A stretch of DNA of 63,070 nt, the filler included, from Collodictyon triciliatum (taxonomy: Eukaryota), in the NCBI GenBank assembly GCA_043381765.1. It is 4 parts of 4 records of this genome, joined end to end, with 100 filler letters (N's around TTAATTAATTAA, not from the genome) between each part and the next. Parts side by side here need not be neighbours in the genome. Positions count along the whole stretch, not along the records: positions 1 to 14,936 come from JBHJMP010001752.1; 3 more parts are not named here. One strand, 5' to 3'. Shown here one piece after another: positions 1 through 63,070 of this stretch; position 1 is the stretch's first letter, and each line of letters starts with the position of its first letter. The notes beneath the pieces are model-generated. The model ran no database searches and was not told the DNA's origin. It saw only the letters and a program-made list of their open reading frames with translations. Both the position numbers and the translations under genes were made by a program.

Positions 1-664
1 GAGCTCTGGTGCGGCGTTTCTTCCGAAGCTGCAGTGAACTCGCCTTGGCAAACAGGACACTCGGGATTTGCACCCGCTTTTTGGGCGAGTCTCTCAGTCA
101 TTGAAACACACTCGCAGCAGAAAACGTGTCCGCATGGGAGTTTTGCGGTATCTTTGAAGGTTTTATGGCAGATCGGGCAGTTGCATTCGCCCTCTGAAAT
201 TATTTTCTTGATTTTTTTTCTTTATTCGATTCAAAGTGTAGCGAGGTTATGCCATACAAGGGGGCGGGATGGGAGATTATTTGATTTAATCGGCTTTGTT
301 TCCCGTCTATCTCAAGGACAATTTGGAAGGAACTTCTCGTGCTCAAATAGACAGATTCAAGGAAGAGCATAAAGGTTTCTTGAATCTACAAACAATTCGT
401 TTGCTTATTGCACATCGAATCATATAAAATGGAGATTCCTAAATAGTAGGACTAGGGGTTTATCCCTCACAAATATTGATATCCAAGTTTGCCTGTGCCA
501 AAACCTCCGTTATCTTGCACATATTTGAAGGAAGAATAATAAAAAAAAAAAAAAATCCCAACTTACTCATATTTGCAATTATGATTATTTTGTATACATT
601 AGAATTTTTTTTGGAAAAAGGCCCGCAAAGCCGAAAACTTCTAACCCTTGGTAGAGCTCTTCAT
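1..664 (-). CDS. C3HC4 RING-finger protein (5' part; continues beyond window start)
   Basis: The minus-strand exon 1-193 (not in the ORF track) translates to GECNCPICHKTFKDTAKLPCGHVFCCECVSMTERLAQKAGANPECPVCQGEF, a RING-HC pattern. The acceptor is TTTCAG at 194-199. A phase-1 compatible first exon (ATG AAG AGC TCT ACC AAG G|gttag) lies at 646-664; this first exon is inferred. Confidence 0.8.
212..264 (-). mobile_element. Short retroposon-like 3'-end fragment, copy A
   Basis: The reverse complement reads CCCCCTTGTATGGCATAACCTCGCTACACTTTGAATCGAATAAAG(A)8. It is near-identical to 52232-52265 and aligns to 11944-11991. Confidence 0.7.
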
Positions 665-933
665 TATAGAGAATGCGATAAACAACCGTAATAATTTTAA
701 TAATAATAATCATAATCGATATCATCGGAAAATGAGTAGAAAATAATAATTTTTTTTAAAAAAAAAAAGAAAGAAAAGGGCGAGAAATGGGCTCCTTAAC
801 AAGAACATAGTTTTTTAAATATTTTTTCATTATCATCCTCGAGAACATAGCAAGAGCCATAAATATTGATGAAAGTAACACCTTAGGTGCAAACAAGGAA
901 ACCGTTCTTAATAAATAAAGTAGCAGCGATGGT

Positions 934-3900
934 TTATTCCTACACTAGAGCTATCGTCATTTACTACATTAGATAATACCAAGAGAGGAGAATATAAATG
1001 TCCTAAATTCAACAAAACTGCTCGGTAAAGCCAAAAAGAGAGCTCTCAAAGCGTACGTCAATTGATTAATAAGAAAAAGGAATAAAAAAAAAATACCATC
1101 AAATATCTTGTGATATCTCGCAGGTCCAAGATCTCGTGCCAAACGCCCGTCTTTATCTCTATGATATCGCAACAAGCCAAATTTTAACGTACTGGTATGG
1201 TGACAGGAAGCAGAAAAAAAAATTACAACCACAGACCTGATGTATATATCTGCATTTCTTTCCAGTAATAATAACACAAGAATATCGTTTCTGGCCAAGC
1301 ACGCATGATGAAGTGGCGTCCTTCCATCTCGATCTTTTGGGTTAATGTCGCACCCTTGCTAGAATATGATTTTATGACTTTATAAATCGTGGATAGGCTT
1401 TTCTTTTTTTTTTCTTTTTCTAATCGATGCAAGCGAAATAGCAGACATTAGGAAATATAGTCCCCCTTTTTTTTCCAAGGCGCACTTTTCATAAATCCTC
1501 GTTGCTCGAAACATCATTAAATCTAATTTCAATTCGGTAGATACTCACACCAAGTAAAAAATCTGCAAGTTTGGCTCTTGAATTTGGAGATGTCTTGATA
1601 ATCCCACCACTACAAACTTCATGCAGTGGAGTCCGTCCTTGTATCGAATTTTCTTTTAGATTAGCCCCAGATGTCGAAAGTAAAAAGACAGTTTGCTCTT
1701 TTCCAGCTCTGCAGGCCAAGTGAATTGGTTTACATCCGAGTTTGGTACATGCACTAATATTTGGAGGAAATGAATACATAAAACATAGAGAAGAATGTCA
1801 AGTCTTATTTGAGAGAGAATATACTGCCTTCCTTGAATAAATAAGAAATTATATACGGAAAATATGTTGGAGTAATGAATTTTGATTCCTTATCGTGCAT
1901 AAATTAACCGTAATCAAAATTCTAACTGAAGTAAATCCGGTCTGACAAGGAGTATAATTCTGACAATACTGACATCTCCTTGAAGACATGCGTAATGGAA
2001 GGGAGAGTATCCAATAGAGTCGATGACAGAGGGATCTGCTCGAATATGGAGTAGTTTTTGTACCGAGCCTTCCTGAGTTTTATTAAAAAAAAATCCAGTT
2101 TTCAATTTGTGAAAGATGAAAGGTGCCTGATTTTCACAAAGAAATTTACTAGAACTAAAATTGCACACGATTTCTGAAGATAACGTCAAGGACAGTTTGT
2201 TTTTATACGAATGGCTAATTACAACCACGATTCATTAAAAATGTAATTAAAACATAAAACAGTATACCCTATTCCAATAACATGCAACATGGAGGGGAGT
2301 AGCGCCTTCTTTATTCGTGGCTGAGAAAGATGCACCAAAGCTGAGTAAGTGCTCCACAATCACATGATTGTCAGATTGACAAGCCTATCCACGAATTTGG
2401 ATTTATTAATTAAGAAGTGAGGTCTATGTTCCTTTAAGAAATGGACACACAGATAATACATAAAAAAAAAATCCTTTTTTCTTCAAATTTTACCACATGG
2501 AGTGCTGTGTTCCCATCATCTGTTTTTGAATTCGGTTCAGCTCCATAATCCAACAACAGTTTCTGTGCAGAATGTTATGAATAAATATTACAAAAAATTG
2601 GTTTTATTCATTTCTTCCACGTGTTTCTTTTTCTTAAGTCTGCATCTGAATTGCACATATATGCAATTATGCTCTTTGAAGAAAATACTTACAGCAGATG
2701 CATACCGCCCGCACTTAATAGCTGTGACTAATGGAGTTTCTTGAGCTTTATTTTTTGCGTTCAAGACTTGTTTTTGAACTTCGTACCCAGTATCTCTTTG
2801 GATTGATCGTGTTGAAGGACCTATTTGACGATGGGTAACGAAAAAGAAGGAAATAATTTTTTTAAAAAAATAAGAACAAAAAATGTTAAGGTTATGTCTC
2901 ATGTTCTGTGATCCATAGGGTAATATGAGGGTTGTGAATTTTTTTGAGGCTTGGATGCCAAGATGGTTTACTTTTGTGGATTTGTTTGTTTGGCGTCCTT
3001 GGTAATGACAAATCGGCGTGTGGCTTTGGAACATCGAACCCCCCAAATACCCTTTTCACTATAAATGCTATAATTTCGTCATTTCCTGATGCCGCCGCCT
3101 CATGAAGTGGTGTCATTCCCTGCAAGAAATGCTTTCATAATTCAAATTCATGGATCTCATATGGATTGGATTTTGATTTGTACGCAAGCTAGTCCCTCAA
3201 ACACGCTATGTATCGGCATTAAGGAAATCATGCCATCGGAATATGTATTAAGTATACACTTTTTTTTCTTGGAGATAATACACAGAAAATAAAGAAACCG
3301 TATATGCTCGTATATGATCACACTAGACCCTAATGTAGAGTACAATAGGTTTATTTTCAATTTTACAAACAAACCTTGGAGTTCCTCGAATGTAACAAAT
3401 CAGAGTGTTTATCCATAATGAACGACATGGATGATACAAGTCCAAAGGCAGCAGCATGACTACAAACATATAGTTAAATAAGGCTCACATAACTTATACT
3501 CAATATTAGGATTTTTTTTTTTGGAAATATGAGTGCGCTGGATTTAATATGGTTTCATTCCGTGAGTGAATGTGACATGGTGATTGTATATTTGAAATGC
3601 GATATGTGATTATTAATATGGATATATATGACTTACTGAAGAAGATTATTTCCGTGTTCATCCTTCGCTCTCAGCATCCCACGCTCTCCCAGCTTTTCGA
3701 GTATCGGAATTCTTTGTAATTCTGTTGCTGTCCAAACGTCCAATATATTGTCGCTGTGCACACGAATAAATACAACTCTTTTCTTTTACTATTTGAATTA
3801 AACATAATAACAGTAATTGTAGCAGTAACAGAAAGAGTGAAGAGGAGAAAGAAGAGGGTCAAGGGGAACAGACTAAAAGTAAAGATTCAGCCAATTGTGT

Positions 3901-4150
3901 GGGATTAGGTTCATATATGTGAGTCTGAAGGAATAGACCAGGATCAAAACCATACAAGATCTCGAAGGTGCTGTAAAATGAAATAACAGAAACCGATAGA
4001 AGCGTAAGGGTGGAAAGGAGAAAGAAGAAAAAAAAAAGGAAAGAATGATATTATTGTTTTATTATTGTAGGCTTACTCTTTAGAGAGCGTAGTTCGAAAG
4101 GCAGTCATAGGAGCCGGCCGGGTGACTTCTGTTGACTTGGATCGATGCAT
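934..4150 (-). CDS. Multi-exon ankyrin-repeat protein
   Basis: Spliced exons give repeated ankyrin motifs: DEHGNNLLHHAAAFG, GMTPLHEAAASGNDEII, QETPLVTAIKCG, DDGNTALHV, GYSPFHYACLQGD, GCKPIHLACRAG, QGRTPLHEVC, RDKDGRLARDL. The start (MHRSKS, 4150) and stop (TAA 934-936) are inferred. Confidence 0.85.
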
Positions 4151-4570
4151 CTTTTTCTTCTTTTTATATAACTGAAATGCAGATGTCGAGTGGGCTTGAA
4201 CGAGTTCTGCTTTAAGCTCAAGAAGTTACAGGCTCTATGTCGCCAACCAGAAAAGAAAAAAGGAAGAAGAAAAAAAGAAACAAGAAACAAAAGAAGGAAA
4301 AAAATAAAAAAAAATAAAGCATCAAAATAAAGTCATCGATCTTGTCACACCAAATGAATAAGAGATCAAAGCGGGCAGATTTGAGTCCACTACTTAAATG
4401 TAGGGACACCGAAGTTTGAATTATGTCAGAATATTCAATAGACTGTGTGATTTTTGAAACATATTGGAGTTTTTTGTTGAAAAAATTATAGATTCCAGAT
4501 TGGATTATTTTGTTCAGTGAAAATGAACACATTAGTAAATGTCGACTTTCCTTTTGTTTTGACAGATGAA

Positions 4571-4610
4571 AGAAACGACACGAAGCGACACGAAGCGACA
4601 CGAAGCGACA
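4571..4610. repeat. 10-bp tandem repeat (CGAAGCGACA)x4 in a divergent intergenic region
   Basis: Direct reading: three perfect units plus one degenerate unit, between divergently transcribed genes. Confidence 0.85.
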
Positions 4611-4970
4611 CCGCCGAGAGAAAGCCCGAAGGGACTTTAGAATTTCTGTCTCTTGTGCCCTTCTCTTTCCTTGGTTTGCAAAAGTATAAATAGAAGCCAG
4701 AGTATATCAACTGAAGGAGGGGCTTTGGGCGAAATTACCAACCAAACATAACCCCAAGAGACCAAGGAGGAGCCAGCACACACCAAGGGCTGTTTGTGAC
4801 AGATACCCGTGGAGGCCTATATGTTTATTCCCTCCAGCATTGTTCTTGTACCGAATAGATATTTATCTATGAAGAAAAGAGAAGCCCCCTTCTAGAAAAT
4901 GAATAAAATAGCGCATTTCACTCTTTTCACATACACTCGATCGCTGACCGCCTTTACAGGATATCCGGCC

Positions 4971-5815
4971 ATGTTCATAGCGCGACGCATCATAAAAAGT
5001 CAAGATCGTCTCCACAGCAGTGCCTTCTTCAATTTCCCACTGCGGGCTGTCTCTCAGCATTCAGCCGACAAAGAAAAGGTTCAAACGTACTTGTTATCAT
5101 GACTCTCAAAGAGCGAGTGCCTCTGAAACATGAGAGAAAAAAGTGTGCCTACACTTACAACACCTTGCCAATAACACTAACCAAAGAAATTGTTTTTCAG
5201 TACTACCAACTTGTCCTAGACTCGTACCGGCTCCAGATGGACGAGGATTATAAATTCCAGGGTAACCCTCGCGGGATATACGCGTGGATTTCTGCTCCCG
5301 GGGTTGTTTTTTTTTTTTAAAAAAAAAAGATAAACATATTAATGTAATCTTCGCAGAAATATTTGTTCACGCTCTCAGACTGTCATCAATAATTCTTGAA
5401 AGATTCTTTTGTATGCTCCCTCACTATCAAATATCACGAAGAACTATTTCTCATGTGCTTTTTTCCTTGATTGAATCAAAGTTTTCTCGTGTCCTTCCTA
5501 TACCTCAGAAAAGCCCTGCTGATGAAAATTATCCTGTCAATCACTTCACAACGTACATCAACGAGTTGAAAAAGCGTGAAAAACTTCCTGAGTGGTGGGA
5601 TGCTTCGGAGGAGCAGAAAATCCTGGAGTTTTCAAAGGTAAGAACTCCAAGTTATTCATTTTATCATGGGTGTGAGGGGGTTCCTCTTCTAAATCTCTAA
5701 CCCATCTTAGGCCACCTTATTCTACACTTTGGAGCGCTCCGACCTCATGGATGCAAATGGACATGAAACGCCTCGATACTTGGAGCTTCGAAAATTCATT
5801 AGTTCGGTGCAGTAA
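4971..5815 (+). CDS. Protein with the conserved domain found C-terminal to zf-MYND in fungal MYND-domain proteins; possible mitochondrial presequence
   Basis: Four exons give MFIARRIIKSQ... YYQLVLDSYRLQMDEDYKFQG..GIY ... LPEWWD ... TLERSDL ... LELRKF*, with TAA at 5813-5815. The motif order matches my recollection of LIDSFRxRxEDxYxFxG / LLPxWW / AVEKSDI / MQLR. The exact exon 2/3 junction is ambiguous. Confidence 0.6.
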
Positions 5816-6369
5816 TACAGCACCTGTGAGAACTCCAACTCCCACCCAAAATAACTCATGAATGCTGGCTCACCTCAACATAAAAAGGAACCAAGTTAAA
5901 ATCAATCTACACTTTCTTTTCTTGGTTTACTTTGGTTGCTGGTTTTACCCTGCTGCCAGACACAAGACTCACAAATAAAACCGCACGATAGTATACATAT
6001 ATTAATTTAAAAAAATAGTGAATTTTTCTCTATCATATATGTGTAATATAGTTTGATTTGGTGCGGTTTTTTGTATTGCGTCACAATAGTGGTGGATGAA
6101 GCAGCAACGAAGCCATTGACACCCGGCCTGAGAGTGGCTGCGGAGCGAGGGAAAGGTAAAGCGGGGGTATTAACACGCGTACTCATGCCTCTTAAGAAAT
6201 AACTGCATCCAATTCTGGAATTTTTAGGCAAAGTTCTCATCTGCGCTGTTAGAAACCCGATCCTATTTTTGCAGCCAACAACCCAGACAAAAGATCGAAG
6301 CAGCTCACAAAGCGCACAACCCGAAGCCACTTGAGCCACTTGAGTCACACGATCGCCGGAAACGCAGCC

Positions 6370-8289
6370 ATGACCACCGCAACAGAGCTGATTTCTGGCG
6401 TGCTTGCGCCCCAATTTCGCGACATGACTGAGGGTGATGTTCTCCACGCCTCTGGTGAGCGCACAGTGGAGGATGTTAAAGTTCTTGAGATACGGGGGGG
6501 CTACTTCAAGTCGGTCTCTCCTCTGCGCCCCTGTGCGAGACTCCAAGTATTTCTTTGTTCATAAGCACATATTGAAATACGTTTCTCTTTCTCTTTCTCT
6601 CTCTTTTCTTTTTCTTTTTCTTTTTCTTTTTCTTTTTCTTTTTCTTTTTCTTTTTCTTTTTCTTTTTCTTTTTCTTCCTTTTCTCTCTTTTCTTTTCTTT
6701 TCTTTTCTTTTCTTTTCTTTTCTTTTCTTTTCTTTTCTTTTTCTTAGTATTTCTTTCTCTTTTTCTTTTCTATTTTCTTTTCTCTTTCTCTTTTTCTTTC
6801 TCTTTCTCTTTCTCTTTCTCTTTCTCTTTCTCTTTCTCTTTCTCTTTTTCTTTTTCTTTTCTTTCTATATCTACTGTGTATTTCTATATTTCTATTAGTA
6901 TTTCTACTTCTACTTCTACTTCTACTTCTACTTCTACTTCTACTTCTACTTCTACATTTGCCTCTAACCTATGTTTCTATGAAGGTTTGTATCCTAAGTG
7001 GTGGTTCGGTCTTTCGGCTGGATGGTATGCTTTCGTGTTGGCGGTTGAGAAAGCTAGATATATCAAACAACAGGATCGACCGTCTCCCAGAAAGGACAAA
7101 CTTTTGGGAGTGCCTTCCATTTCTGCAGGTTTTTTTGCTCACACCATTCTCATAACAATATATGATTCGTTTGGTTGAGTCGCATCTGCTCATGACATCT
7201 TTGATTTAGATTATCTTCCTTCATGACAACCGAATCTCGTCACTTAAAAACCTAGAGCATCTCGTATGAATAAATTGAATTATGTATTTTGTACAGGAAT
7301 TTCAAACGAACAATCTCAGAGATATCATCATTCTTTTCAACCATTTGTTAAACTTTACTTTATGATTTATCCGGTTATTTATTTGGATTTCCCTTCAATT
7401 TCCTTTCCCTATTTTAAATCGATTAGAAACTTGCACCGTCACTAGTAGCGCTTACTCTACGGGACAATCCTGTGTCCCTCCAACGAAACTTTCGATCTTT
7501 CATTGTAAATTGCTTGCCCGGGCTGAAAGTCTTGGATGATTACGTTGTTGGAGATGAAGAAGTGATTCAAGGTAGGTTGCATACTTTGGTCTCATTTCAT
7601 AAGTAACCAGATTAGATGGGGGAGGGTTATTATTTTGTAATATTTAGCCGCTTCCTAAAATAATTCATATTTATATTCTTTTTAAAAAATGCTTTAAAAA
7701 ACTCCCTCCAAACATGGCAGGTGGCAATTTTTCGTATTCCAAAAAATACCGAGCTTTAGATGATTATATGAAAGTAAGTTCATTAGAGTCATTATATAAT
7801 TTTCCTCTGTTTATAATGCTCATACATCTAATATATGCTATTAAATTACAGGTCAATTATGGAACACTGCCTCTCAAAGCTTCTCCTATCCAGCACGTCG
7901 GCCTTATAGACGCTTTGATGAGGCAAATCAAACAAATTGTTAGAGAACATAGTCCAATCCTAACCATTCAAGTAATTCATCAAATAATACCTTGAAATCA
8001 TGTTGATTTTTCCCCACCTTTATTCGATTCAAAATAAAATCGTATTTGATGACGAAATTAAATGGGTTCTCTATGTTCAATATTTGAGAGTTTGCTTTGA
8101 ATCGAATAAAGGAAAAAAATATTTGAGAGTTTGATTGAATATCTTGTTACTCCCAATTTAGAGAGTGTTTCGTGGGCATATAGTCCGTGAATATGTTCGG
8201 AAGCTAAGAGCTTATCTTAGTTATCACGCAGCAAATATACAGAAGTTATGGAGAGGTTACAAAGGGAGGAGGTACTTTTAGTTCGTGAT

Positions 8290-8330
<41 letters not shown>

Positions 8331-11300
8331 TCTCTCTCTCTCTCTCTCTCTTTCCTTCTTTTTTATTTTTATATTTATATTTATTTTTATTCTTATTCCT
8401 ATTCTTGAAGACCTTTTAACATACGGAAAAATATGCAGGTACGCCAAGTATGTCAGAATAAGAACGAATGCTGCAAAAAGAATCCAGAAGGCATTCAGAA
8501 GATTTTATCAAAGAAATATTCGGATGAGAGAGTACATTCTATATTAATACTATTGCTGGATGTAATATTTTTAAGTTTGTCGCTAGTCCCTAGTTTTATG
8601 CATGATTTCTAAATTTTGATAAGCTTATATCTTTTTTCAGCGCTGCACTTAAAATCCAAAACGCCTGGAGAGATATGATATACCGTAGACAAAACATAGA
8701 TGATACATTCACTCTTCAAGGAGGCGTAATATATTAATATATTGATACGTTTATTTCTCATTCCTGTGTTACTCCAATTTTCGTGAAGCTAATACACTAC
8801 TCCATCACAGGCCATTCTGTTTTTCGAAAAAGATCTCCAAATCATCAAACATATCATCAAAGTTGCGTATAAGATCGAACGTGGCACATATTCTGGTAAC
8901 TTACATCGAAATAATACATTATCCTCACAGACTGTTTTAATTTTTATTTTAACCACTTATTATTTAGAGGAGGAAATCAAGCGCACTGACATCAAGCTAT
9001 TGAGAAACAACGAAAAAACACAATCATATATGTGGAATCGAGATAACCGACTATTTGGTAAATGTTAATCCCTTAAATTTTGTCTACAATTTAAGGAAAA
9101 TATGCACTTTTTTTTAAAAAAAATATATGTATATATATATATGTAAGGAATGGAAGCACCTGCTCATCCTTTTCCGAAATTTAACAGGGATTGTGGCCCA
9201 AAAGCAAATATCTCGGTTTCTTCCACACACATATAGGAAGTTATGTAAGCTCAGAGTTACGAAGCCAGATGATAGGAGAAAAGCCGTATTCTCTGACGAG
9301 ATTCCTATTCGTCGTCCTCGAACTTACACAAAGTATTATCATGTTATGAATTTAAATGATATGATGCTTCACTGATGTGACTATCATCCCCTTTTTTCTT
9401 CTTATTGATTAAATCGTTTTTTTTTTTAAAAAAAAAAGCGAGTCAATAGTGATGAACTGGGTGAATGGATTGAAGGAGAATTTGAAATCAAATGCTGTGG
9501 CGATGGACAACACCCACGTCTATCTTTACCAATGGTCATGCCAGAAGTTTGGAGTCCCCTCTAGAGTTCTTTCGTACATACTCATGTATAACCGAAACCA
9601 CTTAGGAGAGCAGTATTTAGATCCAAAGTTAGTGATATCAATCATATTATACCTTAATATTGAATTTAATCTAAAAATGCCCTCTTTTATGAATTTTTTT
9701 TCCCCCACCACATATTTAAATCCTTTTCATTTTCTAATATTAATTCTAGACTGAGTCATCATGGTCGAATCACAGTACTGCGAAGGGAACACGTACATGA
9801 AGTGATGGCAGCTGTAATCCTCCAATCAGTCTGGAGAGCGAAACATGTTTTAATGAGGTTTGCTTAGAATATGCGAATGAAGCGTTTAGGGAACATTTTT
9901 CAATAACATCATACCTGCATAGGATGGGTCCATCTTCATATGTAACTGCAGTAAAAACACGGGCAGTTTTGCGCATCCAAAGATGGTGGCGAAGCACTAC
10001 GTCTCACTGCTACCTTGAATTGCTAAGAAACCTGAAGAAAATTCTGAGTCAGATGTGTGACACTGAAGTATGTATAGCTAACCTGAAACCTTGAGTATTG
10101 AATTGCCTCTGCAAAAGCCGACATTCTTTTCACTTATCCACCAATAACACAACATAAATAGCTTATCATTGAAGAACCCACTTGGAATTATTTAAAGGTC
10201 CTATCACAGCAAAAAAGCATCATGAGAAGCTATGCTTTTGCTAAGGAAACTCAAGTCAAGTAAGAAAGAACGAATTGTTTTTAATATTAATGTAACGTCT
10301 TTAATAAATCATACTGTTCCTTTATCATATAGAATTTACAAACTAAGTCAATAAATTGTTCCATATCCTTGACAGATTTATCATTCATCCATTAACAAAG
10401 CGAGTGGAACTGCATCCATCTGCGAAATCACTGCTACCTCATTATCTCTTAAAGCCATTTTTCTTTTACAAAGGACGACTAGCCAGTTTGTCTTCTTTTT
10501 TCTTCTTCATTCCATTATTATTTCTCTCAACCTTTTTCCCATACTATTAATATATTATAGCAATCAAAGAGAGAATTTATATAATATAACATCTTCGGTC
10601 TTTAATCATTTTTTACGTTAATTTTTCTTTTATGCAATTCTCTCTTTTTTTTTTTTTCCTGCAGCTGCTACACTCGGGAATCCATATCAACTTTTAACTG
10701 ACGGTGTAGAGGTCTACTCAAGAGCTCTATCCACAGTGGAATTGGAAGCCAATGCTGTAGGGAGCTCTCAACAAGTGAATCATTCTCGAAGGATGTCACT
10801 CGTACGAAATTTTATGTTTTTTCAGCACGACAAAAAGCTTGGTCCGTCTGTCAAGCTACCCCCAATTAACTCTGAAGAGGGTCAACAACCCCCCAGCACC
10901 CAACATTCTCGTGTACGCGGAAAGCTGACCAATAGCCTTCAAATGTCAAATTCTTTGTCTCAAGGAACGAATGAAATCGTGATACGGTTTCCAGATAGAC
11001 GAGAGGCCAAATTGCGCAGAATGTTGTTAGCTGCAATCACTTTCTCTATTAGGCCATACATTCCTGGGGCTCATGTAGAGCATGCATCAGGTAATCGGCC
11101 GCCATACTCCTTCATCACATTGAGGTTACTTCGTGTTCAACAAGAGACAGACGCTGCCATTCGGATTCAGGCAGCTTGGAGAGGATGTGTGGTCCGTTCT
11201 CAAATCAAGCGGATGAAGTCAGGTAAATTGGGCCCGACTCTTGGGGTTCCAAAAACTATCCAGGATTTGGAAAGTCGTATAGAAGATTTGTATTATGAGA

Positions 11301-14300
11301 CGATGAAGTCTGACGCGCATCAGAGGCGATTACCAAAGAGACCCTCTTCTGCCAACCAAAGCACTAAACGAGCTGAAACACCTGATATTCGACCTCATAG
11401 CCGTGCGAGTACATCTCTTGGATTTTTTGAAGATTCTGCTCAGAAATTTTCAAACTCAATTTCCTCTACAAGGGATGAAAAGAATTTATCTATTTACATG
11501 GACTCTTCGTTGAATGTGTCCACCCAAGGATCTCTTTCAAGGCCAGAGTCACGAATAAGTCAGAGCAACCAGAAAACAGACTCCTCTGCAAGGCCATTTA
11601 CAAGTCCAATAACCTCCAATATGCAATCAATGAATGATAGTACTAAGCTTCAAAAAACCCAAAACCAACCAACATTTGAACCTAGCCCAGAGGAATTAGC
11701 TATATCGATTCTCCATTCCTCACAACACCAAACAGATCCCAAAATAACTCTTGAAAATCTCCGACAGAGGATGATGACCATAGATCAGAGACTAAGCGAG
11801 CAGGATTCTTTACAGCCTCCTTATTCTGTTGTTTCAATGGATCGTTCTGGGATCGAACGAAGATTAATGAAAATTGCAATGGTAGTTTATCATATTCTAG
11901 CATGTCCGCCATATATATGAGTCTTCATCGCCCATTTTTTTCACCCCTTGTATGGCTTTATACTCTTGCACTTTGGACCGAATAAAGGAAATAAGTATTT
12001 TGTTTTATTTTGTTTTGTTTACATGAATTAGAAGACTCGGATAATCATAGCTGACTTTTTTTTTTTTTTTTTTGCAGCTGAATGATTACATACAGGAACA
12101 AGCAGATTCCTTGGTAGTAACTAGTGTCGAACCTTCAAAAGTCACTCAACCACCCGATAACGAAGAGGTTTAACTCTTCACCATTCTCCTTTTTCCTTCT
12201 TTTCCTTCTTTTCCTTCTTTTCCTTCTTTTTCTTCTTTTTCTTCTTTTTCTTCTTTTTCTTCTTTTTCTCATTTTCTCGTTTTCTATCTTGATGTTACTC
12301 TTATTTTTTGTGTTTTTTTCCATTAAAATACATAAATGTAATTTATCATATATTCTATATAGACCGCGATTCAGCTGTAAATTTTGTGATGAAAGAAACT
12401 TTTAGGAATTTTCAAAGAAATAATCGAATCAAGATTTAACTTAGCATTTATTAATGGGGTGTGTAATGACTCTACATAGATCATGCTGAGGAAGGAAATT
12501 GCACTTGTTTTGAAAGAGAAATTGTTTGAAATTCAAGAGGAGCTTAAAGAGCAAGAAAGGGAACAGCGAGAAGAAGTACTAAAGGATATATTTGTTGCTA
12601 TGTATAAAACAAGCTAACGAGGTAATTATATAATAGAAAGCTGAGAAAGGAAAGCAGCACTTAAAAGATGCAAATGCCTCCAGAAATCGAATGATGGCCA
12701 TAGCTCAAAGCTTGCGTGATGCAAAGTACCTGCGCAGTGTATGATACAACTGAAATTCGCTAATTCTTATTTTTAGTTTAAATTTGAAGCAAATATAATA
12801 CGGAATTTTTATTGCATCATTTTAGATCAAAACGCCATCCGACGTAAATAGGCCCAAAGAAAATGATTTACAGGATAAACTTGCCCGGGTTTGTTCTATT
12901 TTCCACGATAAATTATGTCCATTCGACCATGATGAAGTGCTCACTTCAATTTTTGCTTTATTTATGCCAACTATTACTTGTTCCTATGTCGTTTTTCTTT
13001 TCCGTTCTCCTCCTTTAAGGTTGCTCGAATAAGGGATGAGCAAAAACAAGCTCGAGAGGCATTGATGCAGTTTTTTGAATCCACAAGATCAGAAGCTCAC
13101 ATACAAGGACAAATTGATAAAATATCCACACAAGAGGCTATTGATATGCATAATTTGAAAGAGCTGCGCAAGGTATTATCTAATCCATATATGATTTTTT
13201 TTTGTACTATACTTTATCGATTCAGCCTTATACATAAAATTTAAATATATGTTTTCATTAATTTTTTCTTCTGCAAACCAAAATCTCAACAGATTGGTTC
13301 CGTTCACGAGCAAAAGAAAAAAGTCAAAAATAAGAAGGAAAGGATTCAGGATGACATTTCATTTTCCAAGACATTTGTTTCTCAGCAGAATATGGTATCG
13401 AGGCATCTACGAATGAGTGGTTTGATATACTTTTTTAAAATACCGCAATAATCAGACAATAATTTTCAAAGTGAATACCTTATTTTCTTGCCATAGTATT
13501 TTCATTTGATGGTTTACGAATTAGAAACATTCCTAATGGTTTTGTTCTTTGATTGAACTGGCGGTATTGACTTTTTAAATCAATATATAGAGTTTGCTTC
13601 TAAAGTAGAGCATGACCGGCATCGCCAATTATCCCATTATCAAACGCTAAAAAGCAAAGAAAAGACAAGAAAACAAGAACACGATAAACTTCTCCAGCAA
13701 GCCTTGGAAAAAAGGCGGTCAGATGTTGCCGCAGTCAATAAGTTTATGGAGGATAAGTTACTTGAAGAAGAACAGCGAAAGGTCATACACACTAATATTG
13801 ATAATAATCATAAACAAATTTCCGTACAAATTGCATTATTATCACCTCATTTATTATTTCATCATGGCGTGTAGTTTAGATGGAGAATATGATTCATAGA
13901 TCTAACAAAAGATATAGCGAAATATTATATCATGCCTTATTCATTTTCAGTTGTATGTTCCTCTGAATAGATCGACGAATTGAATGAAAAAATTCGATTT
14001 CGAGAAGAGAATGAAAAGAAGCGCTCACAGTTTTGTTCTATCGGACCGAATGAATTTGAGTTTGCGCCGTTGGATAACTTAATGACCCCACGCAGATTAG
14101 CCAATTTGAAATCAATTACACAAGGGCCTCTACTGAAGATTTCGCATTCAGACCTTCGAAGGAATGAGCTAAATGCCCCCAGCGAGCACCCCACAGAGGC
14201 ATCTCGTCCAGGGAGTGGGGAGAGAGGGACCGATGAAAGACCCTCTGGTGTTTTCACAGTGATTGATGCCTCTCGAGGAAAGCACAAAAGTGAATGGCTA

Positions 14301-14820
14301 AATGGAGGCAATCCTTCTCCGATTGATGGTGAAGGAAAGCCTGTGCAGATTAGACCATTTTCCAGCACTTCAGCCCCTGAAATTGCACTTTCTGATTCCA
14401 GCAAAGTTACCCATGTGAAACTTCTACGAATTAATGACGGTCTCCCTCCAAATCTACCGCAGCACCACCACCACCAACAGAGGAAATTGCCTCCTCCTCG
14501 TACTTTGACGATGCAGTCAAGGCCATCAACAAAAGCAAGTCAAAGAGAAGGCATGGAAATGTTTGAACTTTCGAGACATTCAAGTGCTCCCGGTCTTGGG
14601 TTCAACGAGAAAGGTTTATCCGATGGAATTGCCCCCGATTACAGTGCAAAAGTAAACTCTGTTCCTGCCGGATATTCTCGAAATATATCGGATATTGAGG
14701 AATCCAACCTATTGAAAGATACCAACGGCTCGATGCCACGTGACGAAAATAGTCGTGCTTGGAAAGAAAGACCCATCAAAAAATCTAAGTCAAAGGAATC
14801 ACAGAGGAAATCACAGTCTG
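6370..14820 (+). CDS. LRRIQ3: Leucine-rich repeat and IQ domain protein, LRRIQ3-like (3' end runs into the contig end)
   Basis: N-terminal SDS22-type LRRs (LRKLDISNNRIDRLP; FLHDNRISSL; LVALTLRDNPVSLQRNFRSFIVNCLPGLKVLDDYVVGDEEVIQ), several IQ motifs (IQRVFRGHIVR, IQKAFR, IQNAWR, IQRWWR, IQAAWRGCVVR), then coiled coil and low-complexity exons. Introns are GT-AG. Confidence 0.8.
6583..6955. repeat. Compound intronic microsatellite (CTTTTT/CTTTT/CTCTTT)n then (CTACTT)n
   Basis: Direct reading; lies in the first LRRIQ3 intron. Confidence 0.9.
8006..8033 (-). mobile_element. Short retroposon-like 3'-end fragment, copy B
   Basis: CCTTTATTCGATTCAAA at 8017-8033 is the exact reverse complement of the core motif, with a short T tract upstream. 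No clear TSD. Confidence 0.6.
8095..8117 (+). mobile_element. Short retroposon-like 3'-end fragment, copy C, with 16-bp TSD
   Basis: CTTTGAATCGAATAAAGGAAAAA is flanked by the perfect direct repeat AATATTTGAGAGTTTG (8079-8094 and 8118-8133). Confidence 0.8.
11944..11991 (+). mobile_element. Short retroposon-like 3'-end fragment, copy D (diverged)
   Basis: CCCCTTGTATGGCTTTATACTCTTGCACTTTGGACCGAATAAAGGAAA shares CCCCTTGTATGGC, CACTTTG and CGAATAAAG with copy A at nearly the same spacing. Confidence 0.65.
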
Positions 14821-14936
14821 TGGGCATCATTTTGGTACTCTTTTTCTTTTCTTTTCTTTTCTTTTCTTTTCTTTTCTTTTCTTTTCTTTTCTTTTCTTTT
14901 CTTTTCTTTTCTTTTCTTTTCTTTTCTTTTCTTTTC

Positions 14937-15036
14937 NNNNNNNNNNNNNNNNNNNNNNNNNNNNNNNNNNNNNNNNNNNNTTAATTAATTAANNNNNNNN
15001 NNNNNNNNNNNNNNNNNNNNNNNNNNNNNNNNNNNN
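14937..15036. other. Artificial contig spacer (44 N + TTAATTAATTAA + 44 N)
   Basis: Exactly 100 nt, with a six-frame stop palindrome at 14981-14992. The same structure recurs twice more. Confidence 0.97.
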
Positions 15037-15226
15037 TGTGTGTGTGTGTGTGTGTGTTCCATCGCAAGATTTCATGCTTGTTATAATGAGGCTCACAGGC
15101 GCAATAAACAGAAAGAGATTGCACGCTACTTGTCCTTCATGGTAGCTTTTCTCGCACCAGCCCTCGCCGTCGGTGACCCTTGTTATCCAAACGCAATCAA
15201 CACCTATTTCCCCCTCAATTAACTAC

Positions 15227-15298
15227 CTCAGAAAAAAAGGAGGCAGTTGGTGTATTGCCGCTGGACTTCTGATTAATGGGAGAAGAAGAAAAAGACAT
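15227..15298 (-). CDS. Possible first exon of a gene truncated by the contig end
   Basis: ATG...MSFSSSPINQKSSGNTPTASFFSE|gtagtt. There is no homology evidence. Confidence 0.25.
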
Positions 15299-15933
15299 GT
15301 ACAGGTTAAGTCTGCTTGACTCCAAGTCTACCGGCTTCTATCGTTCGAGACCTAATCGCCTGATGTGGCTTCTCTGGTTGTTTTTTCTTGAAGTTTGAGA
15401 ATGGACACATAATATAGGGCTCAATGTTCCTAGTTTTCGGGGTCCTCCCGGTGGTCTTTGGTATGTCAACGACCCACTCTACAGTCATTTTCTCGAGAAG
15501 CTTGGATATATCTTGGGTGTTTGTGGAGGACTTTATGCTGTATTGTTAAAATGCGTGGTTGTCTATGGTGGCCTTCTCTTAAGGCACTCAATTCATGTGT
15601 GATAGGAATATGATTTCTCGGCAACAGGGCCCCATGAGTCTGATGTTTGCATTACAAGTGGGCTTTTGTGCACATTTTTAAGTGTGTTACATCAATTGCA
15701 TTTTTTTTAGATATATGGAATAGGCGTCTCCTTTGGCCTCCAATAGGTACGATACTATTATCACCGTATGATATCTCTCACCACAATCCCAAAGAACAGG
15801 CCACGCACCGCACCGATCAAACAGAAGCACAAACCCCAAAGGCAAGCAAGAACCACACAGCAGCCAACTGCGGACAACAAGAAGCCTGCGGCCCACGACA
15901 AAAGCACGGTATTTCTGTCATAGCCAATCCACC

Positions 15934-16290
15934 ATGGATCAGGTTGTCCTAAAAGAGCTTCAGGTTCCGATTCCCGAGGCTGCAAAACTCCTCGATGCCT
16001 TTGTCGCTTCGCTGCCGGACAACGACCCGTCCTTGTCCTACGACGTGAAGCTGAATCTTACCCGACTGCAAGGCTGCTTGAACGGTTGTCGCGTGATGCA
16101 GAATCCGGATCCAGTGAGAGTAGCTTCGAGCACGAAGGAGGAAAGCACAGAGAAGCAGATCTTGGGAGACGTAACCCGCAAGTCCCCGAAGGCGGCCGAT
16201 CTGGTTAAGCGTGAGCCCGAAGAGCGAACCCCGACTGTTTTTGACAAGCAGGACCAGCAGCAAAAGAAGAAGAAGAAAAGCAGCAAGTAG
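15934..16290 (+). CDS. Small protein with Lys-rich tail; candidate RNA polymerase I A14 (RPA14/Ker1)-like subunit
   Basis: Intronless GC-rich 118-aa ORF with a CCACCATGG start context. It has two amphipathic helices (PIPEAAKLLDAFVASL; DVKLNLTRLQGCLNG) and a C-terminal KKKKKSSK. Confidence 0.6.
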   Translation: MDQVVLKELQVPIPEAAKLLDAFVASLPDNDPSLSYDVKLNLTRLQGCLNGCRVMQNPDPVRVASSTKEESTEKQILGDVTRKSPKAADLVKREPEERTPTVFDKQDQQQKKKKKSSK

Positions 16291-16491
16291 AAGAAATGCA
16301 TGCTTGTTTTTCTTAAAGATGACAATTATTTCTTTTTTTCTCTCTCTCCCTATTCTTTCCTTGCCCCCTTTCCTCCACCGAAGAAAATAAAATGAAAGAG
16401 ACATAATAATCCCTCTTACTGGCTGAATGTTGATTCATTCGTTCATCATTACTATTATAACTAGTAACAATGATTTATTTATTTATTTATT

Positions 16492-16594
<103 letters not shown>

Positions 16595-16882
16595 GCTGCT
16601 GTTAACGAGTGCATATCCTTTCTTGGTGGGGAAACAGAAAAGATGTAATATTCAAACCGAGAGAGCCTCTAATAAGGATGCGGATTGTTTCATCTCCTGC
16701 TTCGGTGGAAGCAGAAACACTGATAACCTCATTAATTATTCATAGCATGCCATTTTTTTTTCATTCTTATGCCTTAGACGCGAATTTGTAATCGAACTCA
16801 ATTGCCTTTTTGCGTCAATATTGCTTTGTGTAGTTCGTTGCATTTATTAGATTGGGCGATGGGAAAAGTATGCAGGTTTGGT

Positions 16883-18399
16883 CTATGGCGGAGTTTGTGC
16901 AGCTGTTTTCTTTGTGTGTTCGTCGAGTGCGTCTAGAAAGCTCTGTAGGATATGAGATGCGGCCATGCAATCAAGTGCTCCTTTGTGGTCCATTTTTTTC
17001 CTGTGAGGGTGAACCGACATGAATGCACTTTGTACGTGCCTACAGAATGTTTTAATGAGATTAATAATAAAAACCAGAGGTACATTATCGAAATACCGCA
17101 AAGAGACAATCAAAAGGACACGGTAATACTAAATAACAGAAACAAATCAATGTATGCGATGTACATGTTAACGTATTGGAGATTAATGATACTTTTATAC
17201 AGGCACTATAGAGCAGAGTGTATAACTGATCATTCTTTTAAAAACAAATAAAGGAGGAGAAAGGTAGGAAATACGATAAACTCGTTAAACTTTTATAAGT
17301 CTGATTTATACACCGAATAATTCGGTCATTTATCATTGTAAGAATAGTAAGTATTGATATATGTTTTTACCTAGTAGAACGTCTTTCATCCCAAAGAAAT
17401 ATGGGAAAATTTTCCAGCATCAAGTCACGCTGGAGGCTGGTTAGAAATAAGCGAACTTTCTTGCATTGCTCACCCTCTGTGCCATCCTGGGTATGTCAAT
17501 TATTATGGATAAATCTTGCAACATTTAGAACTGCAATAAAATCAATATACTTTTTATTTTTTTATTTTTAAATGTTTAATATGTATAACATGATATATGA
17601 ATCGAAAATAATTATTAACAATTAAAATATCTGAAAATCATATTATCGAATCACCTGCATCAAAGGAAGCCCAACTACAAGAGCGCACACATTATTAGAA
17701 ATTACTTCCTTTCGAAAAGTGGGTGTAAAAGGCTGCAAACGATATGGTTAGATATCACTGCTATTGCTTAGGTATATTAGTTCCCCTTCTTTTCCCCCAG
17801 CATTTCAAGTTTTAAATCAAAGAGAAATAAATCGTGGCGCTGAAGACATAGCATACTTTGGTGGGATCGCGTCTGGATATGACTTTAAGAGGGAATGCGA
17901 TACGATGTGATGGATCGGAGAGTGCCAAGCCAACCTTTGGGCGGATTACACCACAGCAGCAAGTGTGTATTTTAGCATTAAAGGAAGAAAAAAACATGAG
18001 AACCTAGCAGAAAAAAAATAGAGTAGAAAAAAAAAATCAAATATTGGGAATATAGCTGTCCTAAGAATCCCGGTACTTTCACAACGTGTTGCGTTGGGAT
18101 TGGTTTCATGAAAAAATACTGGCGTAAAAAGGTCTCCTTTTATCTCTTTTTTTTCTCTTTTTTTCTCTTTTTTTCTCTTTTTTTCTCTTTTTTTCTCTTT
18201 TTTCTCTTTTTTCTCTTTTTTTCTCTTTTTTCTCTTTTTTTCTCTTTTTTTCTCTTTTTTTCTCTTTTTTTCTCTTTTTTTCTCTTTTTTTCTCTTCTTT
18301 TTTCTCTTTTTTTTTCTCTCCCTTCTAGGGTTGCATTACCTGGCGCTCTCCAAAGTCCATTCCTAGTAGGCGTTTGCCAAGTGGGAAGGAGCTCACCAT
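16883..18399 (-). CDS. yqgF: YqgF/RuvX family RNase H-fold nuclease (pre-16S rRNA nuclease / resolvase-like)
   Basis: Five exons: MVSSFPLGKRLLGMDFGERQ|VGLALSDPSHRIAFPLKVI...|..ALVVGLPLMQ|DGTEGEQCKKV...LWDERRST|...ALDCMAASHILQSFLD. All hallmark motifs are present (D-x-G, VVGLP, DERxST, DxxAAxxILQxxLD). Confidence 0.9.
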
Positions 18400-18936
18400 T
18401 TATCTATTGTATGTAAAGCTGGAGGATGACGCAAATAATCAGTATGGTAAGAAGGAAGGAAGGAAGGAAAGAAAGAAAAACTCTAGAAAAAAAATGTAAA
18501 TAAAAGATAAACTCAAGAAAAAAAAATGAAAATAAAAAGATGACTCAAACACAGACAAAACCCTAACCCTCAGTTTTTATTTGTGTTACTATCATTATAC
18601 TTTTTTTAGCATACATTCGCAACTAGTGCAGACGAAAACAGCCCCTTTGCAGGGCTTTTAAACCCTGGGTGTCTTTATGAGACAGATAGAAATGTAAAAG
18701 AAAAAGTAAAAGAAAAATAAAGAAAAAATAAAGAAAAAAATAGGGCGACTTTGTGAGAGGAATCAAAAAAAAAAAACACAAATAAAATAAAGGGAAGACG
18801 ATAGAACGCAAAAGACTTTATTCAGTTGCAATGAAGCCAAGGTGACTGCATGTGTCTTTGAGAAAGAGGAGTTGACTGTGGAAAGTTAAAAGAGGATATG
18901 GAGCCAAAAGCTTCGAGGCAAATTGTGGTAGAAACG

Positions 18937-19823
18937 CTATGCCTCTGCTGCATCCACTGCTTGTTTGGCTGTTGCCTTCCCACTGATGCATCTCATAAAA
19001 TGGGATATATACTTTGCCCATACCACCAGGGACGAATCCAAGGCTGTGGAAAAAAGAGTCTCGATGTTCATGTGCACGGTAACTGGGCTGGAAAACTCAT
19101 ATCCCATTTCCCCGTCCGAGATGTCCAGCACGAACCCATTCCCGAGTGCAAGCCCAAAGTTTGCCCGTGCTATGAACTCTGCTGCCTACTTATACGAAGA
19201 GGTTATGCGGCAGTAATCAAACAAACAAACAAACAAACAAACAAACAAACAAACAAACAAACAAACAAACAAACAAACAAACAAACAAACAAACAAACAA
19301 ACAAACAAACAATCAAAGAAGAAAATATATCTCGCTCAAGATTTTGATGATAAATGTGTTAAAGAAGTGCATATAGAAAGAAAAGAAAAGAAAAGAAAAG
19401 AAAAGAAAAGAAAAACGGCTGGCTGATGGGGAGGTAAATGCTAAGTTCCGACAATTATTGCCTATGCGAATCCCTCTCATTTCCGACAAGTATATCATAA
19501 TCATTACACAGAGAGGATGGTTTTTTTTTTTCATAAATAAAAAAAATGGGAGGTTAAAAGGAGACACACAAGGCGAAGCGCGGAGGAAGGACTAACCAAA
19601 CCTCTCCAATTTTGTCGCGGTTGACTTTTTCTGTAAGGCGCAGGTTAATCGAAAAGTGGTCCTGTTGGCAGACTGCGACCAACATGTAGGTGAGTCCGTC
19701 ACTTCCGAAAGCCGATATAATCTTCTCTTCCTGGACTTGGTGCTTGAGTCCTTTCTTTTTAAACACAGCAATGGCAGACGACAGGGTCCTATTCGAGTCC
19801 TTTCGGAAGAAGTTGCCAAACAT
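18937..19823 (-). CDS. YbjN-domain (bacterial-type, T3SS-chaperone-like fold) protein, 156 aa
   Basis: Exons 19602-19823 and 18937-19185 are joined in phase 0 by a GT-AG intron. The sequence KVNRDKIGE|AAEFIARANFGLALGNGFVLDISDGEMGY matches the EfixRaNyglxxGnFexDxxDGEvxy signature I recall for YbjN proteins. Confidence 0.75.
19217..19312. repeat. (AAAC)n intronic microsatellite
   Basis: Direct reading; lies inside the YbjN intron. Confidence 0.95.
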
Positions 19824-20255
19824 TCTGAAAGTATTGTCTGAGCACCTAGAAATGGAGCTGTGAGATCGAAAGCAGGAGATCGCGGGTTCATAACCTCTTT
19901 CCCAAAGCCTCGCCTGTCCTCAGAGCAGAGACTCTTGTTCTCGCAAGGAAGAGCCTGCGTCCGCAAAGGCAGGCGGTGGTCGCGGGCAAGTAAGGATCAA
20001 GTGAGTGTTTGGACTGTGTCTTGGTTTGTTCTTTTGGGCGTGGAAACGCACTGCAAACAGAGAACGCGGGCTCGTATCTTATTCTGGACGATAAAATTTA
20101 ATGCTTTTGAGGCACCCAGAAACCCTCCCTTTGTTTTTGTTTTTTTGGTTTTTTGGTTTTTGTTCTTTTCTTTCTTTCTCTCCTTCTTTCTTTCTTTCCT
20201 TTCTTTCCTTTCTTTTCTTTCTTTTCTTTCTTTTCTTTCTTTCTTTTTTTTCTTT

Positions 20256-20347
<92 letters not shown>

Positions 20348-20734
20348 TTCCTTTTCATAGTTTATTTCCTTTTGCTCCTCGTTAGGTTGCCGTTGCGGCG
20401 GGGCATGGAAGCGTCTGTGCGGTGAATGGAATAGACACCGGATTGTACCAAGTATTGACATGTATGTTTGTTGCATGGAGTGGCAGTGATAATGGTCTAC
20501 TGTCCACAAAGTTTAGTGTGGAGGAGAGGGAAGAATAAAACGAGGTGGAGTGTAATTGAGGAATGAGTAGACAACAGTTGACAGGTGGGTGGATGGCAGC
20601 AAATCCTTGCATACAATAACGCTCCTTTAAATACCCTGTTTTGCCGAGTAGCCAGATGTCACTTGATGAATATTGAAGTAATGAAACAAGGTGGGGATGA
20701 CGCAGAGATGGACATTAACATCATCCTATTTGAG

Positions 20735-21309
20735 CTAACTAAGGTCTTGTGAATCATCCTCAAGTGCACCGGCGCCGTGGCATGGATTGAATTGTTCTTC
20801 GAAAGGTTCTTAATGGAATTACGGTTAAACGAATTCGAATACATTAAATGCGTCGCAGAGGTGCGTGTATACATATCCAGCTCGAGTTTACGTATGTTCT
20901 TTGTACTGTTTTGCTTCATTTTATTTTATAGGAGTATATATTAATTTATTTACTTAAAATGTATAGATTTCTCCATGTTTTGGCTCATACTTACTGATAA
21001 GTGATTCAAAATGCTTGGTTTTTTCCTCCTTAAGTCGGTTTTTGTTTTCCCATATTTTCCGAGAGGTTTGTTTTCCAATCACATCGTCAGGAAATGTGAG
21101 GATTATCGAAGTGCCTGGTTGAACTATTAAATATAGTTTGTTAGAATCAAGCTGGTATCAAGGACTTCTTGGAAATACGAAATGAAAGTCCAATGAGGGA
21201 ACTGACCAGTCTCGTGTAAGAACGAAAATAGAACGGGATTCGCAGAATAATACTTCAGGAATAAGACCCTTTCATTCCGCGGGTCGCAATGTGACTTAAT
21301 GTGCAATAA

Positions 21310-21349
<40 letters not shown>

Positions 21350-21352
21350 AGA

Positions 21353-21386
<34 letters not shown>

Positions 21387-24300
21387 TGAAAATGTGCGAT
21401 TAGAAAAAAAATAATCGGATAATTGCAAATAATTATTTAACACAAGAGAGAGGGAGAAAAACAAAAGGTAAAGATTTGTCTGTGAATAAATACCAGTATT
21501 TGATCAAAGGAATATATCCATTTAACGATTAGAATATTTTCTTTCGACGGAACGGGTTGAACTGTTTATTGATATCAAACCGTGGATTAGAAAAACTTGC
21601 AACAATAAGCAAGGGGCCGTTAAGTTTCTTTGGTATGGCAGATATTGCAATTACGCATGACTAGATGCGCCGAATCTATTAGGAGAAATCTTTGGTTCGG
21701 TTCATGAGCAGGACATGTAATGGTACACTCAATCATGTCCTTCTCTGCACAATAATTAAGAACTTGATTATTGAAAATGGTCGATGGATACAGCTACTAT
21801 TAGGAAATCAGCAATTATGAATTTGATGTATAAAGTGACGTGGATAATTAGTATGAGATATGTATATAATTAACATACTGTGCTCTATCATATCACCGAC
21901 TTTGAAGTTTGCATTAGAACCAGGATAAGGGAGCATATTTTCCGATAGTCCATTGATAAATAATTTCATTCGGCGATGTATGAGAAAGATCTAGTTTTTG
22001 ATATTATTAAAAAGGGAGAATAGTAATTATGTAGTATAATATAGCATCTTATTCTAGGAATATCTATTGAAGCTAGCACTATTAATACAGTCTAAAAATA
22101 GGTACAAACCCTGACAGTTTTCTGGGCTAATTCTGATGTGGTCAGAGCCCTTCTCGTGGTATCTAAGTTTCATTAATTTTTTTTAAAAAAAAAATACGAA
22201 TAAGGTGATGACTTTTTCTGACGTATATCAACATAGATTATCCCATCATACATTTCTTTATTATTTATATATCCTCCTACTCGTTAATTTTTTGAGTGGG
22301 AAAAAAAATCACATCATATAGAGTAGATATTGCTTTAGACGAAAGAAACGATCAAGATGAATCATGTAAAACCTTTTGGGACAGGTTTAGCCTCTTGTGG
22401 CGCGCAATACGTTGTTGAGGAATTCGAAGCAAGTTTGAAGGAGAAAGCTGTTGGAATATAAACAAATAGATATAGTTAATAGCCAGCTAGCCCAATATCC
22501 TGTCTTCTCATATTTTTCCATCACATAAATTAACTATGCATATTCATAAAATCAATACCAAAACAGGACATACGTTTCATATTCTTATGTTCATGTTCAA
22601 CTATCTCTGATAGAGCGATTCGAATCTCACTCCGGTAAAAAAGTTGGAGAATTTCGATACTGCTTCTCATGCATTCCTATGTAGAATATTGTGAATTAAA
22701 TTGTACACTATACTAGGCTTTGGAAGGTAAGTACACTATTAACAAGTTGAAATGAAATGAAATGAAATTGACAAATAAAATTTCTGAACCCAAATATATG
22801 TCAAAGAAAGGACATCAGTGGGTGACGGGAAAAAGTATCATTCGGTTAGTTCATCGATACAGGTATCGGGCTATATTACATCTATAATGGCTGAATGTTC
22901 AGTGGTCAATAGCACACAAACTCCATCCTCTTTGACCAGAAGCTCTCTTAATACGGCCTCGATGGACAATAAGATTGAGATTGATTTTGTCACAGAATAA
23001 ACACCCAATAGATGAGATACAGATTCTTTACAATAGCTCTTTTCTTCTGCCTGTATAACCAAGGACGAAAGTGAGGCTAAAAATCAACAGGTATTGCCAT
23101 TTCGACTACATCTCATTATTGTAAGGAAAACATACAGGTATAAAGGCATCAATATTTTTGTCCTTGATTCCAACATAATCGAGGGGACTGCGGTTTATCA
23201 TCTATTGAATAACAAGATATAGGCAAGATGTAACAAATGATTCACTGAAACAGGAGACTAGAAAAATATTTTTTTATATAAAAGAAAATAAAGGCAAACT
23301 TTTTGAATATACTCCACATATGTATTAACCCGTTCTCCAGTGCTTTCTGAAGATATTTGGGGATCAAATGTATAATAAATTTTGTATATAGGACTATTGG
23401 GATTCGCATGTGATACATCCCTTGATGTAATACGCTCCAATATACGAGACGATGTCTCCTGATAATTTGCGAAAGTGTAAGAATTACTTAAATTTGATAA
23501 GAAACGTCTTTTTTTTTCTTCGTTTTTTCTTATTCAGAGATTCGGTGTCGAGGTAAAATGAAATACATTTTTCTTTTTTGATTCATTTTCTTCATAGAGT
23601 CTTGAGCGCAAGCGAGGTGGAAGTATTCCACAAACTTGCAATACCACTGGATGTATGTATTCGCATTTTATGAAAGCATATAGTAAAAGAATGGTTGCGT
23701 GGACTAGTTGGTCGTCGCTGCTGTTGAGATAAGCAATAAGGGAGTTTCGATAAAGATTGTAATTCCTATTATTCGATTAACTTTGTAAGATCATGCATAT
23801 AATCAAGTAATTTATTGATAGTAGTTAGTCTCGAATAAAAGTATATGAGTAAAACAGGATCAGAAAAAGAAAAAATAAAAATAAAAATAAAAAAAGAGAA
23901 AGGATTGGGTGTTTAAATTTATTCGGAGAGTTTATACTTGCATATAGGCATACAATACATACCGTGTGAATGGTATTTCATCTGGATTCTGTTCTGGTGG
24001 AAACAAAGTGTTTGCTATTCAAACCAAAGCTGTTAGGGTGCGTCATCCAAAAAAAAAAAATAATTATTCTTGACAAACGTGAGTGTTGTAAAATAAAAAG
24101 CCATCTATAAATTACTACCATCAATCTTTGGGTGTCTATAGCCAAGCTCACATGAAGAGGGTGGTGGCGTGACTTTAATTGAAGGGCATTTTTTCGACAG
24201 AAGGACCATAGCTAGCATATTAACAGCTTCACTTGATTGTATCAGACTGACAACCTAAGTTGTACCCATAGCAGATTTTAATATCTTTAATTTTAGTATC

Positions 24301-26672
24301 GTTCGAGTGGAAAAAAAAAAAAGAAAAAAAAAAGGGACATCCAACAGGTAGCTAGATAAATAATAATTTTAGCATCAAATCGAAATTAAATAAACCTGAA
24401 TCAAACTTGATATTGCCACCACAGGTGACAGATAGCTTGGAGATGTATTTACCTAAATATACATTTCATGAAATAATATACATGTGAGCTAAATATGTAA
24501 ATAAAAATGTTCTCCATAATTAGAGTTTTGATCTGTGTTTACTTTGAAGTTCAAGAATATATATTATATTAAAGTTTTAATGTTTTCCTTCTTTGTGATC
24601 TACATGAAAAAAAATTGACTGGATCTGTTACCTCCATTCGGGTAGTAGATAGGGTAGGAGATGAAGGCTCTGATTTGATTCTCAGAAGTAAAGACAAAGA
24701 CATGGACCGATATTCTTTGAACGAGTTTGCATGGGGGGATATTGTTGAATGAGAAGAACCAGATGGTGAATAATTCACATTGGAGGGTTGTCCAATTGAC
24801 GACACAAGCACAGGAAGGCTGAAATGATACAGAATGTAATCCACAAGGATGAATATCATCCCAGGAACTTCAGTATCGATTATATCGTTCACATAGTATA
24901 TGATGTCGATTAGCTCAGCATAGTGGTCCTTGTATCGTGTTGTTCCGTTTTGCCTTGATGAGATATTTAAGTGGTCTCATAATATATCACATTACAGTTA
25001 TATCCTTCATTCCATATCGATATCGATATATAAATACTTTGGGATACCCTACTGGCGTCCGAAATGAGTGAACAAAGAAATTATTCTTTATGTACTATTT
25101 TTTCTGCTGCAGAAAATACCTGTCCATCCAAAAAGCATTTTCCAGCCGAGCATGCAGTGTCCGCAAGTACCAGATAAGATTAAGAAAATATATTGCTGTT
25201 CTTGGATGAATAAGAAATGCTTTCAAGTCGTCATTGCTCACTATACCAAAAAAAAAATTGTAAAATTTTATGATGTTAATAATCGTAAAAACTATATAAT
25301 ATCACTATGAATGTGAAAGGATATATATGTTGAAATAACTTGATAGAAGAAAAAAAAATCGTATGAAAAAAAAATATTATCAAGAACAGTGTGCCTTCAT
25401 AGAATTATCAAGTAATGGGGGGAAAAAACCTTTGAATATGTTTAAAGTGAGTGTACGCACACCGATCCGAACCATATTTTCTGAATGATTGAAAAGTCGA
25501 ACAGCTTCGTGATACAAAGGAAATGGATATTCCTTTTCCTGTGGATATATAATGTCAAAAACTTCAGTTCGATAAACAAGCACTGATAATGGACGACTGA
25601 AAGAAATAGAACAAACACAAGAACAATCAGTAGAATAGTTCAAGTTTATGTTTCAATATGAATGAGATAAGAAATTATCAACATGAAAGCTACCAAGTTA
25701 AAGAAATAAGCCACAGATATTTGGTTCAGTCTAAGCGATGCATTTTTTAAAAGGGTCACGTATAAAGCCAAGGTTTCTTCATCACTAAGGTCGAACTTGT
25801 GTTGAATAACTTCATTCAATCGATTCTCGGAGAGCATATATGCTAGAAAAATATAATTTTACTAGATTTACTCGGCAAGTAAATCAGCTAATCATAGAAA
25901 GATCACAAAAAAAGAATTAAAAGGGATTATTCAGATATCTTGAAGAAAATCCGTAATAAGGAAAGGATTATTTCATTTACATATACAACTTTCAGTCTTC
26001 ATATTGTCGAAAAGCATCGATATTGTCTGTAGAACTTGAAACTTCACCGCCCTGTTTGTATTCTTGCGCAAGATCTCGATGAAAATCATGAATATAGATT
26101 TTTCGAGAAAAAACCTAGAAAAGAATCGGTGATTAGCCCAGGGCTTTTTCTTTTTCTTTTTCAATTTCTCTTCTTCTCTGTCTCTTTTTTAAGTTGATGC
26201 TATTTAAAACAAAATAAATATAATCGAATTCAAGGCTAAATATCTGTGAGAGTCATAAATAAAGTAGAGGCGAACTAAGAGAGTACAATGAGATCAATAC
26301 CGAATTATCAAAGGATCATTCCGATCGGCCCACAAAAGTACTTCGGTAGTTGTGCGAATATTATCAATTAAAGAGCTTCGATTGTATTCTGTGGCGATGA
26401 TATTGCGGGCAAGTTGCAAGTGAAGGTATCTTGCGAATTAATATCAATCTTAGTTTTAGAATCTGGAGCGTCTTTGTCAGTTGTAGTCATGGTTATGGTT
26501 GGAAAAGTTAGCTGAGTTTAAGTAACATAAAATAAGTGTTGAGAGGAATCAAGTGGACAATATAAAATTTCAGATCTAGAAAAAAAATAATTAGATCTAT
26601 TTACTGTATTTGCTCAAATGAAAACTTGACCCGGGGGCGAAATATCCCGTCCACTACAGATCGCAGCGACAT
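20735..26672 (-). CDS. CLEC16A: CLEC16A/GOP-1/TT9 family (FPL domain) endolysosomal-autophagy protein
   Basis: Exons give KFSFEQIQYLH, TEVLLWADRND, FFLEKSIF, VKFQVLQTISMLFDN, SENRLNEVIQHKFDLSDEETLALYVTLLKNASLRLN and FPLYHEAVRLFNHSENMVRIGVRTLTLNIFK. Start at 26672; inferred last exon ...DDSQDLS* (TAG 20735-20737). Confidence 0.9.
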
Positions 26673-26728
26673 CGCCAGCTGAAACTGCCTAACAGGGCGC
26701 TACAAACCTATATGTAGAAGTCAACAAG

Positions 26729-26764
<36 letters not shown>

Positions 26765-26876
26765 GCAATGGAAGCTCCTCTAGGTAACTGTGATTCTTTA
26801 AAAAAAAAAAATGGCAAGCTCTTCAGAGCATCGTATCAGGATTTATTTCGCCGTCTCTGAACGGAGAAATGGAATA

Positions 26877-26972
<96 letters not shown>

Positions 26973-27441
26973 ATAGCTATCCCGCAGAAGACACAGTTCA
27001 GCTAAGAACCGCAAGGTTTCCAAACCAACAACCGTTCCTTGGTACAGGACAGACAGCTCGAAAAGGGAGTGTCAATGGTTTCGCAAATAAAGGATGTGGT
27101 AGTCCCTTTTCGCTCACCACAATCCGGAGCGCATGGTAGGAGGGTTGGCTGGACGTGCAGGCAGCAGACTCTGCTGTTGTGTTCTTTGCGATTTACCCCC
27201 ATTGATCTTCAGAATAGGAAGGATTGATTCCGCAGCACATTCCTGGTCTATCCTGTTGATTTGTTTTATCCAATTGTGGAAAATAAAGATTGCGGTGAGA
27301 TCCGAGAACTAGTTCGCCGTTCAGCGCAGGTGAAGTGTGTGGCATGCAGCAGGCAGAAGAGTTTGGTGAAGAACTTTTATTCAACTCCGGCAGGCGGCTC
27401 CAGGATGAACTTTACAGACACGCAAGACGAGGTCGGCTCGT

Positions 27442-27763
27442 TTATTCCTTCTTGACGGCGGTCTTGTTTCCCTTGCGGGCGAAGCGAAGGTTGCGGAGGA
27501 ACTTGGGGTCCATCTAATTACAGGCGTGTGATTAGCGTCGGAAGATCAAAGAACTAGGACTGCTACGCAGTGAAGCATGAGAGGGAGATCTGACTGTAAA
27601 TGGTCAAATAGAAATGTCTGCAAGCGAAGGAAATGGAAAAGTGCGGATAACGGAATCTTACGCCCTTGGTGGAGGAGTACTTCTGCTCCTTGGGTCTCTT
27701 GATACCGTTGCGGTGGGCCTTGCGGATTTGGTTGTGGTTGGTGTGATTCTTGGACTTGGCCAT
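27442..27763 (-). CDS. RPL29: 60S ribosomal protein eL29
   Basis: Exon 1 (27662-27763) [34 protein letters not shown], a 148-nt GT-AG intron, then exon 2 (27442-27513) [23 protein letters not shown]. Confidence 0.98.
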
Positions 27764-28350
27764 TTCGACGGGGTCTACGGATCGTGTAATTTTGAGCGAT
27801 CATGTGTTGGGTGAAATTTCGATATAGCAAGGGATTTTACGGCGAGATAACCACGAGTTTCACGATAATAGTATCTCTTTGGTGACAGGTGGTATCGATA
27901 GCACAGTAGAAAAAAAGTCTGTGGTGACCACTGTGGGAGTGAATCCAAGAAATCAGTGCAAGTGTGTCAAAGAGAAGCCGGTGGCTCGGTTGCAAGACTC
28001 GTGCTAGGCCCTCAGTGTGTGAGTGATGGGAGTGTGTTGTTGGTGGAATTGAGATGGAGGTTGAATAGTTCTTCCTCGTGGCAGAATATTGCCATGTCGT
28101 TCTGTTGGGCGCACTTACTGCACTGCGGTCTTGCTTGCGGGGGCGCTGGGGCTTGCGGTGTTGGGTGGCGAGAGGATTTGTGGTTTGCAGCCACACAGCC
28201 CCGAGCAAAATTGTTTTAAGGGCACAAAATAATCTATTCAAATAAGGAAATAGATCGATGTCGCTTTATTTTGTTTCCTCGTCTTTGTCGTGTGCGTCGG
28301 GTTGTTCCTGTTGTTGGGTTCCGGATGGTTCTCGGCGTTTGTGATGTTCT

Positions 28351-29846
28351 TTACGAGTCACCGTCTAGCTTCGCAGGCTCTGATGAGTGGTCAGGCTCTT
28401 CTTTCGCTTCTTTGGCAGATTCCTCTTCCTTGGATTGCTCTTGCATTGGGTCGTCTCCGTTCGTTTCGCCCTTATCCTCGCCCTCCTTATTGTCTCGGCT
28501 GTCATCGCCATCCGCAACTTCCTCATCTCCCACGTCCTCATCTTGGCTCTCTTCCTCGTGCTCCGAGAGATTTCCATCTTTGTTGGGGTCGTTCTTTCGG
28601 TCGTGAAGCTCTTGTAATCTCCTGTTGTATTTCTCGATGATTTCACGGCTGCTCTCTTCCAGCTTCCTAATCTCCTCCATACACTGCTCCTGAAGCCTTT
28701 CCTTTGTCTTCTCGATAAGGTCAGTGGTCTCCTTGCTTGGGTTCTTTGGCATCCAGAAAACTGGCATGGTGCCTTCGGTCTGGATGAAACCAGAGAACCA
28801 TCGGAGTTTCTCCAGCTTGGACTTTTTCTATGTTTGGTGGATTATTATTTCCGTATCACTGGTATTCTAATATTTTTGCGAGATGCGTTTCTACGAGATA
28901 CTGTACTCGTCAAAATTATACATTCACCACAATGAAAATTATTCGAGATTTTATACGCATGATGTTTAAGATAAAGAGGAGGTAGTGAGACGTACCAGGA
29001 AAGCAATCTTTCTCTCTTGATCCAAAATCTTTTTTTCGAGCGAGGTTTGTCTCAACCTAAATCTCTCTTCTCGGATTTTCATGATGTGGGCCTGTTTATC
29101 GATCTCCATCTGTTGCTTTCTTTGTGATTCAATGCTATCCTCCAACTCCTTGCGTTTTTGGCTCTGTGAAGGAATCCATGAGATCGATTGGTAAATTTAA
29201 AAGAATGAAAATGGAAGAAAAAAGACGCAAAGTTTGGAGCTGTTTCAGCCTGGCAGTGGTATAATATGAATAATTCAATCATGATCAATAGGAACTACAG
29301 ACCAGCTCAAGTTGTTTCTGACTGGACAGATCTCTTTGGAACCCTATCAATGTTTTGTTGAGGGAGGAAAATAAACGGCGGGATCTCATCTTCAACTCTT
29401 CAGAGACAACCTGCTCGCTAGCCTGTAACACAAAAACCGGCAGAGTTTATCTAATTCAGAAAGCCACTACGAAAAGTCTTTTTGACATCCTTACGGGTAT
29501 ATGTATTACATTATCATGTAATTTTGATAAAAATATCAGAAACCTTTTTCTCCTCTAAGGTTTGAGTTTTCTCAACTTTAGCTTCCTTGGCCGGCCTGAT
29601 CACAGTGGACATCAACTCACCTCGGCTTTCTCCTCGCCCATGATCTATTCTTCGTCGGTAATTAGACGTTGCACGCTCATCGTCATGATACCGCTTGAAA
29701 GAGGAGCGATATTCACCTCTTTCAGGTCTATCCCTTTCGTTACTACAAAGTGTATTAGCGACTTTCAATTTTCTTCGGGCTCCATTCGTCGTTTTATCAT
29801 GGTCGATGTATAAATGTATTATTGTTAGCCGTCTTATGTTTTCCAC
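28351..29846 (-). CDS. PNN: Pinin/SDK/MemA family protein (5' end uncertain, next to contig end)
   Basis: Exons give KMRSRRLFSSLNKTLIGFQRD, a charged coiled coil, GFIQTEGTMPVFWMPK and an acidic tail. This matches the pinin RNRRMFGxLxGTLxxF and FIRTxxxPxIxxxP motifs. Confidence 0.75.
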
Positions 29847-29879
29847 ATTTTTTTAGTAAAAGATAGTCATGTTTTTTTT

Positions 29880-29968
<89 letters not shown>

Positions 29969-30068
29969 NNNNNNNNNNNNNNNNNNNNNNNNNNNNNNNN
30001 NNNNNNNNNNNNTTAATTAATTAANNNNNNNNNNNNNNNNNNNNNNNNNNNNNNNNNNNNNNNNNNNN
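29969..30068. other. Artificial contig spacer (44 N + TTAATTAATTAA + 44 N)
   Basis: Same 100-nt structure as 14937-15036. Confidence 0.97.
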
Positions 30069-30098
30069 AAAAAAAGAAAAAGAAAAAAAAGAAAAGAA

Positions 30099-30203
<105 letters not shown>

Positions 30204-30380
30204 AGACAAAAAACAAGAAAAAGAAAAGACACGAGGAAAATTAGGTAGTTAAATTAAAAAAAAAAAGGATAGAAGACAATAAGAGAAACTGAAAAAATAA
30301 CCCCAACAAAGGACATTACTTGGAGTAAAGACGCACAACGACCCACCCAGAGAACATTGACAGCCTGAAAGCTCGGACCC

Positions 30381-33300
30381 ATGCAAAATATTCAGTTCAG
30401 CGCCGAAAGCATGACAGAACCACACACGTCAGCCAACAAGAGCGATCGACGAGAGGAGCAAAGGTATCAAAATGGACTCTCTCTCCTCCTCTTTTACACA
30501 TCAAAGTCATTTTCTTCTCTACCACCCTCTTTTTGATGTCCACTCAGTGCCTGACTTGCACTCGAAGAAACCCTTCCTCAGAGGCCCACCAAAACGACCG
30601 GATTCTCCACTTCTAATCGCCTCGCAGTTATTTTCATGATCCCTTGACACCAATATATAAATTGTTTTTTTTTTTTTTCACTAAGGGCGAATGGCTTTAC
30701 GCAACCTCAAACTCAATTCGATGATTCCGGGGAGAGTTTGCATCAAGGCAGGACTGTATCATCAGTGGGATATGGGGCATTTATCCCTTCGGCAGCTTCG
30801 ATGTTTGTGCATAAGAGCATGCCGCTCTATCAAACTATCGCCCTTCCGTCTCCAAGCTCATCTCCACCACCGTCTGGGTCTCGGTCGCCTCTCTCGTCTC
30901 CAATTTCATCATCTGAAATGTCTTCCTCCTTCACAAAATCAGGAGCGTCTTTAGATTCACATTCTAAAGCCCCAGCACCTTATTTCCCATCTCAACATCA
31001 CTTTATCCGTGGGGCCGAGTCTGATTCTTATAATGGAACGGCTTCGAAGCCATGTGGTTCATTTTCTGTCTCTCGCAATCTGTTTGTGTCACACTTGGCC
31101 GATGTTCACGACAAAAGAGGCACAGAAAGTCTGAAAACTGACTCTTTGCAATCGGATGTGCGTGGTAGTGGCCACATGACCACACCAAAGAAGCAATCAA
31201 GCCACTCTGAATCGTCCATGTCCTTTCAACTTTCGCCTGTTTCTACTATCCAGCATTCTGCTCCATCTGAGAATCCATCTCAAAAGGTTCTGAGTAAAAA
31301 CCTGCAAATCCGAACTACCTAATGGAATTGGCGTTTCCTAATCCATCATCTTTTCGACTTTATGAAAATTAATTCTCATCTCACTAAGTTTCTTGAATAG
31401 AAATCACCCCGAGACATCCACACAAAGGCTACTGCAACTGTGACACAGCTCCAAAAAAAGTTTGAGGAAGTTGTCAACCTGCAACGAGAATTAGATTTGG
31501 AGAGCAGGGCTAGATTTAATGCTGAAAGACAAATAGGGGACTTAGAAATAAAATACGGCTCATTACAGAACGAGTATGAGTCGCTCAAGATTAGGGTATA
31601 TATCCTGTTTTATCTTAATTATTTATATCTTGCAATACAAAATTCTACTTCTTTCGCTTAAATAAGATATTGTCTGAAAATGTCAATGAGTGTAAGTTGT
31701 TTTGATGACGATATTCTCTAATGTATGGTTATATTCGCATTTTTCTATCACCATTACTCAAAGCCTCCAATTTATTTTACTTTTGAAATTGCATAATTGA
31801 AGCACATACATACATAAATAGTTTCAAGAGAAGTCTGTGGAATTGGATTTAGCTCAAGTCCAATTGTCGTCAATAAGAAACTCTTCAAAAGAGGACTTTG
31901 GAACTCAACTCCTGCAACCTAGTGATGCAAAATCATCCCAAAAGGTCTAAAAAAATCTCGTTATTACTTATTTTCCATCAAGAGCAAACAATTTGTTATA
32001 TTTCAACAAATTTTTGAATATATATGACTATGTTATAACATCTATATTATGGCTATATTTACTCCATTCTGTATATTTCCATCTTGCCTGGTACAAAATA
32101 GTTCCAAAATATGGAGCTTGCTTACCAAGGATTAGTTTTCGAGAATCAGACCCTATCTGATCAAATTCGAGATTTAGAGGCTTACTGCGAGGTTTTTTTC
32201 TCAATTTTTTTTCTTTGCTTACTGACCGATTATGAATTAACTCTGAAACTTTGCATGAATGCTTTTCCATTTATTTATTTGGAAACAAACCTTATTCATA
32301 TATTATTCTAATTTAGAAAATGCGTCTTACGTGTAACGATGAAGTAATAATAATCGTCATTAAATATAATCCATTTTGTTACATTTTCCTTTATCGAATG
32401 ATTTTAAACCAAAGATACTGCCAGGAGCTGTACCATCAACTTACTACATCAGTTTTGAATGATTTTTATTGTACGCGCTGATAGAAGTAAATTTTCTGCG
32501 TCAGGTTTCTCAGTCAGTTGAGAGGATGAAGGGGTTGGAAAGTCAGTTGAATCAATATAAAGCCAGGTAAGAAAACGATTTCATGTTGTCAACGAACTAA
32601 AACATTACGAGATATTTGAGAAATATGCGACATGAATTTAAATGTACATATATCCTGAAACCAGAGAAATTGTAATGCGTAAGGAGATAGAAGACATGCA
32701 GAGCCACGCGGTGAAACAGTACAATGCGGAGGTTCAATTAGACATATCATCCTTAAAAATGGAACTGAATTCAGTGCATGAACAAAATAGCGTTGTAAGT
32801 ATATTCGAACGTAGAAAATAGCGAATTGTATGTAGTACTTGTTGATTTTTTTTTTTAAAAAAAAGAGATGTAATACAATTTATTATTTCTGGGTACAGTT
32901 TTTCTTCAAAAAAAATGTTAATTTGTTCCGATTCTTTTAGTCTGAGAAAATTATTGTAGAACTGCGTGAGGAATGTCAGCGTTTGGTAAACTGACATACT
33001 TGAGTAAATTTGAGCAATTTTTTATATCACAGTGGTCGGAATTTTACTTACATTCATGTGTTTGACTGCAGAAGCAAGAAAGCAACCTTCTGAGAGAGCA
33101 AATGCGCCATGCACTGATGATGAAAAATGAGCTTGCACCGAAAGATGGAGTTAGTGAAGAAAACTATATTCAATTAAAAACTGCTCTTGTGGAATCATCG
33201 CAAAGAGAAAGCGAATTAAGACAGGCAGCGCACCAGATGGAGGTGAGTATATATAATGATATTTATTTTTTCTTATGAGCTAACGAATGGATACTTTTAG

Positions 33301-36300
33301 TGCTATATAAGTGACATCATAGAGGAAATGCGTAAAATTGATTCGCAATACGAAGAAAATATTCGTTTGAAGGACCAAACCATCGAAGCTCTACGAGAGG
33401 ACCTAAATGTAACCAGATACAGCCTCTTAATGATAAATCACAATGCTAAGGATATGCACTTTGTTGTCTTTAATAGAAAGACCCATTCGTAGAAATTATC
33501 CTCACACATAATTCCTGTTATTGAGTGGCTAATCTCAGGATATATAGCATTTAGAATCATCAAAATCTCAACAAGTAGAGAAAGCAGAATCTGGAATAGA
33601 GAGACTTATCATCCAGTCCGAAAATAAGGAGAGCCTTCTTCTAGAAGAAAGAAAAATTAAAGAGGTAGAAACTTTCTGTCCATGCAAAACACATAAGCAG
33701 ATATACTAAGATATAATCGTTTGCTAATAAAAACTGTACTTGAACAGCGAATTGAGTCAAAGTTAAGGGTACTGGAAGCTGAGATTCAAGCATTTTGTCG
33801 CACTTTGTGCTGCAACGTTGGATTAAAAGAAGGTTTCCTTCAGATGATGCTGAACTCTTTTTTTTTGCGTTCTGTACTATTATAAGTTGAGTGTTTAGAA
33901 TTCGAGGCGAATAAAAATGACATAAATTTTGTCTAATTACAACCACAGCTGACTTTTCACCTTCACTCATGGCCGTAATAATTGATAAAATCACGACCAT
34001 GCGCCACGAGTTAGAAAAGGTATATCCAATATTTTTCGTTATTTGCAACCTTCAGAATGAATTTGTGAGCATCCTTGCTTATAATTAACTGCATCCAGTA
34101 GCGCTTTCTTTTTTTTTTTTTGGCATATACTAAGTAGGTAATGCATTATTAGGCTATGGAAATCAATGGAGTATACAAATCAGAAACTGCCAGTATGGAA
34201 ACAGCTACCCGAAGTGCCATGAACAGCCTTCAATCAAGGGTGAGTGATAAATTTACAGCTGGGATGAAATCAAGTGTAAGAAATCACATGATCTTGCCTA
34301 GTTTTGTACATTGGAAAAAAAAATTGATTTCGGCTATACCATTTAATCTTCAGTTGGAACAAGAAATTGTAAAATCTCGAAAGCTGGAAGATTCTTTGGG
34401 CCAAAAAAACTCTGAATGCCAAGAATTGAACGTAAATATTGCAAGTGTCATAAAAACCAATACGAAAAGATCAATCTTTCATTCGGTCGATATCCTTCCC
34501 TTAGGTGAAATTGAAATCCGCCGTTGATGAACTGCAGTCTCTTAAATCTGACATTGTAGATTTACAGCAGCAGCTTCGTCAGCAAGTATTAGTTTAGATA
34601 ATAATGAAACTCTGAATTTTATATTATTTTTTTTGTCTGTGGCAAGAAATAAACTACAAATAAGTCTTTACGGTCATGCTTTATGAGTTTATGTCTCTTT
34701 AGATTCGTCTAATCGAACTAACTAACTTTAGGCCAACATCGTCGCAGACACATTTAAAACCCAGCTTTCAGAAATTCAAGCGAAGGCCAAACAGCGAGAA
34801 CAACAATTGGAACATGTCATGCAATTGAATCACAAATACGAAGAAATTATCAAGGTTTGTTGTATGTGACATCCTCTATGTTCAGTTTAATTTTTGCACG
34901 CGAAACACGGGTATGAGAACTTGTGCATCCTCTATGTTACCCTAAATTTGCTAGGCGCTATTACTAATATTCTGCTTTCTTTTCTTCGTCTTAGAATCTG
35001 AAATCGGAGGTCCAGCTTTTATCAGGATATGTAGAAAGCGTACTTTTCTTTTTCAAATTAATTAGCATTAGCACTTTTGCGGGTTCTTTTATCATTTATT
35101 ATCTTATCTAAGTAAAAATATAGCTTTCGCATCAAGCACACTCACAAGCACACCCACAAGCACACCCACAAGCACACCCACAAGCACACCCACAAGCACA
35201 CCCACAATCACATTTACAAGCACATCCACAAGCACATCCACAAGCACATCCACAAGCACATCCACAAGCACATCCACAAGCACACCCACAATCACATTTA
35301 CAAGCACATCCACAAGCACATCCACAAGCACATCCACAAGCACATCCACAAACATTTTCACAAGGACATTCACGAGCACATCCACAAGGACATCCACAAG
35401 GACATCCACAGACAAACCTACAAACGTATTCACAGGCACTGAAAGCAGAGCCTCAGCCAAACCAGCTAAGCAAGACACAAACGGAGTTCATTTCGAACAA
35501 ATTACAACACCCCACTGATTCTCATAGCACCCTGTTTGTGAATACTGGGTCGAACAGAGATGTTCAAGAAAGAAACGATGAAGTTGATACAAACAGTTCC
35601 TGTTCGCAGTATCCTATTGAAATTTCACAATTTAATTTGAGTCATAAAAGCCAATCACTGCATTCAAATCCACTGCGGATAGGCCAGTCACCTCCTCACC
35701 ATTCGCAAGATACAAATATCCCCTCATGGACTCAACAGCCGCCAGGGATGCTGCCCAACCACCACGCTCTTGCACAAAATCGAAGCACGAATATTCTCTC
35801 AGGTGGTGAAGTCCTGGGGCCAAACACAAACCCCTTTGACATAGCAAAACCCTCCTATGATTCGCATACCAAGAAGCCACCATCATATCCTCAACCACAT
35901 GCATCATCTTGCGGTAATCCATCCCCATAAAATTTTTTTAACCTTATATTGTTATTTTAAATAGACGTAATTGTGTTAGGTTTTTACCCCACTCTTTGTA
36001 ACCGTATAGCCCATTTTAAATTTTATACATTTATTCATACATTTATTTATTGGTAGAGTCTCAAATGGTTTACCCCGACAGAATACCCAACGAAGATGTT
36101 CCCGCAACAGGTTATTGCATTTTTTTATATTACTCTCAATCGACTATTATCACCAATTCTCTCGCAGTCTCAGACCAAAACGATAAACATTAATATGATA
36201 AAATTGGAGAAAAATGAAAATGAAGAAAACGACAAAATTTAAAAAAATTAAAAGAAATAATAAGGAAGGAAGACGAATCTTTTACGTATTATAATGCATC

Positions 36301-36985
36301 CAATATCTTTTCACATTAATAAGGCGGCTTTGACGTGAACCCTTCAACAGCCAAGGGCATACCTGTTACCACTCCCAGGAGGAAGGACAAGTCCAAAGGA
36401 AAAGGTGTTTCCGAAAACACGCAACCAAACGTGATGCAGTTTATCCCTTCCGAACCCATCCCACTTCAAGAAGTCTTATCACCTAGTGGGGCATACGGCG
36501 AAGCTGAGCGCATCTCCGCGTCAATAAGCGGCTTGTGGAAACTTAAAGACAACGGGCTCAGTGATGTTGAAGTCGAGACTATTGCAGATGCTATTCGAAC
36601 ATTTGAAGAGCGGAGGGGACACGCACGTCCAAGTCCAACATCTTACCATCCGAAAGAAAACGGTTTGGTTACATTTTTTTCCACCTCCTTGGTTGTTCTT
36701 TCATGGTACCCTACTTTTTGTTTTTCTTTTAAATAATTAGCAAACAAGAACATATAAAAGTACCATTACGATTACGGCTTGTAATCGTTTCTAATGCTTG
36801 TTCCTTTTATACATCTTTGGTTGGTATTGAATCGGAAATCTCAATTTCAAACGTCTGGCTGCAAAACTAGGCGCAACGAGAAGAGGGTTAGTCTAAAATC
36901 CACCAGAAAGTTTGAAAAATTAGATACATCAAACAAATATTCTGATACTTAGTGCGATTCTGTGAGTGGTCAGCCCACTAGTAAA

Positions 36986-37033
<48 letters not shown>

Positions 37034-37043
37034 AAAAAAAAAA

Positions 37044-37095
<52 letters not shown>

Positions 37096-37390
37096 CAAAC
37101 ACACGCACATATATATGCATAACAGGTCTCTTTCCGCGGGGTCTCGTTCACCCAAGCAACCGGCTGCAAGTGGAGCGAAAGTAAAGAGTCGCCCGCCGTC
37201 TCCAGCAGACCAATTTCCCAATCGCACTGGCGAGTCTGCAAGACAGGGACATGGGTGGTTGAGGCCTTCTGCACAGATTAGCGTTGCATCAAAGGGCCCT
37301 CCTCCCCAGGGAAAGTCTACAGGCAGAGTAACCCCAGTTAAAGCGCGCTCAAAATCACCAACAGCTACTTTGACACCATGGAAATCGTAG
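30381..37390 (+). CDS. Large multi-exon coiled-coil protein with Ser/Pro-rich termini and a (QAHP)n repeat
   Basis: A run of phase-compatible GT-AG exons from MQNIQFSAES (30381) through heptad-rich exons (LQRELDLESRARFNAERQIGDLEIKY; LEQEIVKSRKLEDSL) to ...ATLTPWKS* (37390). No family recognised. Confidence 0.7.
35130..35413 (+). repeat. Coding 12-bp minisatellite (CAAGCACAYCCA)n encoding about 23 QAHP-like units
   Basis: The frame is fixed by the acceptor TATAG|CTT at 35123/35124 and by continuity with ORF 35538-35930. Confidence 0.85.
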
Positions 37391-38068
37391 TATCTGCAGC
37401 ACGTTTGTCTCCTGGTTTCGTGGATAGATGACTGAATTGAACCCCTCTCAAGCTTCATTTTCTTTGTAATTTTTTTTCGCTTGCCTGTTTGCATCAACCG
37501 TGTATACATACCATGCAAACTTCTGATGCCCACACTGAGAATCACCACATAAATGCTTTGGATAAAGACAGGCTTTGGTCAAACTCACAGCATTGTATCA
37601 CACTGGAGAGTCTATGTAAAGATTGTTATTCTTATGTCTATTCATCTATACCTAAACTCACCAAGCAACACTATCGAATCCACCATAAACTAATCATCAT
37701 AGCAATGTATATATATTAAAAATGATTATATTCCGATTCAAGAGTGCTTTCCCAATGGCATATGAGGATGAATGAAACCCGCTTGCTTATTTGAAAAGCT
37801 GAGGCAATTTATTCGAGCTATCACACGCACTTGTGAAATAAATGCCTATGGTTCGGTACTTTTAAAAACCTTGGATAATACAAAAGCACGATTATGGTCA
37901 GCCGAAGCGTCTCCTTAACCTAGCAGAGTGAATCGTATCAATCTAACTGACTAAGGTCAAATAAAGGGAGGCGAATGAATCGAGATTTAAGAAAAAGGAT
38001 TATCTTTACCCTTTTTTTCATTTTTGTTCCACCTTGTGTGTGTGTCCAGTCATTCGCCTTGGAATCGA

Positions 38069-40659
<2,591 letters not shown>

Positions 40660-41155
40660 GCCGCGCCAGAACTTCTCGCACACGCGCAGCCGTCCTCCTG
40701 TCCACGTGAGAGCTGTGAGTTCCCCGACAAACCCGCCCGCTCTGCGCCGATTGCCAGCAAAGGTCGTGGTGTCCGCTTCGGACGGATTATGGAGCTAGCC
40801 TTACTCCAGTTGCTAGAATTAGGGAATCTTGAACTCGGCTTCGCACAAACAGCCACTCGAATGATACATCTATCATATTATTATTTTGGAACGAAGAACA
40901 ATCTCCGAAAGGTATCAACATGAGGTCTCATAGAAAACATATATAAATATTAATAATATCCACAAATGGGACCAGTTCATATGCGTATTCATTTTTTTTT
41001 TTTTAGTTATTTGCCGTTCAAAGTTTGCACCACGCACGTCACTCGCGAAATAAAGACAACACAAGACAACAGAAAACAACCCAACGCAATACACTCTGAA
41101 TAGGGGCCGCAAAAGTCAAGTCAGTGTACACATACAGGACACAGTCCCCAGGGGC

Positions 41156-43337
41156 ATGGAGCAGCTTGAAAGCCCATCCAAGGTAGGTTTCAGCCCTGGG
41201 CGCCTGCGCATCGATCGGTTCTCAGCACGCTTCCACGACGAGGAGGTCGAGGCACTCTTTGGAAACTTTTCGTATCGAGACAGGCTGCGCTCCCTCAGGA
41301 TTGGGACTATCCTCTTTTCACTCTTTGTCTTGGTATTTTTCGTCGTTGAGATTCGAAATAACCCAGACCCACTTTTGATGGCACTGCGAACAATCCAGCT
41401 GTTTGTCGTCTCCTTGATCTAAGGCTTTAGCATACGCGAGTACCACCTGTTGAAAATTCATCCGGATGCCATGTCCAACCACAAGACGAATGCAGCATGG
41501 GCCCGAGCTTCATCTCGCACAGCTAATCGCGTTCTAGACCGGGTGGCCGTCTTCTCTGGCCTCTGGGGTTGGCTGGGTCTTATTCTGGCTCGTGTTATTG
41601 TTTCCAATTGGTCGGATATGCCCGTCGCACTTGCAATCTTTGCCTGGGGTTCACCCGTCGTCACACGCGCTCCGTTTCTCCCGTGCTTATTTATGCACGT
41701 CATCGGTTTCATCGTGTATATATTTTCAATTTATCTTTTTCGCCAAGTCCTCCTCCCCATATTTGCTTTGGGCATGCGACAAGAAAAAAATGGTTCTAAA
41801 ATATCTTTCCCTCGTGTACATTCTTCCCGCTTGTTGCAACTTCTATGACAGATACGGTGTATTGTGTTCGATGAATAATTCATTCTCTCAAACGGCCATG
41901 CACTTGAGCACCCTTTTTTGCGGGTCATCGAGCGGCATCTACTTGGCCTACGCTTCATCAGTTTATCGTCGTTTGCAGTTGAAGTCCATTCTCTGGTACT
42001 TTGGAGGTGAATGCATTTTGATTCTAGTTGTAAAAAATCTCATATGAAATACTTCGATGTCTACTTTTCCTTGAAATCTTACAAAGACTCGGGCCGCTTT
42101 ATAATTATTTCCTAGCTTTAACACAAAACAATACGTTCGATTTCTATCATTGTTCAGCAAACCAGTTACAGTCTTCCATACATACATTCATGAAAGACGA
42201 GTACATCCGTTTGAAATTAATCCTCAGTGAAACCACCCAAAGAGGAGTTTTTAAAGTAAAAGGCTGGGAGGAAAAATATGTTGACTTCTTTCACAACAAG
42301 TAAAAGCCTTTTTTTTTTATGATCAAATTCACACAATCAGGTATTATTCATATCGCCGATATACTTTTAATAAGGAGGCTACTTAAACCCACACAGATCG
42401 ATATTCTTTGTTCGGTTGACCATATTTCTAATGGTTCTATCAAATGGGTTGTTGTACATTCCCGATACCGATCTTGTTCAGGTATTTACAAATCATAACT
42501 TTCATTCTTTATGAATTTTTCTCTATAAATGATACATGTCAGTTTCTATGCGAATTTAAAATATGCACACCACCGATGTAATTATATTCCTTTGTTATTC
42601 TTTTCTTATTCGTTCCTGGTTCCGACATCTAAAATGTGTTTATTTTGAAGCACGAAAAAGTATTTGCCTTCACGATTCGGACCTACGCAGCCTTTCCATT
42701 GTGGATTGTTTGCTTACTTCTTACTATACCTGAGAAGTTAGCCTGCCATCGAACCTGGTTTATTACACTCTCTTCCATTCTCTCAATTACCTTGGAGTAC
42801 ATCGTGATGGCAAAATTAAGCAGTGATAGGGTTGACACGTATTTTATTATGATGTGGCGCATCATCGATGTCACTTGCACTTCGTTTTGCTTACCCCACC
42901 CAAAGGTTGCTCTTGTTATCGTGTGGACACTCTTGTGCACTTTAGCGATGTTAGTAATTGGGAACAAGTATTTTTACGACGCTTCAAATATGGTTCTTTA
43001 TGCGAGCTCTTTGTCGATCGGACTTTACCTGTCAAAACTTTCAGGAGATGATACCAGAATGGCCTTTCTGCAGTTTGCCCACCGCATTCAGAACTCATCT
43101 GATGGCCAGCCAGTTACCATATCCGAAAAATTGCAGTTGAGGGCTTCTTCGTTAAAAGAAATACAAGTATTCGGACATGCAGCTTCTGGAAATAGTGGTG
43201 AAATACACGCGAATGAAAATTCTCATCAAAGGGGCAACGCAACAGTTCCAGGCGGTGATAGTTTTCATCTTTTTCTCGAGGCACCGAACGAGGAAGATAA
43301 AAACGATGTCGGTGACTGCCAAATGCAAGTCATCTGA
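41156..43337 (+). CDS. Polytopic membrane protein with two adenylyl/guanylyl-cyclase-type 6TM modules and no catalytic domain; in-frame TAA at 41420-41422
   Basis: Module 1: RFSARFHDEEVEALF..RLRSLRIG...SSVYRRLQL. Module 2: GVFKVKGWEEKYVDFF..FFVRL...DDTRMAFLQ. Each has about six hydrophobic segments. ORFs 41156 and 41450 are in the same frame, separated by one TAA. Confidence 0.6.
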
Positions 43338-43379
43338 TTAATAGGTCTTGAACGTGTCCAATGGGCTCCAATTTATCGA

Positions 43380-43790
43380 AATAAAGAATAAAGACTAAAG
43401 ATTAAAGATTAAAGACTAAAGACTAAAGACTAAAGACTAAAGACTAAAGACTAAAGACTAAAGACTAAAGACTAAAGACTAAAGAATAAAGACTAAAGAA
43501 TAAAGAATAAAGAATAAAGAATAAAGAATAAAGAATAAAGAATAAAGAATAAAGAATAAAGAATAAAGAATAAAGAATAAAGAATAAAGAATAAAGAATA
43601 AAGAATAAAGAACAAAGAACAAAGAACAAAGAACAAAGAACAAAGAACAAAGAACAAAGAACAAAGAACAAAGAACAAAGAACAAAGACTAAAGACTAAA
43701 GACTAAAGACTAAAGACTAAAGACTAAAGACTAAAGACTAAAGACTAAAGACTAAAGACTAAAGACTAAAGACTAAAGACTAAAGACTAA
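43380..43790. repeat. Heptamer satellite in blocks of ACTAAAG / AATAAAG / AACAAAG / ACTAAAG
   Basis: Direct reading; about 58 units arranged in homogeneous variant blocks. Confidence 0.95.
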
Positions 43791-43887
43791 AAAGCAAAGG
43801 GGTACATTGTATACTGAATATATTATGCATAAGATAATTCACAACACATGAAATATAAAAAAATGAGATATTTTTGTTCCTCCAAAC

Positions 43888-46800
43888 CAACACTCCCATC
43901 TTTAAGGTATCTCCGAATTACAAATGGACATATTGGCTCACTCGATATTGGGCGTAAAAACAGTTTGTCCGTGGCAATCAAAGGAAAGTGGTAAAATTGA
44001 ACGGTAAAATAAATATTCTGTGGTACGATTCGATCTATGTAATTCAAACACCATATTAGTACATAAAAGAAATTCACAATGTATTGATCGCTTTCCCCCC
44101 ATATATTATACTCTATTTAGTTAAAATCCATTTTAACTTCAATATGATTAAAAAAGCACCTTCTATTGAGGCGGGCTCAAAAGCCATAAACTGGAAGACA
44201 ATTTCATTGATTTGCATGGCGTCGTGCTCCTCTAGTATGTGGTCGAATCGGGCTCTCTGCGCGTCAGTAATAATAGCGCTCACTTCAGCAGGTTTATTGT
44301 TTAAAGAATCAAGTATCTCAGCAAAACCAGATTGAAACAGCTTTGCCTTAGTAGCTCGAGAAAGCTCTTTTGTGTGCAAGGAAATAGGAGCGGAAGTCGT
44401 CGGTCCAATAACTTATGGTTTTTCTCATTAATAATATCACACATTGAATTATTAAATATCAGGCAGACAAAAATTATTCATGCAAAAGAACAAATACTTT
44501 ATGAGTTATCTGATCAAAAACCCATGGAACTAACACAACCAAAAAACATAAAAAACCAACGAAAACAAACCCGTTTCTTCAGATACAAATTTTGATTTTG
44601 ATTCCTTGACCTCTTCTTCTTCAGGAATAGATTCCTCTTTCTATTTGCATATAATGGTCACATACTTTTACGTGTTTCAAGTCAATTATGTTTCTGATAG
44701 ATACGCAATGATAATGTATACATCAGAGTAGGAATAAATCGTATACTAATAAAATGAAATTTATGAAGTAAACCACCCCTAGAATTAATAGAAGAGTTGC
44801 GGCGATGAATGTCTCATATGTCTGTTAGATGGCGGGAGCCCGAAAAATCGTAAAATAGGGACATACCTTTGGAGGTGGCTTCACAGCAGAGGGTTCTACA
44901 AACACAGACTCTGATATTTTTGAACTCACAGGAGATTGAGGTACGGGTGGAATAGCTGGTGTTTGGACTTTGGGGACATCTGGGGTGATTGGAGATACAA
45001 TCGGAAGCCTGGGCGATGATTGCACGCTTTCTGATGGAACTTTGATAGGCTGCGTAATCGGCGATGTCAAAGTTCCGGCGTCGGCGACTACACAAACACA
45101 TCAAAGATTACAGGATATTTATTGCCACTGGTAGGGTATGGTCTTGACAGTACAAAAAAAGATAACAAAAGATAACAAAAGATAACAAAAGATAACAAAA
45201 GATAACAAAAGATAACAAAAGATAACAAAAGATAACAAAAGATAACAAAAGATAACAAAAGATAACAAAAGATAACAAAAGATAACAAAAGATAACAAAA
45301 GATAACAAAAGATAACAAAAGATAACAAAAGATAACAAAAGATAACAAAAGATGAGGTGATAATTTTGTAAGTACAATTATGATGATAGATAATCTTAAA
45401 AGACTAACGTGACGAGGTAAAAGCTTTCTTAGGGATGGAGTTGACATCCACATTAAATGAAACGTACATCTCTGGAGAGAATCTATTCAAAGGAAGAAGA
45501 TAAATTAAATAAAATTATCTACACAAACGACCGCAAAAAGCATCTGATAGTTTGAGGTATAAATATTTGGAAGGGCGCTGCGTTCAACTTATGCAGGAAG
45601 GAAAACTCATACCTATCACGATCGACTGAAAACATGTTTTTGCATTCAAATGAACGGTTTGGTCCCACAATCAGGAGGACATCCTGCTTTGGGTTGTGTT
45701 TATACTGCTGGAATATCGGCACATGTGCATTCCATCCAATGGGGATTGTTTTTTCAGAATAAGTCACGGTTGCTTGCGTTGGTGTTGACTTTTGCCGAGA
45801 ATCACGGCTCTGAGACCGGTTTGGGATACGGACTTCCAGTTCATACCAAATCATATGTCAGTACCATATTCAATAAATAATGGGGAAAAACCAAGCCATT
45901 TATTATATGGGATAATTATCATAAAAACATCATGGAAATAAGTAAAAAAAAAAGCAAAAAAAAATTAATTATCGAACATTTATTTGAAAGTATAATAGAT
46001 GATGTTGTAAAAGGTGAAACAACGGAAGTGCGACTCCCAACTTCATGTCCCTCTTTACCTATGTATTCTACTTGAAATATGATGGCACAATCCGCGTTGT
46101 ATACCACCGACCCGATTTCTAGAATTCCATCAAAGTAAAGCCTTCCTTTGGACTCGCGTAATTGGATAGACGTGGGTTTCCAGAGAAACGTTCTTCCATT
46201 GTGGAAACCAATACGCAGAGTTCGAGTTTCAATTTTCGTTTGGAGACCGTCGGGTAATTGCAAATCTTAACATAGAAAGCGAGTAAATTTAGCAAATACC
46301 GTAAATTAATATACACCCATGAAATCAGGATAGGTATAATTTATTTCGATTTTTTTTTTTAAAAAAAAAAGCAAGAGAAACAGGAAAAAAAAAGTATTTG
46401 AAAGCCATTACCATTTTCTTCCATTCGAATCTTTTCCATTGTTTCAATAAAATGCTCGTCAAAGTTGTTCACCAGATGCACGCGTATTTTTTCCAATCGA
46501 AGCTTGGAGCTATATTCTAGTTGTGGCCATTCGTTCATCGGGGTTCCACGCTTATTGGGCTGTGGAAAAACACCGCCGATTCGGTCTGTAAAGCCTACTA
46601 TTTCATTTTCTCGGAGGCAGTGCTGAATTCTAAATCAATCCAGGGCAAAAAATGATAAGTTTTTTCCCCCTGAGGTCAGCAAATAAAATTGATATTTTTT
46701 CAAGAAAGTTTTCTGGTATTCTCTGGGTAATTACGCTGATAGCCGCGAAAATGTCATCATAGATACGTTGACAGACGAATTAGCCAGAGCCACATAATTC

Positions 46801-47779
46801 TTTTCTACACCGAATTCAGGAAAATGAGTGTATAAAAAAATATTCCAAGGACGCTCGACATAGTATACAATAAAGTATCTCTACTGAAAATCAGGATATA
46901 CCAAAAATAAAATAACAAAATGAATTGCCTTTTTTTTTTTTGTTTTTTTGTTACAAACACAAACCGATGGGCCCGCTAGTGATGAGCAGAGCTCGTGGTG
47001 TTCCACGATGAAAAGGAACTTTTGTCGGTCTCACAGAATGCTTCAAAGAGGGAGAGTCAACAAATCGATGCGTGTTGACAAGGCAGGGAACGTGACCCCA
47101 GCCGACAGAGTGGCTCGATTGGACGAAGCGGTCTTTTCCATAGAGCTTTACCACTACGAAAAAGCAGGTATAATGCAGGAAAATATGTGGAAGAAAATGG
47201 GCGATGGTTACTGGATAAAGTGGTGTTGGCCATGGAAAATACTACGTAATAATGAAAAGGAGAAAATTAAGAAATATGAAAGAAATTGATTTTTTTGAGA
47301 AATAGTTCACGTAAAAATATACAAAAGAAATGAACACATACCACAGAAAAGGAGGTGATAGTTACAGGGTGAAACGTACATATATGTATTTGAAAAAAAG
47401 AGAAAATAACCTTGAATGAACATTTCGGCGATAAGCATGCACGACCCATCCACTTTGGACGAAAAGAAAAAAGCATATTGGTCTATTGGGACGTCTGCAT
47501 ATACATTTTCTGGCATATCAGAGACAGTTGCGTCCACTTTTGACTTTGGCTTCGGAACAGCAACCGGTTCCGAGCGCCAAATATTGCTGATGAAGCGCCT
47601 CTTTTCCTGCAAACCATATTTTCAAGAAAATGATTTCATAAAGGAGACGATGTGTTACAAAATCAAAGGAAAATTAGTATAAAAAAGGAGAGTTTGCGAA
47701 TAATCTGAATTAGAATTACAGTGGAGAAAATCGATAAAGACAGTCCAGCATACAAGAAATATTCATCACCACACGTAAA
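43888..47779 (-). CDS. NPHP4: Nephrocystin-4, N-terminal half only
   Basis: Exons give RRFISNIWRS, SVGWGHVP, FHRGTPRALL, RIGFHNGRTFL, AIIFQVEY, IPIGW, EEHDAMQINEIVFQFMAF and PQNIYFTVQFYHFP, the NPHP4 motifs in the correct order. The 5' end is lost at the contig end and the 3' half is absent. Confidence 0.88.
45161..45353. repeat. (GATAACAAAA)n intronic decamer repeat, about 19 perfect units
   Basis: Direct reading; lies inside an NPHP4 intron. Confidence 0.95.
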
Positions 47780-48059
47780 CTGTAGAGATGTACTGATTAG
47801 CTATGATGGTGTCAGCCAGCCAACAAACTTCATGAAATACACGAGTATCATGACTTTTGATCATATTTAGCGAATTAGAATATGAAATATAATGAAATAT
47901 AACAAAGCCCATTAAGGTCCATTAAGACTCAACAAAAACCAACAAAAACCAACAAAAACCAACAAAAACCAATAAAAAAACCAATAAAAAAACCAATAAA
48001 AAAACCAATAAAAAAACCAATAAAAAAACCAATAAAAAAACCAATAAAAAACCAATAAA

Positions 48060-48159
48060 NNNNNNNNNNNNNNNNNNNNNNNNNNNNNNNNNNNNNNNNN
48101 NNNTTAATTAATTAANNNNNNNNNNNNNNNNNNNNNNNNNNNNNNNNNNNNNNNNNNNN
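48060..48159. other. Artificial contig spacer (44 N + TTAATTAATTAA + 44 N)
   Basis: Same 100-nt structure as the other two spacers. Confidence 0.97.
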
Positions 48160-49035
48160 AGCTCCAAAGGGAATCTCGCCACTGGAGAGTACACAACAAA
48201 GGCTATTCAGATGGCCAAAGAGAACAAGGACTTTGTTGTCGGGTTTATCTCGATGGGGCAACTGAGCGCATTGGCCGATGAGCCCACCTTCGTTTATATG
48301 GTAGTTTGAACGAAAAAGGAAAGGATAAATAGAAAGGACATCATGTGAATAATGAAAACCCTCTATTTAATGCTTAGCTATGATGTCATCATATTTTTCG
48401 TCTCAATACATATCCCTTGTTGTATTATTTTTATTTACCAGTTCTATGTATATACCACGTAACATAGACTCCAGGAGTCAGTCTGTCATCCATGGGCGAT
48501 GCCTTGGGGCAGCAGGTTTTTTATTTTTTATTCTCTTCATTCACTATGAATCCTATATCAACTCTATGTTTACATTTACACATATTTTTTTGTTTGTTCT
48601 TTTGGAAAAGATAATCATATATAATGTGTGTAACCGATTGAAGCAGTAATCAATGACCTGATATATGTTATCACTCTCATTAGTACAATACACCCGAGTC
48701 TGTCATCTTTGAGCGCAAATCCGATGTCATAATTGTGGGACGCGGAGTATACACCGCTGCCGACCCAAAGGTTTAAATCGCGACACTTACCTTCTACAAT
48801 ACCAGACATGTTACCATTTGTTTGATAAAGTTGACTGGCTTTCTTCAATTAATGGGGGGAATGAGAATGAAATTGAAATAGAGATAATGTTGGAAATGGA
48901 GACTTTGCTGGTTGTAATATATTTAGCGTATATCGCCTCCCATTGCTCACAATGACATTATCTCTCGTACAGGCTGAAGTGAAGCGCTATCGTGAGGCTG
49001 GGTGGGCTGCTTACGAGAAACGTCTCTCTCAATGA
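48160..49035 (+). CDS. UMPS: Orotidine-5'-phosphate decarboxylase domain (UMPS or stand-alone URA3), 3' part
   Basis: Four exons: [31 protein letters not shown]...[67 protein letters not shown]. The 5' part is missing, so fusion to OPRT cannot be judged. Confidence 0.93.
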
Positions 49036-49353
49036 AACAAAAAATAAATCAAGCACGCATAACCACACGCGATGTACCAGGCTTTTCTTTTTTACTTGAC
49101 CACAACAGAACCATATCTCGAAACAAGTCACCCTGTGAACAGACAATAATGCGATTGGTCTCCCAACAAATGAATATTGGGTGGTGGATAAGAGAAAGGG
49201 AAATATGATATTAATGGAATGCATCGAGTATGGAAGTCATGGTTATATCGAACTTGTTTAGATTATATTTTTTTTATTTGCATTAACGCCATCACTGTTT
49301 TCTTCAGAGAAAAGTTGAAGACAGTCGACATAGATACAGGAACGTATAAGCAT

Positions 49354-50323
49354 TCATGTCTTGCGACGAGTGAGATGGTCGTAAATCACAACTTGGACGT
49401 ATTCGTGCGTGCGAATCTCTACACGCCGAGTGTTGTCGCCTGGGTTTTCCTATGCATCAAAATCACAATCACGATCATGATCATTCAAAAAAAAAAAAAA
49501 AAGGTTTAGTGACATGCGTCTCAAGAACGAAACACACCTTTGGATCCACGTTGATGATCTTTCGATCGCGCTTGTTTTTGAACAAAAGGCCGCTTTCGTT
49601 GTCTGTCATGACCTGGAAGTTTGGTGTGGAGTTTGAGGTGGATGTTTGCGTCTCCCAGTTGTAGAAGCTCAGATCGCTTGGCTTGGGGAGAATCTTGCGC
49701 TTGTGCTCAAAGTACGGCTCAAAGTTTTCTGTCTTGAGGCGATGCGCATAGTCGATGTATCCGCTGATCTCCTGGCCTTTTGCGTTGTGATCGCGGATGA
49801 AGATGATCGACTGGTGAGCAGATCAGGTCAGGTCAGGTCAGGTTCACAATGAAAACAATCAGTAAAAAAAAAAAAAAAAGTAAAAAGTATTGTCGACAAA
49901 ATGGTATCATTAAATCAGTAGAAAAAAAACTACATAAAAAAAACAAGAATGAAAAGGTAAGTCGTCTCAGTGTACCGTGAGTTTTCCTGAGCGGACCATA
50001 TCCTCCCGATCGGCCAGGGCCTTGAGAAAGGGGAACTCGTCGAGATTCTTGTTTTCGGAGGCAAGCTTCTTGTTTTCACGACGAAGCTTGCTGAGACGGG
50101 CTTCTTCGGCTGCCTTCTTCTGGGCCTCAAACTCCTCGCGCTTCAGCGTTTCGCCGCTCCCACGATAGCCCAGCTCCACAAGCTGGCGTGCAAGATCCTC
50201 GTCCTCCAAGTAGTAGAGATCGGTCGGGGAGATTTGGGAGTCGAGATACTCCTCATAGGTGGCAAACTCCAAGGCCACGCTTTCTGCTCCTGTTTGGAGG
50301 TCGGGATTGTCTTCGTCGGCCAT
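49354..50323 (-). CDS. CFAP299: Cilia- and flagella-associated protein 299 (C4orf22/DUF4464)
   Basis: Three exons: [36 protein letters not shown]...[30 protein letters not shown]...[27 protein letters not shown]...YDHLTRRKT*. Confidence 0.96.
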
Positions 50324-50932
50324 TGGAATATTTGATGGCGCAGCTGCTTTGGCGAGGTTTGCAGAGTCTCTGCTTGGTTCTGGTCTTCTGATTTGTGTTC
50401 TTTCCGTCTGCTTTGTCGCGGTCGCGTCTGTTTCTTGGTGTGTTGATTTGATTGACGGTTATGATCGCTGCGGATGACGGCCATTTTCGGTTGGGAAATC
50501 CGTTGAAAATTCCATATGTGGATATTATGTTTATTAAGATAAACATCGTTCGTTTGTGGCTTGCAGACTTTCGCACTGCTTAAAACGTGGAGTGCATATA
50601 TGCCTGGATGATTGAGAGGCCGACATACTGCTGAAATCACGGGATGCCGTGATGGGGCTTGGTAACGACATCCAAGAGATTCAGATTTCTGGAGGTGCCT
50701 TTAGTATGTTCGGATTAGCTTCATTTCCCTCGTTTGGATAAGCGAGATGTAACACTGATGGAAAAAACTAATGGGATAAAATAGTACAAAAATCGCAAAA
50801 ACTTTAAAAATTAACAACATCAACAACAGCAATATAAAACAACAATAAAAAACAGCAAAAAAACAGCAATAAAAAACAGCAATAAAAAACAGCAATAAAA
50901 AACAGCAATAAAACAACAACAACAACAACAAC

Positions 50933-50991
<59 letters not shown>

Positions 50992-51004
50992 TAATAATAA
51001 TAAC

Positions 51005-51099
<95 letters not shown>

Positions 51100-51500
51100 T
51101 AATATAGAAAGCCTTATCAATTATAACCTATGTAAGATTGAGAGGTACTAACACAGAAAAGAAAGAGATTAGCAAGGTGTGAGGGCGGAAAGCGTAAAAT
51201 TGTTAAGGGTTTAAAAAATTGTGCGGTTGCTAGAGAGTTGGTTGATTTCACTTGTTATAGTGGATTTCGTGTTGTCTAACCAACAAAATTATGCTCATAA
51301 ATAATTTGCCTACATTCGCATCATAGTTTTTCACAGAAATCGTCTAGAAGACGGAGTATTAATGTATAATTTTACTATTGTGAAAAAAGCGGATGTACCA
51401 GATATGTCATTAACAACTAATTTAAAGGATTATATATCGATGACTATAATTTTCGAAATACGCAGAGTCGAATCCGATCTTGGTTTTTTTTTTAAAATGT

Positions 51501-52268
51501 TTATTTTCGCGAGAGTGTAGAGCGGGAAATACGTTCCAGTTGCTGGATAAGCTCTTGGATCTAAGAGTGTAATGCTCGCTTAACAATTACCAGTTCAAGT
51601 AAGGAAAGAATTGGATGGATGAACATCTAACCCGAATATCTTTATGATTGATAATGATAATGATAATGATAATGGTAATTATAAAAAATTATCTTGCCCA
51701 AATCGAAAGCAATGATAATGTAAAATAATAAGGTATAAGTAAATTACCTCGTCAGTAGTTTCTGTTTGTCTGAAAAGCTGCAAAGATTTTTTTATCTACA
51801 TTTTACGAGAAAAAGAATGGCTACGTGAATGCGAAGTGATATCAAAACAAAACCATGCAGGGTCATACTATCGAATTTCTTTTTCTGAAAAGCGATGACA
51901 ATAACATACAATCTCATCCAGTCTAGATAGGCTTCGGGCAGGTTCAATTTGGTATAAGGCAATAGACGCAAGAAATAACTTCAGAGATGCTACTCTTACC
52001 TTTTGCACAAAAATATAAAGTGATTTAACTCTTTAATTAAGTTCATAATTGAAACGAAAAAAAAAGATTTTGTTTAACATCTGGGATCGCTGTTACCTCT
52101 CTATGAGAGTCTAGGCAAAGCTGAATCGAGCTGTCAATCACAAAATCACTCTTGAGTATCTGTACTTTAAACCGGCTAAAATGTTGATATATGAACTATA
52201 CATTGTTAAAATTAATTATTTTATCATTATTGCATAACCTCGCTGCACTTTGAATCGAATTAAGGAAA

Positions 52269-52364
<96 letters not shown>

Positions 52365-52385
52365 NNNNNNNNNNTTATAAAGGAA

Positions 52386-52476
<91 letters not shown>

Positions 52477-55097
52477 TTGTTATTATTATTGAAATGACTA
52501 TTTCAGTATTTCAGTTCACGTGAATTTTGGAGCTGACAAGTTTAATTAACCATCCGTTCCCAAATAATATTATTGGGTAATTCATGACAGATATGTAGAC
52601 TCAATCCGAATGAATTAGCTTACCTGCAAACACCCACACCTCACAAGTGGGTGCCCTTTCTCGTGAAGACTCACATTCAAAGATATTGGGATGTACTTCT
52701 TACCAAGAGAAATCATATACTAGTAAAAGATTTCATGGTGAGCGTATCAGTACAATTTCAGATGCGTATACTTTAAATTTTTTTTGATAAAAAGTAAATT
52801 AAAATCAATTTTTATTCATTTATCTACTGTTTTACCTCCAAAGGAACAGGTAACTGTAATATACGCAGCAAAACGTTTACAAATATTATTCGAAATTTGG
52901 TATCAATTAGTTGAATGCCATATTTTAATAAGCATTCATTAGTCCTTGAATCTTGAGTGTCAACTAAATGCTCTGACGAATTCATGTTTGAATGTGATAA
53001 GATTGCGTCTAGAATTTCTATTGTACAAATGTCGGTGGGTGGATCTTTTGAAGTTCTGAAAACGTTCGAAGTATCCACCATTGAATCCTGATCGATGAGT
53101 TTGTTTCTTTCGCAATGAACAATCATCAGACTAAAGGCATCGATAATTCCTGTCTGGGCTTTTTGTAGTTCTACAACCGCATGTTATGAGCAGGTTTATT
53201 TACAATGACGAATGTCCCTTTCTACGAAATTGTACATACAAACATTTTATTAACAGTGCACCTGAGTTTCGACCTTCATTCCTTATGGACGAAATGCGAA
53301 GTAATATATCAAGATGGGCTGACTTCAATGGTGACGCATTTTCCGTGTGCCATGCAAGGACGTTGCAAACGTAAAATACATATAATTTGCATGCCATGTA
53401 ATCTGACAAGTGCGAGACAATCAGAATTACAAATAAATGTTTCCCCTTACTTTGTAAAAAGACGTTGTGATTGTCTCAAATTTTCTTAATTCGTATTGCA
53501 TACCCTATTACATTCCAAAAATAAATAAATAATTAAACAACCTGATGTTTCGATTGAGTGAACAGCATATTGTCGCATAGCTTCATGATGAAATTCAAAA
53601 GGGAAACGAGACAGGACCTCGGCGGATACCCTCTTTATGTCGTCATGCTCTAATTGAGAGAGGCAGCTATAGAAAGTTGGTTCAGTCAATCATATGACTT
53701 GTAGGATGTAGAACTAGTCTTGTTAAAAATGGAAAGAAAGAAAAAAAAGAGACAAGAGAATAAAATCAGCTAGATAGGACATATTGAACAAACAAGAATA
53801 ATATATGTATACTAACAAGTTCATGAGGCGTTCAGAAACTCTTTTGCACAGAATCACACGGTCTTCAGAATCTTGAAACTTTGTGCTGTAAAATGCAGCT
53901 GGCATGGTTCTCAAGAGCAACAATGGGCTTAGTTTTTGAAAAATCGATTTCGATTGCCCTTCCTCTGAGGCATATGTGTGTCTAATTGATGTAAAAAATA
54001 AAAAAAAATAATCAAATAATTATCAGCACGTTACCCAGTGTTATTTTTTCCCCTTTATTCGATTCGTCTCCCAGTGTTATAATAAATGGTATTAATATTA
54101 CTTGTAAACCACTTTATGCCGTTCCAGCTCGTCATATACTGCCTGGAGTATTGTATTTGAAGTTCTGCTCATTGTAGTAGAAAGCGTACTGGCCATCTAT
54201 AAAATAATACAAAGAACCTTTCATTTCCCATTTCTGATGATTCTAATTGAACCTTAAACAGCTTATTGATTTTTGGTTTTTTAGAAAGAAAAAAGAGGAT
54301 ATTTTGAGCAGAATGAAAAACCTTAATTGCGTAGCTGTCATCAGGCGAACTAAACATGCGATGCGCGAGGGCATTTGATGCTTCAGCAAGTTCTCTATCA
54401 TTCAACTGTAATCCCAATTAAATAGCACTAATTGAATAATCATACTCTGAACATACCAGCTTTTTTATATCAATTTCAAATTTAACTATACAACATGGCC
54501 CACACTTTGTATTGAATATAGGGGGCCCATTTTAATTTCTTGAATTTGAAAGCAGAAGCATGATAATAAAAGATATTAAAAAAAAAAAGAGAGAGAGAGA
54601 GAGAAAAAAGAAATGAAAAAAGAAAAGAAAAGAGCAAAACATTAGTAAAAGATATCAAAGGTGACAAACAGTACGAAATAAAATGTTGCCTCTTTATGGA
54701 ACTACCTCTTTCAACCACATCAAACAAGTGGACAGTATTCTATCAATAGTCTCTGGAGAGACATGCTTCACAGATTTTTTGGTGCCTAATGTCAAAGTAT
54801 TGTGTAAACTTTTTTTTTTCCTTTATTCGAGAGTATTATGTAAACTTAACCATTCAGTGATATGGGGGCGGCAGTTATGCATAAGTTTCACCTTTGAACA
54901 CGTTACAACTTGAGAAATTCATCGGGGCGTCTATGTATGCTAGATTTCTAAGTACAGTAAACATTATAAAATAGTGTCATTTGAAACAGTTTTTCATATT
55001 ATTTATAAATGATATCTAAAATATCTTAGTATATTTATCTTCTGTAAGAAACCTTAAAGTGTCAACCATGGTCTTCATAATCAACCCACAATCATTC
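51501..55097 (-). CDS. Uncharacterised ARM/HEAT-like helical repeat protein (3' part; 5' part lies in or beyond the gap)
   Basis: Exons give IFQKLSPLLLLRTMP, EHDDIKRVSAEVLSRF, KAQTGIIDAFSLMI, FRIIFVNVL, VRVASLKLF and a last exon IQELIQQLERISRSTLSRK*. The motif series resembles my recollection of plant At3g57570-type ARM proteins. Confidence 0.65.
52232..52269 (+). mobile_element. Short retroposon-like 3'-end fragment, copy G, followed by (TTA)n
   Basis: GCATAACCTCGCTGCACTTTGAATCGAATTAAG matches copy A at 31 of 33 positions. Confidence 0.75.
54045..54069 (-). mobile_element. Short retroposon-like 3'-end fragment, copy I, with 11-bp TSD
   Basis: The reverse complement AGACGAATCGAATAAAGGGGAAAAA is flanked by CCCAGTGTTAT at 54034-54044 and 54070-54080. 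Confidence 0.75.
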
Positions 55098-55334
55098 CTA
55101 CCAGAGAGGTAGTCTAATAAAACCTATTTTTTTTCAAAAGTAAACGCCCTTTTTCTTCATCTAATTCCACACTTAAGTCTAGAATAGTATATTATACGTT
55201 TCATGAAACGAAAAAGACCATAAAGAGAAAGAGAATGATCCCTCTTGCTGAATATACATATGAAAAGTATATAAAATATTCATGAAATAAGATAATACCT
55301 TGTCTGTCGACTTATTTCCCTCGAAAAAAACAGA

Positions 55335-55690
55335 NNNNNNNNNNNNNNNNNNNNNNNNNNNNNNNNNNNNNNNNNNNNNNNNNNNNNNNNNNNNNNNNNN
55401 NNNNNNNNNNNNNNNNNNNNNNNNNNNNNNNNNNNNNNNNNNNNNNNNNNNNNNNNNNNNNNNNNNNNNNNNNNNNNNNNNNNNNNNNNNNNNNNNNNNN
55501 NNNNNNNNNNNNNNNNNNNNNNNNNNNNNNNNNNNNNNNNNNNNNNNNNNNNNNNNNNNNNNNNNNNNNNNNNNNNNNNNNNNNNNNNNNNNNNNNNNNN
55601 NNNNNNNNNNNNNNNNNNNNNNNNNNNNNNNNNNNNNNNNNNNNNNNNNNNNNNNNNNNNNNNNNNNNNNNNNNNNNNNNNNNNNNNNNN
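55335..55690. other. Scaffold gap (356 N)
   Basis: Run of N with no spacer motif. Confidence 0.95.
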
Positions 55691-55771
55691 TAAAGATAAA
55701 GATAAAGATAAAGATAAAGATAAAGATAAAGATAAAGATAAATATAAAGATCAGCAGAAACACATTTATAC

Positions 55772-57408
55772 CATTCAATTTGTTGTTGTAAAGGCTTATT
55801 TGCTCTAGAAATGGCGTTTCGAAATTTGGAATGGTTCCTATTGATTGATTTTAAGAGGGATATACAAAAAAAGAATATGGAATGAAATGTACCACTAAGT
55901 TGGTTATTATGAGCAACAAGGTCAACCAAAACTGGCATGTAGAAGTTTGGCAAGGTACCTTACGATAAATTCAAAAAATTAATTATTCAAGACTTTAAAA
56001 AATGGTAAATTATTTAATTCTTGACAACCGTCAATTTTGTTGTTATAGAGATGCAGTTTTTCCATCAAAGGCATATTGAAGTCAGGAATTTTTCCTAGTT
56101 AAATTTGGAAAGCTTTAAGAATTCCCATGATTTATATTTTTACTTTCCTCTTATATTATTCTAATTACTCTTTGAATCGAAAGGAAACAATATTATTCTA
56201 ATGACTAGTATTATCACCACAATTATTACCATTTAGCTTATTATCAAACAGTTTCAAGACCTTTATTTTAGTCATGTTCAAATTTGGTATAGTTCCTATT
56301 GATTTGATTCGGTTTAAATATTTATTTCAAGAATCAAACTATCCATTTATATGTAATTCTTCAAGAACACAACGATGTGTCACTGTCATACCACTAATTA
56401 AATTTCCACTTATATCCAGGGAGATCAGACTTTTCATTTCAAAGAAAGGTATTGTGCCTTCGAATAAATTTGAATCGCTAAATAAAAAGCAAAATATAGT
56501 ACATCTCATAATTTTAAAGAAGACGGATTGTAAATAAAATCAAGCAGCAACCATTCAGGACGTTCGATTTTAGGCATAGGTACTGAAGATAGGGCATTTC
56601 AAATTCTGGCATGTTACCTGAACAAAAGAAATATCTTCTTGAAATTGTATTTTTTTTTTTTTTAGAGAATATAAAATCAAGAAATTAGTTAAGATTTTAG
56701 CCAACCAAATAGTAAATTCATCCCCACATCCAGAACTTGCGTTAATGGCATACCAAAGTTGGGTACAGTCCCTGAATTCATTTAATTGATTTTTGAGATT
56801 CTATTGTTTAATTCAGCGGACAACTGAAAGACACATTTTCATTTTTGAAAAAACAACTAAACAGAACTAGATTTTTATCACAAACCAGTGAGGTTATTGT
56901 TTGACATATTGAAAATGTTCATAAATGGCATATCCAATAAGGGTATTGTCCCTAAAATTATCGATTAGAAAAATCAGAAATAGGATACTTACTCACTTTT
57001 CAATTTAAATGTTGTGAGAATTAGACATATATCTTTTGTTATTTTACATTTTTACCATTCAATTTGTTAAAGCTTAGATTTATCTTTTCCATGAAGGGTA
57101 AATCCAATATTGGAACAGTTCCTTACAAAAAAAATTAATTCAAAAATGGGGTAAAGCAACGAAGAAAGGACCTTATATCTTACCATGTACATTGTTATCG
57201 TGAAAGAACAGTTTTTCAACGAAATTCATGGAAGAAAACCTGGGTATGTATCCTATTTTTTTTTTGCAATAATTAGTATAAAATAGGTATTTTAATCGAA
57301 TAATTTGATATAAATAAACCATTCAGCAAATTTTCACTAAGGTCAATCTCTTGAATCATATTGAGACTCAGATCAGGTATTGCTCCTACAAAACAGTTGA
57401 ATTACACC

Positions 57409-57506
<98 letters not shown>

Positions 57507-60500
57507 TATAAAAATCACTTTCTCGAATCAGTAATAATTCAAATGATTCTGTAAATTTTTTTTATTAAATTTTAATCGTTATCGATGCATCGATTTCATA
57601 CCACTAAGTAGGTTGTTATTTAAGTACAGGAACGCAACTTTAGGAAGAGAAAGCTCATTTATTTGACCTTTTTTTGGATTTTAATAATTAGGAATCAAAA
57701 GAAATTTATGATAGACTTTGGGATACAAAATATGACCTAGAATTTGAATTGTGTTCATACCATTTATATTATTATGACTTAGATCAAACATTTCAGCTGA
57801 TGGCAGAGTAAGAAAAGGAATTTCCCCTGTGTTTTTTTCGATTTACAATTACAATTTTCATTTTTCTGATTTAATTTTAAAAGGCTAATATGATAAATTA
57901 TTTAATTAGCATTAATATCTTTGTTATGGTTATGAAAAAGAAAAATTAATAAAAAATAAAATGATAATGCTGATAATGCTGATAAAGTTGAAAGAATAAA
58001 AATATGAATAATATGAATAATCTTGCACAAATTGAAAGGAAGAATAAAAATGATAATGATAATAACCTCCAAGTCGATTATTGTTCATATTTAGAGCAAT
58101 CAACTTTGAAGCATCAAACACAGGAATAGTACCTAATAAACATGAGTTATAAATTAATCATGACTTAAATATTAAAATATTTCGTATTTTATAATGTACT
58201 TTGCTCAAAACAAACTACAGTTATGTAACCTGAAATATCATTTGTACTCAAATCCAGTTCGATTATCTCAGGAATATGTAAAGTGGGTATGAAACCTATG
58301 ATGAATAAACACCTCATAGTGAATTTTTATTCATTTACATATGAATTTGTATGAAAGTATAATTACCCTGTAAATTGTTACTTTTCAGAATCAGAGTCTG
58401 CATGATACCCAAGGACAAACTTGGAATAGTTCCTTAATAAAAAAAAATTTTTTTTAGTATATCTCAGATATTTTCAAAGCATAAGTTCAGTAAGATGGAT
58501 GTCATTTACCGTTGAATTGATTGTATCCTAAATCCGCTTCCCTTAAGTTCAATAAATTGATGAAGTCAATCATTCCTAATTCATTTAAGGTCAATACATA
58601 TAATTTTATACCCAAATTTCTTATCATAGTCTGGAAAGAAAATACACACCACTGAAAGAATTGTGCGAAGCATGCAATATTTTCAGATTTGGGTATTGCA
58701 ACTGATTAATGGAGCCTGTTATTTTAGCATTATCAAATTTAGTTCCATAAAATTGCTAAATTGATTCTTCAGTACCATTGCAATTTTTTTAATATACCAT
58801 GGAATTCATTCATCTCGATGCTAAGTTCCTCAAGAGTATAAATACTTAAATCAGATAGAGATCCTATTGACGCAGCATTGTTTTTTTTTAAAAAATTGAC
58901 AACTGATTTTTCTTATGAAATATGGCATTTTCATATAATATTTCATATAGCAATATGTAATCTTCGGCACCATCAAATTTGTTATCGTTCAAGTAAACAT
59001 GTGTCAGCTTCGGCATGTTAATTAAATTTACTTTCCCTAATAAAATTAACTCAAACTCTTTAATTTTATTTTTGATATTATTTTTACTAGAATTTTCCTT
59101 AGCTACTTTGTAAGAAAAATAAGTATAGTTTTGCAAACAAATATTTGTTATAAAAACCATCTAATTGATTTCCATCTAGGTATATCTCTTCCATATTAGG
59201 GCTGTTGAAGCTTGGAATACTGCCTATATTTGTCAACAGAGCATTGATTTTGTATTTTTTAACTACATGCCTGATTGCATACTTCTGATAGAAACGGACC
59301 GATTTCAAACTCTGTCTCGCACAAATTGAGAGGAGAGAAAAATAAAAAGACTTCTGATAATAATAATAAAAATAATGATACCCATAAAACGATTATTGCT
59401 AACTCTAAACAACACGATGCTCGGAAGACTTATTGTCTTGGGCATCATTCCTTTTATTACGTAAAAAGATAAATATATGTTAGTTCATGAAAATAGATTT
59501 TTCTATAGTATATTAAGATGTGTATTTCTGGGTTAGTAATGCGTCCTACCGTTTAATTGATTATTGCTGATATCAAGTTTTAATAGATTTTCGGTGTTTG
59601 AATTTGGAAAGCCACCTTTAAAATTAATTTAAAAAAATTTAATGTAATATATTGATAAAATTACATAAAAGGTAAGAGAATTGGACTTGGAAACTATACT
59701 ACAGCCTATTTTGATACAAATAATATTAGGGCCATAGAAATTTAATAGTAATACGAACCGGTGAATTCGTTGAAGCTAAAATCAATTTCTTTAATAGATG
59801 ATGTGCTGGGCATAATAATAGCACCTTTTTTAGTCGAACAGATATCGATTATTAGAATGTATAGATAATTCATGTTGATGAATAAAATATTATAAAATCA
59901 ATATGTTTAAAGGAAAGGTATAAAAGTGAATAGATTAAAAGGATCCAAAAGGTACCGCTTAGTTGGTTAAAACTGAAAATAAGAGACTCCAAATGAGGCA
60001 AGTTTATGTTGGGCATGTTCCCATAAAGATTGTTGGAGGAGAGACTCAGCCCAGTGACAGGGCATGTGTTTGATAGTATTTCATTAGGGGCACAATTTGA
60101 GCTGCATGTGATGCCATACCATGTGCATATGGAATAATTGGAAGCCCAATTATCTTTGCGATACCAACTGATTCCTTTAGTAAGCTCATATACATTCATA
60201 AGCTCCATCTTCTGATCGATAGGCTTCGGATCGAGTCTTGAATCAATTTTTCTACGACTACCAGCGTCTTTAACCATTTTTTCAGCTTTTATTTATTAAA
60301 TGTGTCAGAGTCGAAATATTTGTTGGTGACTTGAAAGAGAAATGTAAATAATTCATATTTTATTTCGGTTTTCTCGAATTATGAGTACACGTATATTACA
60401 ATACCTTGTTGAAGATAAATGGAGTTATCAGATTTTATAGATGTGTCATTATTAAGAAGCGAATAGTATGAAGTTGATGTAACGTTCGTTTCCTTATATT

Positions 60501-60737
60501 CAGCAGGGATACCTATTTTTTAAAATGTTAATATTGACCTAAATTGAATGCTATCATGTGGAAATTGTGTGTGCAATATTCTCAATCGTACCATCAGGAT
60601 GCACGCAAGTATTTTTATTCCCTTTTGCATTCAAATAGCAGAAATCACTGTGTAGTTCAAGCAATATTTTAAATGCAATCTCCATTTTCATCGCAAGTAA
60701 CTGTGATTGTTCATAAGAGCACGCACTTGGAAATGGG
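55772..60737 (-). CDS. Extracellular-type LRR protein: Cys/Trp N-cap plus at least 25 LRRs, one exon per repeat (3' end in the gap; further 5' exons possible up to about 62900)
   Basis: The cap exon reads LMNVYELTKGISWYRKDNWASNYSICTWYGITC...VTGLSLSSNNLYG. It is followed by 24 exons of 66 or 69 nt, e.g. 59759-59824 and 55772-55837 (GTIPNFETPFLEQISLYNNKLNG), all bounded by phase-1 GT-AG introns in the Gly codon. Confidence 0.88.
56170..56189 (+). mobile_element. Short retroposon-like 3'-end fragment, copy J, with 17-bp TSD (1 mismatch)
   Basis: CTTTGAATCGAAAGGAAACA is flanked by ATATTATTCTAATTACT (56153-56169) and ATATTATTCTAATGACT (56190-56206). Confidence 0.72.
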
Positions 60738-62998
60738 CTATTTTTAAAAGGAAGCGAAGAAAATTATAAAGCGGCTAACAAAATTTGATTTATGCGGTAC
60801 CATTATATTTATATTTTAGAGAGAAGAGTCCACTTAAATTGAATAGTTTCATCGAATGAATTCATACTCTGCGGACGCACTGGTGAAACAAGAAGAGAGA
60901 CAAAACATAATCAATGTGTAAATAATCCATACGCTCTTTATTCGGTTGCTTCTACATCGATTAAAAATATGTCTAAAAAGCAGAATATTTAATATACAAA
61001 GTGTTTAAGATTAAAAAAGCTCAAAGATTAACCTATAGTTCCTCTTGTTTGATACACTTATTCCGCAGTAATGAAAACGATTCTCCTTGTGTGATTGATG
61101 AGACTCTATAATAAATTACACACATATTTAATTTTCAAGTTTTTTCATATACATTTTCAGAAAGACACTCTAAAATCATCTTTGTGTATGACATACCCAT
61201 CTTACTAAGTATTTTTCTCCACTTTGAAAATTTCTATTGAACAATATAAATATATTTTATTTCCAGATGCTGTTATCTGAAATAAACTCATTTTTTCTTT
61301 TTTTGGCTATTATGCTTTATTTAATTGATAATTATATGAAAAATGGGGGCTGCAATGATTTCTATGGAATTAAGATACCTGTTGAGAAATGTAGTCATCT
61401 GTCACACCTTTATCATATTTTAAAGGATATATAAGAAAAGTATGGGAATAAATCATGCAATAAGCAAACTTTAATCAAATCAATTTTTAGGGTATAGAAT
61501 ACCATCGTTAATCCCGCAAATACGCGTTGATGTATTTTTACGCACTAATTTATTCTGCTATGATTTATTTAAATTAATGACAGTAAATATTCGATTTATT
61601 GCTAAATAATCATACATGACTGAAATCACGTTCTCTGCGCCTGGTTTCTAGGGGGTTTGGCCAGAAAGTGCATCTAATATTTTTTTCATTATTATTGATA
61701 AACAGAAAAAAAAAATGACCGAATGATTGATTATTTAAAAGGAGGTTAACCGGAATTTAAATGGTGCTGAATAGATACTCATAGTAGTTCCAATCGAAGA
61801 CTCTGATTTTGTGTATACTATATTCGTTGGATTATTGTTTTAATGTGATATGTTAAAGGGGGATAATTTGACCTTGGTGGCATAATATTCAGAAAAAGAG
61901 TATTGGTGTTTAAGAGTCATGTTATGCAGAATGAAAATAAAAATAAAAATAAAAATTCCAATTATGATGGGGTTTTATAGTATTACATGATGGACATTCA
62001 CTATTTTGCGCTCGGTGTTTTTCATTACTCACATTCGCTGGGCGGATATGTGTTCTAATATTAGAAACATATTATCCAACGTACTGGGGGTCATTCCAAG
62101 TATGGGGATGATATAAAGTTCGATATACAAACATTATCTAGTAAATGAGGGAGAAAAAGGAGAACCCAAAATACTGCCAATGAATTACTTTGCACTCTTC
62201 AGAGTGATTTCCGTCTCAGGGTGAGTTGACATGGTTACGTCAGGCGATGCTATCATCAAGTAATTCTTGTATTGAAGCAGTTATCTTTTGCGTTGGTGAT
62301 TTTTTTTTTTTTTACAAAAAAAAAAAGAAATATTATTGCTCGATAGATTTATTGCATAAAATGGTAGTGAATTGTGTTAAAGAAAGGAGGTGCGTAATTT
62401 ACTCCCTTTTTTTTTTTAAAAAAAAAAAAACGAAGCAGGAAGGAAACGAAATGGCCCAATCGCAAAAAAGTTTGAACGTGAGTGGGCGCCCTCCCTTTCT
62501 ACTCACCAGTTTTTTTTTTTTTTTGTGAGGATAGAGCTTCAATATTTTGGAGTAAGAGCCAGGAATATTCAAAGACTCAATTGATCAGATATATTGGGGA
62601 ATCCACACCTTTTCCGCCACCAGGGATTTGTGCTCTGCGAGTAGAAAAAAAGTAGAGTATAGAAGCCATAAGAGGCGCAAGAGGAACTAATAGACGAATA
62701 AACAAGACCGCCACAAATGAAAATGAATACGAGTAGTTTTGCAGTCTGTGATAGAGCGTAGGAATCAAGAAGTCACTTTCATCGGGCAGTCTAACCAAGG
62801 CGGGCTGGATCGTGAAGTGCCCTGACAAATCCTTGAAAAAAAACAGCGCACAATTGCGCAACGGACGAGACAGATTTCGCGTCTCCAAAACTGGAAAATT
62901 TAGCATCGATCATGGAACCTTGACGTTTGACAGAGCCGTGAAAACGTTTTGATATTCAAGGCGTGTGCGGATAAGCGCGTTGCGTTGCGTGCTGAAAA

Positions 62999-63029
<31 letters not shown>

Positions 63030-63070
63030 GAAAGAAAAACCCATCATAGAAAGGTAACTCAGGGGAAAAA

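Follow-up and report, generated by a model that had tools for sequence, protein, structure and literature searches.

The closest described counterparts of the insertions considered here are those of the human L1 retrotransposon. L1 nicks its target at TT|AAAA and leaves target-site duplications (TSDs) of 7-20 nt (PMC7617806), TSD lengths in the L1 clade form a peak (PMC4245944), full-length copies are joined directly to the target at their 5' ends while truncated ones often show microhomology there (PMC4245944), and truncated copies often have short TSDs (PMC2912911). What causes the 5' truncation of LINEs is a long-standing question; recent structures propose a premature jump to the pre-nicked top strand, which early nicking of that strand permits (PMC7617806). 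The C-terminal segment of human ORF2p holds an RNA stem, with 20-25 nt threaded to the active site, and the strand 3' of this stem must be poly(A), mixed sequence having failed (PMC10830416). In Alu elements, 5' truncations coincide with stem-loops or SRP9/14 sites (PMC4666360), and the stringent LINEs and SINEs, such as zebrafish ZfL2, have a 3' tip common to families and a 3' stem-loop (PMC4176376).

In the genome of Collodictyon triciliatum (75.4 Mb in 14,576 contigs), a short recurrent motif is, judging by its sequence, the 3' tip of an L1-like LINE, hereafter family A, the body of which lies elsewhere in the genome. Truncated human L1s are typically hundreds of bases long; in family A, unlike in human L1, most bodies are shorter than 20 nt, half of them stop at one 2-nt step, the A-run has only about eight residues, a spacer of one to three G precedes it, and junction microhomology is not in excess. 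The likeness to human L1 (PMC7617806, PMC4245944, PMC2912911) comprises an ORF2 with APE endonuclease, reverse transcriptase (RT) and CCHC knuckle (the endonuclease being weakly seen in family A and clear in a sister family, B), a TT|A nick, an A-tail, a TSD near 15-17 bp and variable 5' truncation. With Alu, family A shares non-random truncation at a predicted RNA structure together with a normal TSD and tail; however, such ends are a minority in Alu (16%) and lie close to the 5' terminus of a SINE of 300 nt, whereas in family A they are the majority, arise in cis and lie 17 nt from the element's own 3' end. As in the stringent elements, a 3' tip is common to two families (A and a third one, A') and a 3' stem-loop is a candidate, but ZfL2 belongs to the L2 clade, while the short copies here are without a tRNA- or 5S-derived head and their stem is a weakly predicted one. 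No report of a LINE with a fixed tip of less than 20 nt as its main product was found in the literature searched, most subscription papers being outside its coverage. L1-type truncation itself is already known, and the sharp sub-20-nt stop seems to be the new part; new here are the genome-wide step, an unconditioned sample, an empty paralogous site, the family-B control and a stem-loop candidate.

Tip insertions in the window

The stretch of DNA analysed (the window, 63,070 nt) consists of four N-separated pieces of the C. triciliatum assembly (GCA_043381765.1). A sequence-only reading had listed seven copies of the tip, all of which are present at their positions, on two of the four pieces and on both strands, save that the copy starting at 212 reaches 275 and not 264. 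A 17-mer from the tip, with up to two mismatches allowed, matches five of the seven sites versus 0.08 expected from 100 shuffles. Two copies were outside that list, namely an eighth, shorter family-A copy and a family-B tip. The features are as follows.

8079-8094, + strand: left TSD of the focal insertion, 16 bp, exact repeat of 8118-8133
8095-8117, + strand: focal insertion of LINE family A, tip-only, made up of the final 17 nt of the 3' UTR, an additional G and an A tail
8118-8133, + strand: right TSD of the focal insertion, 16 bp, exact
8017-8033, - strand: tip of family A matching the 17-mer exactly, with an interrupted tail and without a clear TSD, in the predicted intron that also contains the 8095 copy
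212-275, - strand: longer 5'-truncated family-A copy, 56-nt body and A8, degenerate TSD, in the long-copy set (L031)
11944-11991, + strand: diverged family-A copy, body of about 44 nt, no clear TSD, predicted intron 11882-12077
52232-52269, + strand: family-A copy, 34-nt body, no clear TSD, continuing into an array of (TAT)n and a gap of N
54034-54080, - strand: tip insertion 54045-54069, of which 13 nt are templated, with G4, A5 and, at the 5' junction, 4 extra nt, between 11-bp TSDs (54070-54080 and 54034-54044)
54796-54847, - strand: eighth copy, 10-nt body and tail (54812-54831), 16-bp TSDs with 1 mismatch
56153-56206, + strand: tip insertion 56170-56189, its first base being the modal C, with a 3-nt internal deletion, between 17-bp TSDs (56153-56169 and 56190-56206) with 1 mismatch
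58022-58050, + strand: short tip from the 3' end of family B, the sister LINE

The focal insertion has a blunt 5' junction located at the modal stop (see below), and its tip is identical to the 3' end of a long copy, L058. The three TSDs of 16, 11 and 17 bp claimed from the sequence hold, as does the common start of two short copies, those at 8095 and 56170 both beginning at the same C. The claim that each copy carries the core and an A tail fits most copies; in the 56170 copy, three nucleotides of the core are missing and with them the AATAAA, and in the 8017 copy TGGGG interrupts the tail before the A run. The 54045-54069 copy differs from the 17-mer by three mismatches.

As to the intronic placement of the listed copies, five lie in predicted GT-AG introns and the other two look intronic by eye. 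Among sequencing runs, one contained 0.38 of the words searched for and five contained small shares, with no RNA run among those listed. The predicted intron at 7972-8161, with open flanking exons, contains both the 8017 and the 8095 copies; those at 11882-12077 and 53982-54101 (minus strand) surround the 11944 and 54045 copies, and the 52232 copy sits in a predicted minus-strand intron with open flanking exons. By eye, the 56170 copy lies between predicted leucine-rich-repeat-like exons and the 212 copy just upstream of the acceptor that precedes a predicted RING-like exon. The host genes in the window encode an IQ-motif protein (7500-12180, plus strand), a protein with a RING-like exon (1-195, minus), CFAP299/DUF4464 (49967-50458, minus) and a leucine-rich-repeat receptor-like protein (55700-60300, minus). 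The CFAP299-like gene marks the host as a flagellated eukaryote, its matches giving no closer placement. Long (TAT)n arrays and assembly gaps adjoin copies in the window (52270-52480) and elsewhere (L052, L054, L060); these microsatellites may have been seeded by the tails or TSDs.

The parent LINE and its relatives

The high copy number proposed for the motif is borne out by 2,028 exact 17-mers in the genome (control 0) and by 2,814 exact tip 13-mers (control 21); in a density check of 19 regions chosen by contig number, five tip words were present in 153,112 bases versus 5.7 expected. A longer tip pattern with 283 genome matches was used to walk 5' towards the parent. In long copies, the motif is preceded by a 3' UTR of about 105 nt and then by an ORF2 with a zinc knuckle and RT, so that of the earlier designation "SINE/LINE" the LINE part stands and the SINE part falls. 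Specifically, the open reading frame reached by this walk contains RVT_1 (PF00078, E 3.4e-17 in copy L081) and, at the C-terminal end of ORF2 in both families A and B, the zf-RVT zinc knuckle (PF13966). Within family A, RT and zinc knuckle were found in one copy and an APE-type endonuclease, weakly, in another, the broken copy L158 (PF03372, E 4e-4, below the Pfam cut-off). The zf-RVT and RVT_1 parts recur in the genome, with 101 and 141 scored matches, many of them broken by stop codons, and no intact full-length family-A element was among the copies fetched. Many long copies sit at contig ends or gaps and are therefore probably undercounted. When the C-terminal 423 residues of family A were modelled (pLDDT 79), the five top fold matches were all human L1 ORF2p, the matches being weak (E 0.014; none significant at 0.001). 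One of the family-A fragments (L158) is adjoined by an integrase-like frame of an LTR retrotransposon, recognized by eye (L158:2697-3701, minus strand).

The short copies are truncation products of an L1-type LINE, a grouping made by domain content, and not SINEs: they consist wholly of the LINE 3' end, with neither a Pol III head (tRNA, 5S or 7SL) nor a body distinct from the LINE. A tRNA-Glu(CTC) gene was seen at L051:2105-2176 (minus strand), with a 5'-truncated family-A copy about 20 nt downstream of it; targeting to tRNA genes was dismissed, a tRNA being present at one of the 15 long-copy loci scanned.

The sister family B, with 927 genome matches, has endonuclease and RT in one ORF2 frame (PF03372, E 1.9e-16). 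Among solved structures, which cover few clades, the best match of its ORF2 is human L1 ORF2p (E 7.7e-45, versus 1.7e-19 for R2); its C-terminal part, searched by sequence against the solved structures, gave no matches. In the RT tree, families A and B are sisters with a support of 100/100, their RTs being 79.7% identical; the tree contains no named clade references and its base is unresolved, so that the families may belong to either the L1 or the Tx1 subgroup. A third family, A' (94 genome matches; examples in L037, L123, L130, L218 and L229), has the last 15 nt alone in common with family A and is pyrimidine-rich upstream of them; no parent of A' was found. The A-rich tails act as targets for each other, and family-B tips are seen inside the tips or tails of families A or A', along with tandem B tips (L102, L123, L201, L096). 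In one LINE copy (L100/L112, G000:C1775), the 5' part resembles family A (about 84%) and the 3' part, which ends in a B tail, resembles family B (82%); this copy is possibly a recombinant or a third lineage.

Target sites and the stop at 17-18 nt

The proposed origin by target-primed reverse transcription (TPRT) is supported by the A-tail, the variable TSD, the T|A nick site and an empty paralogous site. Among the first 100 exact 17-mer matches, 69 had a TSD score of at least 10, as compared to 9 of 150 random sites. A stricter TSD test was passed by 64 of the 165 family-A copies examined; in these, the TSD is 15-19 bp long in 62 (mode 17), is preceded by T in 47 and starts with A in 61. Hence, the endonuclease site of family A is TT|A, and both this site and the TSD lengths fit those of L1. 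Of the short copies, only 45 of 99 have a strong TSD, the TSD caller being blind to short ones. A de novo scan yielded TSD-flanked inserts of A only and of 5-11-nt bodies; for instance, exact 17-bp duplications surround an A-only insert of 12 nt and a 5-nt body (L128:7520, L060:2564). When 138 flanks were tested for paralogues, eight had matches, of which L143 was partially and L108 fully informative: the tip in L108 lies inside a LINE body, and in 22 further distinct contexts the 16-mer is present as a single, uninterrupted copy. Thus tip counts exceed those of shuffles, TSDs are more frequent than at random sites, and a parent element is present along with an empty paralogous site; these are the three points on which the sequence-only reading had agreed to be judged.

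The 5' junctions (n=64) are blunt in 23 cases, show 1-4 nt of microhomology in 29 and carry 1-3 extra bases in 12. Microhomology of at least 1 nt, seen in 29 of 52, is not in excess of the 23.8 +/- 3.6 expected (P 0.09), and this chance level speaks against a stop driven by microhomology. A bias towards frame-preserving insert lengths was likewise rejected, the classes modulo 3 (22, 17 and 25 of 64) being unbiased.

That the insertions are mostly tip-only is confirmed by 71 of the first 100 exact 17-mer matches, which extend at most 5 nt past the 17-mer. The accumulation of 5' ends at a single step of 2 nt was not part of the earlier reading. The counts of exact 13-mers, ordered by their 5' reach into the UTR, are 2,814 at 9 nt, 2,391 at 17 nt, 979 at 19 nt, 831 at 20 nt and 628 at 27 nt (controls 1-21), with a per-base survival between successive reaches of 0.98, 0.64, 0.85 and 0.96; the drop from 17 to 19 nt is 59%. 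In a sample that avoids conditioning on the 17-mer, comprising the first 73 of the 2,814 tip matches (74 rows, one duplicate removed), 5' ends lie at 9-12 nt in 10 copies, at 14 nt in one, at 15-18 nt in 42, at 19-40 nt in 15 and beyond in five, so that the stop rate at 15-18 nt is 42/198 steps versus 26/678 elsewhere (P 4e-13). About half of the family-A copies end 17-18 nt into the UTR. The step is not produced by A', which has only 94 matches, most of them missing the 17-nt word, and to which three of the 42 modal-stop rows seem to belong. Very probably, the insertions are LINE tips whose stop at 17-18 nt is particular to the family, an ordinary mechanism ending unusually early and precisely.

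A defined transcript would equally be expected to yield a common 5' start, as would be the case if an independent 18-nt mini-SINE from one or few master loci were mobilised in trans. This we regard as very improbable: the sequence is identical to the LINE end, the starts scatter over 15-18 nt, the tail G counts are alike in short (32:12:1) and long (9:2:2) copies, and 55 short copies without a strong TSD have no common upstream sequence, an observation that also dismisses chimeras with other RNAs at -17. In addition, 17 nt is too short for an internal Pol III promoter.

Family B provides the control. In 28 TSD-flanked rows (one a tandem artefact, most picked by a word needing 14 nt), its bodies range from 5 to 117 nt with a median of about 40 nt and at most three at any one length. 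Being short but without a step, family B indicates that shortness is common to both families and that the sharp stop is specific to family A. Two close LINE families that differ in their stop within one host thus offer a natural controlled comparison, which points to the RNA or its processing rather than to the host or to the geometry of the enzyme. If copying aborted, whatever the sequence, once the cDNA had reached a fixed length of about 25 nt dictated by how the TPRT complex is built, this would account for the very short copies in both families and for the total insert of 23-27 nt in 34 of 45 short copies; yet body and tail length show no trade-off (rho -0.11, P 0.46), body ends are more sharply defined than total lengths, and family-B bodies are widely spread, all of which makes such an abort improbable. 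We attach a similarly small weight to ordinary truncation combined with selection against long inserts and with loss of long copies in short-read assembly. Long copies are indeed often at contig edges or gaps, and selection against long L1s is documented (PMC5381506), but a 17-nt and a 19-nt body should be indistinguishable to either force, in spite of the observed fall between them. Either force may add to the general shortness in both families. The fixed-length abort, the mini-SINE and selection or assembly loss fit worse than the two explanations that follow.

Candidate causes of the stop

Taken together, the Alu ends at stem-loops, the grip of ORF2p on a stem with 20-25 nt threaded, and the early top-strand nick make stalling at the foot of a stem-loop our best guess, a tentative one to which we give slightly less than an even chance. 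Family-A insertions are 5'-truncated TPRT products of an L1-like LINE, with a second nick about 17 bp away giving rise to the TSD. On the stalling view, RT would copy about 25 nt at the RNA 3' end and run up against a stem-loop spanning -38 to -17, which the C-terminal domain of ORF2p itself might hold in place; at the foot of this stem, RT would often jump to the already nicked top strand, and the junction would be sealed without microhomology. The stem-loop is weakly predicted, with mean pair probabilities of 0.38-0.55 in 53 long copies; at -20, where A and G are both common, the opposite base is U in either case (35 U-A, 23 U-G), the pair being kept in 58 of 61, and the median distance from the stem foot to the 3' end of the insert is 24-26 nt. 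Against the stem, its predicted energy of -4 kcal/mol (z -0.17) is no better than that of shuffles, and the predictions often place the tip itself in pairs with pyrimidines further upstream (probability 0.5-0.9 for -1 to -9); no compensatory double change was found in the stem. Moreover, human L1 needs poly(A) 3' of the stem, whereas in family A two thirds of that stretch is mixed sequence, and the truncation points of family B are not clearly at the feet of its own predicted stems. A terminal mini-hairpin pairing -17 with -1 was rejected as a cause (pair probability 0.06, z 0.29).

Alternatively, the template could be shortened beforehand, the mRNA being cut or trimmed to about -17/-18 and RT running off an RNA of 25-27 nt; either a nuclease would cut at the stem foot or 5'-3' decay would be stopped by bound ORF2p. 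The blunt junctions (23/64), those with 1-3 extra nucleotides (12/64), the full-size TSDs and the chance-level microhomology would all suit such run-off, blunt junctions with full-size TSDs resembling completed insertions (PMC4245944; PMC2912911), and the 15 nt in common with A' suggest that the tip is a constrained unit. However, the ends form a continuum around the peak (10/73 at 9-12 nt, 15/73 at 19-40 nt), and no fixed footprint is seen in family B, the RT of which is closely similar. We consider this route unlikely, though the main rival to stalling.

To return to stalling at the stem foot, its extension, which we think less likely than not, is that the grip of ORF2p on a 3'-UTR stem-loop might set both the start of priming, and with it the short uniform tail, and the commonest point of abort. 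If so, some 1,400 copies in the genome, sealed without microhomology, would be in-vivo records of TPRT caught at the passage from initiation to elongation. Real retro-insertions shorter than 30 nt can number in the thousands, and a 25-nt scar with a 17-bp duplication as the main product of a LINE would, if true, be a hidden source of small intronic insertions. Perfect, introner-like creation of introns by antisense copies, for which the TSD must end in AC or GC, was rejected (0/14). The antisense family-A tip is a T-rich polypyrimidine run that ends in AG exactly at the modal stop (e.g. 8017-8033 and 56170-56189), so that antisense tips could, judging from this arrangement, serve as splice acceptors.
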